From sequence record OR786310.1: DNA of 64,000 nucleotides. One strand, written 5' to 3'. Below the pieces are notes generated by a model. That model saw nothing but the letters and a program-made list of their open reading frames with translations, did not search any database and was not told where the DNA came from. Origin of the DNA: Escherichia phage ETEC-TG. Numbering within the stretch: position 1 is the first letter of the stretch; every line of letters begins with the position of its first letter. Below, piece by piece: positions 1 through 64,000 of the stretch. The translations under genes and the position numbers were made by a program.

Positions 1-117
1 CACGAGGCCAAGTTACCAAGGAGTTATAGCAATCTTCTGGTGCTTTGAAGATGGTTTTAGTCTCCACAGTAACATTCCCATTAAGTGTTGCCAATACCAC
101 CCACCCAGCTATATGGA

Positions 118-300
118 TCATAGTGCCTCCACTTTCCACGTTTTACCCTTATCAACCAAGGTCTTTGCTACAGCATACTCCTTCCCATTAACAAGGAAAT
201 AATAAACGATAAAAGATTTCCCGATTGTTACTGTCTTAGTAACCTCTACACGTTTAACACCTTGCATGTATTTTGCCTTACCGGAATAGAGTAAAATCAT
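118..300 (-). CDS. hypothetical early protein
   Basis: ORF track; part of a tightly packed leftward gene series. Confidence 0.35.
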   Translation of the reverse strand: MILLYSGKAKYMQGVKRVEVTKTVTIGKSFIVYYFLVNGKEYAVAKTLVDKGKTWKVEAL

Positions 301-578
301 TTTGCATTCCTCTTGTTGTTGATAACATCCATAGCAGTATATGGTTTATTAGTGCCATGATACTCCAGAATCATTGGAGAGCCTTCTTGCACTACTTCAA
401 AGATACCATAAACAGAACTTTCAGCAAATACCATTTGCTTCGTTCCTTCATCATTTACAACAAGAGAAAACTTCTTGCCTGTTCCGTTGAGGATCTCGTA
501 TTTCTTGCCAGCAGTGAATAATCCAGAGTACCACTCATTATCTGTTGCTTTTACACACTTCAGAAAAGTCTTGATCAT
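297..578 (-). CDS. hypothetical early protein
   Basis: ORF track; stop/start overlap with neighbours. Confidence 0.4.
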   Translation of the reverse strand: MIKTFLKCVKATDNEWYSGLFTAGKKYEILNGTGKKFSLVVNDEGTKQMVFAESSVYGIFEVVQEGSPMILEYHGTNKPYTAMDVINNKRNAK

Positions 579-928
579 TTCTTTTTGCTCCTCTTTTTAG
601 ATTTCTCATACAAACCTAACACAGCCGCTTCTTTTGCACAAGTAGGAACTGAAGTCATTCCTCTTCTTTTTGCTTCTGGCAGTTGCAAAGTCCATATTCC
701 CCACCAATAAATTTGGTCTGCCGTGAGTGGTTCAGCCATTGGATCTGCCTCCTGCTCCTCAAGACGTTGCAACGCTTCTTCAATCTTCTCGATTGGTGTG
801 TCAAAGACGAATGCCTCCGTATCAAATTTATCTTTCTTAGGAACTGATTTGGCTACTTTGAGAACCTCGTTTTTCGGTTTCTTAGTAACGTTCTTTGGCT
901 TTGATAACTTCTTCGGTGTTTTCGCCAC
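575..928 (-). CDS. hypothetical lysine-rich basic protein
   Basis: Lys-rich N- and C-termini (MAKTPKKLSKPK..., ...SKKRSKKK); coupled to flanking ORFs. Confidence 0.4.
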   Translation of the reverse strand: MAKTPKKLSKPKNVTKKPKNEVLKVAKSVPKKDKFDTEAFVFDTPIEKIEEALQRLEEQEADPMAEPLTADQIYWWGIWTLQLPEAKRRGMTSVPTCAKEAAVLGLYEKSKKRSKKK

Positions 929-1121
929 TTACTACCTCCATACGATCTAAAAAGTCATTCACAAATCTCCAGTAACGTTGACCTGTTCTAAGATCTTCAT
1001 AGATAACCACAGGATCAAACACTTTAGATATTCCGGCAGGTTTTGGAAATTCCACTACCGTATATAAACCACCTTTTGCTACACAAGAATAGGTTACGCC
1101 TGTAATTGGATAGTTGCTCAT
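882..1121 (-). CDS. hypothetical early protein
   Basis: ORF track. Confidence 0.35.
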   Translation of the reverse strand: MSNYPITGVTYSCVAKGGLYTVVEFPKPAGISKVFDPVVIYEDLRTGQRYWRFVNDFLDRMEVVSGENTEEVIKAKERY

Positions 1122-1312
1122 TTCTTTACGTACTCCATGATTGGGGTATGGTCGCCAGTAAGCGTAACACGGCTGTAGGACACATCTTGTGTCTTCAGTG
1201 TATCAATCCACTCTAAGAAGTGTTCTTTCGCTTCTGTGTAGTTCTGTGTGCCTTTAACAACGTGTATACCATCTAGAGTTACACGGAATACCATTTGAAT
1301 AACGTCTTTCAT
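1118..1312 (-). CDS. hypothetical early protein
   Basis: ORF track; 4-nt overlap with next gene. Confidence 0.35.
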   Translation of the reverse strand: MKDVIQMVFRVTLDGIHVVKGTQNYTEAKEHFLEWIDTLKTQDVSYSRVTLTGDHTPIMEYVKK

Positions 1313-1425
1313 TTCTTACCTCCTTTGTTATCAAAATAACTTACCAGAACATCGTGAACCACACACATGGCAAAAATCAGAACAATTGTTGTCAGGACCG
1401 GATTCTCACTAATTAGTGCTATCAT
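1309..1425 (-). CDS. small membrane protein (start trimmed to internal ATG)
   Basis: GGAGGTGG RBS upstream of ATG at 1425; hydrophobic helix LTTIVLIFAMCVV. Confidence 0.3.
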   Translation of the reverse strand: MIALISENPVLTTIVLIFAMCVVHDVLVSYFDNKGGKK

Positions 1426-1732
1426 CTTTAACCACCTCCAATTGCCTTTCGAGTTTGACTTTGTTTGAGAACTGATAATGACACAACTTACATTGCATGT
1501 CAACAATCTGATCGTGATTTAACCCTACAATTTTAACTTCCTTTGCACCATCCCACTCCAAATACTCAAATCCATCCAAATGATTACTCTTGTCCAACAG
1601 GAATGCTATCTGCTGCCATTCAATCTGAATGTCATTTAAATGATATGCTGCACAGAAGATATCTTCATAGTAAAAGACGATCATTGTCATTGCTTCGTCC
1701 AGCACAACTACCTCTTGTCTTGTAAATCTCAT
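1409..1732 (-). CDS. hypothetical early protein
   Basis: TAGGAGG RBS immediately upstream of start at 1732. Confidence 0.45.
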   Translation of the reverse strand: MRFTRQEVVVLDEAMTMIVFYYEDIFCAAYHLNDIQIEWQQIAFLLDKSNHLDGFEYLEWDGAKEVKIVGLNHDQIVDMQCKLCHYQFSNKVKLERQLEVVKDDSTN

Positions 1733-1907
1733 TCTAGCCTCCTAAACGCGTCTCTGACGCACTTTTTATATATAAGATGATAAATCACCTTACCTAGTAA
1801 GTAAACTTGCTCTACGAGCCTCTTATGAAGCTTGTGTTATAGGCTATACTATTGCTACCTGTTTAAGCAAGGTTTTTGCACACAGAAAATAATTTTTAAT
1901 AAAACTC

Positions 1908-1937
1908 TTGACTTTTGTGTTCGAAGTATGCTACCCT
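1908..1937 (+). promoter_or_regulatory. sigma70-like promoter candidate
   Basis: TTGACT - 18 nt - TACCCT, same architecture as other promoters in the window. Confidence 0.3.
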
Positions 1938-1984
1938 AGAAATCTATTAACGAGCGCAGCGAGTTAAGGTTTTAAGGTTGTTGA

Positions 1985-2190
1985 TGTAGTACTCTGTACT
2001 CAAGTACTGTACTCCGTACTAGATTAATAATTATTAAATATTAATAATAAATAATTATTAGATCTAACAAACAGGTACAGTGTATCAGAACTGGTACGTA
2101 CAGATCAACTTCTATCAATTAAAAATAAAATAATAAATTATTATAAATAATACTTGATCTATAGATCGGTATGAAGTACAGTACGGAACA
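1985..2190. promoter_or_regulatory. divergent control region with GTACT repeats and AT-rich/GATC palindromes (candidate ori or regulatory hub)
   Basis: 5 GTACT copies at 1989-2020, more GTAC motifs at 2073-2186, perfect palindromes ttaataattattaa and gatctatagatc; lies between leftward and rightward gene blocks. Confidence 0.4.
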
Positions 2191-2214
2191 TCTTAACAAG
2201 AATGGAGGTGTGCA

Positions 2215-2400
2215 ATGATTAGTGAGAATCCGTGCAAATGGCATCATGTGCCTATTAAAGATTGTATGTCTTGTAATCCACGTTCTATTTATAACATTGC
2301 ATCTTATGATGATGACAATGTGTTAGACGATGATGAAGGCTGGGAGGATTTAGATTGGACTGGTTATGAAACCAAAAAGGATAAAATTATTCCTGGTTGA
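2215..2400 (+). CDS. hypothetical protein, Cys-containing, acidic C-terminal half
   Basis: GGAGGTG RBS before ATG. Confidence 0.45.
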   Translation: MISENPCKWHHVPIKDCMSCNPRSIYNIASYDDDNVLDDDEGWEDLDWTGYETKKDKIIPG

Positions 2401-2437
2401 CTTAAGATATCCTTCGTGCTAAACTAGAAGTGAGGAG

Positions 2438-2689
2438 ATGCCGATCACTCCCCATTTGGGGTTCGAAGGATATATGCAAAATAGCTTTTATTTTAGGTGC
2501 CGTGCTTGTAATAGGCATTTGACAAACCACTCCAGACGTGATAAAAATGGAGTCATCAAGGAATCAGACCTCTGTTCTATTTGCACAGGTTTGGCTTTTG
2601 ATGATAGTCCCGAAAGGGTTTATCAGCATCAATGTATAACAGACGTTCTCGTGTCAAACTTGGTAGAGGACGAACAACTAACAGATTAG
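2438..2689 (+). CDS. hypothetical Cys-rich (zinc-ribbon-like) protein
   Basis: GTGAGGAG RBS; CRACNRH and CSIC cysteine pairs. Confidence 0.45.
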   Translation: MPITPHLGFEGYMQNSFYFRCRACNRHLTNHSRRDKNGVIKESDLCSICTGLAFDDSPERVYQHQCITDVLVSNLVEDEQLTD

Positions 2690-2697
2690 GAGGAACA

Positions 2698-2946
2698 ATG
2701 TCTCTATTAGAAAAACACGTGTTTGAAGATGGTAACGGCAATGCAGTTTTTCTTTTCCATCCAGAAAAATACACATCTGAAAACAATGGTACAACTTCTA
2801 TTGTAATCACTAAAGATGTTAAAGTTATTGATTTCTTGGCTCTGATGCGAGAGATGGATCTTGAAATTAATACTTTTAACGCAGAAGCTTTGGTTGTTGC
2901 TCTTCTGGAAAAGAAAGATAGTGAAGAAGTAGCAGAATATGCTTAA
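2698..2946 (+). CDS. hypothetical protein (start moved to ATG at 2698)
   Basis: AGGAGGAACA RBS directly before ATG 2698; the track start at 2632 lacks an RBS. Confidence 0.45.
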   Translation: MSLLEKHVFEDGNGNAVFLFHPEKYTSENNGTTSIVITKDVKVIDFLALMREMDLEINTFNAEALVVALLEKKDSEEVAEYA

Positions 2947-2953
2947 ATAACTA

Positions 2954-2983
2954 TTGACAAACGTATCCTTCATATGTTAGGAT
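2954..2983 (+). promoter_or_regulatory. sigma70-like extended -10 promoter
   Basis: TTGACA - 18 nt - TGtTAGGAT; recurring motif aactaTTGACAa...TATGTTA. Confidence 0.5.
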
Positions 2984-3192
2984 ACGTTCATCAAGTGTGG
3001 TAACAGGGTCGTTGACTTTTGTTAAGAGGGGCTTGCACTGCGGTAGTGTTAGAGACTACTTCTTCAGAGGTTAGCTACCAAAGAGGAAAAGGAATAGTCT
3101 CGGCTCAAGAACTTTTACGCTGAAAGTTGGGCTTGGTCTTAGAGAATGTAGCGGTTCTCTACAATCGTCAGCGTCTCTGTTACCACATTTAC

Positions 3193-3264
3193 GGCCCTGT
3201 AGCTCAATGGGAGAGCTGTCGGCTCATAACCGATAGGTAGCTGGATCGAAACCAGCCAGGGCCA
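3193..3264 (+). tRNA. tRNA-Met or Ile2 (anticodon CAT)
   Basis: Hand-folded cloverleaf: acceptor GGCCCTG/CAGGGCC, anticodon loop CT-CAT-AA, T-loop ATCGAAA, encoded CCA. Confidence 0.7.
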
Positions 3265-3269
3265 CCAAC

Positions 3270-3341
3270 GTCTTTATGGTGTAATGGATAGCACAGGAGT
3301 CTTCTAAACTCTTAGTCAAGGTTCGATTCCTTGTAAAGACA
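3270..3341 (+). tRNA. tRNA-Arg (anticodon TCT)
   Basis: Acceptor GTCTTTA/TAAAGAC, anticodon loop CT-TCT-AA, T-loop TTCGATT, CCA follows. Confidence 0.7.
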
Positions 3342-3540
3342 CCAGAACATTTTAACATGAATTAGCTCAAGTGATTTGAACCCACTACTGATCATGGTGG
3401 CAGAGAATGAGGCAAGTATGTCAGACATTATAAACAAAGGCCACGGTTATATTAGAAGACATAAATGCTCGAAGAGCACCGTTCGTGGAGAACGGGGGTT
3501 GGTGGAGTCACCATTCATGGTAAAATGTTTTAAAAAACTA

Positions 3541-3570
3541 TTGACAACTAACATTATTTTATGTTAGATT
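3541..3570 (+). promoter_or_regulatory. sigma70-like extended -10 promoter inside the tRNA cluster
   Basis: TTGACA - 18 nt - TGtTAGATT. Confidence 0.5.
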
Positions 3571-3578
3571 ATAAGTAT

Positions 3579-3666
3579 GGAAGGGCAAATCGACGTGGCG
3601 ACGAAAACGGTCTTGAAAACCGCCGAGCTTGAAAGAGCCTTGGGAGTTCGACTCTCCCTCCTTCCG
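3579..3666 (+). tRNA. tRNA-Ser (anticodon TGA), class II
   Basis: Acceptor GGAAGGG/TCCTTCC, anticodon loop CT-TGA-AA, long variable arm, T-loop TTCGACT, CCA follows. Confidence 0.65.
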
Positions 3667-3673
3667 CCAGATT

Positions 3674-3756
3674 GGTAGATTGGTGAAATGGTAGCCACGA
3701 CAGTTTGCTAAACTGTAGTCGGAAACGGCGTGTAGGTTCGAGTCCTACATCTACCG
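3674..3756 (+). tRNA. tRNA-Ser (anticodon GCT), class II
   Basis: Acceptor GGTAGAT/ATCTACC, anticodon loop TT-GCT-AA, long variable arm, T-loop TTCGAGT, CCA follows. Confidence 0.65.
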
Positions 3757-3900
3757 CCAAGTTCTTTTTAATATAGCTTACTTTAGCAGAGTAAATCTTC
3801 GGCAAGTGGCGGTAACCACTTTACCGATAACTCATAGTTAGTGGTGTGAACACTGGCTATTTTAAAAAGAATTTAAAAAGAATTTAAATATTAGTATTTA

Positions 3901-3985
3901 GGTGAGTTAATTCCGTAGGGGTAGCGGGGCAGACTGTAAATCTGTTATCATTGCGATTCGGGTGGTTCGACTCCATCACTCACCA
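3901..3985 (+). tRNA. tRNA-Tyr (anticodon GTA), class II
   Basis: Acceptor GGTGAGT/ACTCACC, anticodon loop CT-GTA-AA, long variable arm, T-loop TTCGACT, CCA follows. Confidence 0.65.
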
Positions 3986-3994
3986 CCAAATTAA

Positions 3995-4077
3995 GATGAG
4001 TTGGCTGAATGGTTTAAGCGGCGGACTGTTAATCCGTGTTCGAAAGAACGATATAGGTTCAAATCCTATACTCATCG
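3995..4077 (+). tRNA. tRNA with class II scaffold and apparent GTT (Asn) anticodon; identity uncertain
   Basis: Acceptor GATGAGT/ACTCATC, anticodon stem GCGGA/TCCGT with loop CT-GTT-AA, 15-nt variable arm with GAAA hairpin, T-loop TTCAAAT, CCA follows. Confidence 0.5.
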
Positions 4078-4170
4078 CCAGAATTATGGACTTGTAGAGT
4101 TAAGGTAAACCCCCAGTCGCCAAGAGGCTTCTGGAATTGCAGGTATCGAATCCTGCCGAGTCCCAGCTTT

Positions 4171-4242
4171 GCTCCTATAGTATAATGGCTATTACAACGG
4201 TTTTGTAATCCGTGGATCTCTGTTCGATTCAGAGTGGGAGCA
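4171..4242 (+). tRNA. tRNA-Thr (anticodon TGT)
   Basis: Acceptor GCTCCTA/TGGGAGC, anticodon loop TT-TGT-AA, T-arm CTCTG-TTCGATT-CAGAG, CCA follows. Confidence 0.65.
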
Positions 4243-4522
4243 CCAACACAACATTAAGAGCACTGTGATTGATCGTCGTATCCTGTGCACAAGGTCTGTT
4301 CGAAAGACAGTGTTCTTAGTATTGTGTTGATCACACAAAAAAAGAGTTACCTGAAACTTGACCGGAGTAGGGTTGGATGGGGCAAAAGAAGAAGCGGCTC
4401 TCCCATCGACAGCAACGAAGAATAATATTTGACTTTGGTTTTGTATTATTTTAAGTTAGCTTACCGAACGTAGGGCTAGTCACCCAACGGGATACTCGTC
4501 ACTGTCCCACTCAATAAAACTA

Positions 4523-4552
4523 TTGACAACCAATAGTAAAATGTAGTATAGT
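4523..4552 (+). promoter_or_regulatory. sigma70-like promoter upstream of tRNA-Gly
   Basis: TTGACA - 18 nt - TATAGT. Confidence 0.5.
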
Positions 4553-4563
4553 AAAGATGTAGG

Positions 4564-4634
4564 GCGTTCTTGGTGTAGCGGTAGCATTCCGTCCTTCCAA
4601 GTCGGCGGCACGAGTTCGATCCTCGTAGAACGCT
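4564..4634 (+). tRNA. tRNA-Gly (anticodon TCC)
   Basis: Acceptor GCGTTCT/AGAACGC, anticodon loop CT-TCC-AA, T-arm ACGAG-TTCGATC-CTCGT, CCA follows. Confidence 0.65.
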
Positions 4635-4735
4635 CCAAATTATTTAATAAAGGGTTGCCAGAAAACTTTCTCTTTTACTCATGGTTTTCTCCTTCTCTCA
4701 CACCTCTTCTGGTTGCCCTTCATTAAATGATTTAT

Positions 4736-4808
4736 TGGTTTGTAGTGTAGTCCGGTAGCACACGACACTTTGACTGTCGTAGGTTTGGTTCAAATCCAGA
4801 CAGACCAG
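4736..4808 (+). tRNA. tRNA-Gln (anticodon TTG)
   Basis: Acceptor TGGTTTG/CAGACCA, anticodon stem CGACA/TGTCG with loop CT-TTG-AC, T-loop TTCAAAT, CCA follows. Confidence 0.65.
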
Positions 4809-4884
4809 CCATATAACAAAGGTGAGTCACTACCTCAAGTGTGAAGTTAAAAACGAGGAGCCGCCGAACACTTTCTTTTGCGGT

Positions 4885-4958
4885 GTACCTTTAGAATGTT
4901 ATGACGGAATTTAGCTCAGTTTGGTAGAGTGTACGCTTTGGGAGCGTATTGTCGCAGG
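4885..4958 (+). tRNA. tRNA-Pro (anticodon TGG)
   Basis: Acceptor CGGAATT/AATTCCG, anticodon stem TACGC/GCGTA with loop TT-TGG-GA, T-arm GCAGG-TTCGAAT-CCTGC, CCA follows. Confidence 0.7.
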
Positions 4959-4967
4959 TTCGAATCC

Positions 4968-5038
4968 TGCAATTCCGACCAATTAAATGTTTCGTAGTTC
5001 AATGGTAGAACCCACGACTGATAATCGTGAGATACAAG
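4968..5038 (+). tRNA. tRNA-Ile (anticodon GAT)
   Basis: Acceptor TGTTTCG/CGAAACA, anticodon stem CACGA/TCGTG with loop CT-GAT-AA, T-loop TTCGATT, CCA follows. Confidence 0.7.
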
Positions 5039-5119
5039 TTCGATTCTTGTCGAAACAACCAGTTTCCCGTTAGACTTACAGGATAAGAGTTCCACAATTT
5101 ATTGTGACGCTGGTTCGAA

Positions 5120-5195
5120 TCCAGCACGGGATACATAATAGCGGGATAGAGGAGTCTGGTCGTCCTCGCCAGTTTCATATGCTGGAGATCATTGG
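5120..5195 (+). tRNA. tRNA-Met or Ile2 (anticodon CAT), mismatched 1:72 pair
   Basis: Anticodon stem CCAGT/GCTGG with loop TT-CAT-AT, T-arm ATTGG-TTCAAAT-CCAAT, acceptor 3' TCCCGCC, CCA follows; position 1 (A) does not pair with 72 (C). Confidence 0.6.
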
Positions 5196-5333
5196 TTCAA
5201 ATCCAATTCCCGCCTCCAAATATCGCTTGCCAGCGGTATCTTTGAAGACCTTGCCTGGTTCCTTCTAAGATGGAGGGGTGCGACTCCTTAACGCACAATT
5301 ATAATAAAGCATTTCAAATTAACAGTATTTATT

Positions 5334-5357
5334 AGCCTCCTTATTGGAGGCTTTTTG
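5334..5357 (+). terminator. Rho-independent terminator closing the tRNA cluster
   Basis: Hairpin AGCCTCC-ttatt-GGAGGCT followed by TTTTTG. Confidence 0.6.
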
Positions 5358-5375
5358 CTATCTATTGAATAAAAC

Positions 5376-5404
5376 TTGACTTATTATTTTTTATATGTTA
5401 AGAT
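5376..5404 (+). promoter_or_regulatory. sigma70-like extended -10 promoter
   Basis: TTGACT - 17 nt - TGtTAAGAT, followed by TAGGAGGA RBS of the 5426 gene. Confidence 0.5.
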
Positions 5405-5425
5405 AAAGTTTAGGAGGATTTTATT

Positions 5426-5722
5426 ATGCCTAAACTAAAACGTGGTCGTGGAAGACCAACAGCCGAAATGCAACAGATTTACGCAATGGATGCGGCGCAA
5501 GCAAGTGTAAAAGAATTATTTGCAGAGCATTATTTAGAAGCTATGCGGTATATTGTTGAACTTGTTAATGATAAGGATGCAGCAAAACCTCTCCGCTTCC
5601 AAGCAGCTAAAGCTATTAAAGAGCAAGTAGAAGAATGGTTAGAAGAACATTATGAAGCTATGGAAGAAGAAACCCCTGCCGTGCAGAATACAGATGACGT
5701 TCCTAAAAAGATCGTAATCTAA
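5426..5722 (+). CDS. small DNA-binding protein with AT-hook-like KRGRGRP motif (possible small terminase or regulator)
   Basis: Strong RBS and promoter; N-terminal KRGRGRP; acidic helical remainder; sits upstream of the packaging genes. Confidence 0.4.
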   Translation: MPKLKRGRGRPTAEMQQIYAMDAAQASVKELFAEHYLEAMRYIVELVNDKDAAKPLRFQAAKAIKEQVEEWLEEHYEAMEEETPAVQNTDDVPKKIVI

Positions 5723-5738
5723 TCCCTCTCCTCTCTTG

Positions 5739-5805
5739 GGGCTTTGCCCCTCCTCCTTGTTATTTTTAACACCCCTCTCCGAAAGGTTAGGGGCTTTTTT
5801 ATTTT
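5739..5805 (+). terminator. tandem hairpins with T-runs (terminator region)
   Basis: GGGGCTTTGCCCC and CCCCTCTCCGAAAGGTTAGGGG followed by CTTTTTTATTTTT. Confidence 0.5.
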
Positions 5806-5811
5806 TAATGC

Positions 5812-5841
5812 TTGCAATTGTATATCATTTTATGATAAGAT
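5812..5841 (+). promoter_or_regulatory. sigma70-like extended -10 promoter
   Basis: TTGCAA - 18 nt - TGaTAAGAT, near copy of the 5376 promoter. Confidence 0.45.
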
Positions 5842-5862
5842 CAGATATGAGGAGGATAAAAT

Positions 5863-6033
5863 ATGCGCAATTTTGTAGTTAAAAATGATTTTAACCGTTC
5901 TTCTTATCATAAAGATAAAAAGAATGATTACACACGGGCTTGGAACTTGGAGGAAGAACTTTATGATGACAGAGAAGACTTGGGAAGAGATCCTAGCGAA
6001 GGCTCAACCAATGGAAGTGAAGAAGATAGTTAA
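5863..6033 (+). CDS. hypothetical acidic protein (not in ORF track; preferred over overlapping 5885-6100)
   Basis: ATG at 5863 preceded by GAGGAGGA RBS and the 5812 promoter; my translation gives 56 aa to TAA at 6031; the 5885-6100 track ORF lacks an RBS. Confidence 0.35.
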   Translation: MRNFVVKNDFNRSSYHKDKKNDYTRAWNLEEELYDDREDLGRDPSEGSTNGSEEDS

Positions 6034-6083
6034 CAACGCCCCTTCTCTTCCTAAAATAAAATTTTATGAGGAAGTAGAAGATA

Positions 6084-6476
6084 ATGAATCTAAAGACTAA
6101 AACTGTATTAAGTTTTGTTTTAATTGTTGTTCTTATTCTTGCCGGAATGTTTGCTTATAACAAGATACGTGAGTCTGGCTACAAAGATGGTGTTGCCTAT
6201 CAAACGCAAGTATATCAAGCAGCCCAAGCAAAAGCAAAACAAGATTTTGATGTTCTTCAAAAAAGAGCAGATGAAGAAAGAGCATTATTAAATACTCAAA
6301 TAAACAACTTGTCTAAAAACAATGCACAATTAAAAGCAGATTTAGAGAAGAAGAAACAAACGATCAACGAGGATACAACGAATTATGCAAAAACTAATTC
6401 TGGCAGTATGTCTTGCTTTGCCCCTAATGATGACGGGTTGTTCATCATCAACAAAAGTTTCCCCAGTTCTTATTGA
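6084..6476 (+). CDS. type II membrane coiled-coil protein (i-spanin-like)
   Basis: N-terminal TM helix VLSFVLIVVLILAGMFAY then coiled-coil; overlapped by a lipoprotein gene in another frame. Confidence 0.4.
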   Translation: MNLKTKTVLSFVLIVVLILAGMFAYNKIRESGYKDGVAYQTQVYQAAQAKAKQDFDVLQKRADEERALLNTQINNLSKNNAQLKADLEKKKQTINEDTTNYAKTNSGSMSCFAPNDDGLFIINKSFPSSY

Positions 6477-6711
6477 TGAGTGTAAGGCTGTAGCCATAGA
6501 AAAGGTTAAAGGTCCAGATTCGGACTTGATGGATAAAGTATCGACACCTGTGCCATACACTAAAAATCAAATTGCAAAAGGGGTTAGTAGATCTGAAGTT
6601 GTTAACAACCAAACTCAAAACAATGCTCTTTGGGAGCAAGATAGACGAAAGGTTCTAGGTTTACAAACATATATTAAAACACTGCAAGAAAAAGGTATTA
6701 TTGCTGAATAA
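6385..6711 (+). CDS. lipoprotein (o-spanin-like)
   Basis: Signal peptide with lipobox LMMTGC; overlaps 3' end of 6084-6476. Confidence 0.4.
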   Translation: MQKLILAVCLALPLMMTGCSSSTKVSPVLIDECKAVAIEKVKGPDSDLMDKVSTPVPYTKNQIAKGVSRSEVVNNQTQNNALWEQDRRKVLGLQTYIKTLQEKGIIAE

Positions 6712-6720
6712 GGAGGGAAT

Positions 6721-8796
6721 GTGGCAAAGAAAAAGGCAGCAGGTAGTTTAGCTGGAGTAGATATTGAAGTAAAGGCTCAACCAGGTAAACAGACTCTTGC
6801 AATGGATTTAATGCCAGAAGTTATGATTTATGGTGGTGCCGCTGGATGTGTTTCTGCTGAAACGGAATATCTTACAAAAGATGGTTGGAGGCAGATTAGT
6901 GAATATTCGGGAGAGGATATTTACCAATACAATCCTAAGAATAAGCGTTTAGAATTGGTAACACCTTATTTTGTAGAATACGATTTAAATGGAGATAACC
7001 TATACAGAATAACAAATGGTGTAGGATTATTCCAAGAACTTAGTATGGAACACCGTTTTGTATTCTATAAGAAAAAGAAATCAAAGAAACATTTCGAGAT
7101 TCTTGTAGGAGATCTTATTGCATTACAGCAAATAGGAAAACCCCTGCAAGGTTATGTAGAAAATCCATTCGGTAAACGTGTTCCTTTTAACATACCTGGT
7201 AAAAAGAGCACTTACTTAAAAATACACGAGGTTATTTCAACAGATGATAAGAAATATTGTTTTGAGACTCCAAGCAGCTATATTGTCTTTAGACGTGGCG
7301 ATCACTGCTTCGTTACTGGGAATAGCGGCAAGTCTCGTCTGCTATTGCTGAAAGCTTTAAAATACGCCTACAAAGACCCTTTGTTTGGTGGAATACTTTT
7401 CCGTAAGAACACCACTGCTCACCGTAAACCAGGTGGTCTGTTTACAGAAGCAAAACGTTTGTATCTTCCTTTACAACCACATGTAAAAGAAAGTACAATG
7501 GATATCATTTTTGAAGCCACTGGTGGTGGAACCCTCAAATTTGACCATTTGGAAAATGATAACGTAACAGCAGAAACAAACCATCAGGGTACACAGTATT
7601 CAATGGTAGGTTTTGACGAGTTAACCCACTTCACACAATATGAAATGCTCTATCTTCTGGGACGTATGCGTTCAGAGTCAGAAACAAGTTTCATGTTGTG
7701 CACATGTAACCCTGACGCAGATAGTTGGGTTTTGAATTGGGTGTTACCTTATCTTGATGAGGGTGGTTATCCTAGAGAAGATATGTGTGGTAAACAAAAA
7801 TATTTCATCATTGTTAACGATGAACCTGTTTTTGCTGACACACCTGAAGAACTGAAAGAAAAATATCCAGAAAACTGTTTCATGGAAAACCCTAATACAG
7901 GGGAGACAGTTGTTATTGAACCACAAACTTTCGTATTTATTGGTGGGACAATATTTGATAACCCAGAACTCATTAGGCTTAACCCTAATTACTTAGCACA
8001 GCTTAAATCACAAACAGCTATCAAAAGAGCACAGCTTCTGGACGGTTGTTGGTTTGCACGTATCCAGAAAGAATCTTTCTTTCAACGTGAATGGTTACAT
8101 AAAATATCTTATAAAGATGTTCCTAACAATCTTAAACTAATGCGAGCATGGGATAAAGCTGTTTCAGTTCCTACAGAAACTTACCGTTATCCAGACTATA
8201 CAACATCTGTCAAAATGGGTAAAGACCAAGATGGTAATATCTACATCTTTGGCGACTATGATTATGATGCTGTGGATGAGAAAAGTAAAATTTTCGGAAG
8301 GTTTCGAAGACTACCTGGGGAAAGGGATAACCTGATTCTAAATCAATGTAAGATTGATGGACCAGAAGTTACAGTAGTGCTTCCTAAAGACCCATCTGGT
8401 GCTGGGACAATAGAATACACAGAGTCTGCAAAGAAACTTATTCTAGAGGGTTTTGTTGTTAAACCAGATGCTATGCCAGGCAACAAGAAAAAACTTCAGC
8501 GTTTTATGCCTTTTAGTAGTGCGTGTCAAAACGGCTTTGTTTATATTGTTGAAGATTCTTTCCCTAATGTGGAAACTTTAACCCACTTTTATAAAGAATT
8601 GGAATCTTTCAATGGTGAAAGATCTACAGCCACTATTAAAGATGACATTCCCGATGCTGCTGCCTCTTGTTTTAATACTCTGTCAAAAGAGAATACTTTC
8701 AAAGCAGTAGCAATCCCTACAACAACAAATGCTCCTACAGGATACAGTAGAATGAACAGCGGATTTCACCAACCGTATAGTGTCCGTAAAAGATAA
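6721..8796 (+). CDS. terminase large subunit, interrupted by a putative mini-intein
   Basis: GTG start after AGGAGGG RBS; removing the insert reconstitutes Walker A YGGAAG|SGKS; Walker B-like MVGFDE; directly upstream of portal. Confidence 0.65.
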   Translation: MAKKKAAGSLAGVDIEVKAQPGKQTLAMDLMPEVMIYGGAAGCVSAETEYLTKDGWRQISEYSGEDIYQYNPKNKRLELVTPYFVEYDLNGDNLYRITNGVGLFQELSMEHRFVFYKKKKSKKHFEILVGDLIALQQIGKPLQGYVENPFGKRVPFNIPGKKSTYLKIHEVISTDDKKYCFETPSSYIVFRRGDHCFVTGNSGKSRLLLLKALKYAYKDPLFGGILFRKNTTAHRKPGGLFTEAKRLYLPLQPHVKESTMDIIFEATGGGTLKFDHLENDNVTAETNHQGTQYSMVGFDELTHFTQYEMLYLLGRMRSESETSFMLCTCNPDADSWVLNWVLPYLDEGGYPREDMCGKQKYFIIVNDEPVFADTPEELKEKYPENCFMENPNTGETVVIEPQTFVFIGGTIFDNPELIRLNPNYLAQLKSQTAIKRAQLLDGCWFARIQKESFFQREWLHKISYKDVPNNLKLMRAWDKAVSVPTETYRYPDYTTSVKMGKDQDGNIYIFGDYDYDAVDEKSKIFGRFRRLPGERDNLILNQCKIDGPEVTVVLPKDPSGAGTIEYTESAKKLILEGFVVKPDAMPGNKKKLQRFMPFSSACQNGFVYIVEDSFPNVETLTHFYKELESFNGERSTATIKDDIPDAAASCFNTLSKENTFKAVAIPTTTNAPTGYSRMNSGFHQPYSVRKR
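6847..7323 (+). other. putative mini-intein (159 aa, Cys43 to Asn201) in the terminase P-loop
   Basis: Begins CVSAETEYLTKDGW, internal S-x-x-H block (LSMEHRF), ends ...FVTGN with +1 Ser; no endonuclease domain. Confidence 0.55.
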
Positions 8797-8799
8797 TTG

Positions 8800-8828
8800 T
8801 TGACAAAAGTCACTTTAAAGTGTATTAT
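8800..8828 (+). promoter_or_regulatory. sigma70-like promoter upstream of portal gene
   Basis: TTGACA - 17 nt - TATTAT. Confidence 0.45.
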
Positions 8829-8897
8829 AACTAGATAGGTGAGGTTGTATATAATACAGCCTTGCCTTAACGATTTTATACCTGACTGGAGGAACAA

Positions 8898-10463
8898 GTG
8901 TCAACAGGAAAAAGAACGTACACTAAAAAGTCAGAATACTGGGACAAAGGTGCTGCAAATAAAGCTGCTCTCTCTCCAACAAAAGAAGCAGAGAAAGAGA
9001 AAACGTTACTCCTGTCACCTGAAATAGGAACGATCGGATTAAACTCAATCAAAGCATTTACGAATTTCATGCAACCTTATGAGACTCGTTTCCCAGAATG
9101 TATTCGCACTTTTAAAGAGATGGGTGAAGACCCTGATGTAGCTACTGCTCTTGACGCTACATATATCTTTGTAGATAGAGCATTCTTTGATTTCAAGATA
9201 AAATACAATGTAAACTCGGCAAAGTCAAGAAAAGCTGCTAAGTTTATTGATTACATGTTACGCAATATGCAAGCCCCTCTACGTCAATATGTTAGATCAC
9301 TTTTGACATATAAGCAATATGGTTTTGCATTCGCAGAGAAAGTTTATGAGTTGGATGAAGATCCTAAAAGTCCTTACTTTGGGTATTGGCGATTAACCAA
9401 ACTGGCTTTTAGACCACAAGACACCCTTCACATGGCTCAACCTTTTACATATTCGGCAGACGGACGTTCTATTCTATCTGTTAACCAGAATATCACCAAT
9501 ACGATGTTAGCTCCAGGCAATACAACTTTAGAAACTGGTATTAAAGAAATTCCTTTCAGTAAAGTTTTATTTGTTGGTAGCAACATTACAGAGAATAACC
9601 CATTAGGAGTTAGTCCGCTTTTAGCTGTATATCGTAGCTGGCGTGAAAAATCTCTTATTCAGGAATTTGAGGTTATTGGGGTATCTAAAGATTTAGGCGG
9701 TATGCCAGTTCTTAAGGTTCCAAGTGACATTCTAAACAGGGCATCTTTAGATCCTGCGGGGGATGAAGCACAATCTCTTCGAGTTCTCCAAGCCAACATC
9801 GCTAACCTGCACTCTGGTGAGCAAGCCTACATGGTGTTGCCTTCAGACGTTTATGAAGGCACAGTGATGCGTCAATACGATCTTGTATTCCAAGGTGTTG
9901 ATGGCACGGGTAAACAGTTTGACACTCAAGCACTAATCAAACAACGTAAACTGGATATTTATAACCGCTTTGGTGCGGGTGTGTTGATTATGGGTGATGG
10001 TGACGCAGGAAGTTTTGCGCTTTCTGACAACAAACAAACACTATTGTCTCATTTTATTGAGCGAGATGTAGATATTGTTGTAGAAGCTATAAACTCTCAA
10101 CTGATCCCTCAAACACTACGACTAAACAATATCTTCCTTTCTGATGAAGATATGCCTAAATTTGTCAGTGGTGAAATGGGTGATCCTGATATTGAAGTAA
10201 ATGCTAAAGCTATTCAGCAGTTGGTAGCCTCTGGTGCAATACCTTTAACCCCAGAAGTTATTAACGAGTTTCTTGAAAAAATTGGTTTTGAATATCGCAT
10301 CCCTGATGATATTGTTGCCAATAAAGAGAAATTCTTTGAATTCATGGATAACTATATGCCTGACAAAACTTCACGATCAGGAGATGGTTTAGCTACAGCG
10401 GGAACTGGAACGTCTGATACTGTTTCTGCTCTAGATCCTTCAGCACAAAACCTGTCGAATTAA
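8898..10463 (+). CDS. portal protein (putative)
   Basis: 521 aa, immediately downstream of terminase, GGAGGA RBS with GTG start. Confidence 0.55.
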   Translation: MSTGKRTYTKKSEYWDKGAANKAALSPTKEAEKEKTLLLSPEIGTIGLNSIKAFTNFMQPYETRFPECIRTFKEMGEDPDVATALDATYIFVDRAFFDFKIKYNVNSAKSRKAAKFIDYMLRNMQAPLRQYVRSLLTYKQYGFAFAEKVYELDEDPKSPYFGYWRLTKLAFRPQDTLHMAQPFTYSADGRSILSVNQNITNTMLAPGNTTLETGIKEIPFSKVLFVGSNITENNPLGVSPLLAVYRSWREKSLIQEFEVIGVSKDLGGMPVLKVPSDILNRASLDPAGDEAQSLRVLQANIANLHSGEQAYMVLPSDVYEGTVMRQYDLVFQGVDGTGKQFDTQALIKQRKLDIYNRFGAGVLIMGDGDAGSFALSDNKQTLLSHFIERDVDIVVEAINSQLIPQTLRLNNIFLSDEDMPKFVSGEMGDPDIEVNAKAIQQLVASGAIPLTPEVINEFLEKIGFEYRIPDDIVANKEKFFEFMDNYMPDKTSRSGDGLATAGTGTSDTVSALDPSAQNLSN

Positions 10464-10492
10464 AAATATTTAATATTTTTTAATTTTTCTAT

Positions 10493-10520
10493 TGACAAAA
10501 CAACAAATATCCTGTAGACT
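10493..10520 (+). promoter_or_regulatory. sigma70-like promoter
   Basis: TTGACA - 16 nt - TAGACT. Confidence 0.4.
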
Positions 10521-10556
10521 AAGATTTATGGGATATCTGTTTTTAAGAGGTTTCAA

Positions 10557-11036
10557 ATGGAACTCAATAAAGATACACTGTGGGAACTCTTCAAAACCTT
10601 CGCTGGTTTTAAAGAGAATTCTGAATCCCAACAAGATTCTATACCATCTCAAAAACCTGAAACTCTAGTCAAACAAAATAAATTTGATGAAGAAAAGATG
10701 CAGGTTATTGAGGTCTTGTATTGTCCACCTGAAGAAGACGATCTCCACGGAGAGCGCATGTCTGATTTGGAAATCAGGAAGATGGTTGACAACTTCAATG
10801 AGAATATTACCAATATTAGCGGTAATCTTGGTCATATGAAGAACACCGATAAGTTTGCTCCAATTAAAGCTTGGGTAAATGAAGTCGATTGTTACATTGG
10901 TGACGAACTCGTTGTGGAAGGAACTCCCCTCGTTAAAATCCAATTCAACGACCCTGAATTATATCAAGCTCGTAAAGACGGCGTTCTTAAAGGTTTGAGT
11001 ATAGGCGCAATGGGCGTTAAAGTCAAGAAGGACTAA
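10557..11036 (+). CDS. head morphogenesis protein (unknown function)
   Basis: Position between portal and scaffold. Confidence 0.35.
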   Translation: MELNKDTLWELFKTFAGFKENSESQQDSIPSQKPETLVKQNKFDEEKMQVIEVLYCPPEEDDLHGERMSDLEIRKMVDNFNENITNISGNLGHMKNTDKFAPIKAWVNEVDCYIGDELVVEGTPLVKIQFNDPELYQARKDGVLKGLSIGAMGVKVKKD

Positions 11037-11038
11037 TC

Positions 11039-12154
11039 GTGGCAAATACATATTTAACTAACGTAGACTTTTCAGGAAAAGCTACGGAAGAGTCACTAGG
11101 TGCTCATATTGCTTACACTTTTGATTTTCAAGGTGGAGCGGCATCTGGTTATAATACCCCCCTTTTATTTAAGTCAGACGGATCTCCAGACATAACTTTT
11201 GAAAAGTTAGAAGCTCTCACTAAAATGGGAGAAGATGTTACAGAGTTACGTAAAAGCTATATTCAACAAGTGATGGATCGCATTTCTGAAAAAGTGCGTG
11301 AAAAATTTGAAGCTGGTTGGGATTGGGTTTACGTTATTGATGCTGACTTCGATGCGAACGTTGCAATTTTCTGTTCAGATAACGGTATGTTCTCTGTTGG
11401 CTTTAAAGTTGACGGACTGAATGTTGAAGTTGAAGAGGTTGCTAAACCTGTTGTTCGTGTTACTGATTATCAAGTTGTTGATGGTGATGTAATGATCTCC
11501 ATTGATTTCTTTGAGGACGTTTTAGACGATGCTTTGAGTAATCTCGTTAAGAGTTCCTTGAAACAAAGTCAAGTTAAAGATTATTTAGTGAAAGCTCACG
11601 CTAAAGCTAATACAAACTCTGTGGATGCAGAGGCTAACCCCGCAGGTGATAAATCTGCAAACACAACTGGAATCAATAAAGGAGAAACCCCTTTGGAAAA
11701 TATCAACAAAGAAGAATTCCTGAAATCTGCTGAATTCCAAGAACTGATGAAAGCACAGATCGCTGAAGCTGTAGAAAAAGCAGCAGCAGATGCACGTGCA
11801 GCCGCAGAACTTGAAGCACAGGAAAAAATCGCTAAGGCAGAACAGGAAGCAGAAGAACTTCGTAAAGCTGAACAAGCTCGTATCGAAGAAGAATATACAA
11901 CTGTTGTTAAATCCTATTCTTTCGTAGAAGAAGACAAAGTTGAAGCTCTCGTTAAATATCTGGTAGACAATAAAGATATCGCTGAAACTATCGTCAAAGC
12001 ATTCGAAAAAGCACGTGCAGAAGTGGACGCAGTTAAGAAAGAATTTGGAACAGAACGTGGTGTTGACGTGATCAATACTCAACCTGTAGCTAAATCTTCT
12101 TCTGAACTGATTAGTCAGAAAGCTGCTGAACTTAAAAAAGCCCAGAAACAATAA
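11039..12154 (+). CDS. scaffolding protein (putative)
   Basis: Long Ala/Glu/Lys-rich coiled-coil (AEAVEKAAADARAAAELEAQEKIAKAEQEAEELRKAEQARIEEE); just upstream of capsid genes. Confidence 0.5.
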   Translation: MANTYLTNVDFSGKATEESLGAHIAYTFDFQGGAASGYNTPLLFKSDGSPDITFEKLEALTKMGEDVTELRKSYIQQVMDRISEKVREKFEAGWDWVYVIDADFDANVAIFCSDNGMFSVGFKVDGLNVEVEEVAKPVVRVTDYQVVDGDVMISIDFFEDVLDDALSNLVKSSLKQSQVKDYLVKAHAKANTNSVDAEANPAGDKSANTTGINKGETPLENINKEEFLKSAEFQELMKAQIAEAVEKAAADARAAAELEAQEKIAKAEQEAEELRKAEQARIEEEYTTVVKSYSFVEEDKVEALVKYLVDNKDIAETIVKAFEKARAEVDAVKKEFGTERGVDVINTQPVAKSSSELISQKAAELKKAQKQ

Positions 12155-12173
12155 TCTTAGGAGATTAAATTAA

Positions 12174-12572
12174 ATGGCTAAAGGAATTACTTTATCTAAC
12201 TCTCGCCAGGAATTCGGACACCTGGTTCTGGGTGGAGTGTTTAGCTCTGACCTTGGACACTGTGTACGTGAAGTTAACCTGGTTAAAACAGCAACCATGA
12301 AAATTGGTTCTATCCTGAAAGCTGACAACACTGAAGCTGCTAAAGCTGAAGCTGCCGATGCTGCTAAAGTTCTGATTTGGACTGATGCTCTGTTCGGTAT
12401 TGACGATGTAGCAGTAGGTGACACTTTCACCGCAGTTGTTGGCGTACGTGATCTTACTCTGAACCGCTTTGCAGTATACTACAAAGATGGCTCCCTTGTA
12501 GATGAAGCTGGCGTAGCAGCACTGGAAACACATGATCTGAAACTGACCGAAAAAGTCGTTTTCACTTCTTAA
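12174..12572 (+). CDS. head decoration or minor capsid protein (putative)
   Basis: 132 aa, strong RBS, host-like high-expression codon usage, adjacent to major capsid gene. Confidence 0.4.
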   Translation: MAKGITLSNSRQEFGHLVLGGVFSSDLGHCVREVNLVKTATMKIGSILKADNTEAAKAEAADAAKVLIWTDALFGIDDVAVGDTFTAVVGVRDLTLNRFAVYYKDGSLVDEAGVAALETHDLKLTEKVVFTS

Positions 12573-12593
12573 TTTTAATAGGAGATTAATATA

Positions 12594-13595
12594 ATGCCAG
12601 CAGTAATTTTAGATCAGGTTGTAGATTTCAGCCCTATGATCGAACTTCAGGATTCCCCTGATACACTGATTGCCAGCCTGAATCTGTTCAGTGTTGACTA
12701 TCATTCAACTACCGCTATTGAAATCGGTAAAGAAAAAGCTGAAGATGCTCTGATCTCCGCTCGTGAGCGTGGTGGTGAGCGTAACTTCCTGAGCATGAAA
12801 AATCCAGAACTGAAAGCGTTCCGCATTCCGTTCTTCCCTCTGGATAAAAACATCAAAGCTCAAGATATTCAATCTTTCCGTAGCTTTGCAATGGCAGGAA
12901 TCAATGACTCTCTGCGCACAGACGCTGAAGTTGTTAACCGCTATATGTCCCAGATTCTGCGTGACGTAGCAAAAACCAAAGAGAAAATCTTTGCAGAAGC
13001 AGTTATGGGTCGTGCCTATAACGGCGTAGGTGGTGCAGCTAACTCTGCATACAACTGGTATACCGAATGGGGTGCTACCCAGAAATCTGTTGCTGTAGAC
13101 TTTGCTTCTACCACTGTTTCTCCAGCAGCCACTATCGAGAAAGAAGCTCGTGCTTACATCATCGATACTAAACAAGATGGCTCTACCGCTACTCGTATCG
13201 TAGCTCTGTGTTCTCGTGAATTTTTCGCATCTCTGGTTAACTCTCCATTTGTTCGCCAGGCATATCAGTATTTCCAGGGAACTCCTAACCTTCTGCGTGA
13301 TCGCCTTAGCGGTAACATGGATGTTCAGGTGTTCGAATGGAACGGTGTAACTTACATTGAAGATATCCACGGTAACATCCCTGCTGGTGAAGCATATGTT
13401 CTGCCTATGGGTATCGAAGGTATGTTCCAGGCGCACTACGCTCCTGCGGATACTCCAGAACTGGCTAACACCCAGGCTCGTGAACTGTATACCTTCATGA
13501 TCAGCCAGCACCGCACTATTCAGCTTCAGTCTGAATTCTCGCTGCTCGCAGTTAACACCCGTCCAGAACTGGTAGTTAAACTGACTACGGCTTAA
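12594..13595 (+). CDS. major capsid protein (putative)
   Basis: 333 aa, strong AGGAGAT RBS, strong codon bias, followed by a terminator, downstream of scaffold. Confidence 0.6.
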   Translation: MPAVILDQVVDFSPMIELQDSPDTLIASLNLFSVDYHSTTAIEIGKEKAEDALISARERGGERNFLSMKNPELKAFRIPFFPLDKNIKAQDIQSFRSFAMAGINDSLRTDAEVVNRYMSQILRDVAKTKEKIFAEAVMGRAYNGVGGAANSAYNWYTEWGATQKSVAVDFASTTVSPAATIEKEARAYIIDTKQDGSTATRIVALCSREFFASLVNSPFVRQAYQYFQGTPNLLRDRLSGNMDVQVFEWNGVTYIEDIHGNIPAGEAYVLPMGIEGMFQAHYAPADTPELANTQARELYTFMISQHRTIQLQSEFSLLAVNTRPELVVKLTTA

Positions 13596-13615
13596 TAGAA
13601 CTCTGTTAAGATTAG

Positions 13616-13647
13616 AGGCTCGTCCGTGATGGGCGAGCCTTTTCTGT
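13616..13647 (+). terminator. Rho-independent terminator after capsid gene
   Basis: Hairpin AGGCTCGTCC-gtgat-GGGCGAGCCT followed by TTTCTGTTT. Confidence 0.55.
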
Positions 13648-13679
13648 TTACAATAAGAGTTTACAACGAGGAGATTGAT

Positions 13680-14024
13680 ATGTCAAACCCAGAATTGAAA
13701 CGTTACTTTAGTTATCACGAAATGATTCGTGATTTCGAATCGCTTTCACCACTGATCGATGCTGATAAAACATTAGTATCTGCGCCACCAATGTCTTTCT
13801 ATCTGAAAGATGGTCGTATTGCATTAGGTGGAAACTTCATTCACTTCCTCACGCGTTTGAGAGAAGAAACAGGTATTCTTGTGCATCCTTTTGCAAGTGA
13901 AGAACACATGGGTTACTATCTTGTAAGTTACGAAGACTATGCACCTGTAAAAATCAAAGAAGAAGTTTTAAAAGTAGAAGCGGTAGACACTCCAGCTAAA
14001 AAACGTTCCCTTCGTAAAAAATAA
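13680..14024 (+). CDS. head-tail connector/completion protein (putative; start moved to ATG 13680)
   Basis: GAGGAGATTGAT RBS before ATG 13680; the track start lies inside the terminator hairpin. Confidence 0.4.
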   Translation: MSNPELKRYFSYHEMIRDFESLSPLIDADKTLVSAPPMSFYLKDGRIALGGNFIHFLTRLREETGILVHPFASEEHMGYYLVSYEDYAPVKIKEEVLKVEAVDTPAKKRSLRKK

Positions 14025-14033
14025 GGTGGGCTT

Positions 14034-14582
14034 ATGCTGAATGCGGTAGAGTTGGCACCACTGATCCGAATTCTTGTTTATAACCCTTCTCAAGAAGTAT
14101 TGCCAGATGCAATGCTGATTCAGATCATCCAAACTTGGATTGATATTATAGGGAATGAAGATAAGGATAAGTGTGCAGTATTGTGGAACAGCTTGATTTC
14201 TGTTTTAGAGTATTTATGGAACAACGATGTTCTTAACAATAGTACTCAAACAGGAGGAGCTATGTCCCGCAGAGAAAAGATGGGTGAAGTCGAAGTTGAA
14301 GTTAAATTTAACAACGGTCAAGTAACTTATAAGTCTCCGTGGGAAGATATCTATCATAACTATTTAAATGGTCTTATGGTCATTCCTGGGTGCACGGCAG
14401 GACGAGGGGCAACCAGTAAAGTTCTTATTGGCGGTGTTGATGCTCGTGAGATTGATCGAGTAAACAGCGATCCTAACTCTGTGAATGGTCTTGGTAATGT
14501 TGCAAGTGTTGATCGTAATACCCGCAACGTTAATTATTTGCGAAATTACGGACCTGTTTCTTTTTATCGTAGGGACAAATAA
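14034..14582 (+). CDS. head-tail joining protein (putative)
   Basis: Position in morphogenesis operon. Confidence 0.35.
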   Translation: MLNAVELAPLIRILVYNPSQEVLPDAMLIQIIQTWIDIIGNEDKDKCAVLWNSLISVLEYLWNNDVLNNSTQTGGAMSRREKMGEVEVEVKFNNGQVTYKSPWEDIYHNYLNGLMVIPGCTAGRGATSKVLIGGVDAREIDRVNSDPNSVNGLGNVASVDRNTRNVNYLRNYGPVSFYRRDK

Positions 14583-15070
14583 TGGAAAGTGAGATCTTAC
14601 CAGGTGACGATACAGATTGGGAAACCATTATCAAAAAGATGATGGACCTTGAACAAGTTCAAATCGAAGCTGGTTTTTTAACAAACAAAAGGCATCCTGA
14701 ATCAGATCTCACTATTCCTGCAATAGCAGCTATTCAACAATATGGTAATGAAACAAATAACATACCTGCTCGTCCTTTTATAACAGATGGTGCTGTTATC
14801 TCACAGAACAATATCGCTAAAAAGATGAAGCAGGTTTTTGCAAATTACCTAATGAACAATGTCGGATTAGCTGTTTTTGAGCCTATAGCGAGAGCCTCTA
14901 GAGAAGGAATAGCTCAAGCGATTGCAATGCAACGTTATCGTCCTTTATCTCCTGTGACAATTAAGATACGACAAGATAAAGGCAACTATTCTAATCATAT
15001 CTTAATAGATACGGCATATATGATAAATGCAATCGAAACAAAAATCACAAAAAGCAAGTCTAAAAAATAA
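14582..15070 (+). CDS. head-tail joining protein (putative)
   Basis: Start overlaps the upstream stop; position. Confidence 0.35.
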   Translation: MESEILPGDDTDWETIIKKMMDLEQVQIEAGFLTNKRHPESDLTIPAIAAIQQYGNETNNIPARPFITDGAVISQNNIAKKMKQVFANYLMNNVGLAVFEPIARASREGIAQAIAMQRYRPLSPVTIKIRQDKGNYSNHILIDTAYMINAIETKITKSKSKK

Positions 15071-15071
15071 C

Positions 15072-15100
15072 TTGCATAAACTTTGTTTTTGATGTATACT
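15072..15100 (+). promoter_or_regulatory. sigma70-like promoter
   Basis: TTGCAT - 17 nt - TATACT preceded by TG. Confidence 0.4.
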
Positions 15101-15115
15101 AAAAAGGAGATACAA

Positions 15116-15532
15116 GTGTTACTAGATCAATTTACTCTCCTTGATCTAACTGAATACCAAGGTCGTAGACGAGTCTACAAAGAGGCAGTTGGTTCAGTTA
15201 TTGCTAACTTAGAAAGTAGTGTAGAATATGAACCATTTACTATTGAAGCGGCAAGCTTACAACCGATATCTGGTAAAACACTGAATGCACTACCTGAAGG
15301 TTACAGATCTAAGGCTCAATATAGTTTCTGGACTAAAACAGAAATGAAGGGGTTACAACAAGGAACAGAACAGTTATCAGATCAGATATTGATAGATGGT
15401 AAATGGTATTCTGTTTATTCCCTTAAAGATTGGACCAGAACATCTTTCTTAGTCCATCATCACTGTGTTGCGATATTAGACGATCAAAACAACTCCTGGT
15501 CTTATGGAACAGAAGGAGGAAACTTTGGCTAA
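15116..15532 (+). CDS. tail completion protein (putative; GTG start at 15116)
   Basis: AAGGAG RBS then GTG at 15116; the track start at 15083 lies inside the promoter. Confidence 0.35.
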   Translation: MLLDQFTLLDLTEYQGRRRVYKEAVGSVIANLESSVEYEPFTIEAASLQPISGKTLNALPEGYRSKAQYSFWTKTEMKGLQQGTEQLSDQILIDGKWYSVYSLKDWTRTSFLVHHHCVAILDDQNNSWSYGTEGGNFG

Positions 15533-16163
15533 TATTTACCAACAAATAGAAGCATACGAAAATGCCATCTACTTAAATATAGGTGGCTTCCTTCAAGAAT
15601 TAGTGGGGTTGCCAGTCTATGTTATGGATAAGCCATTCATTAAACCGGATACTCCTTACCTAGCACTACGTATTATCACTTCCAGCGATTCTGGAGGTTG
15701 GTCTTACCGAAGCTCTATTCAAAATGATATGTATTCCTACGAGATGGATAATACCTACGAGATTGAACTTGTAGCCTATCGTGGAAGACCTACCACTTTG
15801 ATGAGCTATGTTCTGGCTGCTCTCCGTGGTGCAGAGGAATTAAAATACAAACATCTCTATTCTAAAGGTCTTGGTTTTTTAGGAGCCTCTAATATAGCTC
15901 AAGCCAATACAATTGTAGACGGAGATAAGACTGAATTAAGAGCGCGTATGGTTATGACGTTCAACACTCGTATGAGTATTGAAGATATTGCTACTACACC
16001 AATAGAAGCAATCAACATGCACATCCGTTCATTCAGAGATAGTTACAATGATCCTATCCCTTTAGATTTAATTCTAAACAGGGTTTATGCAATTACTTTG
16101 GTTCCAGGCGAATACTCGTCAGTTAATCAAAATGGATCATTATTTAACAACCCTACCGAATAA
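15504..16163 (+). CDS. tail completion / sheath stabiliser protein (putative)
   Basis: Position immediately before the sheath-sized gene. Confidence 0.35.
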   Translation: MEQKEETLANIYQQIEAYENAIYLNIGGFLQELVGLPVYVMDKPFIKPDTPYLALRIITSSDSGGWSYRSSIQNDMYSYEMDNTYEIELVAYRGRPTTLMSYVLAALRGAEELKYKHLYSKGLGFLGASNIAQANTIVDGDKTELRARMVMTFNTRMSIEDIATTPIEAINMHIRSFRDSYNDPIPLDLILNRVYAITLVPGEYSSVNQNGSLFNNPTE

Positions 16164-16197
16164 ACTCATTGGAATTAAGTTTCTAACAGGAGCATAA

Positions 16198-17571
16198 ATG
16201 GCAACTTTTCGTGAAAAGGTAGCAACCGTAACTTTACTGTATGGTGCTACATCAATTCGTGAAACCCAGTTCGATATTCCCCTGATCCTTACAGGTCAGA
16301 ACGTAACTGGCGAAGCGATTCAATATTACTCTTCTTCCGATGCACTTTTGGAAGCAGGTTATGGATTAAATGATCCAGCGTATATTATGGCAGTCAAACT
16401 GTTTAACGGTTTGTTCCCACCAGATCAAGTCATGGTTGGTAAGCGTGAAGTTACAAACTTTACTCTAACTCCAATCGTAGAAGATAGTGCAACTTACACA
16501 ATTACCATCAAAAATGGTACCAAGAAAAAAGAATTTAAATTCATTGCTGATGACACTGCAACTGCACAAGAGATTGTAGTTGGTCTGACTGAAATGATCA
16601 ATGCAGATCTTGTTTATGGCCCACTGTTTACAGTAGCTAACAACGGCGCTGCAATGACTTTCACTCCAGTAGAAGGTAAGTTTGGTTCTATTGACAGCAC
16701 AGGTTTCACTCAAGAAACTGTCTATGCTAATGCTATTACGGAAGATATTGCTGCTCTGCATGATATTGATAGTAGCTGGTTCTGGACCCTTTCAGATTCC
16801 CATGAAACAGAAGATGTTCTAGCTTTGGCTGCATGGGTAGAAGAGAATGATAAAGTTTACTTCTTCTCTAGCTCTGAACCTGGAATTAAAACGAAAGCAG
16901 AAGATAACGTTCTGGAACGACTGAATGACCTCGGTTATAATAACACTTGCTTTGCTTTGTGGATGACCGATGCAGATTCTGTATTCCCAGAAGCAGCAGT
17001 TGTTGGTGCAATCTGTTCTCGTCAGCCTGGTTTAACTACTCTTCACGGTAAAACACTGGTAGGTGTAGAGATCGAGAAACTGGATCAGACTTCGGAAAAC
17101 AATATTGTTCAACAGAACGGTAACATCTATCGTAAAGAGCATGGAACTCTGTTCTATCGTGATGGATTGATGGTTAGCGGTTTCTTTGTTGACTATGTTG
17201 TTCATGCTTTGTGGTTTAAAGCTCGCACAGAAGAATCACTGTTTACACTGTTTAAACAACAGTCTATGCTGGGTGGTGGTGTTCGTGCTACTTCAAACGG
17301 TCTGGCTTTGATTCGACAAGCTGTTCTGGCTAACCCGATCCAAGTAGGTATCCTCAACGGTTCCATCGCTAATGAAGTTGTTACTTCTGAAGAGACTGGT
17401 TTGCGTGTCGATCTGAAACCTATTGTTTATATTCCTTCTCGTGCTGATATGACTGATGCGCAAATCAATGCTCGTCTGGTCGATGGAATGAAGATTGAAT
17501 ATGTTTACGCTGGCTTCTTCCATTACGTTAAAGTTCAGGTCAACGTCCTGACTAACCGTACTGCAAACTAA
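16198..17571 (+). CDS. tail sheath protein (putative)
   Basis: 457 aa, strong codon bias, followed by hairpin then the tube-sized gene and chaperone/tape-measure set. Confidence 0.5.
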   Translation: MATFREKVATVTLLYGATSIRETQFDIPLILTGQNVTGEAIQYYSSSDALLEAGYGLNDPAYIMAVKLFNGLFPPDQVMVGKREVTNFTLTPIVEDSATYTITIKNGTKKKEFKFIADDTATAQEIVVGLTEMINADLVYGPLFTVANNGAAMTFTPVEGKFGSIDSTGFTQETVYANAITEDIAALHDIDSSWFWTLSDSHETEDVLALAAWVEENDKVYFFSSSEPGIKTKAEDNVLERLNDLGYNNTCFALWMTDADSVFPEAAVVGAICSRQPGLTTLHGKTLVGVEIEKLDQTSENNIVQQNGNIYRKEHGTLFYRDGLMVSGFFVDYVVHALWFKARTEESLFTLFKQQSMLGGGVRATSNGLALIRQAVLANPIQVGILNGSIANEVVTSEETGLRVDLKPIVYIPSRADMTDAQINARLVDGMKIEYVYAGFFHYVKVQVNVLTNRTAN

Positions 17572-17572
17572 T

Positions 17573-17600
17573 ACGGCGGGGGTTAAGCCCCCGTTATCAA
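17573..17600 (+). terminator. hairpin terminator/attenuator after sheath gene
   Basis: ACGGCGGGGG-ttaa-GCCCCCGT followed by A/T-rich tract. Confidence 0.45.
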
Positions 17601-17617
17601 AATAAAGAGGATCTATA

Positions 17618-18097
17618 ATGGATAAAATGCTTACTGGCGTAATGGCCTACGACCCATCTCAAGTTATCCTTTCATTAGGTGGTTGGGAACCGTGGGGTTT
17701 TGCGGCTGATACTAAAATCGTTATTGCTAAATCTAACGATATTATCAACCCTTATTCAGGGACTGATGGTGACGTTTCACTAGCTTTGAGTCGTAACCGT
17801 TTGGGAACACTCACAATGTCTTTGCAACGCACATCTCCAGCTAACGAAGTACTTGCAACATATGCACAAACAATGTATTCTACTCGTCAAGTAGCATTCA
17901 GCGTTTACTTGGAAGACCCACGTGGCTATTACATTAGCACGATTGGATGGATTCAAAGTCAGCCTGAAGATACTATTGGCGAAATGATTACAGAGAACCA
18001 ATGGGTTATTGGTCTTAAAGATGCAAGCCTTCTGCGTAATGAAGTTGGTGTAGGTTTGAGCACCCTTAACTCAATCTCTGCTCTGACAATTCAATAA
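17618..18097 (+). CDS. tail tube protein (putative)
   Basis: 159 aa, position between sheath and chaperone genes, terminator downstream. Confidence 0.5.
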   Translation: MDKMLTGVMAYDPSQVILSLGGWEPWGFAADTKIVIAKSNDIINPYSGTDGDVSLALSRNRLGTLTMSLQRTSPANEVLATYAQTMYSTRQVAFSVYLEDPRGYYISTIGWIQSQPEDTIGEMITENQWVIGLKDASLLRNEVGVGLSTLNSISALTIQ

Positions 18098-18104
18098 TAA
18101 ATAA

Positions 18105-18126
18105 AGGGCAGAAATGCCCTTTTTAT
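18105..18126 (+). terminator. Rho-independent terminator
   Basis: AGGGCA-gaaa-TGCCCT followed by TTTTTATC. Confidence 0.6.
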
Positions 18127-18142
18127 CATTAGAGAGGAAAAT

Positions 18143-18625
18143 ATGTCACAAGAACAAGATAACACAATTCAAAAATATGCTCGACCAGAAGAAGTAGTTG
18201 AGATTCCGTTAGATGGAAACAGATCTGTTACTTTCCGTATTATGAAGTGGAGTCCATCTAAAGTGTTTGACAGGATTCCAGAATTGGGTAGTGTTCTGGT
18301 TGTTCCTATGACTATGTACAGCACAGCAACAATGTCCGCAGACGAAGACCTTGAGTCACGTATTGCTATGGCACTGATCCAACTTTTTGCAGGTTTGGAA
18401 GAAAAGAATTTAACTGTCTTTTTGCGTAAAATTTTAGATGAGGTTTATACTCAAGACGGTTATAACGTTGCAGAAAATTTTGATGAATTATTTATGGCTC
18501 ACCCAGAACTAGTGTTAGATCTTACTGCTAAAGTTCTGGAGGTAAACTACGGCCCTTTTTTCAAACGAGGTTTCGGAAAACTGTTCACACAGCTTCAGGC
18601 GATGACGAGTTTAGCAGCAAATTAA
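18143..18625 (+). CDS. tail assembly chaperone (G-like)
   Basis: Immediately upstream of the tape measure; contains slippery heptamer T_TTT_TTC. Confidence 0.55.
   Translation: MSQEQDNTIQKYARPEEVVEIPLDGNRSVTFRIMKWSPSKVFDRIPELGSVLVVPMTMYSTATMSADEDLESRIAMALIQLFAGLEEKNLTVFLRKILDEVYTQDGYNVAENFDELFMAHPELVLDLTAKVLEVNYGPFFKRGFGKLFTQLQAMTSLAAN
18556..18562 (+). other. candidate -1 programmed ribosomal frameshift site (T TTT TTC)
   Basis: Heptamer in the zero frame of 18143-18625; the -1 frame is open from 18532 to 18891. Confidence 0.5.
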
Positions 18626-18672
18626 CACCTGCGATTGAACATGCTATCGACACAGCAACGAAAACCCTTACT

Positions 18673-18891
18673 TTGAAGTGGTATGAGGTTATTCTTTGCA
18701 AAGTCGTTAAAGATACCTCGGAAACACTGAAAACATTGGATAACTACGGTGTAGATTATCTTTTAAAACTATATGAGTATTTAACATACGAAGAGTATGT
18801 TGAAGCCATGTATGTTAAAGACACTTCAATAAAGAGAAAACATCAAAACCAGACAAATAAAATGTCAGATTTGTTTAAGAAACTTGTTTAA
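18673..18891 (+). CDS. -1 frame extension of tail assembly chaperone (GT-like product)
   Basis: Open frame continuous with the -1 frame of the upstream chaperone; no convincing independent RBS. Confidence 0.45.
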   Translation: MKWYEVILCKVVKDTSETLKTLDNYGVDYLLKLYEYLTYEEYVEAMYVKDTSIKRKHQNQTNKMSDLFKKLV

Positions 18892-18911
18892 TCCAACACG
18901 AGGAACATACT

Positions 18912-20900
18912 TTGTTAGAAATTAACGCCTCCAAAATTAGTAACGTGGTTACGTTTAAGGTGGACAAGAACAGTCTCAAGGAAGCAAAAGATGCCGTGTT
19001 GAGTGTTCAGAAGTTTGCAAATAAAATGCAACCCACTATGAACATGACCAAGTTTAGACAACAAATGAAAGAGATTGAGCGTGAACTTAAGAAAGCTCAA
19101 ACTCAAAGTCAAAAACCTATGCGAGCACCTACTCCCGCTGGAGCGGGTGCTCCTGTAGGTGGATCTGGCAGACCAAGAACTCCTAAAACCCCGCAAGGAA
19201 GAGAAGAAGAAAAAGCTCGTAAAGCGGCTGAACGCGAAGCTAAAGCAGCAGCACGTAGGGAAGACTTAGGTAATCTTCGTTTGCAAAACTTTAACTACCG
19301 AGCAAAAGCATTTAGTAAAGCCAGCCCTGGCGCTATGCAAGAAGCTAGAGACGTTATGGGTAAAGCTGTAGAGCAATACAAAAAGGGTGAAATAACTCTT
19401 CAACGTATGAACCAAGCTCTTGCTCACCAGTTAGATGCCTTACGCAGATCTCATCGTGAAAAGAATGCTGAAATAGAAGACGAGGTTCGCGGTCGTCGCC
19501 GTATTCGTAGAGAGCTAGAAGCAGAAGCTAAAATGCGTATACGTATGCGAAATCGTGAACTTAGAGATATAGAACGCAACCGTAAGCGTGAATTAGCTCA
19601 ACAAAAACGTGATCGTGATCGTCGATATGGACAATTAAAAGAAGGTGCAGCAGGTCTTAATCCACGTATGATTGCATCCTCTTTGATAGGTGCTGGGCTG
19701 TTTGCAGGTGGTTCTGTAGTTGGTAACACGTTGATGAATACTAACGAAAGAATTAAACTTGTAAGTCGTGGCGCTGAAAACGTTCAGACAAACGCCAACG
19801 CTATTTTGGCAATGACAGCTTGGGGTGAACAGAACGGTGTAGACTCTGCAAATATTATTAAATCAATAGATAATATTAAAGACGTTCGTGAACGTCTTGG
19901 TAATACAGTTTTAGCCTCAAAATGGAATGAGAAAGAAGGGAAGTGGAAAGGCGGTGATAATGGCATAAATGACATTATGAACTTGTTTGGATGGAATCCA
20001 GAACAGCTTAAACCTTTACAGAACGACCCTTTAGCTTTTATTCAGGCTACTGTTAATGAAGGTGAGCGTCGAGGTATGAACTCTGCTCAAATCGGGCGAC
20101 TTCTTGAAAACCTTGGTGACGACCTTATGCACTACCAGCGCATGTTTAGTAAAAACGGCGAAGGGTATAATGAGGTATTGAAAATGCTTCAAAGAACAGG
20201 TGCAACATTAACTCAAGAACAAATAGATGCTTCTAAAGAGTTTACTCGTTTTGCTGCAACAGTTCAGCTTGTAGGTCAAGGTATGCAGAACCATTTCTTA
20301 GAGGGTTTTGTGAAAGCCTTACCTAAAGATGATTCTTGGTTGGATAACGTTAAAGTGCTAGATCAGTTTGCCAAAGATTTAGGTGAAGAACTTGGTAAAA
20401 CAACAGTTCAACTTGGTGGTTTTGCTAAAGAATTGGGAGATGGTTTCGGATCTTTTACCAATTGGCTTAAAGAAACATTCCCAGATACCTTCGGAGACAA
20501 CACAGATCCTAATAAATCTATGGTACAAAAAGCATACGAGGCAACGCAAAGTGGAGACAGTAACCCTGTAGCAGATTGGTTGTACAATTTAACAGGTATT
20601 GATACACAAGATATTGGTCGTATGTGGAGAGGAGAACAAACAAGGACACGTGCTTTTGGATTTGGTAATCCTCTTGAAGATTTACGTGAATCAGCCTATA
20701 CACCTAACGTAAGTTTGGCTCGTAATCAACCTGTTGTTGAGAATACGGTAGCAATACCAAGTGATCTTATCAAAGTTACGATCAGCCCTTCTTCCGAGTT
20801 TGGAAATATTCTTGATGCAAGAATTCAAAATAGCGGAAATAGCATTTTCCAACGTTTGTCTCTTTCAACTCTAAGTGGACAATCTAACACTGGTGGTTAA
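18912..20900 (+). CDS. tail tape measure protein
   Basis: 662 aa, Arg/Lys/Glu-rich helical N-half, follows chaperone pair, terminator downstream. Confidence 0.65.
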   Translation: MLEINASKISNVVTFKVDKNSLKEAKDAVLSVQKFANKMQPTMNMTKFRQQMKEIERELKKAQTQSQKPMRAPTPAGAGAPVGGSGRPRTPKTPQGREEEKARKAAEREAKAAARREDLGNLRLQNFNYRAKAFSKASPGAMQEARDVMGKAVEQYKKGEITLQRMNQALAHQLDALRRSHREKNAEIEDEVRGRRRIRRELEAEAKMRIRMRNRELRDIERNRKRELAQQKRDRDRRYGQLKEGAAGLNPRMIASSLIGAGLFAGGSVVGNTLMNTNERIKLVSRGAENVQTNANAILAMTAWGEQNGVDSANIIKSIDNIKDVRERLGNTVLASKWNEKEGKWKGGDNGINDIMNLFGWNPEQLKPLQNDPLAFIQATVNEGERRGMNSAQIGRLLENLGDDLMHYQRMFSKNGEGYNEVLKMLQRTGATLTQEQIDASKEFTRFAATVQLVGQGMQNHFLEGFVKALPKDDSWLDNVKVLDQFAKDLGEELGKTTVQLGGFAKELGDGFGSFTNWLKETFPDTFGDNTDPNKSMVQKAYEATQSGDSNPVADWLYNLTGIDTQDIGRMWRGEQTRTRAFGFGNPLEDLRESAYTPNVSLARNQPVVENTVAIPSDLIKVTISPSSEFGNILDARIQNSGNSIFQRLSLSTLSGQSNTGG

Positions 20901-20906
20901 TAAAAT

Positions 20907-20932
20907 ACCTCGCTTCGGCGGGGTTTTTTCGT
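20907..20932 (+). terminator. Rho-independent terminator (UUCG tetraloop)
   Basis: CCTCGC-ttcg-GCGGGG followed by TTTTTTCG. Confidence 0.65.
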
Positions 20933-20938
20933 TTCCCT

Positions 20939-20968
20939 TGACACGAAGTTTCTATATGTGTTACAATA
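20939..20968 (+). promoter_or_regulatory. sigma70-like extended -10 promoter for the baseplate operon
   Basis: TTGACA - 18 nt - TGtTACAAT. Confidence 0.5.
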
Positions 20969-21026
20969 ATCAATATGGGAAGATCTTGCATCTTCCTTTT
21001 GGCATTATCATTACTACGAGGTTATC

Positions 21027-21728
21027 ATGGCAGCAATGACTCCACAACAGTCGGTGAGAGCCGTCTATAAGGCAGAACAGGAAATCAACTCTACCGAGAA
21101 TAAAAATACCTCGGCATCTACTGTAAAGGGTGATAATGGTTTCTGCATTTTAGCAAGTGTTTATAATAGTTCAAGTGATCAATACATTCAAAACTTTAAA
21201 GCAATTACTTTCGATTCAGTCCCTGAAATAGGTGTAACTCGTGAGGCAGATGTTACAAGTTTTCCAGTAGAATCAGGATCGGATGTAAGCGACCACGTTC
21301 AAATAAAAAACAACAGATTTAAACTTTCAGGTATAATTACCGAAACACCAATTCGGCTTATGCGAGATCAATTATACAGTGCAGGTGTAAATGGGGCAAG
21401 GATTTCTCAAGCAATAGAATATCTAGATCAAATATTTGAGTCAAGACAACCAATAGTTCTTTTGACAGAACACAGAACTTTTGAAAATGTTATTCTCAAA
21501 GGTTATTCATATGATTATAAATCTGAATTTGCTATGCAATTTGATTTAGAGTTTGAACAAATCCGTCTCGTTTCTAAGGCCACTACTAACGCTATTGCTG
21601 TAAAAACAGCACCAAATAAGTCAACTGGTGGTGATGTGAAAGGTCAAGTTGCTTCTAATGGTCCTAAGTCAGATATTACAGTAAGAACTGCTGAAGCTAC
21701 TAATACCCCAACAAACAATGGAGGTTAA
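21027..21728 (+). CDS. distal tail / baseplate protein (putative)
   Basis: Position downstream of tape measure. Confidence 0.35.
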   Translation: MAAMTPQQSVRAVYKAEQEINSTENKNTSASTVKGDNGFCILASVYNSSSDQYIQNFKAITFDSVPEIGVTREADVTSFPVESGSDVSDHVQIKNNRFKLSGIITETPIRLMRDQLYSAGVNGARISQAIEYLDQIFESRQPIVLLTEHRTFENVILKGYSYDYKSEFAMQFDLEFEQIRLVSKATTNAIAVKTAPNKSTGGDVKGQVASNGPKSDITVRTAEATNTPTNNGG

Positions 21729-21730
21729 TA

Positions 21731-22144
21731 GTGACAACTTATTCTAAAACAACAAGGTCTACAAGTAATACTGGCTACAGTGCAGTTTATCTGGAGGACC
21801 ATTCTACTTATTTTGCATGGTATCTGAAAACTGAAGAGTACCCCGATCAAACATATACAGTTACATTGGATGGAGTTGATTATGACATTCGTTTAAGGTG
21901 GAACACTAGGGACGAATCTTGGCAATGTCAAATGGGATTATCTGGAGATGATCCGAGTATAAGTTTCAAAGTTACAAATGGTTTAGATCTTCTTAAACCT
22001 TATAAATATCTTGAAAGTGTACCAGATGGTCAATTGTATATAGTAGATACAGTTAAGATTAATGGTCGTCCTGGGTATACAACTACAGGTCGAGATAAAC
22101 GTTTTGTATTGGTTTATATTGATAACAAACCTAATCAGGCGTAA
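21731..22144 (+). CDS. baseplate assembly protein (putative)
   Basis: Position. Confidence 0.3.
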   Translation: MTTYSKTTRSTSNTGYSAVYLEDHSTYFAWYLKTEEYPDQTYTVTLDGVDYDIRLRWNTRDESWQCQMGLSGDDPSISFKVTNGLDLLKPYKYLESVPDGQLYIVDTVKINGRPGYTTTGRDKRFVLVYIDNKPNQA

Positions 22145-22153
22145 GGAGATAAT

Positions 22154-23164
22154 ATGGCAGAAAGAGAGTATACAAAAGCTCCTGCCCCTAATTTAAACAG
22201 GGCATACAAATTATTAATTGGTTCTGCCACAAACACAATACAGAAGAGAACTAAGAACTCGGCATTTAAATCTACAGTAGATTTGGATACCAAGTTAGGG
22301 ACAACAGAAAAATCCTCTTCTAATTTGTATTTGTTGCAAGACCATCAAATAACCTTCAGTATTAAGAAAGATAATAACAAAGATCCTAACCAAGCAGAGA
22401 TTGTAGTTTATAACCTTTCAGATGATACTGTTAACTATATAAACCGTGGTATCCGAAATAACTTGGCTGTTGCTTTAGCGGTAGGATACGAAGGTGAAGA
22501 GTTGGTTATGATCTTCAAAGGAACTATCCAGTGGGTTAGTGATACTTTTGACTCGGTAGACAGGAAAACCACTTTACACTGTTTGGATGGTGGTATTAAC
22601 ATTGCAGAAGCAAGAACAAGCCGCAGTTACCCAAAAGGAACTAAAATCAAACGTGTTGTGACAGATTTGGTAAAGGATTTAGGGACTACAGAAGGTAATA
22701 TACATGTAGACAATGACCAAACCCTATCTTCAGCAACAGCTATGTGTGGGAACACTTCACATTACCTAGAACATATTTGTAAGAGTATTGATCACAATGT
22801 GTCAATACAAGACGGATCTGTTTATGTTACTCCACGTTCCCAAATGTCTAGTGCACGTAGCGCCTACATTAGTCCTGAAACTGGTTTAATAGGAAGCCCA
22901 GAACCATTCCACAACGATATTAAACCTACTAAAAAAGTTACCAAATCCTCTAAGAAGGCAAAGAAACCTACAGATGGTGTTAAATTTAAATGCCAAATGA
23001 ATGGTGCAATCTTACCAGAAAAAACAATCTGGTTAAAAAGCCGAGATTATGATGGTCCATTTAAAGTAGTCTCTGTTTCCCACAATGGGGATAAAGAAGG
23101 TAAAGAGTGGGTTACTGAAGTGGAATGTGTATCCGTGTCTGAAATAATGACTAAGGAGAAATAA
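22154..23164 (+). CDS. baseplate hub protein (putative)
   Basis: Position before spike-like gene. Confidence 0.35.
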   Translation: MAEREYTKAPAPNLNRAYKLLIGSATNTIQKRTKNSAFKSTVDLDTKLGTTEKSSSNLYLLQDHQITFSIKKDNNKDPNQAEIVVYNLSDDTVNYINRGIRNNLAVALAVGYEGEELVMIFKGTIQWVSDTFDSVDRKTTLHCLDGGINIAEARTSRSYPKGTKIKRVVTDLVKDLGTTEGNIHVDNDQTLSSATAMCGNTSHYLEHICKSIDHNVSIQDGSVYVTPRSQMSSARSAYISPETGLIGSPEPFHNDIKPTKKVTKSSKKAKKPTDGVKFKCQMNGAILPEKTIWLKSRDYDGPFKVVSVSHNGDKEGKEWVTEVECVSVSEIMTKEK

Positions 23165-23898
23165 TGGACGCATTAAATTTTGTCACAGCAATGCGTGGCT
23201 TAATGACAGAACAATTGGCAGAAGTCCATACAGCCCTGCCAGTCCGTGTGACTGGCGTTAATTATGGTGCTAAAACTGTCACTTTAGAATCTATTGTTAA
23301 AAACACACGATCTAGTGAAGATGAAATAGATTACCCTACTTTTGAAGATGTTCCTTTTATGGTTAATGGGGGTGGGACAGGAAGAATCTCATTCCCTATT
23401 AAAGCTGGCGATTTAGGAACTGTTATATTTTCTGAAAGAGATCCTTCTAATGCACTGCAAACTAGTGGAGAAACCTCTTCATCATCCACTTTTATGCAGC
23501 CTTGTGGATTATACCCTATTTGTTTTATTCCCAAAATAGCTACAGGAACAGATTCAACAGAAGCTGTAGATTCTGAAAAGGTAGTTATTTCTAATAACAA
23601 AAACACGTACGCTTCTTTCGACCCTACAGGTAATATTTCAATATGGAATAGTCAAGGGATGAAAATAGATATTACTACCTCCGGTATTACTATTACAGAT
23701 GGCACAGGAACTTTGGATCTAAAAGGTGGTAATTTAACTTTCAAAGGCGGCGTGGCAGATATCAATGGTCTTAAAATAGATCAGAACGGTTTGATGACAG
23801 ATGGTAATGGCATCGGATTCCATACTCACACGCACACGGTTCGTAACATTCAGAGCGGTAACTCAAGTGCCGAGTCCTTAAAACCAACAGGAGCCTAA
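23164..23898 (+). CDS. baseplate central spike protein (gpV-like, putative)
   Basis: C-terminal HTHTHT histidine motif (GIGFHTHTHTV) typical of spike tips; position before gpW-like gene. Confidence 0.45.
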   Translation: MDALNFVTAMRGLMTEQLAEVHTALPVRVTGVNYGAKTVTLESIVKNTRSSEDEIDYPTFEDVPFMVNGGGTGRISFPIKAGDLGTVIFSERDPSNALQTSGETSSSSTFMQPCGLYPICFIPKIATGTDSTEAVDSEKVVISNNKNTYASFDPTGNISIWNSQGMKIDITTSGITITDGTGTLDLKGGNLTFKGGVADINGLKIDQNGLMTDGNGIGFHTHTHTVRNIQSGNSSAESLKPTGA

Positions 23899-23899
23899 C

Positions 23900-24526
23900 A
23901 TGGGAATCCCTTTTGACTTAAAACTTGGACCAAACAACGACCTCATCATGGATGATGGGGATTTGGTCCTCACTACAACCAGAACAGAAATTGCAGCACA
24001 AACTCTTGGGATAACTCTGAACACGTATCGTGGGGAGTGGTTTTTAAATACTAACTTCGGTGTTCCTTACTTACAAGAGATTATTGGTGTTGCTAGAAAG
24101 AAAGATATTGTAGACAGAATATTTTTAGCAGAGATTGCCAAAAACGTTTACATAGATACAATAAACAGTTATAAATCTGCTTATGACATGGACCAACGTT
24201 ATTATTCAATGACAGTTATGGTCACAGTTGGAGCAGATACAGTAACATCTATATTCAATACTCAACCTTCTGAAGAGTTTATTTACCCTGAAGCTGGTGA
24301 AGACAATGCAGCGATCATTTGTGAAGCTTACAGTATTGTTGAGAATTCGAATAGACTTTATCGCTTTATCAACTTTGTTGGTTTGCCACGTGATACCTAC
24401 TCTACTTGGTGGAATGAATGGTCTACAGAGTCAGCAGTGGAAAGAATCATGGTTAACGAAAAAGGTGATGCATTAGCTACAAACAATGACTTCGGTATAA
24501 CAGCTATGACAGGAGTAGAAGAGTAA
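23900..24526 (+). CDS. baseplate wedge protein (gpW/gp25-like N-terminal domain)
   Basis: N-terminal pattern DLxxDDGDLxL...EIAAQ...TxRGEWFLN..FGVPYLQEIIG resembles gpW/gp25 family. Confidence 0.5.
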   Translation: MGIPFDLKLGPNNDLIMDDGDLVLTTTRTEIAAQTLGITLNTYRGEWFLNTNFGVPYLQEIIGVARKKDIVDRIFLAEIAKNVYIDTINSYKSAYDMDQRYYSMTVMVTVGADTVTSIFNTQPSEEFIYPEAGEDNAAIICEAYSIVENSNRLYRFINFVGLPRDTYSTWWNEWSTESAVERIMVNEKGDALATNNDFGITAMTGVEE

Positions 24527-24999
24527 TGGCAGATTTAACTACGATCAAAATTTCTGATCTTACACAAACAACCTCTGTGTCTGATACAGATTTCTTTGTA
24601 ACAGATCAGGCTGGAATAACAAAGAAAACTTCTTTGAAAGTGCTGTTGAGTGGTGCAGGGGTAACTAGAAACCGTCTGAATGCACGGGGAACAGTAACTA
24701 GCACCTTGGCATTAGATATTAGTTCAGCAGAATATTTTTCTGCAACTTTATCTTCTGCAACGTGCACAATTAGTTTTACTAATATTCCAGTAGCAACAAA
24801 TGCAGTTTTAAACTTTACTTTAGCTTTGCGTCAAGGAAGTGGTGCAAATAAAGTCGTATGGCCTTCTTCTGTAAAATGGAGTTTTGGTCGCCCCCCAGTT
24901 TTGAGTTATCGTCAAGGTGCAACAGACACTTTTGAGTTTATCAGTTATGATAATGGAGCAACTTGGACAGGTAGCTTAGTTTTAGCAGGAGTTATTTAA
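24526..24999 (+). CDS. baseplate protein (unknown)
   Basis: Coupled start/stop with neighbours. Confidence 0.3.
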   Translation: MADLTTIKISDLTQTTSVSDTDFFVTDQAGITKKTSLKVLLSGAGVTRNRLNARGTVTSTLALDISSAEYFSATLSSATCTISFTNIPVATNAVLNFTLALRQGSGANKVVWPSSVKWSFGRPPVLSYRQGATDTFEFISYDNGATWTGSLVLAGVI

Positions 25000-27875
25000 T
25001 GTCAAGAGTTAAGCACAATATTGACAACACGTTTCAGTTGATTGAAGGGTTGGTTCAGTTTTTGGAAAGAAATACTGGTCTTACCATAGATCCTACGGTT
25101 CAGCACTACATTATCAACCCACAAAACGTATTGGCGAACAACAGACACTTTATTAACTGGACAGCGCAGGAAGGGCAACCAAACGGTGACGCTACTACCG
25201 AAGGTCAATCTGTGCTTATCACTGGTTTTGCTTATGCATATTTGGCTACAGGAGATAAAAAATATCTTGAATCTGCCGAGAAGTATTGGCAAGCCTATAT
25301 AGATCACTTCTTCGGGGGCCAACCTATTCCTGATCCTCCAGCTAAGTATCGTCCCAACTGGATCATCAATGGTAAAGAACCACGTTTAGCACACTACCCT
25401 CTCACAGATGATGGGTATCCTACGCACGGTGGGTTCAAAGGTAGCATGATGACTTGGATTAACGGAAGGACTGTTATTCCTAAAGGTGCGCCACATTGGG
25501 GAGAATACTTAGATAAAGCTTGGTTTGCTTTCAATGGTAATCTTGGTTGGAACTCTGTTAACGCAACAGTGTATGCAACTAACCCAGATGGTTCAACCAA
25601 CTGGAAAGAATATGGAGATCAGTGGGACGTTGAATGGATTATAGATCGTCTAGGACGTAAAGTTGATTGGGATGGTAACATTTTATCCACTGGGCATAGC
25701 TTTGCAGAATATGGAACAGTGCAACTTAAAAACGCTTCTGTGAACGGAGACTATAAATTCAACTACGCTACATGCAATCCTGTAGAACACGGTGGATATC
25801 TGCTTAAGCGTAATGAGATGTGGCATAACCGTCCTGTAAACGTTCCGGTAGAGTTAGGTTATCAAGACAATGCTTCCGATGCTGAAACGTGGTGGTGTGA
25901 TGCAAACTACTTGATGTATCAGATCACAGGAGAGAGAAAATACTGGCTTTGCTGGCAATCTTCTTTATTGTTGTGTCAAGACTACTCAAACATCGATATG
26001 TTTGATAAATTCTTCCGTAGATCTACGACAGCAATAATTCCTTTTACAGATGGTATCTCGTATGATTACTCATACCCATCTACAGCAATACCTAAATATT
26101 CTCGTGACGAGTTAGGATACACAGTAATTCGCCAAGATGTTGCAGCACAAACAACTCTAGAACAACAGGCAGTTTGGTTCAGAGTGGATCAGAATTCAAA
26201 ACTGCGTATTGAGTTTCAAGGCGTAGATGATGCAGGGGAAGGTGTTCTTTTCCGTCCAGAGTTAGAATTAAGCAAGACTAAGAGTGAAACAGACACAGTG
26301 ACATATCGTTGTGGCTTACCTCTTGGTGCAGCTAATATGACTAAGATGGATATACCTTTATCCAGTTTTATGCGCACTGAACCTCCTGGAGGTGGTGTAT
26401 ATATTATTGCTGAACCTAGAATCATTGTTGACTGGGGAAGCAATACTGTGATACAATATAAATATGCAACTGGTATTGCTGGGACAAATAGTGATCAGAT
26501 AGTTTCTGCTAATATGGATTCAGATGGTGGTTTTACTATTGGGTTTTGGTTAACACCAACTAAAACAACCAATTTAAAATCTATTACGTATCGTTCATAC
26601 GCAGATGATTTTAACATCACTATTACGGATTCCGCAGGTTGGAGATGGTGGGCCATGTTAGAAAAAACAAATTCTGCATGGGTTACTAAAGCTTTAAGTC
26701 CTGCTGATTTCAAATTAAGTACTTGGCAACCTAATCACAATGACACAGAGACAAAACCTTCGTCAATAAACCTGACTGCTGTTGATCAGATGAACATTGC
26801 ATTGGATTCTGAACCTGCAAATGGCTTGACAGGGGCAATCGACTTTTATTGCGTTAACGATATCCCATCTTTGTATTCTTCAGCCGCTGGTGATGATTAC
26901 ACAATGTATTTCAGGGTTACAGTTTCATCTGAAAATCCTTATACAGCAAAACTTGGAGATTGTACAATACTGGACTACAAACTTGACAGTTTGAATTATA
27001 CTCCAGGAATCATCCCATTTTCCAATATTAGTGATCCTAATACAGCATTATATGACGGTTGGCGTGGTATTCCTTACCCAGGTTATCAATACCCATCCTT
27101 ATATTGTTTTAAAGGGAGAGATATTGACTGGGTTCGTATGAACAACAGTATAGACTTTTTATATGATTCACAAATGTGGTTTTATAATAAGTTTGCCCCT
27201 GTAATGCCTGGGCCAATGGCACAAGCTTATGTTTGGGATCGTTGGGATGCTCATAAATATGGAAACAAAAATGAGTTCACAATGTATCATTGGAACGATA
27301 AAGCTTGGGATGGTTATGAAGCAAGAGCATTCTTCTGTGCGTGTCATACGGTATACGAACTAAAGCGACGAGGAGCCGAAGTTCCTGAAAAACTTTTAAC
27401 AGTTTGTAAAAACTGGATCAACTACCTGAAGTGGTTCCAAGATAACAACGAAGGAAGAACACCAACAATATTTTATCCCAACGGAGAAGTGGCTGCGCCT
27501 GTAGATGACTTTACAAGTCACATGTCTGCGCTCTTTATGGCGGGATGTGCTATAATGGGGATGGCTGGATATGATTCAGAAATTCCTAACATTAGAATAG
27601 TAGCAGATCGCTGTTTTGAACTTATTCAGGAAAACTATATTGTTCTTGGTCCTAATCACGTCATGAATGGTTGTTGGAGTGCTGCTCCTAGACCAGACAG
27701 TGATAACGGAGTCTTCTTTGGCTTCCACGCTGGAGAGTTGTTACGTGGTTTTGGGTTGTATGCTTTATACAAAAAACTTAATCCCCAAAATGCATTACCT
27801 GTTTTGGATTCGAGCAATATTCCTGCACTTACTGTTTTGACAATGGCAAACATTAGTGTGGACGTTACCGAGTAA
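24999..27875 (+). CDS. large baseplate/tail fibre-associated structural protein
   Basis: 958 aa in baseplate operon. Confidence 0.35.
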   Translation: MSRVKHNIDNTFQLIEGLVQFLERNTGLTIDPTVQHYIINPQNVLANNRHFINWTAQEGQPNGDATTEGQSVLITGFAYAYLATGDKKYLESAEKYWQAYIDHFFGGQPIPDPPAKYRPNWIINGKEPRLAHYPLTDDGYPTHGGFKGSMMTWINGRTVIPKGAPHWGEYLDKAWFAFNGNLGWNSVNATVYATNPDGSTNWKEYGDQWDVEWIIDRLGRKVDWDGNILSTGHSFAEYGTVQLKNASVNGDYKFNYATCNPVEHGGYLLKRNEMWHNRPVNVPVELGYQDNASDAETWWCDANYLMYQITGERKYWLCWQSSLLLCQDYSNIDMFDKFFRRSTTAIIPFTDGISYDYSYPSTAIPKYSRDELGYTVIRQDVAAQTTLEQQAVWFRVDQNSKLRIEFQGVDDAGEGVLFRPELELSKTKSETDTVTYRCGLPLGAANMTKMDIPLSSFMRTEPPGGGVYIIAEPRIIVDWGSNTVIQYKYATGIAGTNSDQIVSANMDSDGGFTIGFWLTPTKTTNLKSITYRSYADDFNITITDSAGWRWWAMLEKTNSAWVTKALSPADFKLSTWQPNHNDTETKPSSINLTAVDQMNIALDSEPANGLTGAIDFYCVNDIPSLYSSAAGDDYTMYFRVTVSSENPYTAKLGDCTILDYKLDSLNYTPGIIPFSNISDPNTALYDGWRGIPYPGYQYPSLYCFKGRDIDWVRMNNSIDFLYDSQMWFYNKFAPVMPGPMAQAYVWDRWDAHKYGNKNEFTMYHWNDKAWDGYEARAFFCACHTVYELKRRGAEVPEKLLTVCKNWINYLKWFQDNNEGRTPTIFYPNGEVAAPVDDFTSHMSALFMAGCAIMGMAGYDSEIPNIRIVADRCFELIQENYIVLGPNHVMNGCWSAAPRPDSDNGVFFGFHAGELLRGFGLYALYKKLNPQNALPVLDSSNIPALTVLTMANISVDVTE

Positions 27876-27883
27876 GGGGTAAA

Positions 27884-30037
27884 ATGAAACAAGCTATATT
27901 TACTGTCACGCGAGACAAGAGAGTAAATGCGAGTTCATTTAACTACACGACTGTTGACGGAACAGCAGTCGCTGGTAGAGATTATATTGCAAAATCGGGA
28001 ACACTTGTGTTCCCTGATGATGCTGATTCTGCTACTATTGTGGTTGAAGTATTTGAACGACCAAAGAACTCAATAGATCTTAACTTCTCCCTCCAAGTTT
28101 CAGGGATTAGTCAAAATAACATGATGGTTGAAACAACCATCAATTGTATTATAACTACTATCCAAGAAAATACTACTCCAATAACTTGGACTACAAAAGA
28201 CGTTAAAATGTTCTCTCCTATGTATTGGACAATAGATTCTCAAGCAACGGAAAGTTGTTCTATTGTATCTCATGGAGACTCTTTTACTGCAAGATTTGTA
28301 AACAGAACAACAGCAGGTTTGGCAGGGGTTATCTGGAGCACAGTTGACAAATATGACCATAAAGGTGTTGGGTATTTGCCTCACACAGATTTAAGTTCAG
28401 AGAAACTTTGGTTTAAAATGGAAATTAGTCAAAACATGCCAGGTTTTAAAGAAGAACCTTTGGTGCCGACTTTGACTGTAACTCTCCTGGATAAAAGTGT
28501 TCATTATGTCAGTTTAGGATTCTACGCTTCAGATATTTCAGAAGATGGTAAAACAGCCACAATAAAGTTAGATTTTGGTAATATCTTTTCTGGCCCTAAT
28601 AATGATATTCCTTTGGATATGAGTGCTGTAGATAATATTTTCTTCTCTTTGATTACAGCAAGGTATGAAAAAATAGAAGAGGTTGTACCTATTGACAGTC
28701 AAGAGGCTTGGTTTACTTTCACTCTTCTTGAACCTACTTCTGGTTACAGTATGATGAAAGTCAGCAACCTTGTCCAGCCTGAACATGATATTCGCATGTG
28801 CACATCTTATGATGATATGTATAACCTGACTCCAGAGAGAGTTATTTATAATACATATGCACTAGGTTATCGTGGAATGATTAACCATTACAACGGAATG
28901 TCTCACTATTATGAGTTCTCATGGAACGGAACATCTTGGGCTTTAAATAGATCTGTTTTCCTGAATCCGGCTACAGAAGCTTGGCTAAATAGTTTCCATT
29001 CTATAGCAAACGAGAAGGGCTACACGATAATGAACTCTTTAAGTTTTGAATTGATGAGCACAGTTTGTCCTGTAGAATGGGTCCAGCATGATTGGAACGA
29101 TGCTCTTGCAGCAACAGGGTATGAACCTCCTAGTTATGTGTTGTCTCCAACTATTGACGAAGGTATGGAATATTTGCAAAATGTTATTAACAAAATAGCA
29201 TCTATTTCGCAAGCTAATAATATTCCAGTTGTCATTCAAATTGGTGAGCCTTGGTGGTGGTATAATACAGCAAGTAAAATGCCTTGCATATATGATTACA
29301 CTACCAAACTGGCATTCAACACAGAAACAGGCTTATTTGCACAAGATGCAGGAACAATAGATAATTATAAAACAGGAACACCGTTTGACGAATACTATGC
29401 ATTTTTGTCTCGTAAACTAGGGTTAAGAGTTACAAAGTTTGCAACAGACACTAGAGCAACTTATCCAGGAGCTAAAGTAACATTGCTGCCATTCTTACCA
29501 TCAATTATCGGCAATGGTTTAATGGAGAAAGTTAACTTTCCGTCTGATTACTACATTCCTGAAGCTTTTGATTTTTATTGTTCAGAGTGTTACGACTGGC
29601 TTCTGGAAGGTAAAATGATGAAAGCATTTGATGCAATTACCATACCACATGAAAAATTAGGTTTTGAATATTCTGATATTCACTATCTTGCAGGTTTTGT
29701 TCCAGATGCTACTCTTGCACCTTTGTATGGCTTTGATCCTGAATCAAACTACCGCACGTATCTTTGGAAAATGATTATAGGTAACATAGTGTTGAACGCC
29801 AATAAGTTCAATGGACTTACACAATATATATGGGCCTATCCTCAAATAATGCACGATTCTATCACGGTAGTTAATTCTCAATCCCAAGTTTTCTATATGG
29901 GTAACGTGCCTTTGAACGCTTATTTACAGGATATCACTCTTAAACAGGTAAATGTTGAGATTGCCACCATAAGTGGAATTACATTAGCCACTAAATCTGG
30001 AGAAGATTTAGTAACAACACAAAAATTTTATATATAG
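27884..30037 (+). CDS. tail-associated protein with N-terminal Calx-beta-like domain
   Basis: N-terminus NYTTVDGTAVAGRDYIAKSGTLVF matches Calx-beta signature by eye. Confidence 0.4.
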   Translation: MKQAIFTVTRDKRVNASSFNYTTVDGTAVAGRDYIAKSGTLVFPDDADSATIVVEVFERPKNSIDLNFSLQVSGISQNNMMVETTINCIITTIQENTTPITWTTKDVKMFSPMYWTIDSQATESCSIVSHGDSFTARFVNRTTAGLAGVIWSTVDKYDHKGVGYLPHTDLSSEKLWFKMEISQNMPGFKEEPLVPTLTVTLLDKSVHYVSLGFYASDISEDGKTATIKLDFGNIFSGPNNDIPLDMSAVDNIFFSLITARYEKIEEVVPIDSQEAWFTFTLLEPTSGYSMMKVSNLVQPEHDIRMCTSYDDMYNLTPERVIYNTYALGYRGMINHYNGMSHYYEFSWNGTSWALNRSVFLNPATEAWLNSFHSIANEKGYTIMNSLSFELMSTVCPVEWVQHDWNDALAATGYEPPSYVLSPTIDEGMEYLQNVINKIASISQANNIPVVIQIGEPWWWYNTASKMPCIYDYTTKLAFNTETGLFAQDAGTIDNYKTGTPFDEYYAFLSRKLGLRVTKFATDTRATYPGAKVTLLPFLPSIIGNGLMEKVNFPSDYYIPEAFDFYCSECYDWLLEGKMMKAFDAITIPHEKLGFEYSDIHYLAGFVPDATLAPLYGFDPESNYRTYLWKMIIGNIVLNANKFNGLTQYIWAYPQIMHDSITVVNSQSQVFYMGNVPLNAYLQDITLKQVNVEIATISGITLATKSGEDLVTTQKFYI

Positions 30038-30045
30038 GAGTAAAA

Positions 30046-32298
30046 ATGTCAACTACAATTACTAATTTACCCGAAACATCAAAAGTTAATGGTTCTGATT
30101 ACCTGGTTTTAGACCAACCTGATAAGACTGTTAAAAGCACAGTTTCCAACTTTCTTACTGACACTGGGGTGGTTTTAGCCACCCAGTTGAAAGATACAGA
30201 TGGAGCTACCAAGTATCCAGAACTTCAGATTGCACGCTGGCGAGACGAGGGAGATATCAGAGGGTGGGGCACGGAAACAAACGGTGATGTTACCGAAGCA
30301 ATCATTGAGGCGGTAGCGGCGACAAGCGGCACTATCATTGTGCCACCTGGTGACTATGTTGCCACACCTACGCTGGCCGAAGTTCCGGCTGTGCTGAAAT
30401 TGCTGTCCCGCGCTGATTTTCGTGGCAGGTTGACCATTAATCTGCCAGCTGGGACGGTCAATCTGAACGAGCAGACAGTCATAAATTCTAACAGGAGTAA
30501 TCTGTGCAAGGTCATTGGCGTAGCGCTAAACACGAGCGTTACAGGGCTTGTTTCTGTAGCTGGGTCAAGCAAGCAATATTCGATAACTCTGTCCCTGGCA
30601 GATGCCTCGCAGGTGTCAGTCGGTGACTATGCCATCTTCAGGCACGATCTGACGGGAACTGGTTTTTTCCACATACACTGCGGGGGCTGGCGGGTAACGG
30701 CTGTGTCCGGCAATAACGTGACCGTGCTCAACACATGCGTCTTGGATTCATTCCCTTCGTCAACCGTTACCGGTGGATCAGTCTCCATTATCAAGTCCGT
30801 TCTGAAATACACCGGCTGTGATGGGATTAGACCGGAGGGCGGCGACTGTATCGGAATTATTGATAATGTCGCCATCGTGGGTGATTACAACCTTGCTACC
30901 GGCGCAGGGACAATCGGTGCTCACGGCGTAATATCCTCAACACCCGTAGTAGTCACCGACGCCGCCAACGCATCCAACAACGTAGCGAATATGGCGGCAG
31001 CGCTGGCCCTGGGACGAAATATTGCAATCAGTGCCTGGGGTGAGCAAGGGCTGGCAGTGTCGGGTCGCTCTGCGCTTGTGTGTAACTTCATCGCATCCTG
31101 TGCCAACCGTAAGCGTGGTATTTATGCGGAAGGTGCTCATATACGCGGGAAATTTATGATCGCCTCCGGAAACGGAGAGGACGGCATTATTTCAGATACC
31201 ACTGGATTTGTGCAGGCTGCATATGCCGTTTGCTCGGGTAACGGATTAAACGGGTTCTGGTCAACAAACCTCTCTCTTATTGCGGCGGCAAGGGGAGTGG
31301 CTTGCTGTAACAAAACAAATGGTGTGGAGGCAAGGGGGCAGACAAGGCTCGCATTTGATCTCGGCCTTTCCTACGGAAACGTTCTAAACGGTGTCAGCGC
31401 CTCTGATGGGGGCATGATTGACTTTGATGGCGGCATGTCAAGAGACAATCTCGTTGACGGGATCGCAGCGACATACAATGCAGTAGTTGACGCGAACAAC
31501 GCCTCCAGTACCACCAATGGTCGTTACGGTACTAACGTGACCTCCGCGTGCATTATCATTTCAGGGACTGGTACTATATCTGGGAATACAGGGGCGGATG
31601 TTCGTGATAACGGCAATGGGATGGTTGTCCGACCAGACGGCACGATCTACCCATTCACTGGGGTCGCACAGGGTAATCTGTCGCTAAGAAACACCGTCAG
31701 CGGCGCGGGGGTTGACATTGTTCCTACAAGTATAGGTGACTTAATTCTGAGCTTTAAAAACTCAGCAGGCGGAACGCTTAACCCGTTATACAACTTCAAA
31801 GCCGACGGTACTCAGTACCCTCAAAATGACGCGACGCAAAGCCTTGGGCGTGCCGCTAACCGATACAATGTCGGTTTCTTCGCTGGCGGAACACAGTCAA
31901 CTTCAGATGCCACACTTAAAGACCCTATCCGGGAGTTCAATCAGGCCGAACTTAATGCAGCAATGCGAATCGCAAAAATGCTGGGTTTCTGGACATGGCT
32001 GGATGATGCCGGAAAACGGCTTCATGCAGGGACAACAGTGCAAGCGGTACTGGAGGTGCTGGAAGAAGAGGGACTCGACTGGCGTAACTATGGTTTCATC
32101 GGATTTGATGAGTGGGATGATGAATATATCCCAGTAACCATTGAGGTAGATGGCGAAGTCGTTGAAACAGGGGAAACGAAATTAGTGCGTGAGGCTGGTT
32201 CTGTCTGGCAACTGCGCGATCAGGAATTTGACCGTTTCGTTATGCGTGGACTTTCTGAAAGGCTGAGTATTATAGAAAGTAAGCTGGATTTACTGTAA
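30046..32298 (+). CDS. tailspike / receptor-binding protein with C-terminal intramolecular chaperone domain
   Basis: Gly/Asn/Val-rich beta-helix-like repeats; STSDATLKDPIREF (S620-D621) resembles the S74 chaperone autocleavage motif; body is GC-rich relative to the genome. Confidence 0.5.
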   Translation: MSTTITNLPETSKVNGSDYLVLDQPDKTVKSTVSNFLTDTGVVLATQLKDTDGATKYPELQIARWRDEGDIRGWGTETNGDVTEAIIEAVAATSGTIIVPPGDYVATPTLAEVPAVLKLLSRADFRGRLTINLPAGTVNLNEQTVINSNRSNLCKVIGVALNTSVTGLVSVAGSSKQYSITLSLADASQVSVGDYAIFRHDLTGTGFFHIHCGGWRVTAVSGNNVTVLNTCVLDSFPSSTVTGGSVSIIKSVLKYTGCDGIRPEGGDCIGIIDNVAIVGDYNLATGAGTIGAHGVISSTPVVVTDAANASNNVANMAAALALGRNIAISAWGEQGLAVSGRSALVCNFIASCANRKRGIYAEGAHIRGKFMIASGNGEDGIISDTTGFVQAAYAVCSGNGLNGFWSTNLSLIAAARGVACCNKTNGVEARGQTRLAFDLGLSYGNVLNGVSASDGGMIDFDGGMSRDNLVDGIAATYNAVVDANNASSTTNGRYGTNVTSACIIISGTGTISGNTGADVRDNGNGMVVRPDGTIYPFTGVAQGNLSLRNTVSGAGVDIVPTSIGDLILSFKNSAGGTLNPLYNFKADGTQYPQNDATQSLGRAANRYNVGFFAGGTQSTSDATLKDPIREFNQAELNAAMRIAKMLGFWTWLDDAGKRLHAGTTVQAVLEVLEEEGLDWRNYGFIGFDEWDDEYIPVTIEVDGEVVETGETKLVREAGSVWQLRDQEFDRFVMRGLSERLSIIESKLDLL

Positions 32299-32364
32299 TT
32301 AAGAGCCGCTATCTCCTACTATGATGGCGGCAACCTTAAAATATTTACGTGGGGGAGCCACCTA

Positions 32365-32607
32365 ATGAGAAAATTTTTAATAGGTATGTTTTGTACATAT
32401 CCTGATAATAAAGTCAGTTCTACGAAAGTCTGGAACGCTGTAGGTATGTCGGTTATGACAGGCATGTTTATCTTTTTAGGAATAGAAAAAGAAATTCCTG
32501 AATGGATGGGTTGGGCTTTTGTTTTCATGATAACTCCTTCTCGCCTCATGAAAAATCTTATTGATTTACGCTGGGGCAGATCACAATCTACCAAAGAGGA
32601 TGACTAA
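32365..32607 (+). CDS. small membrane protein, holin-like (two TM segments)
   Basis: 80 aa, two hydrophobic helices, charged C-terminus RWGRSQSTKEDD, GGGGGA RBS. Confidence 0.35.
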   Translation: MRKFLIGMFCTYPDNKVSSTKVWNAVGMSVMTGMFIFLGIEKEIPEWMGWAFVFMITPSRLMKNLIDLRWGRSQSTKEDD

Positions 32608-34094
32608 TGGACGAATATGGTTTGACAGATGCGGGATTTGTAATCCCGACTTTTGACGATGTTTTAAACAACTACATGACAGCAGTAAAAAACACATTTG
32701 GTGCAGATGCAGCCACTTCGGAAGATACTGTGATCGGACAACTGTTTAGAATAATTGCATACACAGATTACACATTGTGGGAAGGTATGCAAGGTGTTTA
32801 TAATACTCAAACACTAGATGGTGCAGAAGGTATTTATCTTGACGAAATCTTTTCTAAACGCGGTTTCTATCGAGCAGGGGCAGCAGCAAGTACAGGGTAT
32901 GCCTATGTTAAGAGTAATAACAAAGCAGCTTGGACTTATGAGTTAGGCACAGATATTTACTTCAACTCTGATAGTGATATGAACTACTATGTTAGCACAC
33001 CAACTATGTTGAATGCTAAGATTGCAGCTTATCAAATCTCCCGTGCTAATGCAACAGCTACAGGTGTTCCAAATATTACTTTTTATGCACAAAGTGCGGT
33101 AGATGGAGGATTAAACAGTAAAACACTTGCACCTGGTTCTTCTACATTTATAACCGATCTTGAAACTTTTATCAAGGCGAATTTAACAGAAGCTGATCGT
33201 AGTCTTGTATTTTCTGATTCAGGTAACTTGTCAATTGGTTTTACTTCTTTAACCAGTGATACTCCAGTGGGACTAGTAACTCCTATCAAATTTTATGCCA
33301 GTGTTCCAGTTGGAACCAAATGGAGTGAAATTCCAGTAGTTGCAGCAGAGAAAGGATACAATCCTGTTGGTGTGGAGTCTATTACAGGGATATCTTCTAC
33401 CTTTACAGGTTATCTTGACAGTGGTAACTTTTATTCGTTTTCTCCTGGTCGGGATGTTGAGACAGACGCAGAATTCCGCTCTCGTTTCAATGACAACGTT
33501 GATGAAGCTAACGCAGGGACACGAGCAGCTATTGTGAAAGCTCTGTTACTTACAGATGGTGTCACTAAGGTGAAGATTTATGATAACCCTACGTTACATG
33601 ATCAAGAACACGCTCCGGCTATGACTTTCCAGACTATAGTGTATGGTGGCAGTGCAGAAGAAATTGCAAATGTTATCTATAAAACCAAACCAATCAACAC
33701 TTTGACACACGGAACAACTAACATAACAGTTACAACAGAAGATGGAGGACAAGAAATTATTCGCTTCTCTCCTGGTGCTTCTGCTATGTATTCCGTAAAA
33801 CTTGTTTATCAAACTGTCAACGGAACAACTTTAAGTGGAACAGAAAAACAAAACATCGTAGAAGCTTTACAAAACCTGCAAGCTTACTTTGAGTTAGGTT
33901 CTTCAGTAACAAACGATCAAATCAAAGGTGTTATTTATGCAGCACTTGCTTTTGGACGCTTGACTTCTCTTCGTGTTTATGTTAAACTTAATACTGAGGA
34001 TGACAGTAAATATACAGAGAATAATATAGTTCCTGCTTATAATGTTGTCCCTTCTTTTGACCTTGATAACATTTCTTACGAGTATGGAGTGTAA
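32607..34094 (+). CDS. baseplate J-like protein (putative)
   Basis: 495 aa, position, stop/start coupling. Confidence 0.4.
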   Translation: MDEYGLTDAGFVIPTFDDVLNNYMTAVKNTFGADAATSEDTVIGQLFRIIAYTDYTLWEGMQGVYNTQTLDGAEGIYLDEIFSKRGFYRAGAAASTGYAYVKSNNKAAWTYELGTDIYFNSDSDMNYYVSTPTMLNAKIAAYQISRANATATGVPNITFYAQSAVDGGLNSKTLAPGSSTFITDLETFIKANLTEADRSLVFSDSGNLSIGFTSLTSDTPVGLVTPIKFYASVPVGTKWSEIPVVAAEKGYNPVGVESITGISSTFTGYLDSGNFYSFSPGRDVETDAEFRSRFNDNVDEANAGTRAAIVKALLLTDGVTKVKIYDNPTLHDQEHAPAMTFQTIVYGGSAEEIANVIYKTKPINTLTHGTTNITVTTEDGGQEIIRFSPGASAMYSVKLVYQTVNGTTLSGTEKQNIVEALQNLQAYFELGSSVTNDQIKGVIYAALAFGRLTSLRVYVKLNTEDDSKYTENNIVPAYNVVPSFDLDNISYEYGV

Positions 34095-34096
34095 AA

Positions 34097-34726
34097 ATGG
34101 CAGTGAGTGTTGACCATGTAACAACTTGGGCCAGTATCAATGAAGATGTTAAAAACCTTCTGATTGAAGATTTTAAATCTTCTCCTAACATTGTCAAGCT
34201 CCTCTACATCGTATCCAGTGAAAAGCAAAAGATAGATCAGGCAATGATCTATCTTGCTAAACACCGCTTGATCTCTACAGCCACAGGCAAATACCTAGAT
34301 ATTCTAGGGGAAGAAATGGGGATCGAACGTAATGGCTCTGATGATGAAGAGTATAGAACAATATTAAAAATCAGGGCTTACCGCGTAGCCTCATCGGGGA
34401 CTCGTGGTGACATAATTGATATCTTCGCCCGTTTCACAGGAACAGAGCGTGAAACGCTTAATACTTACGTAGGTTTGAATAAAACCTTTGATGTGTTTTT
34501 CTACAACCTGTGTCTTCAATCTGATCAAGCTTTAGAGCAGTTGCTAAGTGTTTTCCCTATTATTAGTAGCTACCGTCTTGGAGCAAAAGCAGGATCAGCT
34601 TTTGGTTTTAGTTCTTATTATGCTACCAAACCGCCTCATGGTATTGGTGGTTTAGGTTCCCTGTACATGGAATCTACTGGGGATGAAACAGGACGCATGT
34701 GTACGCTTCTCAAGCAAATAGATTAA
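34097..34726 (+). CDS. baseplate/tail fibre assembly protein (putative)
   Basis: Position. Confidence 0.3.
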   Translation: MAVSVDHVTTWASINEDVKNLLIEDFKSSPNIVKLLYIVSSEKQKIDQAMIYLAKHRLISTATGKYLDILGEEMGIERNGSDDEEYRTILKIRAYRVASSGTRGDIIDIFARFTGTERETLNTYVGLNKTFDVFFYNLCLQSDQALEQLLSVFPIISSYRLGAKAGSAFGFSSYYATKPPHGIGGLGSLYMESTGDETGRMCTLLKQID

Positions 34727-34735
34727 GGAGTTTAA

Positions 34736-35797
34736 ATGGCGAAGCCAATATATTATCCTGACTGGGCTACACAAACTGTAACGCTCCCAGGAACTTTAAA
34801 CACAAACAAAATTAGACCTAAAGAAACGATCCGCACAGTTGGTATGGATTATGGTCAAATCATGACTTGCGAAGAAATGAACTGGATTCTTAATAATATC
34901 GGTTTATGGATTCGCTATTTGGTGGATGACTTTCTTCCAACTTTACCTAATACCTACTTGCCTTTAGTGGGAACTAAGATTACAATGGCAGGTGATGCTA
35001 CTGGTGAGGCTACTTGGAACGGTAACAAAGAAGTTACTTTATCTATCCAGGTTCAAGATAACAGTCATAATCACTTGTCGGCAAACATTACAGATGCCAC
35101 TAGTTCAACAGTAACACCAAACGTGCTGGTAAAACGTGATGCGGGTGGTGCTATTTATGGTGGCGATGTTTATGTTAACGGTACTTCCACAACAGATCCT
35201 GCAACACTGTTCTTCAAAAACTTTGCAGGACAAACAAATGGTGAGATTTCTGCCGAGTATCAAAGCGGAGGTCAGCTTTATATTTATCGTAGAAATCCTA
35301 GCACAGGTAGTGTATCGGCAGGTGTTCGTTTATATGATGCAGGTTATGTTCTAATAGATAATCCAAGATCAAACAGTGGACAAGATACTTCTAACGGAAA
35401 TGCTTTAGTTCGTTTAGATTATCTGAACTCTCGTTTGACTTCCCTTCAGAACACATTGCAGACGAATATTAACACTGTTCAAAACAACTTGAATAATGTT
35501 AACAACAACCTCTCTTCTCGTATAAACAATGTAGAAAGTAATCATCAAAGTCAGATTACAAATAACTACAACTATGCTAACGGAACCTTTGTAAGAGATA
35601 TTCGTTATACTAGCCAAGGTGTGTATTATCCACCAGGGAACGAGGTTTCTTGGACTTATATCTGTTCTTCTGGTTATGTTCTTTCTGGTATTATCGTACA
35701 GGAAACAGGACGTAGCTCTGCGGATAACATCGGTGGGGTTTACTTCAAACGCCTCCAGCGCAACGTTAACGGAAACTGGTACGATATTGGAGGCTAA
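34736..35797 (+). CDS. tail fibre protein (putative)
   Basis: Asn/Gly/Thr/Ser-rich with NNLNNVNNNL repeats. Confidence 0.4.
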   Translation: MAKPIYYPDWATQTVTLPGTLNTNKIRPKETIRTVGMDYGQIMTCEEMNWILNNIGLWIRYLVDDFLPTLPNTYLPLVGTKITMAGDATGEATWNGNKEVTLSIQVQDNSHNHLSANITDATSSTVTPNVLVKRDAGGAIYGGDVYVNGTSTTDPATLFFKNFAGQTNGEISAEYQSGGQLYIYRRNPSTGSVSAGVRLYDAGYVLIDNPRSNSGQDTSNGNALVRLDYLNSRLTSLQNTLQTNINTVQNNLNNVNNNLSSRINNVESNHQSQITNNYNYANGTFVRDIRYTSQGVYYPPGNEVSWTYICSSGYVLSGIIVQETGRSSADNIGGVYFKRLQRNVNGNWYDIGG

Positions 35798-36343
35798 ATG
35801 ATATTTACAAACTTTAAAAAATATATTCCTGAAGACCCTGAACTAAAAGAATTGGTAGAAGCAGAGAACATTCTTTTTCTTCGTTGCGATCAAGGTTACG
35901 ATTGGTATGATTTACGTAGCACAGAATTCAATAACGATAAAATGAAAGTCGTTTTTGATGATCAAAATCGTATTGTGTTTTGGAATACTGATCCTACACT
36001 ACTTTGCCCTGAAGATCTTTCTATAGCACAAGTAGATTTTAATATAGATACTTTTGAGGATATTAGGAACAAGGTTCTGGATTTAGAAACCTTAACTCTT
36101 AAGGATAAAGAGTATTCCCGTGAAGAGTTGATGACACAAGCTAGTGCAAAAATTCGCTCTTTACAAGAAACAGCGGTAGCACTTATAACACCTTTACAGT
36201 ATGCTAAAGATTTAGAAATGGCTACTGAAGACGAATTAGCTTATCTTAAAAATCTTCAAGTTTATGTAGTTAAACTAAATCGTGTTCCGCTTCAAAAAGA
36301 CTATCCTTACGCTATAGATTGGCCTACATTACCGACAGAATAA
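35798..36343 (+). CDS. tail fibre assembly protein (putative)
   Basis: 181 aa immediately downstream of fibre gene. Confidence 0.35.
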   Translation: MIFTNFKKYIPEDPELKELVEAENILFLRCDQGYDWYDLRSTEFNNDKMKVVFDDQNRIVFWNTDPTLLCPEDLSIAQVDFNIDTFEDIRNKVLDLETLTLKDKEYSREELMTQASAKIRSLQETAVALITPLQYAKDLEMATEDELAYLKNLQVYVVKLNRVPLQKDYPYAIDWPTLPTE

Positions 36344-36352
36344 GGGATCACT

Positions 36353-36688
36353 ATGGAATTTCAAGAAGCATGGGGACTTGCAAAGGATGCAATAATCCCT
36401 TTAATCGGAGTCATCTGGTTCTTTTTCAAACAAAAAATGGATAAATTCGGCTCTGATCTTGAGGAAATGGAGGAGAAAAGTCGAGAGCTAGAGAAGAAGT
36501 TGGTCTTTGTTGAATCAACTTACGCAACTAAAGCCGAACTTACCCAGATGCTAAATCAAATTAACTCTACATTAATGGCAAATAACAACACCCTTGAGCA
36601 AAAAATTGAAAAGATTATGGACCTCAAGAATGCGACTATCCAAATGATGCTAGATGACATAGTTAAACGTACACAGAATAAGGGGTAA
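36353..36688 (+). CDS. membrane-anchored coiled-coil protein
   Basis: N-terminal hydrophobic helix IIPLIGVIWFFF then coiled-coil. Confidence 0.3.
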   Translation: MEFQEAWGLAKDAIIPLIGVIWFFFKQKMDKFGSDLEEMEEKSRELEKKLVFVESTYATKAELTQMLNQINSTLMANNNTLEQKIEKIMDLKNATIQMMLDDIVKRTQNKG

Positions 36689-36691
36689 TTA

Positions 36692-39600
36692 ATGGCAACA
36701 TTCCCAACATATCCAGCAACGTCTCTCGAACAGGGCGTAGACCTGGTTATTTTCTCATCTAACCAACTCCATGATGTTATTAATGGAAGTGCTACAGAGA
36801 GTATTGAAACAGAATCAGGGTTGATACCAACCCTGAGAAAAGCCCTTGTTGACAACTTTTTCTTTAAAAGCCCATTGGATTGGGCGCAAGGCACAAACGA
36901 AACAGTTTTTAACCAACTTCGTTATTTCCAGAATGGAGTATTGAGCGGTTATTACTATGCTCCTAACGCTACATTGGTTAACCCAATCCCTATGCAAGGG
37001 ACTCCAGTAGGAGATAACAACTGGGTATTGTGGGGACTGAAAACAGAACAATTAGCAACAGAAGTCACCCCGTGGGTATACTCTGGTGCAACTGGTTATG
37101 AAACAGTAATTAGTCCTCCTTACATCTTTGATAGTGCTATTGTTACGATCAATGGTGTTATTCAGGTTCTGGGGGAAGCTTTCCGTATAGAAGACAGTAA
37201 GATCATCTTATCTGAACCTTTGGGACACGATCCTGCAACAGGACTGCCAAACAAGCTTTTTGCTTATATTGGTAAAATCGTAGCTTCAGCAGATACAGAT
37301 CCTAATCTAGAGAACCGTCTTGTTAGTTTAGAAACAAAAACGGAAGAACTAACAGAAAGCATGGATAAAGTCCCTCTGCAAGCTATTGCTCGTAAGTATG
37401 GTTTGTTAGATGATGAGGTGGCTTACGCAACAGCAGGTCAATCGTTAACAGGGATTAAAGCTCTGTATGATCCGGTAGCACAGTCTTCCTACACATTACC
37501 TCCTAACATCACAGGAACTTTAACATCCTTATCTGTTTCTGGAGTAATGACTTATTCTGGAGGATCTGTAGACCTTTCTGCACTGGCTGTTGAGCGTGGA
37601 CAGTTTGTTCATTTGCCTACAAGCTTTGGTAATAACGTAACTCTGACAGCTAAAAATCAGACGATTGGACGTGGTGCTGGTCGTTATCGTTGGGCTGGAA
37701 GTTTACCAAAAAGTATTTTGGCCTCTGATACATTGGAGACAAGCGGAGGATTAGGTCCAAATGCATGGGTTCTGACTAATACAGAAGGACTGTTAACCCC
37801 TCGTGGTGGAACATACAACGATCTATTCGATGTTGTCTACTTGTCAGAATTTGCTAACAATACAACTACCTATACCACACCAGAAGCAGCTTTCCAGGCG
37901 GCACTGTTAGCAGCAAAAGCTTCGAAAAGCAAGATTCTCGATGCTTACGGTTGCGACATGACTTTCACGACAAGCTCTTTTGATATTCAAGATATCACTT
38001 TGCGTGGTGGTGTGTTCCGTGGTCAACGCGACTATCGTGTGCAGAATGCTACAGTAGAAGGCACAACTTTCCGTAACTCTCGTGTTATGTATTGGGGTGG
38101 TGCTGTGCGCATGTTCGATTGTTTGTGGGACGGTGCTCCTCGCGCAGGTCAAGTTGGTAGCTTGGTATTCCAAGGCAACCCAATATCAGGTACTTTTGAA
38201 ATTGATAATTGTACTTTTAAAAACGGGTTATATGGCATTCTTCAACAAGGAACAGGGGAACCAGTAACACGCGGTGTCTTCCGTAACCTTACCTTCATGG
38301 ACATGCAAGGTGATGCAATAGAACTGAACGTCATCAATAAACATTATGACGATGGTTGTGTGATTGAGAATATTTACCTGTCTAATATCGATGGGACTAA
38401 CGCTCCTATTCCTCTGTCCAACTGGGGTATCGGTATCGGTGTAGCTGGTAAAGGACCATATGGTTACGGAATCCCTGATGATCAATATTGTAAGAACATT
38501 ACAATTCGTAACGTTTTTGCAAAACGTTGTCGTCAGATTGTCCACGTAGAAGTTGGTCGTAATATCTCTATCGAAAACATTCATGGCGATCCAGATCAAA
38601 CCGTATCTGTTGGGACAGGTTTGGCAACTGGCGCAGTTGTAATGTATGGAAGTAAAGACTTTACGATTGATGGTGTTTATGGAGAGCCTAAAACAGACGG
38701 TAGCACACTTGCAAGTAATATCCGTATGATTTACTTGGAGTGGGGAACTAACGCAGTTCTGGATGAAGAGGGTAATCCGGTAGTTCCGGCACAAGGCAGA
38801 CCTTCAAACCCATGCTTTAACTATTCTGTTCGTAACATTCACACCAAAACTGGGCGTGTTTTTGCGGGAGTTTCCGCTGGGCCAGGTTATGAAAACAGAG
38901 TTAGCTTTGAAAATATTCGTTGCGCTGCCTTGCAGTTGTTCGGTATAGCTTCTTGGCTTTCAATGTCTAACATCACCTGTAATATCTTCGATTGTGTTGG
39001 TCAACCTGAATCTGGTCCAGGGACATTTTATGATGGATTCTTCCGTAGAGAAAAATCTGTTCTTGAAATGGTTAACGTAAACTGTTACCCAGATGGCAAG
39101 ACGATGGTTACTGGTCGTCCACAGTGGAGCCGTTGCCGTTACTCGGATATTCATCGTGTCAACTGTAATGTTGAAGCTAATATGTATACCAATATCGCAG
39201 GTGGTATTGGAGCTATTGTAGGGACAACGGGCAAAGTTTATTACTTAGAGCCTAATCCTAGTCGAAACATTGATGGAATGCATTTCCCAACAGGGAAAGA
39301 GTTTGACAAAGGGGATATGATAGTCAAGGCGGATAATACGTTCTTCCTTGTAACAACAAGTGGGGCATATATTCCAGATATCCCAGCTTTCGGTATTCGA
39401 GCTACACAGGCAGGAGATACCTTCCTGACACAGAACTTGACTCCTAACGGGACAGCAACAAATGCTTCTTGGTTGTATCATTACCCTCTGTCAGCAGGGA
39501 CACGTATCCGTATTCCTGGCGCTGGTGTAGGTGGAGCAGATTTGGACACAGTTATTACTCGTGCACCTTATCAAGATAATGATACGTGGACTAACCCAGT

Positions 39601-39745
39601 TAAAATAGACATTGCAGATCCAATTGTAACGCCTACAAGTGCTGGAGTTAGAATTAAAACCATACCTAATGATTCCAGTAATGTTTCTGTAGGTAATACT
39701 GCGGTTATTCGCCCAACGCCAGTAGTAGATGTGCCAACAACCTAA
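36692..39745 (+). CDS. tailspike / tail fibre protein (large)
   Basis: 1017 aa, beta-helix-like composition in the tail fibre region. Confidence 0.45.
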   Translation: MATFPTYPATSLEQGVDLVIFSSNQLHDVINGSATESIETESGLIPTLRKALVDNFFFKSPLDWAQGTNETVFNQLRYFQNGVLSGYYYAPNATLVNPIPMQGTPVGDNNWVLWGLKTEQLATEVTPWVYSGATGYETVISPPYIFDSAIVTINGVIQVLGEAFRIEDSKIILSEPLGHDPATGLPNKLFAYIGKIVASADTDPNLENRLVSLETKTEELTESMDKVPLQAIARKYGLLDDEVAYATAGQSLTGIKALYDPVAQSSYTLPPNITGTLTSLSVSGVMTYSGGSVDLSALAVERGQFVHLPTSFGNNVTLTAKNQTIGRGAGRYRWAGSLPKSILASDTLETSGGLGPNAWVLTNTEGLLTPRGGTYNDLFDVVYLSEFANNTTTYTTPEAAFQAALLAAKASKSKILDAYGCDMTFTTSSFDIQDITLRGGVFRGQRDYRVQNATVEGTTFRNSRVMYWGGAVRMFDCLWDGAPRAGQVGSLVFQGNPISGTFEIDNCTFKNGLYGILQQGTGEPVTRGVFRNLTFMDMQGDAIELNVINKHYDDGCVIENIYLSNIDGTNAPIPLSNWGIGIGVAGKGPYGYGIPDDQYCKNITIRNVFAKRCRQIVHVEVGRNISIENIHGDPDQTVSVGTGLATGAVVMYGSKDFTIDGVYGEPKTDGSTLASNIRMIYLEWGTNAVLDEEGNPVVPAQGRPSNPCFNYSVRNIHTKTGRVFAGVSAGPGYENRVSFENIRCAALQLFGIASWLSMSNITCNIFDCVGQPESGPGTFYDGFFRREKSVLEMVNVNCYPDGKTMVTGRPQWSRCRYSDIHRVNCNVEANMYTNIAGGIGAIVGTTGKVYYLEPNPSRNIDGMHFPTGKEFDKGDMIVKADNTFFLVTTSGAYIPDIPAFGIRATQAGDTFLTQNLTPNGTATNASWLYHYPLSAGTRIRIPGAGVGGADLDTVITRAPYQDNDTWTNPVKIDIADPIVTPTSAGVRIKTIPNDSSNVSVGNTAVIRPTPVVDVPTT

Positions 39746-39806
39746 TGGAATAGAGGGGGATTCCCCCTCTTCTTCCAATAGAATGGTCTAATGATAGGAG
39801 AGATAA

Positions 39807-41831
39807 ATGAATTTAACAAGACCTAATAGTGCGATAGCCGATCTGGTAGAAGCTACTTATCGAAAACGTCGCAGCTTTGAGGCAGGTTTTACATTACGTA
39901 ATTCCCGTGAAGTTTTGCTGTTAGCAGCAGAAGGGAATTATTACCAATGGAAAGGAACTTTTCCTAAAGTTGTTCCAGCAAACTCTACGCCAGCCACCAC
40001 AGGTGGTATTTCTTCCCTTGCATGGCAAAGTGTTGGGACTGCTGATGATATAGCAATTATCAATGCCAAGTTTACGGCAATGCAGCAACAGATTGATGAT
40101 CTGTCGGAAACAATACCTGAAGCTGGTAAATCGGCTTATCAGATCGCACTTGATAATGGTTTTGTTGGAACAGAAGCACAATGGCTTGCTTCTTTGAAAG
40201 GGGATACTGGTGCTCAACTTAATATTAAAGGATCATTAGCAAACACTAGTGAACTACCATCCACAGGTAACGTTGCAGGGGATGGTTATATCGTAGGTGA
40301 TGTAATCTACGCTTGGGATGGTTCTGTTTGGAAACTTATTTCTTCTCTTGGGCCAGAAGGTAAATCAGCTTACGAGGTATGGTTGGCAGATGGTAATACA
40401 GGATCTGTTTATGATTTTCTTACCTCTATAAAAGGTGATAAAGGTGATGTTGGTCCTACAGGGCCACAGGGAGCACCTGGTGTTAACGCCAACGGTTTTG
40501 ATTATCGTGGGGATTTGCCTTCTACAAGTAACTTACCACAACCAAACTCTGAAAACGTAAGTCAAGCTTATTCTATCAATGGTAATCTTTATGTCTCTAA
40601 TGGGACAGCTTGGGTCAACATGGGTAATATTGTTGGTCCTCAAGGTCCACAAGGTGAGGCAGGTAAAGACGGTCTTGATGGAACAGATGGAGATGAAGGG
40701 AAATCTGCATATCAAAGTTGGCTGGATGCTGGTAATGAAGGGACAGAAGTAGATTTTATTGCCTCACTTAAAGGTCCAAAAGGAGACAAAGGTGATCAAG
40801 GAGAGCGAGGTCCACAAGGTGAACTAGGTCCACAAGGACCAGTGGGTGCAACAGGATCAGGCTTAGATATTATCGGGGTTCTGAACAGTGAAGCTGAACT
40901 TCCTCCTACCGGAGAAGTAGGTGATGCATATAAAATTAATAATGATTTATATGTTTGGGTTCAAGATGCTACGGAATGGATGAATGTTGGCAGTCTTGGA
41001 GGAACATCAATTACAGCTAAAGGTCATGTTCCGAACAGTGAAGCTCTCCCTGTTTATAATAACTATGGCGATGCCTACTTAACTGAAGACACTAGTAATC
41101 TTTACATCTATACCTACGATCAAGACACCAATTCCGCATCTTTTGTTGACATGGGAAGTATTAAAGGCGACAAAGGTGAAAAAGGGGATAAAGGAGATAA
41201 GGGTGATCCTGGAACAAACGGAACCAACGGTACTGATGGGACCAACGGTAAGGACGGCGCACAGTGGTTTGTAGCAACAACTAATCCAGTTGCAGGAGAC
41301 GGTGTTATCAATGATTACGCCTTCAATACTACCACTGGAGCAGTGTTTAAGAAAACAGATTCTTCTACGTGGACGCTTATAGGCACTCTTCCTAGTATAC
41401 CAGAAGCCCCTCAAGACGGCTTGACGTATGGTCGGTCTGATGGAAACTGGATCGAAATATCAGGATCAGATCCTACGGAAGCTATAACACCAACTAGAGT
41501 TACAGCAGGTTTCATGGAACTTGAAACAACTGCTGCCAACTCTGGAGCATCTTGGACTCCTTCTGGAACTTCCAATATGTATGTTGTTACAGTAACTGAT
41601 GCTCTGACAGTTGGAGCATGGCCTGGTGTCACTGGCTCTACAAAACCTAAAGCGTTTTCAGCAATGATTTATTTGATTCAAGATACAACGGGACACACGG
41701 TTACACTAGATGCGTCTTATGGAGCACTAAATGATACAGAAATAGCAACTGCTGCTAACGCAGTAACAATTTTGCAATTAACGTATCCTGGTGTGGGTGA
41801 TATCGTGGACATGGTTGTTGTAACACGATAA
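39807..41831 (+). CDS. tail fibre protein with collagen-like and phage-fibre repeats
   Basis: G-x-x runs (GDKGEKGDKGDKGDPGTNGTNGTDGTNGKDG); three copies of GKSAYxxWLxxGxxGTExxxxxSLKG. Confidence 0.6.
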   Translation: MNLTRPNSAIADLVEATYRKRRSFEAGFTLRNSREVLLLAAEGNYYQWKGTFPKVVPANSTPATTGGISSLAWQSVGTADDIAIINAKFTAMQQQIDDLSETIPEAGKSAYQIALDNGFVGTEAQWLASLKGDTGAQLNIKGSLANTSELPSTGNVAGDGYIVGDVIYAWDGSVWKLISSLGPEGKSAYEVWLADGNTGSVYDFLTSIKGDKGDVGPTGPQGAPGVNANGFDYRGDLPSTSNLPQPNSENVSQAYSINGNLYVSNGTAWVNMGNIVGPQGPQGEAGKDGLDGTDGDEGKSAYQSWLDAGNEGTEVDFIASLKGPKGDKGDQGERGPQGELGPQGPVGATGSGLDIIGVLNSEAELPPTGEVGDAYKINNDLYVWVQDATEWMNVGSLGGTSITAKGHVPNSEALPVYNNYGDAYLTEDTSNLYIYTYDQDTNSASFVDMGSIKGDKGEKGDKGDKGDPGTNGTNGTDGTNGKDGAQWFVATTNPVAGDGVINDYAFNTTTGAVFKKTDSSTWTLIGTLPSIPEAPQDGLTYGRSDGNWIEISGSDPTEAITPTRVTAGFMELETTAANSGASWTPSGTSNMYVVTVTDALTVGAWPGVTGSTKPKAFSAMIYLIQDTTGHTVTLDASYGALNDTEIATAANAVTILQLTYPGVGDIVDMVVVTR

Positions 41832-41835
41832 CAGA

Positions 41836-41859
41836 AGCCCCGAAAGGGGCTTTCTTTTT
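41836..41859 (+). terminator. Rho-independent terminator (GNRA tetraloop)
   Basis: GCCCC-gaaa-GGGGC followed by TTTCTTTTT. Confidence 0.65.
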
Positions 41860-41872
41860 ATGGAGGGTTTAA

Positions 41873-44545
41873 ATGTTTCCAATTCCAATATTTACTATTA
41901 TGACCAGCACTGGTGTCGTTCCTCTGCCAGCGGGTATTGTTAAAAAAGTAATCACTTTAGATTACCCAGATAATGCTGGTAATTCTAACAGCAGTTTAGC
42001 AATTTTGCTTAATGATGGTAGATTGTTTACTCAAGGCGCAAACCTTTTTGGTGAGATTGCAGATGGAACTCGTAGTGCACGATTCAATAATTTCCACTTA
42101 GCTTCTACTGTAGTAGCGGATGTGTTTACCGCAGATCGTTGTTTTGTTATTAAAACTAACAGCGGGGGATGGCAATATTCAGGATTGACAGCAGGGTTGG
42201 TAGGATCTATAGCAGCAGGTGGTACGGATGCATGTGTAACTACTTGGACCAGCTTTCCATCTGTAATAACAGGGACTATCTCTTTAGCCAATCTTAAAGA
42301 GGTTAAAGGAGGGTATAACAATACTCTTTGGTTAATGAATAGCGGTGTTCTTTATGGATCGGGTCAAAACACAGTAGGCAGTTTAGGTGCAAGCACTACT
42401 AACGAAGTTTCTACTCCCCGTCAGATAACAAGTTCAGCAGTTGCTTTTGATGCAGGTTATAACCAATGCTCTTATGTCAACAATGCGGGAACCTTGCGTG
42501 TTTGTGGAGCTAGTAAAGGTTTAGCAGGTAATAATAACACAACAACCGCTTTTGTCAATGCCACGATATCCACTACTGAAACAGTGTATGTCAAAGATTA
42601 CATCAATACAGTTTCCCAGACAATAGTTGTAGGAGATACCTCCGGTGGCGCGGGTACAGTAAACTACTTATATGTTAGATCTAATACAGAAACAACCTAC
42701 ACTAAACTGGACACCTTTGCAGCAGGTTTCTCAACATGGAAATTTCCACCAAGCCGCCACTCTTTTTTCGTTGGGATCAATAATTCCTTGTGGGCTATTG
42801 GTAAGAACTACACTGCAAACTTAGGTTTGGGATATGATTCTGCGAGCGGAGATCCACTCCAAGTGGGAAAACCAGTTAAACCTGAAGGAGTGGGTTCCTG
42901 GGATATAAACAAGCTCACAAGCGTTCATACGTTGAATATGGATATTACTAACCAATTAGGTTATCAAGGAACCTTTTTCGTTTATAACGGGGATATGTAT
43001 TATTCCGGTATTTGGAAAGATGGGAAAGCCTCGTATCTGTTCAATAGTGGTCTAAACTATAATAAATTCACACCAATAGCAAGCTCCGTGATTACGGGGG
43101 ATGTTCTGGCAACTGGCTTAACTACAGATTCTTTAGGAATTTGTATTGTAGGTGGAACTAAACAGTTGACACATTCTGTTAGCCCGGAAGGAGGTAAACT
43201 TTTCAATATTAAATACACTTCTTCTGTCCCTGCAAACATGACAATATCATCTACTGGTTTAATGACTTTCCATGCAGAAGGTGGTTTTGATGCAGGTATG
43301 ACAGCCTTAAACGCTGAAGGAACAACTTTATCAGATACCTCTGGAGGATATGCTTCAACATTGAGTGTTTACACCCCTAGCTTATCTGCGATGGATGTAG
43401 GAACAACACAAACAATGGTAGCAGAAATAACGCCAACAGGAGCAGCAAGCTTACCTGGTATGGTTGTTGAGTATACAACTACAGATCCTAATGTTGCTAC
43501 AGTAGATCCTACAACTGGTGTAATAACTGGTGTTGGTGATGGTGGTTGTAGAATTGGTTGCACAGCTACATATCAAGGTGTTGTTACCGCTTCTGATAGT
43601 TCTTATTTAACGGTGAACGCTGTTGCGGGAAAGGAGTTAGCTCCATCTCCGAGTAGTAGTTTAACGGTTCTAAACGGATATTTCAACCACTCGGCAGATG
43701 GGGCAATTACGTTCCCAATTTTATCGGGTACTGTCACACCAGCTAACTTTGTAGTTAAGGTGGATGACGTTGTAATACCTTCAAATAAAGTAATATTTAG
43801 AAATAAAGCTTTCTCTACAGTGGATAGTTATCCAGCAGGAGAATATAGACTGGCTATTGAATTTGCAAGTGCTTCAGTAGTGAATAGTGTTGATGTGTCT
43901 ATGGAAGCAAATCCAGATCTTTTAGAATTATGGGGCGGCAACAGAATTGGTTATTCTACAAGCCCAGCCTCACAATTCTTAAAAGGTTGTGCTAACTTAA
44001 GACGAATAACTTCTGATTGTTTTAGTAACACATCTTACACCGGAACATCTATAAGTGGTATCTTCTCTGGCTGTACAAGTTTGACAGCTATCCCTGAAGG
44101 ATTATTCAGTGATGCTTTATTTCCTTCAATGACAACAATGTCAAGCACGTTTGAAGGTTGTACATCTTTAACATCTATTCCTTCAGATTTATTTAAAAAT
44201 CTATCAAAAGTTACAAGATATTCTTACACCTTTAAAGATTGCACCTCTCTTGCAGAAGTTCCAGCAGGAATGTTTGATAATATTCCAACGAAAGTGACCT
44301 CTTTAACAGCTACATTCCAAGGTTGTTTAGCACTTACAGATTTTAATAAAATCTTTAATGACAACCCAGGGTTAACTGTTTGTGGTAAACGTGGAGCATT
44401 ATCTTCTTTCTTTAGTGGATGCACAAATCTTACAGGAACAGGAACAACATTAACAAATACATTAGGCGGAGTAGCTAATAGTTACCTATTCAGGTATTGC
44501 ACAAAACTTTCTGATTATAACAATATTCCTTCGGGTTATAAATAA
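41873..44545 (+). CDS. tail fibre/adhesin-like protein with C-terminal BspA-type leucine-rich repeats
   Basis: Seven approx 24-aa repeats F-x-G-C-T-S-L-T-x-I-P in the last approx 190 aa. Confidence 0.5.
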   Translation: MFPIPIFTIMTSTGVVPLPAGIVKKVITLDYPDNAGNSNSSLAILLNDGRLFTQGANLFGEIADGTRSARFNNFHLASTVVADVFTADRCFVIKTNSGGWQYSGLTAGLVGSIAAGGTDACVTTWTSFPSVITGTISLANLKEVKGGYNNTLWLMNSGVLYGSGQNTVGSLGASTTNEVSTPRQITSSAVAFDAGYNQCSYVNNAGTLRVCGASKGLAGNNNTTTAFVNATISTTETVYVKDYINTVSQTIVVGDTSGGAGTVNYLYVRSNTETTYTKLDTFAAGFSTWKFPPSRHSFFVGINNSLWAIGKNYTANLGLGYDSASGDPLQVGKPVKPEGVGSWDINKLTSVHTLNMDITNQLGYQGTFFVYNGDMYYSGIWKDGKASYLFNSGLNYNKFTPIASSVITGDVLATGLTTDSLGICIVGGTKQLTHSVSPEGGKLFNIKYTSSVPANMTISSTGLMTFHAEGGFDAGMTALNAEGTTLSDTSGGYASTLSVYTPSLSAMDVGTTQTMVAEITPTGAASLPGMVVEYTTTDPNVATVDPTTGVITGVGDGGCRIGCTATYQGVVTASDSSYLTVNAVAGKELAPSPSSSLTVLNGYFNHSADGAITFPILSGTVTPANFVVKVDDVVIPSNKVIFRNKAFSTVDSYPAGEYRLAIEFASASVVNSVDVSMEANPDLLELWGGNRIGYSTSPASQFLKGCANLRRITSDCFSNTSYTGTSISGIFSGCTSLTAIPEGLFSDALFPSMTTMSSTFEGCTSLTSIPSDLFKNLSKVTRYSYTFKDCTSLAEVPAGMFDNIPTKVTSLTATFQGCLALTDFNKIFNDNPGLTVCGKRGALSSFFSGCTNLTGTGTTLTNTLGGVANSYLFRYCTKLSDYNNIPSGYK

Positions 44546-44578
44546 GAAAAGGAGCCATTTGGCTCCTTTCTTTTATAA
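44546..44578. terminator. bidirectional terminator between convergent late and replication operons
   Basis: AAAAGGAGCC-attt-GGCTCCTTTCTTTT with A-run upstream and T-run downstream. Confidence 0.65.
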
Positions 44579-44601
44579 AAACTCTTTATAGATCAATAAG
44601 A

Positions 44602-45489
44602 TCAGAATGGAATATCATCATCGAAGTCCATTGGAGGTTCTTCTTGATTACTTGGAGTTGGTTCTGGTTGTGGTTCAGGTTTTTTAACTTCTTTCTTCTC
44701 TTCTTTCTTAGGTTGTTCTGCGGAACCACGAATGGCAGCAGCAACTTTATCAGACAAAGCTAGAACTTTACGAGCAGAGTCAATCAAATCTTCTACAGAT
44801 ACAGTCTTAATGGTATGGTCTTTACAAGCATTGAGGATAGCGTGACCAACAGATGCCCCAAGATCATAATCATTAATGTCAACGCCACGAGATTCAGCAA
44901 TTTCCGATTTCAGCGTGACAGTTGCAGATTGAACAACCCCAGCGATATCGAAAGCATCACCTTTAACACCATTACGAATCAGTTCCAGTGCACCATTTAC
45001 TGCGTGACCAGTTTCCAGACCTACAGTATCACGTTTTTTATAGGACTGCTTAGGAGCAGCATCGTTGGAACCTTTATTGCCAGAAGATTTGTTAGACTTC
45101 TGAACACCATCGGTAGACAATACTGTAATACGAGATTTTTTAGTATTGTAGTAAGTTTTACCGCCTTTATTATCAACGCGATCAATATCAATACTTACTT
45201 CTACACCTTTTTCAATAGTGATCCAATTATCACCTTCTTTGACTTGCAGGTTTTCATAACCTTCTTTCAGTTCAATGTCACCAAGAGAAATCCAAACACC
45301 TTTCTCATCTGGTTTAGCACCTTTCTCTTTCAGAACAAGAGAAGCTCGGTGAGTTGAAACAATCGTTTTTCCTTCCCAATGAAAAGTTTTAGGTTCAGCG
45401 AATTTATCCAGTTTAACGTAGTCTACGATACCAGTTGCATAAGTTACGGTTTTGCCTTTACGATCAGTTTCAGTATTAATTACGGACAT
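44602..45489 (-). CDS. SSB-like protein with host-type C-terminal tip
   Basis: C-terminus ...PPMDFDDDIPF matches the E. coli SSB tail; heads the replication block; N-terminal body not recognisably bacterial SSB. Confidence 0.55.
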   Translation of the reverse strand: MSVINTETDRKGKTVTYATGIVDYVKLDKFAEPKTFHWEGKTIVSTHRASLVLKEKGAKPDEKGVWISLGDIELKEGYENLQVKEGDNWITIEKGVEVSIDIDRVDNKGGKTYYNTKKSRITVLSTDGVQKSNKSSGNKGSNDAAPKQSYKKRDTVGLETGHAVNGALELIRNGVKGDAFDIAGVVQSATVTLKSEIAESRGVDINDYDLGASVGHAILNACKDHTIKTVSVEDLIDSARKVLALSDKVAAAIRGSAEQPKKEEKKEVKKPEPQPEPTPSNQEEPPMDFDDDIPF

Positions 45490-45505
45490 TATTATCTCCT
45501 CTACA

Positions 45506-45898
45506 TTACATTAATTTTGCACAGAAAGAGCGGAGTCTTTCCATATCATCTTGCTCTAACAGGTATTTACCTTTACCTATTCCAACTCCAATTTCACCAT
45601 TAGGGAAATGAACTATTTGCACTGGAAAACCTCCGAGTTTAATTGTGGCAGCTTTGCCTTCTTCGTCTATAACGTTTCGGATTGTATCTTGCAGTGAAAT
45701 GAATTCTTTGTTTGTAACAGTGGTTTCAATTATTTCAGATGTTTCAACACGAGCAGTTAGCTTCTTGTTTCCACCTTGAATAACCAAAATTTGAAAATAA
45801 AAAGAGTTGTCAAGACCTACAACATTTTTCTCAACTAGTGTCAAACTGGTATAGTTTCCATAAACAGTTTCAACAGCTATCTTAGAACGTTCAGTCAT
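45506..45898 (-). CDS. hypothetical protein
   Basis: Minus-strand promoter candidate upstream (TTGACA - 18 nt - TAGGAT at approx 45900-45940). Confidence 0.4.
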   Translation of the reverse strand: MTERSKIAVETVYGNYTSLTLVEKNVVGLDNSFYFQILVIQGGNKKLTARVETSEIIETTVTNKEFISLQDTIRNVIDEEGKAATIKLGGFPVQIVHFPNGEIGVGIGKGKYLLEQDDMERLRSFCAKLM

Positions 45899-45943
45899 TG
45901 AATGCTATCCTATCATAAAATGTTTAATATTGTCAAGCTTTAA

Positions 45944-46537
45944 TTACCAAGGAATATCCTCTTCTTCCAATCTGGTATCTACTTGAGGTGGACGTGGAAC
46001 CTTAACCTCTTTCACAAAACGAAGATATGGGAAACGTGTAGCAATTTTAATAACGTGTTTGGCATCTTCTCTAACGTCTTTGTGCAAGAAGCAGATCCCT
46101 GTTTCCAAGGTTGTTTCAAAATCTTTAGAATAATAACAATCCTTCCCATCAAATGCAGCCTGGCAGATGGACAGATCGAACTCATTTAGAAAGGTTGTCA
46201 TTACGCTTGGTTCCATAATCATAAGGTTGCAAAGCTGACCATCACGTTCAAACTCAAAAACGTGTTTAAGACCAGTAACACCTTCATAATTGTCAGAAGC
46301 CTCTTTGTTTCCTAGTTTACGAATATTGGTTCCCATTAAAGCAGATGCAATTAATCCTTGTATTTGTTCTTCAGTCCGATGTGCAGGAAGGGATGTATAG
46401 AAATCAAGATCACGTCCAGCAATATCAAGAATACGCCAATCACGAACAGCACCGCCAGCCAAGACAGAATTAGGATCAGCGATCTTTAATACGGTAAGAA
46501 TTTCTTTGGCAATATTGATTTGTTTTGATTTAGTCAT
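45944..46537 (-). CDS. minimal pol-beta-type nucleotidyltransferase (CCA-adding-enzyme-like head motif)
   Basis: N-terminal LAGGAVRDWRILDIAGRDLDF resembles GGAVRD...DxD of class II tRNA nucleotidyltransferases; 197 aa is far shorter than canonical enzymes. Confidence 0.4.
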   Translation of the reverse strand: MTKSKQINIAKEILTVLKIADPNSVLAGGAVRDWRILDIAGRDLDFYTSLPAHRTEEQIQGLIASALMGTNIRKLGNKEASDNYEGVTGLKHVFEFERDGQLCNLMIMEPSVMTTFLNEFDLSICQAAFDGKDCYYSKDFETTLETGICFLHKDVREDAKHVIKIATRFPYLRFVKEVKVPRPPQVDTRLEEEDIPW

Positions 46538-46748
46538 TGATACGCTCCACAGTTACTTTTACAACATCATCCATATTAATCTCATCCCCCAAGACCTCAA
46601 TAACACCTTCCTCATAAAGTCGAGCACATTCTTCCCACACTTCAGCTTCCGTCATTCCACCTGCAATCTTATTTGCAAGACCTTTAATAACATCTTCATT
46701 TTGTTCATCAACAAGAATTGAAACATTAAAGCTCACTAATTTACGCAT
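46530..46748 (-). CDS. hypothetical protein
   Basis: Start/stop coupling. Confidence 0.35.
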   Translation of the reverse strand: MRKLVSFNVSILVDEQNEDVIKGLANKIAGGMTEAEVWEECARLYEEGVIEVLGDEINMDDVVKVTVERIND

Positions 46749-46925
46749 TGTTTTCTCCTTATACTTCTAAACGGAAAGTTTCTTTAGATACAAAATCGTA
46801 TCCACCTTTTTCAAGCCAGTCATTGTAAACCTCATCGGCTTGAGACTCTATCATAAAATACCGAGTGGTAATTTCGTCTCCGACAATACGCACAATTTTA
46901 TAGCAAATCATGATACCATTTCCCA

Positions 46926-47117
46926 TTAATCTTCCTCCAGATCAATTTCATTATAACAATGTATGCAGAAACCATCATTGTGCATATGTTGTTCATAAGA
47001 CATATCTTTACCACAAGACCAACAACGGATATCCCCATCATCCCATTCACGTTCTTCTTCACCTTCAAATTCATCTGGTAGGTAAGGCATACCAAGACAA
47101 TCTAAATCGTAATGCAT
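46926..47117 (-). CDS. small Cys-rich zinc-ribbon-like protein
   Basis: CWSCG ... CIHCY cysteine pairs; AGGAGGA RBS. Confidence 0.4.
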   Translation of the reverse strand: MHYDLDCLGMPYLPDEFEGEEEREWDDGDIRCWSCGKDMSYEQHMHNDGFCIHCYNEIDLEED

Positions 47118-47130
47118 ATCTCCTCCTATA

Positions 47131-47148
47131 AAGGGGCCGAAGCCCCTT
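47131..47148 (-). other. intergenic stem-loop (GGGGC-UUCG-GCCCC on the transcript)
   Basis: Perfect hairpin between DNA polymerase stop and next RBS; UUCG tetraloop on minus strand. Confidence 0.45.
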
Positions 47149-47165
47149 ATAAAACAATGAGTTAA

Positions 47166-49763
47166 CTAGTGACAGGACGCCCAGGAATTACCCACATCGT
47201 ATCCGGCAGTAAGCTGAACGTTAAGATTGTAAAATTCTCCAGCCTTAGTAACAGCTAAAGCAGCAAGTTCACCTGCCCGACTATAGGCTGTAAACCATCC
47301 ACCTTTGGGAGATTCATGAATGTTAGCCCAAATTTGCCCTGTCTCTTTTTCCTTATTATGCTTCCATTCTTCGACTTTAGCAAGGCATTCTTTATCAATT
47401 TTCTTTTGTTCTTCAGGATCGTCTACTTTCTTCCAACCTAATGATTCGGGTGAAAACCATTTGAATTCTACAAGGTTACGAGAAACTTCAAGCTGGGCTT
47501 CATCGTGGTATGCAATCATTTGTTGCACGAAGTCTTTATTCTTCCAGTCATCTTTAAAGAAGTCAACACTTAGCCCTTCTTCTTCGATCATGTCGTCATA
47601 AATAACCATTGCACGTTTAGCACAAATAACCCCACCACTTTGGAACAGAGAGTTAAGAATCGCGTGAGCAGAACGAGTAGGAACCTTACGACCGTCAATA
47701 CCCAAAACATATTGTTTACCAGTCTTAACCCAGAAATCGTTTAAACGTTCTTTAAGACGCGCCAATGGAAATGCAGCTTCCCAGAAAGCATCGAACACCA
47801 ATTGACCTGTAAACTTGTCGCTACCAATTGTTTTAGCAACCTTGTCGGCTTGTGCACCATAAGTAATACCATACTTAACAGATTTAGCAGGACTACGTTC
47901 AAATTTACGTCCAATAGTTTCAGTGATACGTTTTGCCATCATTGTGTGAACATCGTTAGGTTTCTCTAACAACAGAGCGTTACAATATTCGTGTGGCTCC
48001 GGCTCGTACCGCCAACAGTAGTGTGATTCAATTTTTGCTTCCAAAGAGTCGAAGTCGTAGCCAATCTGGAAGTACTTAGGAACCTCTACACCAAACAAGT
48101 TACGCATCTCCCATCCAAACAAAGATGTGACACGAGGAATATTAGCTACAGACCTATGCTTCATACGAGAGGTTGCAGCATCACATGTAGCTGCTGGGGT
48201 AGGAATACGACCATCCGCCCTTACTGCGGCTAAGAAACCTTTATCATATTCTTGATCTTCCTCATCTTCTTCCCAATCAGCACCACCGCCTAAAATAGAA
48301 TTCCTACGATGCTTATACGTTAAGTATTCTACAATCTGTGTAGCATAAGGGAATTTCTCACCTAAAGCTTGCAGGTTAGGACAGATTTCTTTTTCCTGAC
48401 CTTTGGTAAAACATGGGTTAGTCAATACTTTAAGACCGCGACCCTTACCTTTTGCTATACGCTCTTGAATCTTCCTCTCCAAGGTTTCCGGTGTGCACTC
48501 CAGATGATCACAACGATCCTGACAAAAATTAGAAGACAGAGTTTGCTCAACGTAAGCTCGAATACCTTTCTGAAGTTCTTCCTCGCTCTTTTTAATCTTG
48601 GTGCCAGATTTAAGAGTCAAGTCTTTATCTTTATATTCAGACGGTACCCAACCTAATCCTACAAGCCAGTTTTTAATATGGGTAGTATCGTTCAATGTTG
48701 CAGGGATATTAGGATCACACAAAGGCTCATCTGCTGCAACTGGTAGTTTCCACTCTTTCCCCAACATAACTAACCACCAATCGCCATTCCTCTCTTCCAA
48801 ATGACCATCATGTTTCTTAGCAAAATTGATCATATGGTTAGTTGGCTCTAAGTTCTTTTTAATTTGCAACTTAGGTGGAATAAAAGCCTTAAGATAACCT
48901 TTTGTTGCTGGTTTAGGTGGCAAAATAGGCTCAACGAGTAAACGAAGACGCTCCATTTCTGCATCCAAAAAAGCAAGGTTCTCTTCTGCTTGCTTCATGT
49001 TAAAAGCAAACCCACGGTGTTCCTGGCGTGTAATAATGTCTGCTACACGTTGTTCAAGTTCAAATGGACCTTCCCATTTATCATAATCACCCCATTCTTC
49101 CATAAGGTAATTATATACGCTCGTATTGGCTTTGTTGTCATAGATACAGTAATAAAGCATATCAGCAGCAAAAGTCTTAAATCGATCTTCTTCTGGAACC
49201 TCTTTACGAAAATCTATTTTTACATCACCCCCTGCCTTTCGAGAAAGTGCTGCCAAGCTATGTCCTGATTTGCCCTCAATCTTTCGATCTGGGTTTAACA
49301 CTTTACTCAAAATCAAGGAGTCAATAAGTTTTACCTTATTTTTACCCCACGTATTATATTTAACACTGTAATCTAAACCATAAAACAGTTTTGTAGCCAA
49401 CCAGTCATAGTTGATACCGTTGTGAGCCACAGCCATTTCAACCAGATATTCAGGCTTATCTTTAAAATAACCTTCATGATTAATAAAGTCTGGGAAATCT
49501 TTTAGTTGAAAATGTGTGTAATCTTGCGCCACATACTCTTTAAGAACATATGTGTATTTACCATCTGACTCTTCATAAGGACGCCCATCAAAGATGTATT
49601 TAGGGCCATCGTGGAAAGCTACTATTTCTCCTGTTTCATGGTTCTCTAAGACAATACAGTGCATTTGAAATGTGTCTTTGAGACGATAAGGACTAGCTAA
49701 ATAATCGATAGTGTCATTATTCAACAATCCGTTTGCTTCAATATCCCATGTAAACTTACTCAC
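47166..49763 (-). CDS. DNA polymerase, family A, with 3'-5' exonuclease domain
   Basis: Exo I motif FTWDIEANGL; motif A DFDSLEAKIE; motif B RSPAKSVKYGITYG; motif C IAYHDEAQ. Confidence 0.85.
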   Translation of the reverse strand: MSKFTWDIEANGLLNNDTIDYLASPYRLKDTFQMHCIVLENHETGEIVAFHDGPKYIFDGRPYEESDGKYTYVLKEYVAQDYTHFQLKDFPDFINHEGYFKDKPEYLVEMAVAHNGINYDWLATKLFYGLDYSVKYNTWGKNKVKLIDSLILSKVLNPDRKIEGKSGHSLAALSRKAGGDVKIDFRKEVPEEDRFKTFAADMLYYCIYDNKANTSVYNYLMEEWGDYDKWEGPFELEQRVADIITRQEHRGFAFNMKQAEENLAFLDAEMERLRLLVEPILPPKPATKGYLKAFIPPKLQIKKNLEPTNHMINFAKKHDGHLEERNGDWWLVMLGKEWKLPVAADEPLCDPNIPATLNDTTHIKNWLVGLGWVPSEYKDKDLTLKSGTKIKKSEEELQKGIRAYVEQTLSSNFCQDRCDHLECTPETLERKIQERIAKGKGRGLKVLTNPCFTKGQEKEICPNLQALGEKFPYATQIVEYLTYKHRRNSILGGGADWEEDEEDQEYDKGFLAAVRADGRIPTPAATCDAATSRMKHRSVANIPRVTSLFGWEMRNLFGVEVPKYFQIGYDFDSLEAKIESHYCWRYEPEPHEYCNALLLEKPNDVHTMMAKRITETIGRKFERSPAKSVKYGITYGAQADKVAKTIGSDKFTGQLVFDAFWEAAFPLARLKERLNDFWVKTGKQYVLGIDGRKVPTRSAHAILNSLFQSGGVICAKRAMVIYDDMIEEEGLSVDFFKDDWKNKDFVQQMIAYHDEAQLEVSRNLVEFKWFSPESLGWKKVDDPEEQKKIDKECLAKVEEWKHNKEKETGQIWANIHESPKGGWFTAYSRAGELAALAVTKAGEFYNLNVQLTAGYDVGNSWASCH

Positions 49764-50557
49764 TATTCCTCCTTTCTAATGTTCTCCAGAACCCACTGAA
49801 GTTCTTTTAAACTTAAACTTCTTACTCCCGCAGTTTTACTAGCTTCAGTTTTAAGTAACGGGTAAGCCTCAATGATACGCGTTTTAAGATCAGAAGTCAA
49901 GGCTTTTAAAAAATAGGTAGATGCTTCAGATAAAGAATCTTCTTCTGATAACACTTTACCTGCACTTGCTCCCGCTCTCCTAACGGCTATATCGTAGTCT
50001 TTACTGTTACCTAATACGAATAGTCGATTCTCTCCTAAAACAACGGGAGAACGCTTCTTGTTGCGTTTAATCCATATCTGGAATACACAAGGAACATCCC
50101 AAGGTTCTCCATGAAGAATAAAAGATCCTTTTGGACATTCTTCTTCGTAAAGAAGATGCATGTGGGGATTTAGTTTGTGTGCAAAAAAGATTTTTTGAAA
50201 TGTGCGAGGCAAGATAAAACAAATACCACCTTCGTTATCCAACATTTCAGCACAATGGTTAAAGAACTTAATGGCAAGACTGGCATTTTTTCCAAACGGA
50301 GGATTACCGACAAAAGCAGTTACACTACCAACAGACTCAACAGATTGAGCTAAAAAATCTGCCTCAATACAATCTTCAAACTTAGGGTCAATATCAAAAG
50401 AAGTTATGTTTTTAAAACAAGAAGAGAAAGCTCCTTCTCCCGCAGATGGTTCTACGTAGTTAGCTTCCTCTCCAAAAATTTCTTTGATCTTATCACATAA
50501 GAACCCCGCATAAGCGGGGTTAGTGTAATATTGATCAAGTATGTTCAACTTGCTCAA
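49763..50557 (-). CDS. N6-adenine (amino-type) DNA methyltransferase, orphan
   Basis: SAM-binding motif VEPSAGEGAF and catalytic motif VGNPPFGK; no adjacent restriction endonuclease. Confidence 0.75.
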   Translation of the reverse strand: MSKLNILDQYYTNPAYAGFLCDKIKEIFGEEANYVEPSAGEGAFSSCFKNITSFDIDPKFEDCIEADFLAQSVESVGSVTAFVGNPPFGKNASLAIKFFNHCAEMLDNEGGICFILPRTFQKIFFAHKLNPHMHLLYEEECPKGSFILHGEPWDVPCVFQIWIKRNKKRSPVVLGENRLFVLGNSKDYDIAVRRAGASAGKVLSEEDSLSEASTYFLKALTSDLKTRIIEAYPLLKTEASKTAGVRSLSLKELQWVLENIRKEE

Positions 50558-50566
50558 TAGTCCTCC

Positions 50567-50998
50567 TTAGTTGTTAGCGAACTCAATAGTGAGGTCAACT
50601 TTACCATCATCAGAAATAACCATGTTTTTAGTATTTTTAAAGATGATATCTACTTTACCTTCACTTACACGACAGAATGCAACACCATCTGCAACTTTAT
50701 CGATATAATATTTGTAAGAAAGAATACCCACTTTACTACGACCAGCACCTTTTGTGAAAGAAGGGCTTACATCGAAACGGAAACCTTTAGAAGAAACAAC
50801 ACGGTAAGAACGTCCAGTTGGGATATGTTCAATAACAGAAACATTGTTCTCAACAACTTTTACAGCAAACTCTTCAGGATGATCCTCAACAATCATATGT
50901 GGGATGGCAAATGCCAACGCTTGTTTGTGTTTAATAACACCAGCACCCAGAGCACCAGCAGCTTTAACTTTTGCATTCAGATCGATTGTCATACGCAT
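50567..50998 (-). CDS. hypothetical protein
   Basis: ORF track; between methyltransferase and primase-helicase. Confidence 0.4.
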   Translation of the reverse strand: MRMTIDLNAKVKAAGALGAGVIKHKQALAFAIPHMIVEDHPEEFAVKVVENNVSVIEHIPTGRSYRVVSSKGFRFDVSPSFTKGAGRSKVGILSYKYYIDKVADGVAFCRVSEGKVDIIFKNTKNMVISDDGKVDLTIEFANN

Positions 50999-51076
50999 TT
51001 TTACTTCTCCTCTTGTTTGGTTGATGAGACAAGTATAAGTCCCTTCCGCAAAGTTGTCAACAGGTATTTTTAATAA

Positions 51077-51092
51077 AAGGGCCGAAGCCCTT
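51077..51092 (-). other. intergenic stem-loop (GGGC-UUCG-GCCC on the transcript)
   Basis: Near copy of the 47131 hairpin, directly after the primase-helicase stop. Confidence 0.45.
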
Positions 51093-52869
51093 AATAGTTG
51101 CTATCCGTAGGCAAATTAGCAGGATTGTTGAAATACTGCTCTTTGTCATGCAGAGTTGCAGTTCTAATGTCATAGTAAAACTGCCCTGCCGGACCAGTTT
51201 CCGAGAACTCACGGTTTTTTAGGATAAAGCAATGAGTCGTATTGCGTTCTACAGGGTCTTCAGCGGCTTTATCTCGTTCCAAAGCCAAGGTAATACCAGC
51301 GCCTTTAGCCAAGAAACTACTACCCATTGCATCGTCCTCTGTTAAGTGTTCATTGCCACCATTAGCCGATTTCTTAACGTGTGAGATGACGATAATAGTT
51401 ATAGCGTACTCTTTCATGATGCGCTTCAACCATGTTGCTAACTCTTCCTGGGCTTGAACATCCATACCAGAAAGCAAATCAGAATAAGGGTCGATAACAA
51501 GAATTGTTACTCCAAAATAGATGATCATCTCCAAAACTTTTTCTTTGATAGACTCCACATCTGCTCCACGATCATCACACACATAAAAACGTGGTGATCC
51601 ATCTTCTCTTTCGTAAAAATCTAGGATTTTTTCTTTATTCTCTTCCAAGATTTGAAATTTCTCTTCCGGTGTTTTCCTGTGTAGAGGAATATGCAGGAAC
51701 GAGGACAACAGGTTACGAGAATATTTCTTATAAGTTGCTTCCAAGGACAGAATACCCAAGGTATGTTCTGGGTGAGCAACAATAATATGTTTGGTGATCT
51801 CGTTCACCATCAAAGTTTTACCGATACTGGTCTTTGCCAGGATCACTGTAATCTCTTCCTCTACTAAACCACCACCCAGCATATTTGCAGCAACACGCAT
51901 AAAAGGAGGCAAGGTAATCATCTTGGATTCCAAGCATTCTAATGCAGCTTCATACAAGACATTAGAAGCATAAACACCTGCTGGGGTGTATAGACGAGCA
52001 CTCCAAAAAGCTTTTACGAAATCTTTTGCACGACCTTCTTCCAGATACTGATTGGCATCCTTAAGATCCATCTGCATACGGTAGACTTTGTTACGGGGCA
52101 GCACCTTAACAATATTTTCAAATGCCTCATTACCTGCTTTGTCATTATCCATGCAAACAATAATCTTCTTAAATTTTTCAAAGAAAGGATATTGTGCCTG
52201 AACTTGTTTATACATACTGGTTTCACCAGTTGTGCCACTAACTACTGCTGGAAGTTCATATTTGTTGTCCAAGTTTTCAGACAACATTTGATAAGCTGCC
52301 AGAGCATCGTGTTCACCACCTGTAATTACCACAGTATGAGAACGGTCTGCAAAACGAATTTGTCCAAAAAGATCTACATCTTTACCTACTTGACCAATAG
52401 GTTTACTGAAATCTTTAGGATGAATACGACGCTTAAAACCAACCAATTCTTTACCGATGGTAGTCGGATATAAACAACTTTCTACTACCATCTGATCCCC
52501 TTCCTGACGGTATTCATAACGAACACCATAGAAAGATGAAACTTTTTCTTTAATGCCTCGATAACCACGTGGGTTGGTTGATGTTTCTTGAACAATTTTA
52601 CGATGAATCTGTTTATTAAATTCCGAACCCACAATCTCCTCCTCTTCTTCTAAAACTTCACCATTTTCTCGTAACCATTCTACGCTAGGAATAGTGTATT
52701 CACACGCAAAGCACTTAGCACCTTTATGCTCTCCATTAGAATCTAATCCATAAACCATCAGGTTATTACGAGAGCGATCCTTGCCATTTTTCATGCAGCG
52801 CGGACAACCTGTATGCCCTTCCTTGCTAAGATCAACATCAAATCCATATTTAGTTATAATGTGCGACAC
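51091..52869 (-). CDS. primase-helicase (zinc-binding primase fused to DnaB-like helicase)
   Basis: N-terminal CPRCMKNG ... CFACEY zinc motif; Walker A ILAKTSIGKT; Walker B-like VIDPYSD. Confidence 0.75.
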   Translation of the reverse strand: MSHIITKYGFDVDLSKEGHTGCPRCMKNGKDRSRNNLMVYGLDSNGEHKGAKCFACEYTIPSVEWLRENGEVLEEEEEIVGSEFNKQIHRKIVQETSTNPRGYRGIKEKVSSFYGVRYEYRQEGDQMVVESCLYPTTIGKELVGFKRRIHPKDFSKPIGQVGKDVDLFGQIRFADRSHTVVITGGEHDALAAYQMLSENLDNKYELPAVVSGTTGETSMYKQVQAQYPFFEKFKKIIVCMDNDKAGNEAFENIVKVLPRNKVYRMQMDLKDANQYLEEGRAKDFVKAFWSARLYTPAGVYASNVLYEAALECLESKMITLPPFMRVAANMLGGGLVEEEITVILAKTSIGKTLMVNEITKHIIVAHPEHTLGILSLEATYKKYSRNLLSSFLHIPLHRKTPEEKFQILEENKEKILDFYEREDGSPRFYVCDDRGADVESIKEKVLEMIIYFGVTILVIDPYSDLLSGMDVQAQEELATWLKRIMKEYAITIIVISHVKKSANGGNEHLTEDDAMGSSFLAKGAGITLALERDKAAEDPVERNTTHCFILKNREFSETGPAGQFYYDIRTATLHDKEQYFNNPANLPTDSNY

Positions 52870-52881
52870 TTTGTTCTCCTG

Positions 52882-53160
52882 TTAAAATGGTTCGTTAGTC
52901 TCCATCATATATTCTGCTTCTAGTTCTTCCATATGCTTTCTAAATTGGAAAGCAATTTCTGCTACAGTTACATTTAAATCTTTTTCAAAAACTTCTGTAG
53001 AGCCTTCATAAAAACGAATACCGTCAATTAAAAGCCCTCCGTGGTAATCCCAATCACTTTCACGAGAAAGCGGGTTAGGCTCTTCATAATAGTAATCCAC
53101 CTCCACAACTAAGGCTTTCCCGTTACAAGTGGTGTATTCAAAATCAAAAGTGTTAATCAT
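52882..53160 (-). CDS. hypothetical protein
   Basis: ORF track. Confidence 0.35.
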   Translation of the reverse strand: MINTFDFEYTTCNGKALVVEVDYYYEEPNPLSRESDWDYHGGLLIDGIRFYEGSTEVFEKDLNVTVAEIAFQFRKHMEELEAEYMMETNEPF

Positions 53161-54104
53161 TATAGCTCCTCAAATAAAAGTCTACGACGCTCATTCAACA
53201 CATCAATGTGATAATGAGTCCTGACATACTTAGCTAATGCTAATCCTTTCTCCATGCAAACATCGGGAGCACTTAATAAGTATTCCGTAATATCTTTCCA
53301 CTCGGAAGGTGTTTCAGCAAAGAATAACAAATCTTTAAACTCTTGCGTATGATAATTCTCACGAGGAGAACAGATCAAAGGTAAACCCTTAGCACCTGCC
53401 TCAAGAATTTTAAGATTGCTTTTTGCATTATTAAACACGTTATCAATCAATGGCGCAAGACTGATTTGATGACCATCGTAAGATTCCATGTAGTTGGCAT
53501 ATGGTCTTACACCTTCATAAACACAAGTTGGTGCTACATTTTCTCTGATTACAGACCATTCACGACTACTTAAAACTTCAGAATCCCTACGAAAACCACA
53601 TATTGTAAGATCTTTACCAAAATCGGGCAAGATAGCCAAGTCTTGTTTATGTGTTTCACTTCCAGCCCAGACTAATGGAGTTTTGGAGTAGCGATCACGG
53701 GTCAACACAAATTGACCTTCATCGTAAGGAAGTCCATTAGGGATTATGTGCACATTATCATTGTATTGTGAAAGTTCAACTTGCAAAGCAGGTGTCGTAG
53801 TTGTAACAAGATCGCTGTGCTCTAAAAACCATTTTAAATGTTCACGAATACCTGATTCAAAAATACCTTCTAACATGTGTCCTTTTGGAATAACTAAAGA
53901 GTCATCCAAATCCATAACCATTTTAAAGCCTAGGTTTTTAAGGGCTAAAAAGCCCTGTTTACCTTTTGTTGGCACCCCGTTAAAAACGAAAACGTTGTGT
54001 TTAGGTTGTGAAGAGAACTGCCTTGAGTAAGGCAGCACTACCCTATGGAAATCGCAAACACTATAATTGATTCCGTTACGATTGTCAAGAATTATTTGTC
54101 CCAT
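53160..54104 (-). CDS. glycosyltransferase, GT-B type (paralog 1)
   Basis: C-terminal KSNLKILEAGAKGLPLICS resembles the GT1/GT4 nucleotide-sugar motif; paralogous to 54112-55059. Confidence 0.45.
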   Translation of the reverse strand: MGQIILDNRNGINYSVCDFHRVVLPYSRQFSSQPKHNVFVFNGVPTKGKQGFLALKNLGFKMVMDLDDSLVIPKGHMLEGIFESGIREHLKWFLEHSDLVTTTTPALQVELSQYNDNVHIIPNGLPYDEGQFVLTRDRYSKTPLVWAGSETHKQDLAILPDFGKDLTICGFRRDSEVLSSREWSVIRENVAPTCVYEGVRPYANYMESYDGHQISLAPLIDNVFNNAKSNLKILEAGAKGLPLICSPRENYHTQEFKDLLFFAETPSEWKDITEYLLSAPDVCMEKGLALAKYVRTHYHIDVLNERRRLLFEEL

Positions 54105-54111
54105 ACTTCAC

Positions 54112-55059
54112 CTACAAACTTTCAATAACCTGGCGTCGCAACTCATTTGCATCTGCCAGATTATAATGTGTTCGAACATGTTCAGCCAAGAACAAGCCAC
54201 GATCTTCCCGATAGTTTGGATTGCGAAGAAGCTTAACAATTTCGTAATGCCATTCTGCTTTGTTCTCTGCGTAAGCAACAGCACGAGCATCTACAGGGTT
54301 AAAATAAGGTAATACTTTAGAACAAACAATCGGAATACCTTTTGCTCCAGCTTCCAGGATTTTGAGATTACTTTTACAATTATTAAAATCATTATCTACC
54401 AAAGGAGCTATAGCAATAGCATGACTTTCGTAAACACTCATGTAATTATCTAAATCTTTTACAGCGGCTTTATATTTGGCATTTGGTAAATTTCTGCGAA
54501 TCTTAATCCATTCTTGTCCCGTGATGCTCTGTGATGCTTCATATCCCGCAATAGTAAGAAGTTCATCATCGAAAGTATTAGAGACTAGTCGTAAATCTGG
54601 TTCGTGACTAGCACCGCCAGCCCATACAACAGGGGTACCGGATGAACGATCATTTGACAAAGTGAATTGTCCACTATCAAAAGGAAGTGCATTTCGGATC
54701 ACAACAACATTCCTATTTAAGTGACGGATCTTATATGCCAAATATTCTGTAGTCACAATAACCACATCAGCAAGCTTAACCATAGCTACAATAGCATGAG
54801 TGTTTGACTCGTATAGATTTGCTAAATAATGTTCTGGATTAAGTTGGTAGAAATCATCTAAATCTACAACAATCTTAACACCTTGACGTTTCAAAGATAA
54901 AACGTATTCTGCACCTTTAGAGTGGATACGGTTAAACACAACAACATCTTTCTTAGGTTGAAGATTATGGTTGTTAAATGGCATAACAATACGATGATAG
55001 TCACAACCGCTGTGAGGTTTTGCATCAATTTTTAGTTTAGACCATTTTTTATTTGACAT
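54112..55059 (-). CDS. glycosyltransferase, GT-B type (paralog 2)
   Basis: KSNLKILEAGAKGIPIVCS; shares CDYHR, DLDD and WAG motifs with paralog 1. Confidence 0.45.
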   Translation of the reverse strand: MSNKKWSKLKIDAKPHSGCDYHRIVMPFNNHNLQPKKDVVVFNRIHSKGAEYVLSLKRQGVKIVVDLDDFYQLNPEHYLANLYESNTHAIVAMVKLADVVIVTTEYLAYKIRHLNRNVVVIRNALPFDSGQFTLSNDRSSGTPVVWAGGASHEPDLRLVSNTFDDELLTIAGYEASQSITGQEWIKIRRNLPNAKYKAAVKDLDNYMSVYESHAIAIAPLVDNDFNNCKSNLKILEAGAKGIPIVCSKVLPYFNPVDARAVAYAENKAEWHYEIVKLLRNPNYREDRGLFLAEHVRTHYNLADANELRRQVIESL

Positions 55060-55732
55060 GTGCTAGTGCCTCCTCATAGGAAATTCGGATTTTCCCATTT
55101 TTAATATCCTCTAAAGATGCTTTATATTCTTCCCAGTTAATCCCGATAGCAGCTTCTTTCTCTTCTTTTGTCAGATTAGCAAAAGGCATAGGATTGTTTC
55201 CAAAAACATCGTCTGGGTGGATATAAGCCATGATACGAAGTGGACAAGGTGTTGCCTGAATACCATGATTCAAACCAGCAGCTTGTAAACGGTGTCCCCA
55301 TTCAGCATCTTCAAAACCATAACCATGAGTGTAAGGACGGAAATAACCCATCTTCTCAACAACGGCACGAGAATACATTGCAAATTGACACATTGCAAGT
55401 TCCCAGAGAATAACTTCTCCTTTGCTTCCAACAACTTTATCTTTGAAGTACTCCGGCATACCAAAGAAATCCCATCCTCCAGAAACAGCTTGATCTACAA
55501 AGTATGTTTCCCATCCTTCCATGACTGGGTAGCAATCGTCGTCAAAAATAAACCAATAATCATAACCTTCTTCATAAAACTGGTGCATAAGTTCATTCCT
55601 GGCATAAGCTACACCTTTACGATCTGGATCGTTGAATACTCGAAAATCTGCACGTGGATCTGTTACAAGGTAGTCTTTAAGTGGACGGACACCTACAGTG
55701 ATAACACCCACTCCGATTTTAATATTTTCCAT
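55049..55732 (-). CDS. glycosyltransferase, GT-A fold (family 2-like)
   Basis: YARNELMHQFYEEGYDYWFIFDDDCYP (DxD motif) and GFEDAEWGHRL second motif. Confidence 0.5.
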   Translation of the reverse strand: MENIKIGVGVITVGVRPLKDYLVTDPRADFRVFNDPDRKGVAYARNELMHQFYEEGYDYWFIFDDDCYPVMEGWETYFVDQAVSGGWDFFGMPEYFKDKVVGSKGEVILWELAMCQFAMYSRAVVEKMGYFRPYTHGYGFEDAEWGHRLQAAGLNHGIQATPCPLRIMAYIHPDDVFGNNPMPFANLTKEEKEAAIGINWEEYKASLEDIKNGKIRISYEEALAHVK

Positions 55733-55740
55733 TTTCTCTC

Positions 55741-56304
55741 CTAAATAGTTTTACTGTGATCGTGACAGTGTAATAAATGATGTATAGACCGTTGAGGATT
55801 TGTTTGACCTAATCTGTAAATGTGAAACAGATACATTCCCCGCATCAATCCTAACCTCTTTCCTTTTTCATGTAAAGTGTGAGAGAAAATTAAGTCGAAT
55901 TGGATAGATTTTTCTTCGAAAGGAATTTCATTCCACAATGATTTTCTAAAAAGCAAAAAGAAACCTGCCAGAGGTGTTCCGAAAGGAACTTCTTCAACAC
56001 TCACTTTATGATATTCTCTTGCAATCTTAGCATATTCTATATGGTTTAGAATATCTGGATCATCGTTAATTTGGTTAGAGAAAAGCTGATAACCACTGCC
56101 TAACCTGTTACAAGTTGCACCTATTACATCAAAAGGCGGGTTTGACATAACAAGCTCTTCAAGCATAGATGGTTGATCAGGTAGGAGGAACATTGTATCG
56201 GTATCTCTTAAACACACCCAACTATCATCTGGAAGAACGGCAATGGCTTCATTGATAGCCTTGCCGATATTTCCTGTCAGATAGGGAGTAATATAATAAA
56301 TCAT
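55741..56304 (-). CDS. nucleotide-sugar transferase-like protein (GT-A-like, DxD)
   Basis: N-terminal ITPY...GNIGKAINEAIAVLPDDSWVCLRDTDT pattern. Confidence 0.35.
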   Translation of the reverse strand: MIYYITPYLTGNIGKAINEAIAVLPDDSWVCLRDTDTMFLLPDQPSMLEELVMSNPPFDVIGATCNRLGSGYQLFSNQINDDPDILNHIEYAKIAREYHKVSVEEVPFGTPLAGFFLLFRKSLWNEIPFEEKSIQFDLIFSHTLHEKGKRLGLMRGMYLFHIYRLGQTNPQRSIHHLLHCHDHSKTI

Positions 56305-56321
56305 TCTCCCCCTCCGTTATA

Positions 56322-56513
56322 TTAACTGTCGGCTACAATCCCGCGTTTAATCATTTCCTGTTGGATTTGGATGACACGATCTCGTGCTTCCATGTATTCT
56401 TTAAAAGATTCTTGAAGATGGTCACGAGCTACGTCTCGTAGCTTAATCAGTTTGTCGTTTGTCACTTCTTGAAGAGAGATTTCGCCAGTTTCATTGGTCC
56501 CAAGCGTTTTCAT
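56322..56513 (-). CDS. hypothetical small protein
   Basis: ORF track. Confidence 0.3.
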   Translation of the reverse strand: MKTLGTNETGEISLQEVTNDKLIKLRDVARDHLQESFKEYMEARDRVIQIQQEMIKRGIVADS

Positions 56514-56721
56514 TTACAACCTCCTTAATAGCTACTGCACAGTTCTTACAAATACATTGACCTTTGTTCTTAGAAATTTCAATGTAAGGTTCATTTTCGT
56601 TTTCTCCGCGTCGTGAGTCGTATATTACTGTATTGAAGCAGACAACGCAAATGTTTTTAATAACGACATATTTTTGCACTTTCTGTTTAGTGCGAAAATT
56701 GACTTCAATGACTTCTCCCAT
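56491..56721 (-). CDS. small Cys-rich protein (start trimmed to ATG at 56721)
   Basis: GGGGAGA RBS; ATGA start/stop overlap with upstream gene; CVVC and CICKNC motifs. Confidence 0.35.
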   Translation of the reverse strand: MGEVIEVNFRTKQKVQKYVVIKNICVVCFNTVIYDSRRGENENEPYIEISKNKGQCICKNCAVAIKEVVNENAWDQ

Positions 56722-57005
56722 CAGTGAATCTCCCCTAAAATGTTGTTTTGAGACATTACTGCGGAGCATTCTACAGCATCATGAGTCCTTGCAAAACGCT
56801 CCCACAATACAGCATCTACTTTAAGAACCATACAAGGATAAATACTGTCGTTGATCATGTCAATGCTATATTTATCTACATCCTTTTCATCTTCCATAAA
56901 CAAAGTAGCATATGCTTCTAAATGCTTACGGGTGTAGTATACATCCTCTTCAGTAAGACCGACAACCAGGTAACTTGCTACAACAACAGTATTATCTTCT
57001 TGCAT
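56721..57005 (-). CDS. hypothetical protein (start trimmed to ATG at 57005)
   Basis: GGGGAG RBS; start follows the SleB-like gene stop. Confidence 0.35.
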   Translation of the reverse strand: MQEDNTVVVASYLVVGLTEEDVYYTRKHLEAYATLFMEDEKDVDKYSIDMINDSIYPCMVLKVDAVLWERFARTHDAVECSAVMSQNNILGEIH

Positions 57006-57006
57006 T

Positions 57007-57528
57007 TTAACTCCCCTTTGGTAGATAGAAACCATGCACTTTATCTCGATAAACAAGACGCATATCACGTTCCCAGTGTGTCCTTATATTCCGTTTCTTG
57101 AAGTATAGAGCACCTTTAGTAACATCTAAAACAGACCGCAATTCAGGAAAATGTTTCTCTAAATAAAGTAAACGCTCCGCTATTGCTTTTGCTTCTTGCC
57201 ACTTATCTTTCTCTGTTACGTTAAAAGTTTTCGCATATGAGAATTGCCCTTTCTGGAACAAGACTCCTCTGACTGTGTTAGGGAAGTAGGTATCATTTCT
57301 TCTGTTGATTACCACATTCCCAACGGCATTCATTCCTTTTTTACCCAGACCTCGACCTTCTGCGTAAATTGCACAAGCTAATAGAATTTTATCATTATAT
57401 TGCTTTGTACATTTGTGAACTACTTTAGCGGTTTTTACGTTTGCAGCTTCGGCTTTCGCCACAACAGGTGTAAATGTAAAAGCAGTTAAGGATAGTAACG
57501 CAACTGTTACAAAGTTTTTTATCAGCAA
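57007..57528 (-). CDS. SleB/CwlJ-type cell wall hydrolase with N-terminal signal/anchor (candidate endolysin)
   Basis: Hydrophobic N-terminus; LLACAIYAEGRG motif of SleB-type hydrolases; TTG start after AGGAGG RBS. Confidence 0.6.
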   Translation of the reverse strand: MLIKNFVTVALLSLTAFTFTPVVAKAEAANVKTAKVVHKCTKQYNDKILLACAIYAEGRGLGKKGMNAVGNVVINRRNDTYFPNTVRGVLFQKGQFSYAKTFNVTEKDKWQEAKAIAERLLYLEKHFPELRSVLDVTKGALYFKKRNIRTHWERDMRLVYRDKVHGFYLPKGS

Positions 57529-57560
57529 ATTTTGCCTCCTTTTTAAGTTAACGAATTTCT

Positions 57561-57589
57561 AGTATAACACGATAGAGGCTTTATTGCAA
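57561..57589 (-). promoter_or_regulatory. sigma70-like extended -10 promoter (minus strand)
   Basis: On the transcript strand TTGCAA - 17 nt - TGtTATACT, upstream of the hydrolase RBS. Confidence 0.45.
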
Positions 57590-57609
57590 GAGGGGGATTT
57601 CTCCCCCTC
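57590..57609 (-). other. GAGGGGGA/TCCCCCTC stem-loop downstream of TerD gene
   Basis: Perfect 8-bp G/C stem; similar hairpin at 39752-39770. Confidence 0.4.
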
Positions 57610-57627
57610 AAAATCATTTGTTAATTA

Positions 57628-58230
57628 TTATGGACATTCATACCATTCTTTTTTACCACCGAAGGCCATCACCACATCGCAAATATCCAGACCAGCTTTA
57701 CCTACACCATATGCTTTCAGCTTCCATTCCCCATCTTCACGAACCAAGGAAGCCACGTGGCAGATTGTGTTACCAGCTACTTCAGGAGCCAGGAAGTCAA
57801 AATCCAGAATTTCCACATTGCGTTCGGAGTCAAAGATTTTAAGCATACCTTCAGAAGCATGACCAAAACGTTTCAGACCTGTATCATCATCAATGGTCAG
57901 AACAAAGGCAATCTCTTGTGCATCAGGAGAGATTTTAGCCAGAGTAATATCAATCTGCTCCATGCTGCCAGTCCCATCACGAACATCGTCACCAGCGAAG
58001 GTAGAACGTTCAGGATCAAACTTGTTAGCGTAGCAAACCAGATGACGTGCAGACAGCATTTCAGGATTGCCAGCGGCATTATGACGACAAACCAGTGCAC
58101 TTACATCCAGATCCAGTTTAGAATCAGATTTCCAAGAGAATTCCAGGCGCAGTTCTTTCAGAGCCGGAGCAACTTTCTTCAGGGAAATTTTTTCGCTAGA
58201 GCCTTTTTTCAGGGAAATTTTATCAGTCAT
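57628..58230 (-). CDS. terD: TerD-family protein (tellurium resistance / stress protein domain)
   Basis: Aligns by eye to E. coli TerD: N-terminal ISLKK repeats, DLDVSALVC, FVLTIDD, GEWKLKAYGVG; host-like codon usage. Confidence 0.75.
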   Translation of the reverse strand: MTDKISLKKGSSEKISLKKVAPALKELRLEFSWKSDSKLDLDVSALVCRHNAAGNPEMLSARHLVCYANKFDPERSTFAGDDVRDGTGSMEQIDITLAKISPDAQEIAFVLTIDDDTGLKRFGHASEGMLKIFDSERNVEILDFDFLAPEVAGNTICHVASLVREDGEWKLKAYGVGKAGLDICDVVMAFGGKKEWYECP

Positions 58231-58245
58231 CTTTTGTCTCCTCTA

Positions 58246-58515
58246 TTATTTAAGTGTAATACCAGTTACAGTCAATTCTACTTCCAAAAGCTTAGATGTG
58301 TTTTGGATTGATACTAATTGTGCATGATGGTTTAGTTCTACAGCGGAATAATCATTCTCCCCATCGTCTACTTTTAAATAAACAATGATTTCACTAAGGT
58401 CTAAACCATTTTCGTCAAATGCATTTTCATAGACGAAAGTATCTCCTACATCCAAATCTTTAATGGTAAGGCATCGTTTATTTACTTTTTGCTCATCAAT
58501 TTCGAAGTTTAACAC
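58246..58515 (-). CDS. small conserved protein, paralog of 59537-59815
   Basis: Shares DLDVGDTF and TVTGITLK motifs with the paralog. Confidence 0.4.
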   Translation of the reverse strand: MLNFEIDEQKVNKRCLTIKDLDVGDTFVYENAFDENGLDLSEIIVYLKVDDGENDYSAVELNHHAQLVSIQNTSKLLEVELTVTGITLK

Positions 58516-58744
58516 TTCTTCCTCCTAATGTTATCTCCGGTTTGTATATACGAAGAATTATAGCATTTTCATTTTCTTTGTCAACCCATTCTTCATAATC
58601 GGGCCATACATGAATCTCTACTCTACTTACAATATCTTCCATTCGCACAGTCCCAATGAAATACTCTTTGAGACTGCGCATAATGAAAGCTTCTCTCTCG
58701 CGCCAATAATTTTCTACGACTTGAGAGGCAAGCTCGTCGATCAT
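58496..58744 (-). CDS. hypothetical small protein
   Basis: ORF track; coupled to neighbours. Confidence 0.3.
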   Translation of the reverse strand: MIDELASQVVENYWREREAFIMRSLKEYFIGTVRMEDIVSRVEIHVWPDYEEWVDKENENAIILRIYKPEITLGGRSVKLRN

Positions 58745-59535
58745 TTTTTAGCACCTACTTTAACAACCCACTCTCCGAACTCTTCAGATAAAAGTTTGTC
58801 ATAAAGCTCTGAATCTGTCAAGTCTAAATCTTTAATGCCAATAAAACCAACATTATCATAAGCATTTGCCAGTTCTTTCAGGAAGCCAAACTTCTCATTA
58901 CCAACGCCAACCATGAACCAATAAATAGGTTTATTCTTATTCTCTTCAATAAGACGACGAACAGCACTAGGATCACCATTCTCACCATCCGTCTGGAAGA
59001 ATACAACACCAGGGGTAACGTCAGCACCTGGTTCAGATACAGCTACAACTTTTTCACGCTCTACAGACACTGTTTCAGTTTTACCAAGCAGACGATTAAA
59101 GAAGCCTTTCTTTGGAGCCTCCTCTTGTACCACTTGTTTAGTGGTAATATATTTGGTAACAGTGCCAAAATACTCATCGTAGATATCTGCCATTACAGGG
59201 GCGTAATTTGTTCCACCTCCGATACGAACATTGCGCATACATTTACCAACATAGTCATCGTAAACGTCTGCTGTTGCTGGAGTAAGCTCTTGGGAACTCG
59301 TATTAAAGGCCCACATATCAATTTGTTGATTATCGTCGAACAGCATACCAAAAGGAAGCAGTTTACCTACAAAATCACTCACTACCCCACTAGAATATAG
59401 ACCATGCATACTACCAGAAATATCTAGAGCACATGCTACACGAAGAACAATCTTACCTTCATTCAGGTTCTTATTCTTTTTCAGAGAGAAAGCAAGGTTT
59501 TCTTGACGTTTTTTCAGGCTGATTTTCTCGGACAT
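58741..59535 (-). CDS. vWA-domain protein with TerD-like N-terminal ISLKK segment (TerY-like)
   Basis: MIDAS motif DISGSM, downstream GGGTNY and TDGENGD; N-terminus MSEKISLKK parallels TerD N-terminus. Confidence 0.6.
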   Translation of the reverse strand: MSEKISLKKRQENLAFSLKKNKNLNEGKIVLRVACALDISGSMHGLYSSGVVSDFVGKLLPFGMLFDDNQQIDMWAFNTSSQELTPATADVYDDYVGKCMRNVRIGGGTNYAPVMADIYDEYFGTVTKYITTKQVVQEEAPKKGFFNRLLGKTETVSVEREKVVAVSEPGADVTPGVVFFQTDGENGDPSAVRRLIEENKNKPIYWFMVGVGNEKFGFLKELANAYDNVGFIGIKDLDLTDSELYDKLLSEEFGEWVVKVGAKK

Positions 59536-59536
59536 A

Positions 59537-59815
59537 TTATTTCTCCTTCTTAAGTGTAATATTGGTAACTTCTAAATCTACTTCCACCATATTTGTATCT
59601 GGTGGGATGCAATGAGTATAGCCTCGTTGTGCTAGTGATCCATTAATACAAATCGCACTGTTTGTGGAATTTTTAATGAACACCAAGTTATGGTAGGTAT
59701 CCAACCCTGCGTCTTTATAGGCATCATAATACATGAATGTGGCCCCTACGTCAAGATCTTCGAAAGCAATAGGTAAATCCTGACTTTTTTCTTCTTGAAT
59801 ATTGAATCTAAACAT
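59537..59815 (-). CDS. small conserved protein, paralog of 58246-58515 (start at ATG 59815)
   Basis: GAGGAGG RBS before the internal Met; DLDVGATF and VDLEVTNITLKK align with paralog. Confidence 0.4.
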   Translation of the reverse strand: MFRFNIQEEKSQDLPIAFEDLDVGATFMYYDAYKDAGLDTYHNLVFIKNSTNSAICINGSLAQRGYTHCIPPDTNMVEVDLEVTNITLKKEK

Positions 59816-60371
59816 GCATACCTCCTCTACCAATTTTGAAGCCCAAATCGTAAGCTTCCTTAGTGATCTTTTGTAACTCACTTATAGGAAGTGTTACAAG
59901 AGGATCATCTTCTTCAATTTCCATCTTGTCATCTTCTGTTTCAATGAGAGTATTATGCACTTTGTGATAAGGGTTGTCAACACGTTTAAACTTATTCTTT
60001 TCTGTGCTGAAAAAACAATCTGGATCTTCTTCACCATCACCCCAACCTTGGTTAGGATCTCCGTCAGATTGTTCTGTAGGGATTTCACCTGTAAAGTACT
60101 CTTCCAGCACCATAGCAATACCGTCCCTTGGATTTGAGGAATGCATTAAATCACAAACCTTACCCCAATCCATAGCCCATTCGAACCGTTCACGAACGCC
60201 ATTTTCATCCTCCTTTCCAGAGAAAACACAACCATAACTATCATAGTTGCCATACATCTCTTCAATAACAACACCGTCCTTCAAAAGAAAGAGATAACAA
60301 GGTGATCCGTCGAAAGAAGTAGAAAGGGCAGCTTTGCCCGATTCTTTGCACAAAAAGCTAAAACAACCCAT
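59808..60371 (-). CDS. hypothetical protein (acidic, Cys-containing)
   Basis: ORF track; in the Ter-like operon. Confidence 0.35.
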   Translation of the reverse strand: MGCFSFLCKESGKAALSTSFDGSPCYLFLLKDGVVIEEMYGNYDSYGCVFSGKEDENGVRERFEWAMDWGKVCDLMHSSNPRDGIAMVLEEYFTGEIPTEQSDGDPNQGWGDGEEDPDCFFSTEKNKFKRVDNPYHKVHNTLIETEDDKMEIEEDDPLVTLPISELQKITKEAYDLGFKIGRGGMHV

Positions 60372-60769
60372 TACAAACCCTCCTTCAGATTATCAAGAGC
60401 TACAGTGGTTTCACAAAATTCTCCATAAGCTTTATGATGTTCCAGAAAAGCTTCGGGTCCACCCCAGTCATTATCTTGTGTATTCCAGCCATCTATAAAA
60501 GCATCTTCAATGATTGTGATCAGTTCCTGTCGAGTCAACGTAATGGTATCAGGTTTCTGCGTAGTTTCCACACGGAACCCTGGTTCTTCATAAAAACCTT
60601 TAGTTATAATGGATTCTAACTCTTCTGCATCACAGAGGAAGTAGCCACAAAGATAACACCAACCGTCATCATCTTTCATTACTTCATAAACTTCACCACT
60701 TGCCAAATTAGTGAAAAGAGTAGGGTTTGTTACTGTAAGTTTTAAAAGAATACCTGTTGGATTATACAT
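60371..60769 (-). CDS. hypothetical protein
   Basis: ORF track. Confidence 0.35.
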   Translation of the reverse strand: MYNPTGILLKLTVTNPTLFTNLASGEVYEVMKDDDGWCYLCGYFLCDAEELESIITKGFYEEPGFRVETTQKPDTITLTRQELITIIEDAFIDGWNTQDNDWGGPEAFLEHHKAYGEFCETTVALDNLKEGL

Positions 60770-60934
60770 CTTCTTCCTCCTCTAAAATATGGAACCCGTA
60801 ATTACAATAATCCTGAAAGGTTTCGTGTGCAAGATCTTCTATATCCTCTTGAGACATATCATCTTCAATTTCGATATCCACAACCTCATTGCATCCACAC
60901 CAAGCAGTTTCAATATTCACTCGTAATATTTTCA

Positions 60935-61132
60935 TTACTCCTCCTCCTCATTGAAGTCAATATCTGCAAGGAGTTCGAATTTACGGAAGTTACGACAACC
61001 TTCATAAATATAACAATCACGACAAACTGCTAGAACACTTGGGGGATATATGCCTCCCATCGGTGCGAATCGTTTTTCGTCATCATAACGGACACCAATG
61101 TCTTCATCAATTATATAGATACGGATTCTCAT
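60935..61132 (-). CDS. small Cys-rich protein
   Basis: CRDCYIYEGC motif; acidic C-terminus. Confidence 0.3.
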   Translation of the reverse strand: MRIRIYIIDEDIGVRYDDEKRFAPMGGIYPPSVLAVCRDCYIYEGCRNFRKFELLADIDFNEEEE

Positions 61133-62241
61133 TTACCAAGCCCTCGTTTCACAGCAGCTACCATCCCGTCTTCCAGAGATTGAACTTCATTAATATAATC
61201 AACACGAGCAGCACGGGCTTCCGTATTGATGCGGTTAGTTTCTTCCAGCATCTTAACCAAGTTTTCCTGATCGTGACGCAGAGTTTCAATATCCAACACT
61301 TGACGGTTAGCCAGTGCTGCTGCTTCGATCTGATTCTGTGTGGCAAGATCGCTACCCAGTTTAATTGCCAGGTTAAATTCATCAAGAACGTTATTCTGCG
61401 TCTCTGCTGCTTTCATTTGACGTAAGCTCTCGATATACATTGAGAAGTTAGCAGAGTAAGCAGGAATAACATTATTTACTATGTTACGCGCAGATCGCAT
61501 TAAGCTTGCAGAAACTTTTTGCATACCTTGTACACGCGGTCCCATTTGGACACACAGTAGGCGCAATGCTTTTAAATCTGCAATACGAATCTCCAGAAGA
61601 TCCAAAGTATCTCGGATCACTTGTCGCTGTTCTACTGCATCTTCTGGAAGAGCAGCCAAAGCTTGTTCTTCTTTTTCATAGGTTGCTGTTAGAAGCTGCA
61701 TATCTCGGTTCAAACTTGCAGCATATTGTCCAATAGCTTGATGTAGCTTTTCAAGATATACCAAGGAATCTTCTTCTTTGCGAATATCCATTTGAAGGTT
61801 CTTTACCAACTCTTCAATACGGTTATTAACATTATCAAACTCCCCGAACAGGTCTTCTTTCATACCCATAACTTTTTTAATGAGTTTAGTAATACCCTTG
61901 CTTTGTTTAATAGAGTTTGGATCAAGTTGTTTTGCCTGTTTAATCAAAGCTGTAAGTCGTTCACTCATCTGATCGCCTTGATTACTACGTTGATGTTTTA
62001 ACACCTCGGCATTCAAGGAACGCAAGGTTGTTCCTGCCTCTGCCCCAATCTCTTCAATCTCTTGTCGGGTCATAGAAGGCAAAACTGGAACTTCTTGCGG
62101 TGCCGCTGGTGCATAAACAGGACTGGCATCTAACACGCTTGGAGCGAATACAGATTTACTTGCATCTGTTGTTGCAGCGAATACACTCATTTCAGACTTC
62201 TTCTGACCACCAGTAGCTGCTTTTAAAAATGGACTTGTCAT
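61129..62241 (-). CDS. TelA/KlaB-like helical protein (tentative)
   Basis: 370 aa, predominantly helical, same operon as TerD and vWA proteins; family assignment from size, composition and context only. Confidence 0.35.
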   Translation of the reverse strand: MTSPFLKAATGGQKKSEMSVFAATTDASKSVFAPSVLDASPVYAPAAPQEVPVLPSMTRQEIEEIGAEAGTTLRSLNAEVLKHQRSNQGDQMSERLTALIKQAKQLDPNSIKQSKGITKLIKKVMGMKEDLFGEFDNVNNRIEELVKNLQMDIRKEEDSLVYLEKLHQAIGQYAASLNRDMQLLTATYEKEEQALAALPEDAVEQRQVIRDTLDLLEIRIADLKALRLLCVQMGPRVQGMQKVSASLMRSARNIVNNVIPAYSANFSMYIESLRQMKAAETQNNVLDEFNLAIKLGSDLATQNQIEAAALANRQVLDIETLRHDQENLVKMLEETNRINTEARAARVDYINEVQSLEDGMVAAVKRGLGK

Positions 62242-62828
62242 TCTTCATTCTCCTCTTCTGCATCTCTTATATATGGTGAAACACCGTACTCTTTAGCTAC
62301 TTTAACCCAATCATCCCATTTATACAACCATAATTTTCCTTCAGTTCCTTCTTTATCTGATTTCAACCACATGTTAGGTTGCTTGCCTGGGTACATGCGA
62401 TTAGGTTTACGATTATAACCTCTAACACATCTTGTCGCAAACCTATCTACCAGAACAAGAACATATTTATACTCGTGGTTCAACGGCTCTTTGGAAGTGG
62501 CTTTAGGATTAGCCCCTAACTCTGCTGCCAGTTTTTGCCAATGAGCACCGTGCCTACTAAACTTACCCATACAACCATCAATAGCGTGAGCAATTTCGTG
62601 CTTCATTGTATCCACGATCATATCTCTTGTAGAGTTCTTATGCAAGTGCCAATTTACAACAACAATTTTATCTCGGTAGTTGCACCAACCGAAAGAGTTA
62701 TTCACTTTGTTTCTAACACAAGCTTTATATCCTGCTTCACGTAACATGTTGTAGTAAACAGGAAAATCTTCTTTTATTTCCTGCATCACTTCCCACCACA
62801 AGAGTTGCAAGTCTCTCTCGGTATGCAT
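62238..62828 (-). CDS. zinc metallopeptidase-like protein (HExxH, SprT-like)
   Basis: TMKHEIAHAIDG...H motif; acidic C-terminus. Confidence 0.4.
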   Translation of the reverse strand: MHTERDLQLLWWEVMQEIKEDFPVYYNMLREAGYKACVRNKVNNSFGWCNYRDKIVVVNWHLHKNSTRDMIVDTMKHEIAHAIDGCMGKFSRHGAHWQKLAAELGANPKATSKEPLNHEYKYVLVLVDRFATRCVRGYNRKPNRMYPGKQPNMWLKSDKEGTEGKLWLYKWDDWVKVAKEYGVSPYIRDAEEENEE

Positions 62829-62830
62829 AC

Positions 62831-63424
62831 TTACACCTTAAAAGCGAAATGCGTGGTCGTGGCTTCAAAATCAGGGCCAGATAAACTTGCACTGAAATCT
62901 GAAATATTTGTAATTAAAAAGCTTTTATGCATACCTAACACAGCCACGCTTTCAATATCTTCTACTAACATTTCAATCATGTTAGAAACATGGCTGAACG
63001 TATAGTTTTGTTTTTTGATGGTGTAGAAAGAAAGATTCCCACCTGCTGTATAAGATACTTCTTCAAAATCTTTAATCGTATACTGTGTCCCATCAGTAAA
63101 GAAAATGGTAGCTTTATTAGTAGCACGTTTCTTGTTTTTTGGTCCTTTTTTACGCTTATTGCGAGTAGGAAAACCATTTGGAAATACCGTAGCTACAAAT
63201 TCTTCAGGAGAAACCTCCTTACCGAAATCATAACCATAAGAAACAGCATCTATAAACTCGTCGTCTTCATTTTTAAAATAATGAAAATAGGGCCAATTTG
63301 AGAGATTATCGAGCATCTTATGCTCATCCACAGCAGAGAACGTATCCCTCAAAGCGCGTGTAATTTGCAAAGCATTAGGCAAACTTTTAACACCTGTAAT
63401 GGAAGTACGGATAGAAATTGTCAT
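62831..63424 (-). CDS. hypothetical protein
   Basis: ORF track. Confidence 0.35.
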   Translation of the reverse strand: MTISIRTSITGVKSLPNALQITRALRDTFSAVDEHKMLDNLSNWPYFHYFKNEDDEFIDAVSYGYDFGKEVSPEEFVATVFPNGFPTRNKRKKGPKNKKRATNKATIFFTDGTQYTIKDFEEVSYTAGGNLSFYTIKKQNYTFSHVSNMIEMLVEDIESVAVLGMHKSFLITNISDFSASLSGPDFEATTTHFAFKV

Positions 63425-63438
63425 TGTTTTTCTCCTTA

Positions 63439-63876
63439 TTAACGTCGCTTGCTACGAGATGAACTCTTTTTACTTAAAGGGCTATTGTAAGATTTACGAG
63501 TTGTATAGCTACTATTTGTTTTAAAAGTTTGTCTCGGCTTTTCATAAGTTTTTATCTCTTGTTTAGGCTTACCATAAAAATTAGTTTTCGGTTTAGGTGT
63601 ATTATAATGCTTATTAATAATCGTTCTGTTATCGTTATAATCCCCACTGCTACGATTACTACCGCCACTCATCATATGCCCTAACAACATACCTGTAGCA
63701 AACTCACCAACACCGCTACTACTAGAACCGCCACCATTGTTGATAATAGTTGTATCTCCGTCAGATCCTTGTTGAGCGTATTGTTGAGGAGGTTGTTGGT
63801 ATTGTGCAGGATTTGTTTCATCCTCGCAAGCTGTTAAAAAGATACAACCAATTAAAATCAGGGCTAGTTTTTTCAT
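63439..63876 (-). CDS. lipoprotein with glycine-zipper region (start at ATG 63876)
   Basis: Signal peptide MKKLALILIGCIFLTAC with lipobox; Gly/Ser-rich GGGSSSSGVGEFATGMLLGHMMSGG; basic C-terminus. Confidence 0.5.
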   Translation of the reverse strand: MKKLALILIGCIFLTACEDETNPAQYQQPPQQYAQQGSDGDTTIINNGGGSSSSGVGEFATGMLLGHMMSGGSNRSSGDYNDNRTIINKHYNTPKPKTNFYGKPKQEIKTYEKPRQTFKTNSSYTTRKSYNSPLSKKSSSRSKRR

Positions 63877-64000
63877 ATTTGCTTTCCTCGTTTTGGCTAT
63901 TAATACATCTGTGTTTGAAATCTCCAGAGAAGCAATAAAGTTGCTCTCCATCTCGGTATAAACTCACTTTACTGCCGTTGATTACGCTTGTCAATACAAA

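Follow-up and report, generated by a model that had tools for sequence, protein, structure and literature searches.

The 64-kb window analyzed here (OR786310.1) comes from a phAPEC8-like Escherichia phage of the genus Phapecoctavirus (Stephanstirmvirinae), within a group of ~150-kb myoviruses; Phapecoctaviruses have been isolated repeatedly as candidates for phage therapy and food safety. A non-coding gap of 482 nt in this window separates a leftward gene from the first rightward gene and holds a cluster of GTAC motifs. The rightward genes begin with one for a cysteine-rich product of 61 aa, followed by two small genes, ten tRNA genes and then morphogenesis genes. None of the ten gene products flanking the gap had a Pfam match above threshold and all belong to PHROGs families of unassigned function, so that neither collection revealed a DNA-binding protein or initiator among these neighbors. 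A query spanning 1700–2450 matched 64 phage records colinearly over at least 80% of its length at 95–99% identity, all of them phAPEC8-like. No matched record carries a functional annotation at this locus; three annotate a 55-nt repeat_region in one or other of the two AT blocks listed below. The literature we searched held no promoter, transcript, binding-data or origin-mapping reports for this genus. The features of the gap and its borders are as follows, in window coordinates.

1732, minus strand: ATG of the leftward gene flanking the gap (open reading frame).
1777–1805, minus strand: candidate leftward promoter P_L (TTTACT, 17 nt, TATCAT), from a consensus scan, 9/12.
1908–1937, plus strand: predicted promoter P_R, from sequence comparison, with -35 TTGACT (1908–1913), an 18-nt spacer and extended -10 TGcTACCCT (1929–1937).
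1944–1969, plus strand: leader box CTATTAACGAGCGCAGCGAGTTAAGG, unchanged in the phiWec clade and one IMG/VR contig.
1964–1979, plus strand: tandem repeat TTAAGGTT (family D13), whose copy number differs among isolates.
1989–2020, plus strand: left GTACT array, five copies GTACTctGTACTcaaGTACTGTACTccGTACT, from direct motif search.
2023–2060, no strand: AT block 1, a pure A/T run of 38 nt containing a 36-bp near-palindrome (inverted repeat I3).
2072–2106, plus strand: central GTAC set, comprising GGTACAGT (2074–2081), the palindrome GTACGTAC (2094–2101) and a GATC (2103–2106).
2117–2152, no strand: AT block 2, a pure A/T run of 36 nt adjoining the P2 -35, with TATAAATA at 2142–2149.
2154–2182, plus strand: candidate promoter P2, from positional conservation, with -35 TTGATC (2154–2159), a 17-nt spacer and -10 TACAGT (2177–2182).
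2169–2184, minus strand: right GTAC set GTATgaaGTACaGTAC, which repeats the 3' part of the left array in inverted orientation.
2204–2208, plus strand: ribosome-binding site GGAGG of the first rightward gene.
2204–2400, plus strand: first rightward gene with its ribosome-binding site, ATG at 2215 (61 aa, cysteine-rich, phrog_26411, function not assigned).

P_R, with a predicted transcription start at ~1944, was unchanged in all 14 Phapecoctavirus genomes aligned and was 85% conserved in the sister phiWec clade. In a blastn comparison with that clade, P_R and the leader box were the only alignable parts of the gap. Two paralogues of P_R are present elsewhere in the genome, and all three copies share the -35, the -10 and the leader core CGAGCG(nn)AGCGAGT. 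P_L would serve the leftward gene; it is a weak call from a scan that overall was not enriched over shuffles. The GTAC element lies entirely in the ~270 nt from P_R to the first rightward ATG, with its left array at +45 to +77 relative to P_R. The sequence-only reading had set the element between the leftward early genes and the rightward genes; it does not lie between the two divergent promoters, as the array is wholly downstream of P_R and the leftward candidate sits at 1805–1777.

The second candidate on the plus strand, P2, matches the sigma-70 consensus at 8/12 positions and lacks a TG motif, so it fell below the scan threshold of 9/12 and went unreported by the scan. Its predicted start at ~2189 is 26 nt 5' of the first rightward ATG, and P2 stands at a normal distance from the ribosome-binding site and the ATG. 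In the phiWec clade (phiWec179, phiWec188), TTGACT, TTTAGATC and TAGAGT occupy the positions that align with P2, and this counterpart is a far better match to the consensus, with TTGACT, 18 nt including a TG motif, and TAGAGT. The two share TAGATC at the start of the spacer; the sequence around them is otherwise unalignable. AT block 2 ends 1 nt from the P2 -35, which places A+T-rich DNA at ~-40 to -60, and in phiWec179 the AT-rich stability minimum likewise abuts the P2 counterpart. The positional alignment of P2 with the phiWec promoter would therefore put AT block 2 at the UP-element position of P2. Two further motifs run into the candidate: the palindrome GATCTATAGATC overlaps its -35 and spacer, and the right GTAC pair overlaps its -10.

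Every motif that the sequence-only reading had described was recovered at its position. The five GTACT copies start at 1989, 1996, 2004, 2009 and 2016, giving start-to-start steps of 7, 8, 5 and 7 nt, and two of them carry a CTGTAC extension. Additional GTAC sites lie at 2075, 2094, 2098, 2176 and 2181. GTAC is among the most avoided 4-bp palindromes of this genome: the window contains 68 where base composition predicts 229 (O/E 0.30). Ten of these 68 fall within 1989–2184 (0.22 expected in 206 nt, Poisson P ~6e-14), and the clustering is thus real and far beyond chance. To place the cluster in a whole-genome setting we used a composite of ~155 kb, consisting of the window plus Schickermooser 1–50 kb and 110–151 kb, minus a 2.7-kb gap. 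This composite contained no second non-coding GTAC cluster; the sole other site with six GTAC per ~200 nt is inside a dTDP-glucose dehydratase gene.

The GTAC sets are related to one another by inversion. The right set and the left array form inverted repeat I5 (16 nt, 88% complementary), within which the 10-mer AGTACAGTAC of the right set is the exact reverse complement of GTACTGTACT (2004–2013), 170 nt away. A GTACAG(T/A) core is found in two bottom-strand copies at the left, two top-strand copies in the center and a single top-strand copy at the right, and these five are nearly half of the 11 copies in the window. The overall dyad symmetry of the region is weak (score 45 versus 22 ± 8 for block shuffles), and as single-stranded DNA the region folds with z = -4.0. 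It also contains four GATC within 107 nt (P ~0.001, before correction for multiple windows). By eye, CTGTACTCAAGTACTG (1994–2009) departs from a LexA box at one position of the ACAG half and in its center, which is not AT.

The two AT blocks, with an A+T content of 39/40, form a direct repeat (D1) at 103-nt spacing. At 50 nt, the two windows of lowest stability in the composite genome fall in these blocks (-45.1 kcal/mol in AT block 1 and -46.3 in AT block 2, the next being -49.4), and the 150-nt stability minimum is found here as well (-155.5 kcal/mol versus -165.1 for the next; mean -193, sd 8). Other peaks of A+T richness in the window likewise fall on promoter-like sites, as at ~5368–5376. 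AGATCT (2060–2065) directly follows AT block 1 on its 3' side; at the right end the order is AT block 2, TTGATCTATAGATC and then the inverted copy of the left array. The sequence-only reading had singled out two palindromes in this core. The 14-bp palindrome TTAATAATTATTAA is exact (2024–2037, inside AT block 1) and is unremarkable, because we estimate ~0.5 such palindromes per region by chance in pure A/T sequence. The 12-bp GATC palindrome is also exact here (2156–2167), but 6 of the 14 relatives aligned carry an imperfect version, five with GATCTATAGATT and one with GATCTATAAATC.

Comparison with the phiWec clade separated the older parts of the region from the lineage-specific ones. That clade retains P_R, the leader box, the GATC cluster, an AT-rich minimum and P2. 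Its homologous gap contains no GTAC and has a repeat of its own, GATCT(A/T)AAAGAC, in two copies. When stability was profiled over the first 50 kb of phiWec179, the minima at 50 nt and at 150 nt both fell in the homologous gap, as did the highest GATC density (5 in 150 nt). The GATC density maximum falls at this gap in both clades. Avoidance of GTAC is itself clade-specific, with an O/E of 0.24–0.31 in the phAPEC8 clade versus 0.80 in phiWec179. A phage Dcm-like methyltransferase was considered as a clade-specific cause of the GTAC loss and rejected, since its presence in >1,400 phage records gives no sign of clade specificity; six of its records fall in a 90–95% identity band, possibly the phiWec group, and it has no Pfam match. 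In phi92, the Klebsiella relative and Seunavirus we found neither a GTAC array nor an equivalent divergent gap, because gene order differs there.

Natural variants within the phAPEC8 clade showed that several parts of the element can change. Conservation of the repeats in relatives, on which the sequence-only reading had staked its proposal, proved confined to the clade: the left array is kept in 12 of 14 genomes and is absent from the sister clade. Of the two exceptions, dw-ec lacks two GTACT units through a 13-nt deletion between repeats, and BI-EHEC has all GTAC cores of the array mutated; in phAPEC8 one unit reads GCACT. AT block 2 has undergone 12-nt duplications, and the region is an indel hotspot. 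The nieznany record has a deletion of ~70 nt (2081–2149) that removes the central GTAC set and most of AT block 2, and the EP57 record has a 39-nt deletion (2166–2204) that removes the P2 -10 and the right GTAC pair. If these assemblies are correct, the P2 -10, the right pair and AT block 2 are therefore not essential.

The losses in BI-EHEC extend across its genome, where 23 of 48 alignable GTAC sites are gone against a background divergence of 1.6%, mostly through G-to-A or C-to-T changes. Sites in the present region were lost more often (9/10) than those elsewhere (16/38; Fisher P 0.011), and GTAC itself is therefore weakly constrained. Within the array each lost site carries one transition, and the other bases and the palindromic and inverted relationships are retained. 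We do not favor a sequencing artefact as the cause: among coding GTAC changes, 9/15 are synonymous and 10/15 are at third codon positions, a bias that looks like real evolution without proving it. Judged from these alignments, the conserved features of the region are the predicted promoters, the AT-richness and the GATC sites, and the GTAC core is mutable.

The reading we prefer, which we regard as plausible though short of probable, is that of a control region built on tandem promoters, in which an AT-rich block lies upstream and GTAC(T)/GTACAG boxes are accessory. Two tandem host-type promoters would control the rightward unit of small genes, tRNA cluster and morphogenesis genes. The transcript from P_R would run across the GTACT array and both AT blocks. 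P2 would act as the proximal promoter, with AT block 2 as a UP-like region, the GATC palindrome supplying its -35 and spacer, and its -10 embedded in the right GTAC pair. AT block 1 and the central GTACAGT may represent a degenerate duplicate of the P2 module ~101–103 nt upstream, with a spacer too short to work; the left array has the same GTACAG core in inverted orientation. The boxes would then be accessory sites, bound either by a sequence-specific factor or by RNA polymerase as -10-like elements, and such binding would modulate P2 firing and read-through from P_R. GATC in or near P2 could in addition confer sensitivity to the Dam methylation state. We infer the promoter activity, the UP function, the protein binding and the methylation effect of this reading; the motifs and their uniqueness, their placement relative to the predicted promoters, the conservation of P_R and P2 and the instability minimum kept in both clades are observed. 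At the level of sequence, duplication of a promoter module is consistent with the D1 repeat at its 103-nt spacing and with the recurring GTACAG(T/A) core, and the exact 10-bp inverted copy at the P2 -10 argues for more than slippage. Several points speak against the preferred reading: P2 matches the consensus weakly, the left array at +45 to +77 would be unusually placed for an operator, EP57 and nieznany have partial losses, no binder was recognized among the ten neighbors, and BI-EHEC has lost GTAC.

Although not previously described, the element is of a kind well known among phage control regions. One comparison is with sigma-70 promoters that are arranged in tandem and equipped with an A+T-rich UP element, such as rrn P1/P2 of E. 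coli and the strong early promoters of T5. As in those systems, two serial promoters appear to precede a unit rich in stable RNA, with an A+T-rich block at the proximal -35 and host-type hexamers, one of them here with an extended -10. The differences are that the P2 hexamers are weak, that the A/T runs (36–38 nt) are longer and purer than a canonical UP element, and that the module is duplicated and flanked by inverted GTAC boxes; the promoters here are predicted from sequence. Multi-site operators that use looping or tandem short boxes include gal OE/OI, the MetJ metboxes and the omega/ParR heptads. Short box copies at 7–8 nt spacing recall gal, MetJ, omega/ParR and TrpR, and the inverted sets ~85–170 bp apart, with flexible AT-rich DNA between them and one set overlapping a -10, recall looping operators. 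Spacing is irregular here compared with the gal, MetJ, omega/ParR and TrpR operators. The region thus offers a ~200-bp target that combines two promoter candidates, the weakest duplex of the genome and a unique motif cluster, for which natural variants deficient in individual parts (dw-ec, nieznany, EP57, BI-EHEC) are at hand.

The sequence-only reading had offered an iteron-like origin or an operator array. The regulatory half of that proposal fits the anatomy best, as the element lies between P_R and P2; canonical iterons do not. Iteron origins such as lambda ori, P1 oriR and those of plasmids have regular units of 17–22 bp, and short-repeat origins include the GAGGC pentamers of SV40 and the octamers of P4. 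The element resembles both in having direct and inverted short repeats beside an AT tract with GATC nearby, as in P1 oriR and oriC, and A+T-rich DNA that could serve for unwinding does adjoin the repeats (2023–2060, 2117–2152). Its unit, however, is a 5-nt core (at most CTGTACT) at irregular steps of 5–8 nt, the repeats are mutable, and no cognate initiator is evident among the ten neighbors. Repeats that are absent from the phiWec clade, phi92 and the Klebsiella relative, and reduced or mutated in dw-ec, phAPEC8 and BI-EHEC, are also not conserved in the manner of iterons. The main rival to the preferred reading, doubtful in our view and not mutually exclusive with a control region, is instead a transcription-activated origin of the T7 primary-origin or T4 oriF/oriG type. 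The T7 primary origin consists of promoters phi1.1A/B and a 61-bp AT-rich region, and T4 oriF/oriG of a middle promoter and a downstream unwinding element. By analogy, host RNA polymerase from P_R (and P2) would open the AT-rich DNA or leave an RNA primer or R-loop, the opened DNA would load a T7-gp4-like primase-helicase and a family A polymerase, and the GTAC dyad boxes would be accessory or initiator sites. The conserved P_R does point into AT block 1, ~80 nt downstream of its predicted start, and the AT blocks are the stability minima of the composite, as is the homologous gap in phiWec179. The GTAC cluster is unique in the composite genome, the region has dyad symmetry and strong folding as single-stranded DNA, and GATC clusters adjoining AT-rich DNA are reminiscent of oriC and P1 oriR. 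The window also encodes the corresponding T7-like replisome, with no dedicated initiator recognized:

47166–49763, minus strand: family A polymerase (DNA_pol_A), from domain match.
51091–52869, minus strand: primase-helicase (Toprim_2 and DnaB_C), from domain match.

The likeness to T7 and T4 thus lies in a promoter firing into the most easily unwound DNA, in a model that needs no initiator protein, and in a gp4-like primase-helicase working with a family A polymerase; the predicted promoter here is of the host sigma-70 type, and the two AT blocks and short-repeat array have no counterpart in those origins. Several results weigh against an origin. The location of the element had been taken to suggest one, but the switch in strand skew only mirrors gene orientation: GC skew switches at all four strand-switch points, and coding-sense skew at four-fold sites (+0.131 in the left arm, +0.002 in the right arm) does not match a replication pivot at this position, so we set GC skew aside as origin evidence. 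The rV5 authors had the same outcome for skew in rV5, where an origin was sought and not placed (PMC3606486). The AT block adjoining P2 has a simpler interpretation as upstream DNA of a promoter, natural isolates have lost or mutated parts of the element, the array is lineage-specific, the replication genes are ~45 kb away, and at ~137 kb the genome has another non-coding region rich in repeats and in A+T. A related proposal, the least probable of those we considered, is that a lineage-specific activity recognizing GTAC (origin-opening, nicking or otherwise initiator-type) uses the GTAC cluster as its cis-site. The GTAC purge, seen only in the phAPEC8 clade, would then be explained by this activity or by selection connected with it, and if this reading were true the cluster would be the first sequence-defined start of replication or processing in the rV5/phAPEC8 group.

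The GTAC array might alternatively have no function and be a by-product of slippage or local duplication in a repeat-prone, AT-rich promoter spacer, in which the promoters and perhaps the AT-richness are what matters; we consider this unlikely, and the element would be ordinary if it were only a promoter region with slippage-born repeats. The indels of the hotspot (the variable TTAAGGTT copy number, the 13-nt deletion in dw-ec, the 12-nt duplications and the 70-nt and 39-nt deletions) are what such a process would leave, and the array is missing from the sister clade and has nine of its region's ten GTAC cores removed in BI-EHEC. Arrays of GTACTNN heptads with an occasional 5-nt step also occur between the genes of many unrelated bacteria and in contigs from metagenomes, which suggests a generic route by which such arrays arise. 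Conservation of the array says little because the ~64 genomes that have it are 95–99% identical. However, slippage cannot create an exact inverted 10-mer 170 nt away, and the differing spacers between units argue against a recent, purely tandem expansion. The single transitions in BI-EHEC left the other bases and the palindromic and inverted relationships intact, and ten non-coding GTAC persist in a lineage that purged ~70% of its GTAC sites. This local build-up against genome-wide avoidance makes the region a clean test of whether retention of a motif in the face of restriction-type selection indicates a functional site. A different role for the inverted sets, which we judge quite improbable, would be in RNA: the modeled P_R transcript would pair 2004–2019 with 2169–2184, closing a long AT-rich loop, and this structured 5' leader would control stability, processing or translation of the first gene. 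The minimum free energy fold does contain the long-range stem (z = -2.5 versus shuffles), which recurs in the consensus fold of seven relatives, where one pair changes from C-G to U-A in BI-EHEC. That change belongs to the genome-wide removal of GTAC and is not driven by structure; the covariation term is close to zero, with one compensatory pair and several broken ones. A P2 transcript would lack the left arm of the stem and EP57 lacks the right arm, and the element folds better as DNA (z = -4.0) than as RNA.

Several other candidates were rejected. A search of 1700–3200 on both strands gave no Rfam match at E ≤ 1, and so no known RNA family was found there. The TrpR half-site is GNACT, which GTACT fits, and is inverted with an 8-bp spacer (PMC9413887); the corresponding operator GNACT-N8-AGTNC is absent from 1985–2190 at ≤1 mismatch, and elsewhere in the window this geometry occurs 19 times versus 23 expected. 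A packaging or terminal site (pac, cos or terminal repeat) is contradicted by position, since the left end is 54.7 kb away from the region. The record ends of Schickermooser carry a terminal repeat of 328 bp (PMC6563267), and we found that the start of this record reappears at its end, offset by 1 nt. With the physical ends located elsewhere, a packaging role is excluded. A mobile, MITE-like element does not account for a sequence confined to this one locus in Phapecoctavirus, and an invertible promoter switch is at odds with the 64 colinear records and with the same orientation in 14/14 aligned genomes and two metagenome contigs. The start of the nieznany record near the region reflects only a record boundary and the 70-nt deletion.

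GTAC is scarce throughout the phAPEC8 clade, with observed/expected ratios of 0.24-0.31 versus 0.80 in phiWec179, a member of the sister phiWec clade. In BI-EHEC (OL505078), a relative with mutated GTAC cores, a further 23 of 48 GTAC sites have been removed; most of the changes are G-to-A or C-to-T transitions, most are synonymous, and one lies within the tRNA-Pro gene (window 4931). This pattern points to a strong, recent and lineage-specific pressure against GTAC. The specificities of two methyltransferase candidates, one of them in the relative Schickermooser (MK373788), would bear on both the GATC and the GTAC patterns:

Window 49763-50557, minus strand: candidate annotated as an N6-adenine methyltransferase, adjoining the polymerase gene
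Schickermooser 20767-21450, minus strand: Dcm-like methyltransferase candidate

Neither candidate had a Pfam match in the library copy used; more than 1,400 phage records contain relatives of the Dcm-like protein.

Arrays of GTACTNN heptads, with an occasional 5-nt GTACTGTACT step and up to ~20 copies, also occur between genes on 10 MAG contigs from unrelated bacteria, two IMG/VR contigs and one metagenome contig. The search used a four-unit pattern, for which we estimate that ~4 matches would be expected by chance; the arrays that it matched are much longer than the pattern. The metagenome contig carries them as follows:

Ga0213858_10002255 (L026), 7240-8316: GTACTNN arrays alternating with 21-nt TTGGGAGATACAAGGT repeats, in tandem units of 479 nt

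The rightward promoter upstream of the GTAC-box cluster, P_R, belongs to a three-member family that shares a promoter sequence and a downstream box:

Window 1908-1969: P_R and its leader box
Schickermooser ~15,108, minus strand: second member
Schickermooser ~128,649, minus strand: third member

The consensus of the three is TTGACTTTT...TATG(C/G)TACCCT. In all three, CGAGCG(nn)AGCGAGT lies within ~20 nt downstream, and a long leader with many TAGAT and GATC motifs comes next, an arrangement that may represent a small regulon with a common downstream operator or RNA 5' element. Within the P_R leader, region 1964-1989 also contains a minimal start-stop ORF:

Window 1984-1989: ATG-TAG

A Shine-Dalgarno-like AAGG lies 7 nt before this ORF and is itself part of the variable-copy TTAAGGTT repeat of the leader.

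Two further sets of elements lie outside the window, in the 110-151 kb segment of Schickermooser (L019):

136,884-137,215 (L019 26884-27215): repeat-rich non-coding gap of 575 nt
~138-147 kb (L019 28129-36570): nine or more promoter-hairpin units, almost identical to one another

In duplex stability the gap ranks second from the bottom in the genome, and it holds four palindromic 19-21-nt repeats, AAATGAGAATGATTCTCAT(TT), spaced exactly 29 nt apart, together with 138-nt direct repeats. By blastn, its repeat part matches phi92-like phages and T5-like phages, in the latter at ~9.5-10 kb, inside the terminal repeats or where these end. The element could be injection-stop-like or origin-like. In each promoter-hairpin unit, GTATCACRTAGGGCGG and CCGCC lie in that order downstream of the promoter TTGACA...TG(A/G)TAAGAT, separated by a loop, and form a predicted hairpin that stands ahead of a small early gene.

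Within AT block 2, the pure A/T run at window 2117-2152, positions 2142-2149 match the T4 late-promoter consensus TATAAATA exactly, with ~0.3 occurrences expected by chance in a pure A/T run by our own estimate. A motif related to TATAAATA has been described upstream of late genes by the rV5 authors (PMC3606486).

Follow-up and report, generated by a model that had tools for sequence, protein, structure and literature searches.

Results

Genomic context of the element

The window analysed in this work is the whole stretch of 64,000 nucleotides from Escherichia phage ETEC-TG (OR786310.1), and the element described here occupies positions 2990–3192 of its plus strand. It is preceded on the same strand by a sigma-70-type promoter (2954–2983), which comprises TTGACA at 2954–2959, an 18-nt spacer and TG-n-TAGGAT ending at 2983. 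This promoter-like site shows 10/12 matches and an extended -10 (TG present), it is also kept in the phages phiWec179 and PsgM04F, and its spacing predicts a transcription start near A2990. The gene for tRNA-Met(CAU) (3193–3267, +) follows directly after the element. Both flanking features are where the original prediction had placed them when it described a structured segment of approximately 190 nt lying between a promoter and the first tRNA. Its claim that this segment has no ORF was also borne out, as no ATG-start ORF lies inside the element and no reading frame is conserved among the homologues. In the tRNA region of the window there are three near-identical promoters (2954, 3541 and 4523), and the sole terminator-like site on the tRNA strand with a real U-run is located at 5334–5352.

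Terminal inverted repeat and folding energy

The segment had been delimited by two 10-mers, GTGGTAACAG at 2997–3006 and CTGTTACCAC at 3177–3186, said to close it in a perfect helix. The two are exact reverse complements at those positions, so that the 10 bp stand, but the helix was understated, since they form only the core of a 16+7-bp helix. Helix P1, whose 5' strand (2993–3008, +) holds GTGGTAACAG and whose 3' strand (3175–3190, +) holds CTGTTACCAC, has 16 bp including G·U. Beyond a 1×1 mismatch it continues into P2, with 7 bp between CGUUGAC at 3010–3016 (+) and the strand at 3167–3173 (+), and then into 2–3 further pairs. When the whole 64 kb were scanned for inverted repeats whose arms lie no more than 300 nt apart, the top-ranked repeat of the window was this one (arms 2993–3027 and 3156–3190, 35 nt, 77% complementary). 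The MFE of 2997–3186 was -71.5 kcal/mol, against -51.4 ± 4.5 kcal/mol for 200 dinucleotide shuffles, of which none (0/200) was as good (z -4.48). For 2990–3192, which begins at the predicted transcript start, stops just short of tRNA-Met and is also the exact extent of the matches of three covariance models (R1, R2 and R3), the z-score was -5.6. In both intervals, folding therefore agrees with the structured segment that had been predicted.

Architecture of the element

The overall fold consists of the long terminal helix, a three-way junction and a four-way junction. The outer three-way junction is formed by the terminal helix, Pa and H4, and the inner four-way junction by Pa, H1, H2 and H3. 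The parts, all on the plus strand, were compared among relatives in a model-guided alignment of 18 sequences (A7). The sequence of P1 is unrelated between clades and its pairing is kept; in the terminal-helix group (P1+P2+P3), compensatory change was observed in 15 of 26 pairs. P3 joins G3021 and U3022 with A3161 and C3162, and the corresponding pairs of A7 (33:196 and 34:195) are invariant. The conserved junction GUUAAGA (3021–3027) reads GUUAARA in 18/18 sequences. Pa, which closes the inner junction by pairing 3028–3032 with 3136–3140 in the covariation alignment, is paired in 97.8% of cases and shows compensatory change in 4/5 pairs (helix 2). The hairpin H1 (GCACU-GCGGU-AGUGU, 3035–3049; helix 3) is 100% paired, with three invariant pairs and covariation in two apical pairs. 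It is followed by H2 (3052–3101; helix 4), a long hairpin of variable length with the self-complementary apical loop UAGCUA at 3072–3077, in which 5/6 basal pairs covary. H3 (3102–3133; helices 5 and 6) has the form GGCUCA-AGA-hairpin-UGGGCU, which is given by the pattern GGCUNAAGA-hairpin-NAGCU in the anatomy of the family, and carries the 7-nt loop UACGCUG at 3116–3122. Finally, H4 (3141–3160; helix 7), with the loop GUAGCG at 3148–3153, closes the outer junction, and all of its pairs (7/7) covary.

Across clades, the invariant or nearly invariant positions are GUUAARA, UGCA...UGU of H1, GG...CU at the base of H3 and the central GC in the loops of H3 and H4. In the structural model, the conserved single-stranded GUUAARA, AG, AAGA and GC-centred loops, together with the complementarity between the H3 and H4 loops, suggest that the RNA adopts a defined tertiary fold.

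Covariation and the selected strand

Nine aligned Phapecoctavirus sequences analysed by RNAalifold yielded a consensus of 74 pairs identical in fold to the single-sequence MFE structure. Within this genus (80% identity), eight pairs were changed on both sides between two sub-clades, as exemplified by the swaps of C-G and U-A in H1, A-U to G-C in H2 and U-A to A-U in H3. At the level of A7, 95.2% of the pair cells were standard pairs, compared to 72.8% in shuffled alignments (0/500 as high) and to about 40–43% of cells paired when the 3' partners were slid by 1–3 columns. The covariation score was 0.631, against 0.220 for shuffled and 0.09–0.13 for slid alignments. All seven helices were supported, with compensatory change in 41/62 pairs, counts that rest on the model-guided A7 because sequence-only alignment largely fails at 43% identity: a MAFFT alignment based on sequence only (~43% identity), analysed by RNAalifold, recovers the H2-base and H3-base helices and no others. 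Single-sequence MFE folding, which uses no alignment, gave the same architecture for the window, a Klebsiella phage and the uncultured contig L086, and most of it for the phages FKP3, Tr1 and SP-058.

The terminal helix is of wholly different sequence in each clade and still paired. Its 5' and 3' strands are AAGUGUGGUAACAGGG and CUCUGUUACCACAUUU in the window, AAAACAUAUAAAG... and CUUUAUGUGUUUU in Klebsiella phages, CCAACUUAUAAUG... and CCUUAUAACUUGG in Citrobacter phage Tr1, and UUGAACAAUAUGA and UCAUAUUGUUCA in Salmonella phages. A lack of conserved pairing in relatives had been named as what would speak against the original prediction; the opposite was found, namely compensatory change across four clades. 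Moreover, G·U cells exceed A·C cells by 148:16 in the alignment, and the reverse strand scored 34 bits with R1, against 240 for the plus strand. This excess and the weak reverse-strand score indicate that the selected molecule is RNA of the plus strand, which is the strand of the tRNAs.

Complementary and palindromic loops

The apical loop of H2 cannot be aligned between clades, yet in each of them it contains a perfect palindrome of 6–8 nt: UAGCUA in the window, UGAUCA in Klebsiella and Citrobacter phages, and CGUUAACG in Salmonella phages. In some lineages there is a second palindromic loop, either in H3 (UUGCAA or CUUGCAAG) or in H4 (GUAGCUAC in phiWec179). By a rough estimate, a 6-nt palindrome is expected by chance in a 9-nt loop region in ~6% of cases; because of this rate, three independent palindromes at the H2 apex are unlikely to be accidental (~1e-3 allowing for four loops). 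The palindromic apex, through these few independent events, suggests a signature of self-association by kissing loops.

The loops of H3 and H4 are complementary to each other over 4–7 bp in every member of the family. The facing sequences are CGCUG and UAGCG in the window (5 bp), UUGC and GCAA or GCAG in Klebsiella phages, Tr1 and SP-058 (4 bp), UUGCCA and UGGCAA in TR2 (6 bp), and UACGCUG and UAGCGUA in contig L132 (7 bp). Counting Watson-Crick pairs only, own-group combinations give 3–6 bp and cross-group combinations 2–3 bp. Per-sequence shuffle P values were mostly 0.1–0.5, with the exceptions of TR2 (0.005) and L132 (0.015). A contact between the two loops is likely but unproven, with few independent events behind it.

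Distribution of the family

The region is 99.9% identical to that of Escherichia phage phAPEC8 (Phapecoctavirus, Stephanstirmvirinae), in which the stretch from gene 142 to tRNA-Met carries no annotation. The element is present in 70 phage records, most of them at least 98.6% identical, and a second sub-clade of ~80% identity comprises six records among the matches listed, including phiWec179, 181, 188, 190 and PsgM04F.

Distant homologues, of 160–205 nt and 42–46% identical to the copy in the window, were obtained with covariance models. Model R1 was built from the nine-sequence Phapecoctavirus alignment and run with filters off on the tRNA regions of relatives, which had been reached through the upstream gene and by blastn. 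It detected members in Citrobacter phage Tr1 (L058:4566–4764, 39 bits), in the Klebsiella phages phi1_175008 (L065:4090–4286, 50 bits), FKP3 (L066:4221–4414, 32 bits) and KP2025 (L067:4137–4330, 26 bits), in the IMG/VR contig L086 (57 bits) and in the N4-like Salmonella phage FSL SP-058 of the Schitoviridae (L069:1485–1645, 36 bits). Two further Salmonella Schitoviridae, UTK0002 (L137:1501–1661) and TR2 (L138:1501–1660), and the uncultured contigs L132, L185 and L182 were added later. The homologues thus fall into Klebsiella/Citrobacter Stephanstirmvirinae, Salmonella N4-like Schitoviridae and 3–4 uncultured contigs. In a reciprocal search with model R2, built from six non-Phapecoctavirus sequences only, the best match of the 64-kb window was exactly 2990–3192 (80.1 bits, E 1.8e-21), a test that is independent in sequence and not in structure, because the input alignment and structure of R2 derived from R1. 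Both models found one full copy per genome or locus. A full-length match of 15.9 bits (L205:3804–3998) was discarded, as it contains a Shine-Dalgarno sequence and ATG and folds weakly (z -2.2).

All copies are located within tRNA clusters, in the orientation of the tRNAs and directly next to one of them, in an arrangement that differs among clades. In the window, P1 begins 3 nt after the predicted transcript start and ends 2 nt before tRNA-Met. In the Klebsiella phages, P1 follows the encoded CCA of tRNA-Cys without a gap, and in the Salmonella phages it begins 1–2 nt after tRNA-Asn. What follows the element in the Klebsiella and Citrobacter phages is not a tRNA but a Shine-Dalgarno sequence with an ORF, and RNase P therefore does not define the element's 3' end in these phages. 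No conserved protein partner next to the element is common to the three contexts.

Full-length members were absent from the sampled regions of phi92, FBKp34, the Ackermannviridae selz and CBA120, Seunavirus EspYZU15, Proteus phage P59 and T4, and the sampled tRNA-rich enterobacterial phages without a member gave only stem-only hairpin matches. As to a host origin, blastn found no match to the element in 5,426 complete E. coli genomes. A conserved-core pattern run on 185k bacterial and archaeal genomes returned 14 matches, all rejected by R2, and a first pattern scan of IMG/VR (GGTTAGCTACCAAAG) returned 53 chance matches and zero homologues. The redesigned patterns found only L086, L093, L094 and L132 in IMG/VR, and L182 and L185 in metagenomes. 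Altogether, the pattern scans of IMG/VR, metagenomes and the 185k genomes added only six contigs, four of which contributed new sequences; as the patterns demand an exact match to the conserved core, diverged members would escape them. The breadth of the family is therefore narrow, with ~8 effectively independent sequences from four clades, all of them from phages of Enterobacteriaceae. Literature searches on the element or on Phapecoctavirus transcriptomes yielded nothing relevant, neither expression nor end-mapping data for any member, and the 2023 catalogue of ~10,000 candidate viral structured RNAs (PMC10690425) lies outside this comparison.

Comparison with known RNA families

The Rfam search that had been proposed as a check was run, and no family accounts for the element: none of the 4227 models of Rfam 15 (including 6S, YrlA, GOLLD, ROOL, manA, Drum, T-box, riboswitches and ribozymes) overlapped 2990–3192 at E<=10, and the homologous elements in L065, L058 and L069 gave no match at E<=1. 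The inner four-way junction has the topology of a cloverleaf, without a T-loop sequence. Regarding a tRNA or a tRNA-like pseudogene, ARAGORN and RF00005 detect the flanking tRNAs and nothing in 2990–3192.

The original prediction had also likened the segment to the stable non-tRNA species of the T4 tRNA region. This parallel holds for the tRNA-cluster position and the strand, but not for homology to rnaC or rnaD, which was rejected, as R2 and R3 run with filters off on T4 69000–74000 gave no match on either gene. Like the element, T4 species 1 and 2 (rnaC and rnaD) are non-tRNA RNAs encoded on the tRNA strand and adjoining tRNA genes in a virulent coliphage. They are annotated as small stable RNAs of ~120–140 nt, and rnaC is strongly structured (z -4.6). 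However, rnaC has a tRNA-like T arm (CCGGGUUCGAAUCCCGG), whereas the window element has neither a T-arm motif nor a tRNA-model score, is larger than rnaC and rnaD, contains three-way and four-way junctions and possesses a far longer terminal helix. The comparison with these T4 RNAs is thus an analogy of context only. We know of no role established for the non-tRNA RNAs of phage tRNA clusters, sixty years after T4 species 1 and 2.

YrlA (RF02553), with its protein Ro60/Rsr, resembles the element in general layout, with a multi-branched module borne on a long stem made of the paired 5' and 3' ends, but the element has no T-loop and RF02553 does not match it. Identity with a Y RNA was considered on account of the genes for DUF2828, which we take to be a relative of TROVE/Ro60, in Klebsiella phages. 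The tRNA region of one Klebsiella phage (L065) has a DUF2828 gene together with sub-threshold YrlA-like matches at 7426–7678, elsewhere than the element at 4090–4286. Since a tblastn search of the 64-kb window with the DUF2828 protein of the Klebsiella phage, made for a DUF2828/Ro60 gene, found nothing, and the YrlA-like matches of L065 are at another site than the element, this identity was rejected.

Discussion

The element described here, whose structure, evolutionary conservation, strand, tRNA-cluster context and absence of coding potential were established above, represents a compact and previously uncatalogued family of structured non-coding RNAs of 160–205 nt, found in the tRNA clusters of some phages of Enterobacteriaceae. 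The element is, in all likelihood, a functional non-coding RNA, and Rfam has no entry for its family. What is new is the family, as the kind of element is already known. Phage tRNA clusters are usually taken as tRNA genes plus spacers, and the window contains at least one spacer that is a conserved and elaborately folded RNA; probably, several tRNA-cluster spacers are conserved folded RNAs. The occurrence of the element in the distantly related Stephanstirmvirinae (myoviruses) and Schitoviridae (N4-like podoviruses) indicates that it has been exchanged and kept as a functional module. A family of 200 nt in easily handled phages of E. coli, Klebsiella and Salmonella, several of which are candidate therapeutic phages, constitutes a tractable system, and the covariation-supported model corrects the 'hypothetical protein' annotations that lie over the element in GenBank records.

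We favour, with a little more than even confidence, the view that the element is a stable RNA that is co-transcribed with the phage tRNAs, released by tRNA processing and acting in trans. From the promoter at 2954–2983, it would be transcribed as the 5' part of a tRNA-Met/tRNA-Arg precursor. In bacterial tRNA maturation, RNase P cuts at the 5' end of the tRNA, and the 3' end is trimmed by endo- and exonucleases. As this pathway is well established, a release of the element as a discrete RNA can be expected: RNase P cleavage between 3192 and 3193, where tRNA-Met begins, would set the 3' end of the element and free it. Both ends of the released RNA would be sealed in a terminal helix of at least 23 bp, with overhangs of just 2–3 nt, a geometry which is that of exonuclease-resistant stable RNAs and from which we infer stability. 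Acting in trans, such an RNA could bind a host or phage factor, as a partner or as a decoy, or it could self-assemble.

The main rival to this reading, which we regard as unlikely though deserving attention, is that the element acts in cis, its helix and core organising the maturation of the polycistronic tRNA precursor and the excised RNA having no further role. In such a role, the helix could serve as an entry site for RNase III or RNase E, or the fold could insulate the neighbouring tRNAs from misfolding. The constant proximity to a tRNA is consistent with such a role, as is the near-continuous duplex of ~23 bp formed by P1+P2 in Stephanstirmvirinae. A duplex of ~23 bp is long enough for RNase III, and one of 13 bp is short for it. 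Terminal helices likewise close most of the other inter-tRNA spacers in the window, and the P1/P2 portion of the models is matched by stem-only hairpins from tRNA clusters (e.g., window 4241–4331, 28.8 bits). The RNase III stalks of rRNA operons and of phage early transcripts also share with the element a long duplex flanking a structured RNA in a polycistronic stable-RNA precursor. In contrast to these stalks, the length of the duplex is not conserved in the element, and the conserved part is the enclosed core: the Salmonella Schitoviridae keep the whole core with a P1 of just 13 bp and a P2 that is gapped in A7, and it is the junctions and loops of the core, rather than the helix, that are most strongly conserved in sequence. 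Furthermore, four internal hairpins are kept by covariation, beyond the needs of a cleavage site or a spacer, and phi92 and FBKp34, related phages that lack the element, process comparable tRNA clusters. An RNase III stalk may be plausible for the members with a long helix, but it leaves the conserved core and the 13-bp P1 of the Schitoviridae unexplained.

Very improbable, in our judgement, is that the element is a mobile or selfish MITE-like DNA unit, or the remnant of one, residing in tRNA clusters, with the helix as its terminal inverted repeat. Such a unit would explain a length of ~200 bp with inverted-repeat ends, the differing tRNA-cluster positions in unrelated phage families and the patchy distribution among close relatives (the element follows tRNA-Cys in phi1_175008 and is absent in FBKp34), and homing endonuclease genes do occur in neighbouring tRNA regions. 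However, sequence conservation is lowest in the terminal repeats, which show compensatory change, the reverse of what is seen in repeats bound by a transposase. The internal hairpins covary too, the G·U:A·C ratio reflects selection on one RNA strand, a single full copy is present per genome, and no target-site duplication was seen at three insertion contexts when the sequences were read by eye.

Equally hard to sustain, and given slight credence here, is a riboswitch or attenuator leader in which a ligand or a tRNA controls the transcription of the downstream tRNAs. In the window, the element does sit between a promoter and the first gene, and its fold has several junctions with conserved nucleotides in them. 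Nevertheless, the element is a leader in Phapecoctavirus alone and comes after a tRNA in the other clades; neither a terminator nor an alternative pairing was found downstream, a P1 of 13–23 bp is too stable for switching, and no riboswitch or T-box model matched. That the element is merely a chance inverted repeat, or the gene for the 34-codon 'hypothetical protein' annotated over it in two GenBank records (WPEC1 and PsgM04F), is scarcely credible, since covariation and shuffle statistics exclude the former and the latter would have a TTG start in the window and a frame that is not conserved across clades.

Among the forms that a trans-acting stable RNA might take, we raise, as a speculative and rather doubtful possibility, a compact self-associating phage RNA that would be a 200-nt counterpart of the ROOL and GOLLD nanocage RNAs. 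Both of these have recently been shown to self-assemble into cages. The element is like ROOL and GOLLD (RF03087 and RF01998) in its tRNA-island context, in having no partner gene and in its candidate kissing or self-complementary loops; it differs from them in size, as they are ~600–800 nt long, 3–4 times larger, and in sequence, as RF03087 and RF01998 do not match it. Previous work describes ROOL and GOLLD in phages and prophages, often near tRNA islands, with no function or protein partner known, and with folds stabilised by kissing loops, some of them intermolecular (PMC12286853). If the element behaves likewise, the two palindromic loops of several lineages would provide two valencies for dimers, rings or larger assemblies, and these assemblies could sequester tRNAs or a tRNA-directed host factor, for instance an anticodon nuclease, during infection.

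A CUGAUCA loop is also present in a second, unrelated conserved spacer RNA of the same tRNA cluster (3345–3538), and the recurrence of this loop sequence hints at an interaction code that may be shared among tRNA-cluster RNAs.

Further structured RNAs in the tRNA cluster

The spacers of the tRNA cluster in the window resemble a collection of conserved RNA modules. One of them, besides the main element (the structured RNA that precedes tRNA-Met), is a second structured RNA of about 190 nt at 3345-3538, located between tRNA-Arg and the next promoter and closed by its own terminal helix. This spacer has a folding z of -3.8 and a clear homologue in the tRNA cluster of the Cronobacter Seunavirus EspYZU15 (L205:7825-8009; nhmmer E 1.8e-19), and an alignment of three sequences contains nine compensatory pairs. 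Its CUGAUCA hairpin loop is the same as that found at the apex of H2, the long variable hairpin of the main element, in Klebsiella-type members of the main family. Terminal helices also close the inter-tRNA spacers at 3759-3874, 4246-4563, 4638-4735 and 5219-5420, several of which have nhmmer homologues in the tRNA clusters of the phages phi92, Tr1 or FKP3 or of the IMG/VR contig L086.

At 4241-4331, immediately 3' of tRNA-Thr, there is a stem-only hairpin (about 20 bp), which is matched by the covariance models built from nine Phapecoctavirus copies of the main element (R1, 18.8 bits) and from six copies outside that genus (R2, 28.8 bits). The sequence of its stem is similar to the Klebsiella-type P1+P2 of the main element, and the hairpin could be a remnant of that element or its minimal form. 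Comparable stem-only matches were obtained in the tRNA clusters of Tr1, FKP3, phi92, selz and CBA120.

tRNA-like genes and promoter repeats

Two tRNA-like genes of the window, at 3579-3665 and 3901-3985, were both undetected by ARAGORN. With the tRNA-Sec model the first reaches 37 bits, a sub-threshold value, and its counterpart in the Phapecoctavirus PsgM04F is annotated as tRNA-Ser. The second reaches 39 bits with the tRNA model and appears to be the same gene as the tRNA-Tyr that the phAPEC8 annotation places just upstream of tRNA-Asn. In addition, the spacers 4081-4170 and 5062-5139, within which the T-arm-like hairpins GGUAUCGAAUCC and GGUUCGAAUCC occur, may be degenerate tRNAs. A weak match to the RyhB model at 5305-5359, with 29 bits where the threshold is 55, covers the terminator hairpin 5334-5352 and most probably arises by chance on account of that terminator.

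Promoters 1 and 2 of the tRNA region each carry an inverted repeat between -35 and -10, AACGTATCCT / AGGATACGTT in promoter 1 (2954-2994), where it overlaps the -10 hexamer, and CTAACAT / ATGTTAG in promoter 2 (3541-3570). The promoter 1 repeat is conserved, with compensating changes, in the Phapecoctavirus phiWec179. It could act as an operator, or could form an RNA hairpin in a read-through transcript of the upstream gene.

Observations in related phages

In Klebsiella phage phi1_175008 (L065), a gene annotated as hypothetical protein (5712-7142) corresponds in position to the annotated DUF2828 gene of Klebsiella phage KP2025 (L067), and is followed on its 3' side by two sub-threshold matches to the Y-RNA-like YrlA, at 7426-7541 (36 bits) and 7576-7678 (34 bits). 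The stretch 5712-7678 may represent a phage module of a Ro60-like protein and Y-RNA within the tRNA cluster; KP2025 and FBKp34 also have DUF2828 genes bordering their tRNA clusters.

The GenBank tRNA features of Salmonella phage FSL SP-058 (L069, KC139517.1) are displaced by about 1.1 kb from the ARAGORN and Rfam positions, so that the structured element is labelled tRNA-Lys/Pro/Tyr in that record. In KP2025, the feature annotated as 'tRNA-Arg-TCT' (5057-5488) measures 432 nt and extends over the beginning of the DUF2828 CDS; either the annotation is an artefact or the tRNA gene is interrupted.

Follow-up and report, generated by a model that had tools for sequence, protein, structure and literature searches.

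The 64,000-nucleotide stretch of Escherichia phage ETEC-TG analysed here (sequence record OR786310.1; hereafter the window) derives from a Phapecoctavirus, a phAPEC8-like myovirus, and carries a tRNA gene cluster interspersed with spacers near its start. The initial annotation had placed twelve tRNA genes on one strand and ended the interval at 5195; we confirm 12 tRNA genes, all on the + strand, at 3193-5218, so that the interval had been cut short of the end of the last gene at 5218. CCA, claimed for the confident members, is encoded by all twelve. In the following list, the tRNA genes are supported by ARAGORN, Rfam and the record of phage ASO2A unless other evidence is named.

2949-2983, +: putative promoter P1 (AACTATTGACA, 18-nt spacer, TGtTAGGAT); start predicted near 2990; equivalent in phiWec181
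2993-3191, +: S1, structured leader RNA of ~200 nt; z = -5.0; no Rfam match
3193-3267, +: tRNA with anticodon CAT, Ile2/lysidine type (AUA)
3270-3344, +: tRNA-Arg (TCT)
3345-3533, +: S2, multi-branched RNA of ~188 nt with a 17-bp closing stem; z = -3.6
3536-3570, +: putative internal promoter P2; start predicted ~2 nt before tRNA-Ser (TGA); same hexamers in phi92 and phiWec181
3579-3669, +: tRNA-Ser (TGA) with divergent D-arm; labelled pseudo in the record of phi92
3674-3759, +: tRNA-Ser (GCT)
3760-3876, +: S3, 117-nt four-way-junction RNA with a 17-bp closing stem and three hairpins
3901-3988, +: tRNA-Tyr (GTA); Rfam match at 3901-3985, 39 bits
3995-4080, +: tRNA-Asn (GTT)
4088-4164, +: TL1, tRNA-like RNA without CCA, with acceptor, D and T arms; homologue of T5 'RNA3'
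4171-4245, +: tRNA-Thr (TGT)
4246-4327, +: S5a, long hairpin with a stem of ~20 bp, directly 3' of tRNA-Thr; z = -3.0
4518-4552, +: putative internal promoter P3 (TTGACA, 18-nt spacer, TATAGT); start predicted ~5 nt before tRNA-Gly
4564-4637, +: tRNA-Gly (TCC)
4638-4732, +: S6, hairpin with a closing stem of ~24 bp and a conserved CU-rich loop of ~40 nt; z = -5.4 to -5.7
4736-4811, +: tRNA-Gln (TTG)
4812-4904, +: S7, unstructured spacer; z = 0.0
4905-4981, +: tRNA-Pro (TGG)
4988-5061, +: tRNA-Ile (GAT)
5065-5132, +: TL2, second tRNA-like element without CCA; z = -3.6
5140-5218, +: tRNA-Met (CAT) with non-initiator features
5334-5360, +: predicted intrinsic terminator, 7-bp GC-rich stem and T-run, closing the cluster; annotated in ASO2A

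ARAGORN at default settings found ten of the tRNA genes, and 11 of the 12 scored above the gathering score of the Rfam family RF00005 (39-72 bits; gathering score 29 bits), which added Tyr-GTA to the ARAGORN set. Ser-TGA fell below this score and gave only a sub-threshold match to tRNA-Sec (37.4 bits; cut-off 47); it was recovered in the window by relaxed ARAGORN and is called by tRNAscan-SE in ASO2A. In 12 of 12 tRNAs the anticodon loop has 7 nt and includes U33, and the 3' CCA is encoded; TL1 and TL2 have neither feature and are accordingly not classed as tRNAs. The first CAT gene is assigned by tRNAscan to Ile-CAT of the lysidine type, a reader of AUA, and shares 81% identity with ileZ from an Stx phage. 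Compared by tRNAs alone, the rare-codon genes ileZ-argN-argO of Stx-converting lambdoid phages share with the window an Ile2(CAU) decoder of AUA directly followed by an Arg(UCU) decoder of AGA; these phages differ, however, in being temperate and in having three tRNAs only, located upstream of stx.

The tRNA cluster is already known: the annotations of dozens of near-identical phages include it. It is 99.3% identical to ASO2A and 97.1% to phAPEC8, each over 2601 nt, and at least 80% of it is covered in 66 phage records. The GenBank record of ASO2A lists 12 tRNAs whose anticodons and order match the window, and across the Phapecoctavirus clusters (phAPEC8, ASO2A, ESCO5, tuntematon and others; 97-99.3% identity over 2.6 kb) the 12 tRNAs, their order and the terminator are all alike. 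Apart from an 11-nt tandem duplication after S3, the window shows no substantive difference from them. The public Phapecoctavirus records annotate only tRNAs, some of them without Ser-TGA or Tyr, and leave S1, S2, S3, S6 and TL1 unannotated. Two relatives have an insertion in the cluster, which in nepoznato is an HNH endonuclease gene and in ZCKP1 an antitoxin-like gene. Relative to the divergent phage phiWec181, TL1, S5a, S6 and S7 are near-identical and S1-S3 differ by ~20%, an unevenness that reflects mosaic recombination and is by itself no sign of constraint. Directly downstream of the cluster follows the structural module, which is encoded in the same direction (+ strand) and includes the genes for terminase, portal, major head, sheath and tail; the - strand carries the replication module.

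Sigma70-like promoters were defined by -35 and -10 hexamers at 16-18 nt spacing and by positions kept in relatives. At least three had been claimed within the cluster; there are indeed three promoter-like sites, but only P2 (site at 3541-3570) and P3 (4523-4552) are internal, P1 (2954-2983) lying upstream of 3193. In each, TTGACA is perfect and the spacer measures 18 nt; two have an extended -10 TG, and all three have in common the exact 11-mer AACTATTGACA, of which the 64 kb contain exactly three copies. A generic promoter count in the window did not exceed that in shuffles (6 found, 5.3 expected). The positions of the sites are kept in phiWec181 and, for those before Ser-TGA and Gly, in phi92. 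A terminal terminator, also claimed earlier, is present at 5334-5352 plus a T-run and is likewise annotated in ASO2A. At the level of consensus and conservation, the proposed operon is supported, together with its predicted inner promoters and its terminator at the end. A homologous T5 promoter, P14a, is annotated upstream of tRNA-Tyr in NC_005859, and the activity of a T5-like tRNA-Tyr promoter has been reported (PMC11555353).

The anticodon set had been proposed to favour codons that are common in the phage and rare in its host. Codon usage in 63 long open reading frames of the window, 18,245 codons in all, was set against that of annotated genes of E. coli K-12. The codons that phage tRNAs decode are over-represented relative to uncovered ones (Mann-Whitney p = 7e-4), the host reference being one 50-kb K-12 segment rich in ribosomal and cryptic gsp genes and not the whole genome. 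The ten highest phage/K-12 ratios belong to AGA, ACA, GGA, ATA, AGG, TAT, CCT, AGT, TCT and AAT, and 10 of 10 are read by phage tRNAs (hypergeometric p = 3e-5). The phage has a GC content of 39%, and its GC3 is 0.31 versus 0.50 in the host. Per thousand codons, the structural module exceeds the replication module in ATA (13.7 vs 6.0), ACA (36.3 vs 18.5) and GGA (22.5 vs 14.2). The codon sets of Gln-UUG, Pro-UGG, Ile-GAU and Ser-GCU are not used above the host level (ratios 0.7-1.06), and the cluster has no tRNA for the over-used TTA, CTA, TTT and GAT. The codon-usage rationale for the tRNA set is supported, and compensation is incomplete. For the related phage rV5, the codon argument was already made in 2013 (PMC3606486).

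A nucleotidyltransferase-like gene at 45944-46537 had also been brought into connection with the tRNAs. The open reading frame exists, on the - strand, and matches the PHROG 'nucleotidyltransferase' at 6.5e-63; motif A, GGxVRD followed by DxD, is found in LAGGAVRDWRILDIAGRDLDFYT at residues 26-48 (GGAVRD...DLD). Its link to the cluster is not supported: the 197-residue product is encoded in the replication module, ~40 kb away and on the other strand, and is without a tRNA-binding body. Class II CCA-adding enzymes combine a head with neck, body and tail domains that bind tRNA, ~400 residues in all, and the protein scores below the cut-offs for this class and the poly(A) polymerases (PF01743, PolyA_pol, 13.8 bits vs 23; TIGR02692, 12.6 vs 438.8). 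A search for sequence relatives of the protein in the PDB found none. Moreover, because all 12 tRNAs encode CCA, CCA-adding activity is not needed to make them.

The spacers are the more unusual part of the locus. No conserved open reading frames were found in them, and the structured RNAs among them matched no Rfam family. The structured ones have folding z-scores of -3 to -5.7, and compensatory changes support S1, S2, S3 and TL1, with slide and shuffle controls for S2 and S3. In S1, a 22-bp closing stem is predicted to join the transcript start to the nucleotides immediately 5' of the first tRNA's RNase P site, and eight compensatory pairs separate it from its phiWec181 counterpart at 81% identity. 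S2, homologues of which were found within Seunavirus tRNA clusters, has 16 of 63 pairs with compensatory changes, and 93% of its alignment cells are paired versus 40-46% when slid. In Justusliebigvirus, the S6 stem of 23-24 bp is kept with other sequence and the loop sequence is conserved; this loop is the exact complement of GAAGGAGAAAACCAUGAG, an SD+AUG sequence, to which the sole other near-match in the window has three mismatches. By these comparative criteria, S1, S2, S3 and S6 are predicted to be conserved, stem-closed structured RNAs between tRNA genes. The bacterial Y RNA (YrlA, RF02553) was considered for such tRNA-like, stem-closed spacers and rejected; its sole match, at 21.1 bits (cut-off 69), falls on the T arm of tRNA-Pro and thus outside the spacers. 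The ~190 nt after S5a (S5b) are unstructured and non-coding (z = -0.3), and conservation of the small S5 open reading frames was not found in phiWec181. S7 shares 85% identity with the stretch that directly follows rIII on its 3' side in some T4-like phages, the phi92 cluster contains an rIII fragment, and S7 is probably a recombination relic.

S3 is the most widespread of these elements. It is present in 173 phage records from four lineages (phAPEC8-like, phi92-like, rV5-like and some T5-like phages), always 5' of tRNA-Tyr, and is annotated as RNA in none of the 173. In the S3 alignment 99.5% of the cells are paired and five pairs have double changes; the covariance model scores 130 bits on the + strand and 44 on the - strand. 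Among T5-like phages it occurs in only ~25 records, where it is the transcribed leader and alternates, downstream of one and the same promoter, with another stem-closed leader; a covariance model search found it absent from T5 itself. The S3-tRNA-Tyr module of the window is homologous to that of the T5-like phages.

In TL1 a variable hairpin replaces the 7-nt anticodon loop. An alignment of six sequences has compensatory double changes in 8 of 19 pairs, an invariant D region (GTAGAGTTAA..AAACC) and a conserved T-loop motif, ATCRAAT. The element lies directly 3' of tRNA-Asn in the window (Asn 3995-4080, TL1 4088-4164), in T5 and in HildyBeyeler (Asn 3542-3627, RNA3 3630-3702). T5 RNA3 ends in GATACCA, whereas the nucleotides after TL1 are CAG in the window and AAG in KKE7M. 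TL2 has a canonical T arm, a 6-bp acceptor stem and, where the anticodon loop would be, a loop of 4-6 nt; it was found in Phapecoctavirus only and is possibly a decayed tRNA.

The stable RNAs of the T5 tRNA region are the closest precedent for the spacer RNAs of the window. The T5 RefSeq record (NC_005859) lists eight RNAs among its tRNA genes (RNAI, RNAIII, RNAIV, RNA1, RNA2, RNA2H, RNA3 and RNAX) as 'stable RNA with unknown functions' or 'tRNA-like'. Both regions have several sigma70 promoters driving tRNA genes, with non-tRNA and tRNA-like RNAs interleaved; RNA3, after tRNA-Asn, aligns with TL1 as a cloverleaf without a normal anticodon loop; and the order promoter, stem-closed leader, tRNA recurs (in T5, RNAX before Arg and a 96-nt leader before Tyr; here, S1 and S3). 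In contrast, T5 belongs to the Demerecviridae and its region has ~24 tRNAs, many small open reading frames and homing endonucleases; except for RNA3/TL1 no T5 stable RNA is similar in sequence to the window's spacers, S3 is missing and RNA3 keeps the CCA that TL1 lacks. The T4 cluster comprises eight tRNAs and the stable RNAs C and D, made via dimeric precursors. It resembles the window in its compactness, closely spaced tRNA pairs and encoded non-tRNA stable RNAs, but no sequence similarity between its tRNA region and the window was found and its repertoire differs; the sole match of T4-like phages to the window is S7, beside rIII. The T4 cluster also has an associated homing endonuclease, SegB (PMC2330249).

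On the basis of these results, we put the probability at roughly 70% that 2949-5360 is a conserved Phapecoctavirus tRNA gene cluster serving mainly codon supply. Host sigma70 RNA polymerase would read it as three units from three near-identical, presumably strong promoters: S1-Ile2-Arg-S2 from P1; SerUGA-SerGCU-S3-Tyr-Asn-TL1-Thr-S5 from P2; and Gly-S6-Gln-S7-Pro-IleGAU-TL2-Met-terminator from P3. Following established E. coli tRNA biology, tRNA 5' ends would be made by RNase P and 3' ends by endonucleolytic cuts and exonuclease trimming up to the encoded CCA. The tRNA pairs 2-6 nt apart would pass through dimeric precursors, as in T4, and flanking tRNA processing would set free S1, S2, S3, S6 and TL1. 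The likeliest role of these five RNAs would be that of self-folding processing and insulator modules, in which closing duplexes of RNase III-substrate length would juxtapose neighbouring tRNA ends and keep spacer sequence from disturbing tRNA folding. RNase III processing of the closing stems (22 bp in S1, 20 in S5a, 23-24 in S6, 17 in S2 and S3) is suggested solely as a functional analogy from duplex length. By analogy with those annotated in T5, at least some of the spacer RNAs probably persist as stable small RNAs. The tRNAs themselves would mainly boost the supply of decoders for AGA/AGG, AUA, ACA, GGA, UAU, AAU, CCU, UCU and AGU, with the greatest need in highly expressed structural genes.

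Phage tRNA sets may instead be kept mainly to replace host tRNAs that anticodon nucleases cleave or that run low as infection proceeds, codon matching being secondary; for this cluster we regard that as rather doubtful. The set contains Tyr, Asn and Arg, and colicin E5 targets Tyr and Asn tRNAs and colicin D an Arg tRNA; to our knowledge, AUA and AGA decoders are not targets of any E. coli anticodon nuclease. A general immune-evasion hypothesis exists for phage tRNAs, with colicins E5 and D named as host tRNases (PMC10264068). Retron-Eco7, whose PtuAB acts on tRNA-Tyr, is neutralised by a T5-like tRNA-Tyr that has a strong promoter of its own, as is PrrC170 by tRNA-Lys (PMC11555353) and PARIS by T5 tRNA-Lys (PMC11464382). 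The homology of the S3-tRNA-Tyr module to the T5-like one fits this picture, yet the cluster lacks tRNA-Lys, which is named as the target of PrrC (PMC11555353) and is the T5 tool against PARIS (PMC11464382), and in statistical terms the match to over-used codons, AUA and AGA included, stands out most. The 'loop-mutation' signature is equivocal because, relative to E. coli, the Thr, Gln and Met anticodon loops differ, as replenishment would favour, only at positions 32/38, whereas the Tyr and Gly loops are identical. Defence buffering appears plausible, by analogy, for tRNA-Tyr only.

The spacers, for their part, could be non-functional: scars of recombination, remnants of lost genes and, in TL1 and TL2, decayed tRNA genes, all of them excised and degraded. 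We consider this unlikely: it suits S7 and S5b, which lack significant structure (z = 0.0 and -0.3), the match of S7 to the 3' flank of rIII, the rIII fragment in the phi92 cluster, the insertions in nepoznato and ZCKP1, the mosaic character of the region, and TL2, which resembles a degraded tRNA in one genus only. It fits poorly with helices of S1, S2, S3 and TL1 kept via compensatory double changes across genera or families, with an S6 stem retained in different sequence around an invariant loop, with the fixed place of S3 relative to tRNA-Tyr in 173 records of four lineages, and with T5 homologues and analogues annotated as stable RNAs. Conversely, the structured RNAs might be trans-acting effectors in place of processing modules, TL1 or S3 as decoys for tRNA-body nucleases and S6 as an anti-Shine-Dalgarno RNA sequestering ribosome-binding sites. 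TL1 keeps acceptor, D and T arms and not the anticodon loop, the S6 loop is exactly complementary to GAAGGAGAAAACCAUGAG, and in T5-like phages S3 behaves as an exchangeable cassette, flanked by a conserved promoter and tRNA-Tyr; but these are arguments from sequence shape, no target or partner was found, the one further near-match to this complement within the window carries three mismatches and no Rfam family matched, and we think such a role quite improbable. Similarly low is the likelihood we assign to the cluster combining codon supply with a mosaic of mobile non-coding RNA cassettes that have functions of their own. If that were true, S3 could boost or protect the yield of tRNA-Tyr in the face of immune systems that target this tRNA, retron-Eco7 among them, TL1 and T5 RNA3 could be anticodon-less decoys for tRNA-body nucleases, and S6 could be an anti-Shine-Dalgarno RNA; the 50-year-old T4 and T5 'stable RNAs of unknown function' would then join a wider class of phage counter-defence or translation-control RNAs, open to comparison.

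The tRNA genes themselves bring nothing new, and the interest may lie in the conserved folded RNAs of the spacers. All records examined show the inter-tRNA DNA as blank, yet it holds at least five RNA elements under structural constraint. The 'strong promoter' fragments of recent tRNA-versus-retron experiments may, in some T5-like phages, include a structured leader, which matters for the interpretation of those experiments. S3 links phAPEC8-like, phi92-like, rV5-like and some T5-like phages, and TL1 links the cluster to T5 'RNA3'; with their alignments, covariation and natural cassette swaps, the two elements offer a comparative handle on the role of phage stable non-tRNA RNAs.

The twelve tRNA genes listed in the initial annotation of the ETEC-TG cluster are matched by the same twelve anticodons in the record of its relative Escherichia phage vB_EcoM_ASO2A, to which the 2.6 kb around the cluster are 99.3% identical. 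ARAGORN finds 10 tRNAs in the cluster and the Rfam tRNA model 11, adding Tyr-GTA. The weakest member, Ser-TGA (3579-3669), is detected solely by a sub-threshold Rfam match to tRNA-Sec and by relaxed ARAGORN; its homologue is marked as a pseudogene in the record of the Justusliebigvirus-type phage phi92 and called by tRNAscan-SE in ASO2A. CCA is encoded in all 12 genes, as had been stated for the confident ones. The first of the two CAT tRNAs belongs to the Ile2/lysidine type: ASO2A annotates it as Ile-CAT, and it shares 81% identity with ileZ of Stx phages and ~95% with a gene carried by some T4-like phages. The end of the last tRNA is at 5218 and not, as first given, at 5195. The earlier observation is real, and its description is correct save for small details.

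The raw count of promoter-like sites is not above that in shuffled sequences. Sites at 2954, 3541 and 4523 share the exact 11-mer AACTATTGACA, of which only three exact copies occur within the 64 kb, and each combines a perfect -35 element with an 18-nt spacer and borders a tRNA sub-cluster on its 5' side, with predicted starts near 2990, 3577 and 4559. The divergent relative phiWec181 has equivalent promoters, as does phi92 ahead of Ser-TGA and Gly. Of the claim of at least three internal promoters, the three conserved sites therefore stand, but only two are internal, the remaining one lying upstream of the cluster. The proposed terminal terminator is clear at 5334-5352; sub-threshold Rfam matches to RyhB, MicA and rimP at 5289-5393 fall over this region.

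Across the same 2.6 kb, phAPEC8, ESCO5, tuntematon and many other phages (Stephanstirmvirinae, Phapecoctavirus) show 97-99% identity, and at least 80% of the region is covered by 66 phage records. Since the + strand 3' of the cluster carries the terminase, portal, major head, tail sheath and tail-fibre genes, the cluster opens the structural module and is oriented the same way. From ~44.6 kb on, genes on the - strand include those for an SSB-like and a nucleotidyltransferase-like protein, DNA polymerase A and a primase/helicase. Elsewhere in the window, a GC-rich island at 30001-32000 (0.51 versus ~0.39 elsewhere) overlaps the C-terminal tail-spike/fibre-like part of ORF 30046-32298 and is probably a horizontally exchanged receptor-binding domain. 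ORFs 61129-62241 (-) and 36692-39745 (+), with PHROG matches to 'tellurite resistance' and to a 'colanic acid degradation' tail spike, respectively, are auxiliary and depolymerase genes of a kind usual in this phage group.

The main reading of the initial annotation, codon supply, is supported. From the window we took 63 long ORFs that do not overlap (18,245 codons), compared them with the annotated genes of one 50-kb E. coli K-12 segment and ranked codons by their phage/host frequency ratio. The highest ratios belong to AGA (3.7x), ACA (3.7x), GGA (3.5x) and ATA (2.75x), followed by AGG, TAT, CCT, AGT, TCT and AAT, and the phage tRNAs read all ten (hypergeometric p = 3e-5); ratios of covered and uncovered codons differ as well (Mann-Whitney p = 7e-4), in agreement with the claim that the anticodon set favours phage-common codons. 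GC3 is 0.31 in the phage versus 0.50 in the host, and ATA, ACA and GGA are ~2x commoner in the structural than in the replication module. This is the classical codon-compensation picture, a case made previously for rV5 (PMC3606486), with an imperfect fit. The codon sets of the Gln, Pro, Ile-GAU and Ser-GCU tRNAs are not over-used, and TTA, CTA, TTT and GAT are over-used without a matching phage tRNA; tRNAs Leu-TAA, Leu-TAG, Phe and Lys are found in the sister genus Justusliebigvirus.

The additional suggestion that the tRNAs buffer host tRNA-cleaving defences received no support from anything tested in this analysis. Retron-Eco7 is neutralised by a T5-like tRNA-Tyr that has a strong promoter of its own, and PrrC170 by tRNA-Lys (PMC11555353); PARIS is neutralised by T5 tRNA-Lys (PMC11464382). 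The ETEC-TG set includes Tyr and lacks Lys, and homology makes a supply-type rescue of tRNA-Tyr plausible. The phage tRNAs are 58-68% identical to their E. coli counterparts. A signature of resistance by loop mutation (cf. PMC10264068) is not evident in the anticodon loops of five tRNAs compared with E. coli: those of Tyr and Gly are identical, and those of Thr, Gln and Met differ at positions 32/38 only.

The nucleotidyltransferase-like gene mentioned alongside the cluster does exist as ORF 45944-46537 (-) in the replication module, and its 197-aa product matches PHROG 'nucleotidyltransferase' families. The protein contains GGAVRD...DLD, which is the motif A found in class II CCA-adding enzymes and poly(A) polymerases, and FDLSICQAA, which resembles motif B. 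It is half as large as a CCA-adding enzyme and lacks the neck and body domains, and searches of Pfam, NCBIfam and PDB yielded no relative above threshold. It could be a minimal nucleotidyltransferase of the replication module. Because every tRNA already encodes CCA, nothing apart from possible CCA repair ties the gene to the cluster, and the suggested link is unsupported.

The tRNAs fill only ~40% of 2949-5360. Folding of the inter-tRNA spacers and of the tRNA-like element TL2 was assessed against dinucleotide shuffles (z).

Elements of the cluster (window coordinates, cluster on the + strand) and compared phage loci
2993-3191, spacer S1, z = -5.0
3345-3533, spacer S2, z = -3.6
3760-3876, spacer S3, 117-nt four-way-junction RNA, z = -3.7; also L003 2450-2617, L005 3001-3118, L006 3476-3609
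4088-4164, tRNA-like element TL1; T5 RNA3 at NC_005859 33877-33949 (L022 11878-11950, - strand in L022)
4246-4327, hairpin of spacer S5a, z = -3.0
spacer S5b, z about 0
4638-4732, spacer S6, z = -5.4 to -5.7
4812-4904, spacer S7, z about 0; rIII comparison at window 4820-4900, L002 2501-2576, L006 4600-4646 and 4797-4925
tRNA-like element TL2, z = -3.6

A long duplex of 17-24 bp joins both ends of each structured element. S7 and S5b are treated as filler or relics, as neither is significantly structured. BLAST with the tRNAs masked showed that several spacers are conserved, unannotated, in other phage groups, and an Rfam search of 2900-5450 (E <= 10) assigned none of the spacers to a family. 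At 4255-4330, the S5a hairpin matches 76 nt of the Klebsiella prophage ST16-OXA48phi5.2 with 82% identity.

No convincing ORF was found in the inter-tRNA remainder of 2949-5360. Coding would have been suggested by a 63-aa ORF with a TTG start in S2 and a 25-aa basic ORF in S5b; we reject this reading because the S5b ORF is frame-shifted in phiWec181 and the compensatory changes in S2 are of the RNA type. Y RNA, 6S RNA and T-box were likewise rejected as identities, as no model matched and the architectures are unlike.

S1, S2, S3, S6 and TL1 are under structural constraint. A total of 173 phage records contain S3, from Phapecoctavirus, Justusliebigvirus, some rV5-like Vequintavirus and ~25 T5-like Tequintavirus, and none of them annotates it as an RNA. 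An 11-sequence alignment yields a four-way junction of a 17-bp closing stem and three hairpins, in which 99.5% of cells are paired, compared with 40-56% for slid partners, and five pairs show double changes. Under a covariance model, the + strand gets 130 bits and the - strand 44, with one copy in each genome; the model detected no distant copies in the T5, Seunavirus and T4-like loci, and a motif scan of IMG/VR returned only four loci. S3 always lies just 5' of tRNA-Tyr, save in Justusliebigvirus, where a Lys tRNA intervenes. In the T5-like phage HildyBeyeler, it occupies the interval between an extended -10 promoter (P14a in the T5 annotation) and the first base of tRNA-Tyr. This promoter and tRNA-Tyr are common to 275 T5-like records, most of which, T5 included, carry a different 96-nt leader between them that also folds stem-closed (z = -3.25). 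Given this swap of leaders behind a conserved promoter, S3 is a discrete, exchangeable leader cassette. In ETEC-TG, an 11-nt tandem duplication, AAAGAATTTAA, lies between S3 and tRNA-Tyr (3877-3900) and is absent from ASO2A.

S1 is restricted to Phapecoctavirus and fills essentially the entire leader from the predicted start of P1, the promoter upstream of the first tRNA, to the RNase P site of that tRNA; relative to phiWec181 (81% identity), its fold is kept through eight double changes. Homologues of S2, ~70% identical, lie inside Seunavirus tRNA clusters, in FENT2 directly abutting tRNA-Leu, and compensatory changes affect 16 of 63 pairs, with all controls passed. The 23-24-bp stem of S6 is kept in both genera despite differing sequence, and its ~40-nt CU-rich loop is conserved. 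Its exact complement, GAAGGAGAAAACCAUGAG, is a perfect Shine-Dalgarno/ribosome-binding site with an AUG start codon. S6 may act as an anti-RBS RNA on the + strand, or the loop may mark where a tiny minus-strand ORF begins, the length of which (12 aa here, 8 aa in phi92) is not conserved.

Relaxed ARAGORN calls TL1 and TL2 as odd tRNAs. Both have acceptor and T arms and lack CCA, and a 4-6-nt loop or a longer hairpin takes the place of the anticodon loop. TL2 is restricted to one genus and may be a decayed tRNA. Conservation of TL1 extends to phi92-type phages, where its acceptor and T stems show compensatory changes, and the element can be aligned with T5 'RNA3, putative tRNA-like RNA', likewise located directly after tRNA-Asn. 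When all T5 stable RNAs were compared by blastn with the window and the loci, none matched the window, and the kinship with RNA3 was recognised by alignment and synteny alone.

Compared with phiWec181, S1-S3 differ by ~20%, and the stretch from TL1 to S7 is 98-100% identical; between the S3-Tyr segment and rV5-like phages, identity is 96%. In some T4-like phages (teqdroes, ime09), the sequence that directly follows rIII on its 3' side shares 85% identity with S7, and the phi92 tRNA cluster holds a truncated rIII-like ORF, which together point to past exchange between these phage groups. The tRNA region is visibly mosaic, and the cluster is a hotspot of insertion and exchange; for T4 SegB, homing-endonuclease-driven exchange of tRNA regions is documented (PMC2330249). 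Among close relatives, Klebsiella phage ZCKP1 (38450-41750) has a ~700-bp insertion with an XRE/HigA-like antitoxin gene in its tRNA cluster, Escherichia phage nepoznato (7959-10798) an inserted HNH endonuclease, and KKE7M (L012 1609-1982) ~370 extra bases 3' of S3.

On established E. coli biology, a sigma70 polymerase would transcribe the cluster in three units, RNase P would mature the tRNA 5' ends, the 3' ends would be trimmed to the encoded CCA, and the spacers would be freed as by-products or stable RNAs. That RNase III cuts the closing duplexes, or that the spacer RNAs act in trans, is speculative.

The tRNA cluster of T4 also encodes RNAs C and D. Among the tRNA genes of T5, RefSeq lists eight 'tRNA-like' RNAs or 'stable RNA with unknown functions'. 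The spacer elements described here are further examples of this known but unexplained T5/T4 stable-RNA kind. The cluster itself was already known, and what novelty there is lies in the conserved, unannotated structured RNAs interleaved with its tRNAs.

Follow-up and report, generated by a model that had tools for sequence, protein, structure and literature searches.

A conserved structured RNA with a tRNA-like layout is predicted in the tRNA array of Escherichia phage ETEC-TG and related phages

What occupies the long gap between two neighbouring tRNA genes in the array of Escherichia phage ETEC-TG? We addressed this question in a window of 64,000 nucleotides (sequence record OR786310.1, one strand), in which tRNA-Arg(tct) lies at 3270-3344 and tRNA-Ser(tga) at 3580-3669. 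The tRNA-Arg gene, on the + strand, is called by both ARAGORN and Rfam and ends 1-2 nt before the element described here. The tRNA-Ser gene emerged only when the ARAGORN threshold was lowered, and Rfam gave a weak tRNA-clan match there. A sequence-only reading had placed a stable, non-tRNA structured domain between these two genes, closed by a long-range helix, and the placement is confirmed. From the sequence comparisons described below, 3345-3530 is very probably a real single-copy gene for a structured RNA of about 185 nt.

The closing helix was recovered by an inverted-repeat search. The 5' arm at 3346-3362 (AACATTTTAACATGAAT) pairs with the 3' arm at 3513-3529 (ATTCATGGTAAAATGTT) at 16 of 17 positions (17 nt, 94% complementary), and the arms are 150 nt apart, in agreement with the roughly 150 enclosed nucleotides noted from the sequence alone. 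The sole mismatch sets A3355 against G3520. Among 60 dinucleotide-preserving shuffles of 2900-5400, none contained an inverted repeat of 17 nt with at most one mismatch within 300 nt, whereas the unshuffled region contains exactly one. The 186-nt segment has a folding energy of -53.8 kcal/mol (z = -3.99), and no shuffle out of 200 folded as well.

The window comes from a phAPEC8-like phage (Phapecoctavirus, Stephanstirmvirinae) and matches Escherichia phage phAPEC8 and related phages at 99.7% identity. A query with the 191-nt element found 98 places in 97 GenBank phage records, with one copy per genome and 64 of the matches at 95% identity or more. The phiWec phages, phiWec181 among them, carry the element at 82% identity, and Klebsiella phage 05F01 and Seunavirus carry it at about 70%. 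The Seunavirus carriers (Vequintavirinae) are PVP-SE1, GAP31, 4MG, SSE-121, and the Cronobacter EspYZU phages. The element always lies inside a tRNA array, and the surrounding tRNA genes differ between phages. We built a covariance model of the element from eight copies, and a search with it found no copy in the tRNA region of rV5. Motif scans of IMG/VR with two patterns gave PVP-SE1, 4MG, and phiWec-like copies and one further Seunavirus-type contig as true matches, the rest being almost all chance. A metagenome scan gave four true copies, all of which fall in the two known clades. A scan of bacterial genomes found no copy (one chance match). Because the searches for distant relatives yielded two clades only, the family is narrow and its independent lineages are few. 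As judged by these sequence searches, the element is known only in rV5-related enterobacterial phages, that is, in Phapecoctavirus and other Stephanstirmvirinae and in Seunavirus. The literature that we searched held no paper on the RNA of the element and no transcriptome of these phages.

We aligned 17 copies to the covariance model, which gave 16 distinct sequences. RNAalifold predicted 50 pairs from eight sequences, 21 of them with compensatory changes. In a six-helix model of the 16 distinct sequences, 94.8% of cells were paired, compared with 36-50% in slid controls, in which the 3' partners were shifted by 1-3 columns. Pairs changed on both sides numbered 17 in the model and 2-5 in the slid controls, and such counts overstate the independent events, since the copies represent only about four lineages with shared ancestry; the slid controls preserve this relatedness and still fail. 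None of 500 shuffles reached the observed value on four of five measures, and 23 of 500 did so on the fifth. The closing helix itself is conserved, with compensatory changes at six positions. The compensatory changes across two phage subfamilies, together with an open reading frame (ORF) that fails coding tests, support the earlier proposal of a structured RNA domain over a protein gene. Rfam searches at E up to 10, with the 4.1 kb region and with the 201-nt element alone, returned only noise.

Some parts of the fold are defined less sharply. The D stem and the hairpin H5, described below, never vary, so covariation cannot confirm either helix, and RNAalifold favours a local UCAR/UUGA hairpin using two D-stem bases over the GCUC/GAGC pairing. 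A local GUGAU/GUCAC pairing from the single-sequence fold was dropped because it is not conserved in Seunavirus, and a local GCUC-GAA-GAGC pairing was dropped because it holds only in Stephanstirmvirinae. A scan for covarying column pairs outside the helices, which would indicate tertiary contacts, was dominated by the differences that define the two clades.

We inspected the parts of the element along the + strand. The outer AU-rich closing helix, P1a, has its 5' strand (AACAUUUUA) at 3346-3354 and pairs with 3521-3529, with compensatory changes at alignment columns 2/196, 5/194, and 11/188. A3355 opposite G3520 forms a 1x1 internal loop, which the alignment shows as 2x2 in Seunavirus. The acceptor-like stem P1b follows with its 5' strand CAUGAAU at 3356-3362 paired with 3513-3519, and it covaries at columns 13/186, 17/182, and 19/180. 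The near-invariant UA-GCUC-A at 3363-3369 resembles U8-A9, the 5' strand of the D stem, and A14 of a tRNA; its one substitution is in the low-quality copy of Salmonella phage 21. Hairpin H2 at 3382-3400 has a 6-bp stem (3382-3387/3395-3400), in which four of six pairs are changed on both sides, and an invariant 7-nt loop, CUGAUCA, at 3388-3394. The junction at 3401-3410 contains the conserved GAGAAUGAG motif, the last G of which is the first base of H3. The variable arm H3 at 3411-3469 combines a covarying base (3411-3414/3466-3469, three of four pairs) with a fast-evolving interior. CGAA-GAGC-A at 3470-3478 provides the 3' strand of the D stem (3474-3477) and a base like position 26. From this part onward, the covariance model aligns to the tRNA-Pro genes of T4 and rV5.

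The 3' part of the element is more compact. H4 at 3479-3495 is a 17-nt anticodon-arm-like hairpin, CCGUUC-GUGGA-GAACGG, with a 6-bp stem that covaries in four of six pairs and the loop GUGGA at 3485-3489. The 5-nt linker GGGUU at 3496-3500 takes the place of the class-I tRNA variable loop in the alignment. H5 at 3501-3512, a mini-hairpin GGUG-GAGU-CACC in the T-arm place, abuts the 3' strand of the acceptor-like stem and is invariant except in the low-quality Salmonella phage 21 copy. The 3' strands of P1b (3513-3519) and P1a (3521-3529) complete the element at 3513-3529, with G3520 in the discriminator place and no CCA after it. In eight diverse aligned copies from two subfamilies, the loops and junctions UAGCUCA, ACUGAUCAU, GAGAAUGAG, and GGUGGAGUCACC are invariant while the stems covary. 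On this model, invariant loops beside covarying stems are as expected of an RNA whose loops make specific contacts. The self-complementary UGAUCA core of the H2 loop at 3388-3394 also includes a GATC (Dam) site; judging from the sequence, the loop could let the RNA dimerize through loop-loop contacts or could reflect a constraint at the DNA level.

The order and spacing of these parts are those of a class-I tRNA: an acceptor-like stem, UA, a D stem, an anticodon-like arm, a 5-nt variable loop, and an arm abutting the acceptor. The place of the D-loop is filled by an expansion of about 105 nt (3369-3473) comprising H2, the GAGAAUGAG junction, and H3. Three results favour this layout. When the expansion was deleted in silico, ARAGORN in its reduced-arm mitochondrial (-mt) mode, which is permissive, called 10 of 11 distinct constructs as end-to-end tRNAs with a Pro or Gln anticodon. 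The call rates in the controls were 1/440 for dinucleotide shuffles, 0/440 for mononucleotide shuffles, and 24/399 for deletions elsewhere. When the position of the deletion was varied, the best results came from deletions in the D region that made H4 the anticodon arm; this held for the window and for GAP31, and thus for both clades. The choice of H2 as the anticodon arm (loop CUGAUCA, 'GAU') was called rarely, only in the window sequence, and was rejected. The covariance model of the element aligned end to end to T4 tRNA-Thr (model 14-177) and partly to T4 tRNA-Pro (model 131-157) and rV5 tRNA-Pro (128-169). The Rfam tRNA model (RF00005) gave no tRNA match within 3345-3530 at E up to 10, and ARAGORN made no call on the element at its default setting or on the deletion constructs at thresholds of 70-80%.

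The element resembles the canonical tRNA of RF00005 in the UAGCUCA and AGAGC signatures, the two-base linker, the 17-nt anticodon-like arm, and the 5-nt variable loop. However, a canonical D-loop has about 7-11 nt against about 105 nt here, and the leader of the element pairs with its trailer. The acceptor-like stem covaries and has 7 bp in Phapecoctavirus and 5 bp with 2 mismatches in Seunavirus. The GCUC/GAGC D stem is 98% pairable and shows no variation. The anticodon-like loop reads C-[G/A]-N-N-G-A-G with G or A in the place of U33, and its C and G can pair to leave a 5-base loop. The T-arm place holds a hairpin of 4 bp and 4 nt with no 7-nt T-loop. No CCA follows 3519, whereas the adjoining tRNA-Met and tRNA-Arg encode CCA. 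Lacking CCA, U33, and the T-loop, the element cannot be charged or decode. We therefore go beyond the sequence-only reading: in the comparative model, the element is probably derived from a tRNA and tRNA-shaped, and is not itself a tRNA. In the same model, the 17-bp long-range helix consists of an acceptor-like stem and a further 9-10 bp in which leader and trailer pair. Two other kinds of tRNA-related element were considered and rejected. ARAGORN reported no tmRNA in the window. For a group I intron in a tRNA gene, there was no Rfam intron match on the element, and the tRNA remaining after removal of the insert would still be without T-loop, U33, and CCA.

The anticodon-like loop is also a substitution hotspot among close relatives. 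Positions 3485-3487 hold 7 of the 23 differences from the window among nine Phapecoctavirus variants, where about 0.4 of 23 would be expected by chance, and these differences represent few events (about four), partly shared by descent. The three bases are GUG in the window, GCU in ukendt and UP17, GUU in ABPW7, AUU in a metagenome contig, and GCG in Seunavirus. The Seunavirus copies are constant here, except for the low-quality Salmonella phage 21 copy (GCA). The 'anticodon' as read by ARAGORN is UGG, CUG, UUG, or CGG, and CAG is also listed among the phages. Given the few, partly shared events and the invariant Seunavirus loop, the hotspot may reflect diversifying selection or merely a free loop.

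The surroundings of the element suggest how its RNA would be made. A consensus scan bore out the promoter-like site that had been noticed from the sequence at 3541-3570, a sigma-70-like promoter on the + strand (TTGACA, 18 nt, TAGATT, with TG) located 12 nt past the helix and ahead of tRNA-Ser(tga). A second sigma-70-like promoter at 2954-2983 on the + strand, defined by a consensus match only, is a candidate start for a transcript with tRNA-Met, tRNA-Arg, and the element, which it probably drives. A terminator scan reported no terminator-like site on the + strand between these two promoters, including 3340-3540. In Klebsiella phage 05F01, the element at 1500-1689 is flush between tRNA-Met, which ends at 1499, and tRNA-Leu(taa), which starts at 1690. 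In Seunavirus, its 3' end is about 3 nt ahead of tRNA-Leu(taa). Both Seunavirus and 05F01 have a tRNA gene directly 3' of the element without a promoter between them. During tRNA maturation, RNase P cuts the 5' end of the next tRNA, and RNase E and exonucleases process the 3' end of the previous one. Because the element abuts tRNA genes, these nucleases would release it as a separate RNA.

Other features of the array were observed in passing. The promoter-like sites at 2947-2983, 3535-3570, and 4517-4552 have in common an extended motif, AA(A)CTATTGACAA, followed by 18 nt and the -10 hexamer, which TG precedes in two of the three sites. This sequence pattern suggests a phage-specific class of strong host-type promoters and an array split into at least three transcription units. 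ARAGORN missed tRNA-Ser(tga), tRNA-Tyr(gta) at 3905-3988, and tRNA-Leu(caa) at 4088-4164 by default and called them at the 85% threshold; Rfam tRNA-clan matches cover the Ser and Tyr genes, without the Leu gene. These three bring the array to at least 13 tRNAs, of which several are atypical. A tRNA-like stretch at 5065-5132 with a perfect GGTTCGAATCC T arm was called by ARAGORN only at the 70% threshold. Upstream, where the leftward early genes give way to the rightward small ORFs and the tRNA array, 1975-2200 is AT-rich with many short GTAC-containing repeats and long A/T palindromes (TAATAATTATTAAATATTAATAATAAATAATTATTA); this stretch may serve as a divergent control region or as an origin.

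The alternative that survives best is a passive structured spacer or processing module. The closing helix would fold the spacer on itself so that the neighbouring tRNAs fold and are cut correctly, and a double-strand-specific nuclease of the RNase III type may cut the helix itself. The same helix design, with 9-11 AU-rich pairs, one mismatch, and 5-7 pairs, recurs in other spacers of the array and suggests a common double-strand-specific processing signal. The model of the element matches 3761-3878 (20.8 bits) and 4638-4738 (13.6 bits) through that helix, and further long-range repeats lie at 2993-3190 and 3759-3885. The RNase III stems of rRNA operons and T7 early RNA are similar in their flank helix of about 17-19 bp, their small internal loop, and their recurrence in spacers. 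However, an RNase III stem has about 20 bp, whereas the 16-17 pairs of the element, with a 1x1 or 2x2 loop, make under two full helical turns, and the tRNAs on either side would suffice to set both ends of the element in 05F01. A spacer would need only the helix, whereas the interior loops and junctions of the element are invariant while its stems covary, and the element keeps its identity while the surrounding tRNA genes change. We consider this explanation unlikely.

Nearly all long spacers of the array fold back on themselves. The segment 3761-3878, between tRNA-Ser(gct) and tRNA-Tyr, matches the model of the element with E about 1e-5 and shows 11 AU-rich pairs, a U-U mismatch, and 5 pairs, together with a AGCAGAGUA motif and a hairpin (AGUGGUGUGAACACU) abutting the 3' strand. 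As modelled, it may be a smaller paralogue without the expansion. The closing helix at 4638-4738 has 11 bp, one mismatch, and 5 bp. The repeat at 2993-3190 has 35-nt arms, 77% complementary, directly after the promoter at 2954.

A decaying tRNA pseudogene with an insertion, drifting and functionless, would explain why the anticodon loop, T arm, and 3' end of a tRNA-like skeleton are defective, and the Salmonella phage 21 copy (an UNVERIFIED record) does look degraded. Drift is hard to reconcile with 17 base pairs kept by double changes, with long invariant blocks at about 70% identity between subfamilies, and with one copy retained per genome in about 98 phages, and we regard a pseudogene as very unlikely. 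Still less probable are two further readings, a miniature mobile element bounded by terminal inverted repeats and an intrinsic terminator for the upstream tRNA transcript. The 17-nt terminal inverted repeats, the short U run after the helix, and the new promoter 12 nt on fit these two readings, but the internal helices covary as an RNA. Against mobility, the 98 places are spread over 97 records, with one copy in the window and none in bacterial genomes. Against a terminator, none is reported on the + strand at 3340-3540, the AU-rich helix base encloses 150 nt, unlike an intrinsic terminator, and a tRNA gene lies directly downstream without a promoter in Seunavirus and 05F01.

The 63-aa protein of ORF 3376-3567 can be set aside almost entirely: the ORF is present, as the sequence-only reading had listed it, and several records annotate hypothetical CDSs over the region, but it has a TTG start with no Shine-Dalgarno-like sequence ahead of it, differences between the window and homologues fall evenly over its codon positions (about 20/20/17), 1-nt indels occur inside it at 3383, 3398, 3426, and 3432, stops cut it to 37 aa in UP17 and a near-identical metagenome contig, the frames differ in other phages, and Pfam and PHROG searches at E up to 1 matched nothing. 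The 'hypothetical protein' CDSs in several GenBank genomes differ in frame and length, and other genomes leave the element unannotated. Going by the sequence, these CDSs are probably annotation artefacts.

On balance, we read the element as a conserved non-coding RNA gene with a tRNA-derived skeleton, transcribed with the array, whose product would be a non-chargeable tRNA mimic. It would be transcribed with the tRNA array from host-type promoters and released by the nucleases that mature the adjoining tRNAs. The RNA would be stable because its ends are locked in the 17-bp helix. A stable mimic that cannot be charged might occupy a tRNA-binding factor, which could be an enzyme of the phage or a host enzyme that targets tRNAs, and the anticodon-like loop would be its variable contact with that factor. 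Such a mimic or decoy function is suggested by analogy, and we offer it tentatively, as a possibility of rather low probability. More doubtful is the specific form in which the RNA is a counter-defence decoy and its anticodon-like loop diversifies against a host factor that reads or cuts tRNA anticodon loops. In that case, the expansion of about 105 nt would be a second binding surface, and the palindromic UGAUCA loop might let the RNA dimerize.

We compared the element with known small RNAs. T4 rnaC and rnaD (species 1 and 2) are also small non-tRNA RNAs inside a phage tRNA cluster that abut a tRNA gene, and the T4 record annotates them as small stable RNAs at the end of the cluster. We know of no function for these RNAs. 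A tRNA-type T arm (CCGGGUUCGAAUCCCGG) near the 3' end of rnaC makes it partly tRNA-like as well. However, rnaC keeps the T arm, whereas the element has lost the T-loop and retained the portion with the D stem and anticodon arm; its D-loop is expanded, and its acceptor-like stem is extended by 9-10 bp. When 70.5-73 kb of T4 was searched with the covariance model of the element and filters off, neither rnaC nor rnaD was matched.

YrlA RNA (RF02553) combines a long helix of its 5' and 3' ends with a tRNA-mimicking module, as the element does. YrlA has its ends at the anticodon side and keeps the T and D arms. In contrast, the ends of the element lie at the acceptor side, and neither T-loop nor D-loop is left. 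E. coli K-12 hosts are not known to have a Ro60/Rsr partner. The Rfam YrlA model did not match the element, and its sole match in 1700-5800 was on tRNA-Pro/Ile at 4950-5011, with 21 bits against a threshold of 69. YrlA-like RNAs are reported near tRNAs in phages (PMC4201824).

Two of the Seunavirus arrays carry a remnant of a tRNA-Leu gene next to the element. The SSE-121 segment 487-1058 contains an HNH endonuclease gene (annotated at 516-1010) right after the element. Ahead of this gene is what remains of the usual tRNA-Leu, a 5' fragment (GCGTCCTTGGTCCAACTTGGTAGAGG), and after it comes a different tRNA-Leu(taa) allele at 973-1058. By analogy with segB in the T4 tRNA cluster, the arrangement looks like a homing-endonuclease cassette that replaced the tRNA gene. 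The PVP-SE1 segment 1689-2257 has the same leftover tRNA-Leu fragment after the element and about 480 unannotated nt before tRNA-Leu.

By sequence, the element appears to be a new family among the tRNA-like small RNAs of phage tRNA clusters, and it is absent from Rfam. The literature that we searched does not describe its modelled architecture, in which the D-loop is expanded, the T-loop is lost, and the acceptor end is extended and closed. Phage tRNA arrays are now viewed as tools against tRNA-targeting host immunity. To our knowledge, no function has been assigned to the non-tRNA RNAs in such arrays since the discovery of T4 species 1 and 2. The element provides a second example, unrelated to those of T4, with a clear comparative structure. 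It would also allow the annotation of about 98 genomes to be corrected. The phages phAPEC8, PVP-SE1, and their relatives grow easily and have a place in therapy and biocontrol work. With a defined fold, a mutable loop, and natural loop variants, the element would make the role of such RNAs in phage tRNA arrays directly testable.
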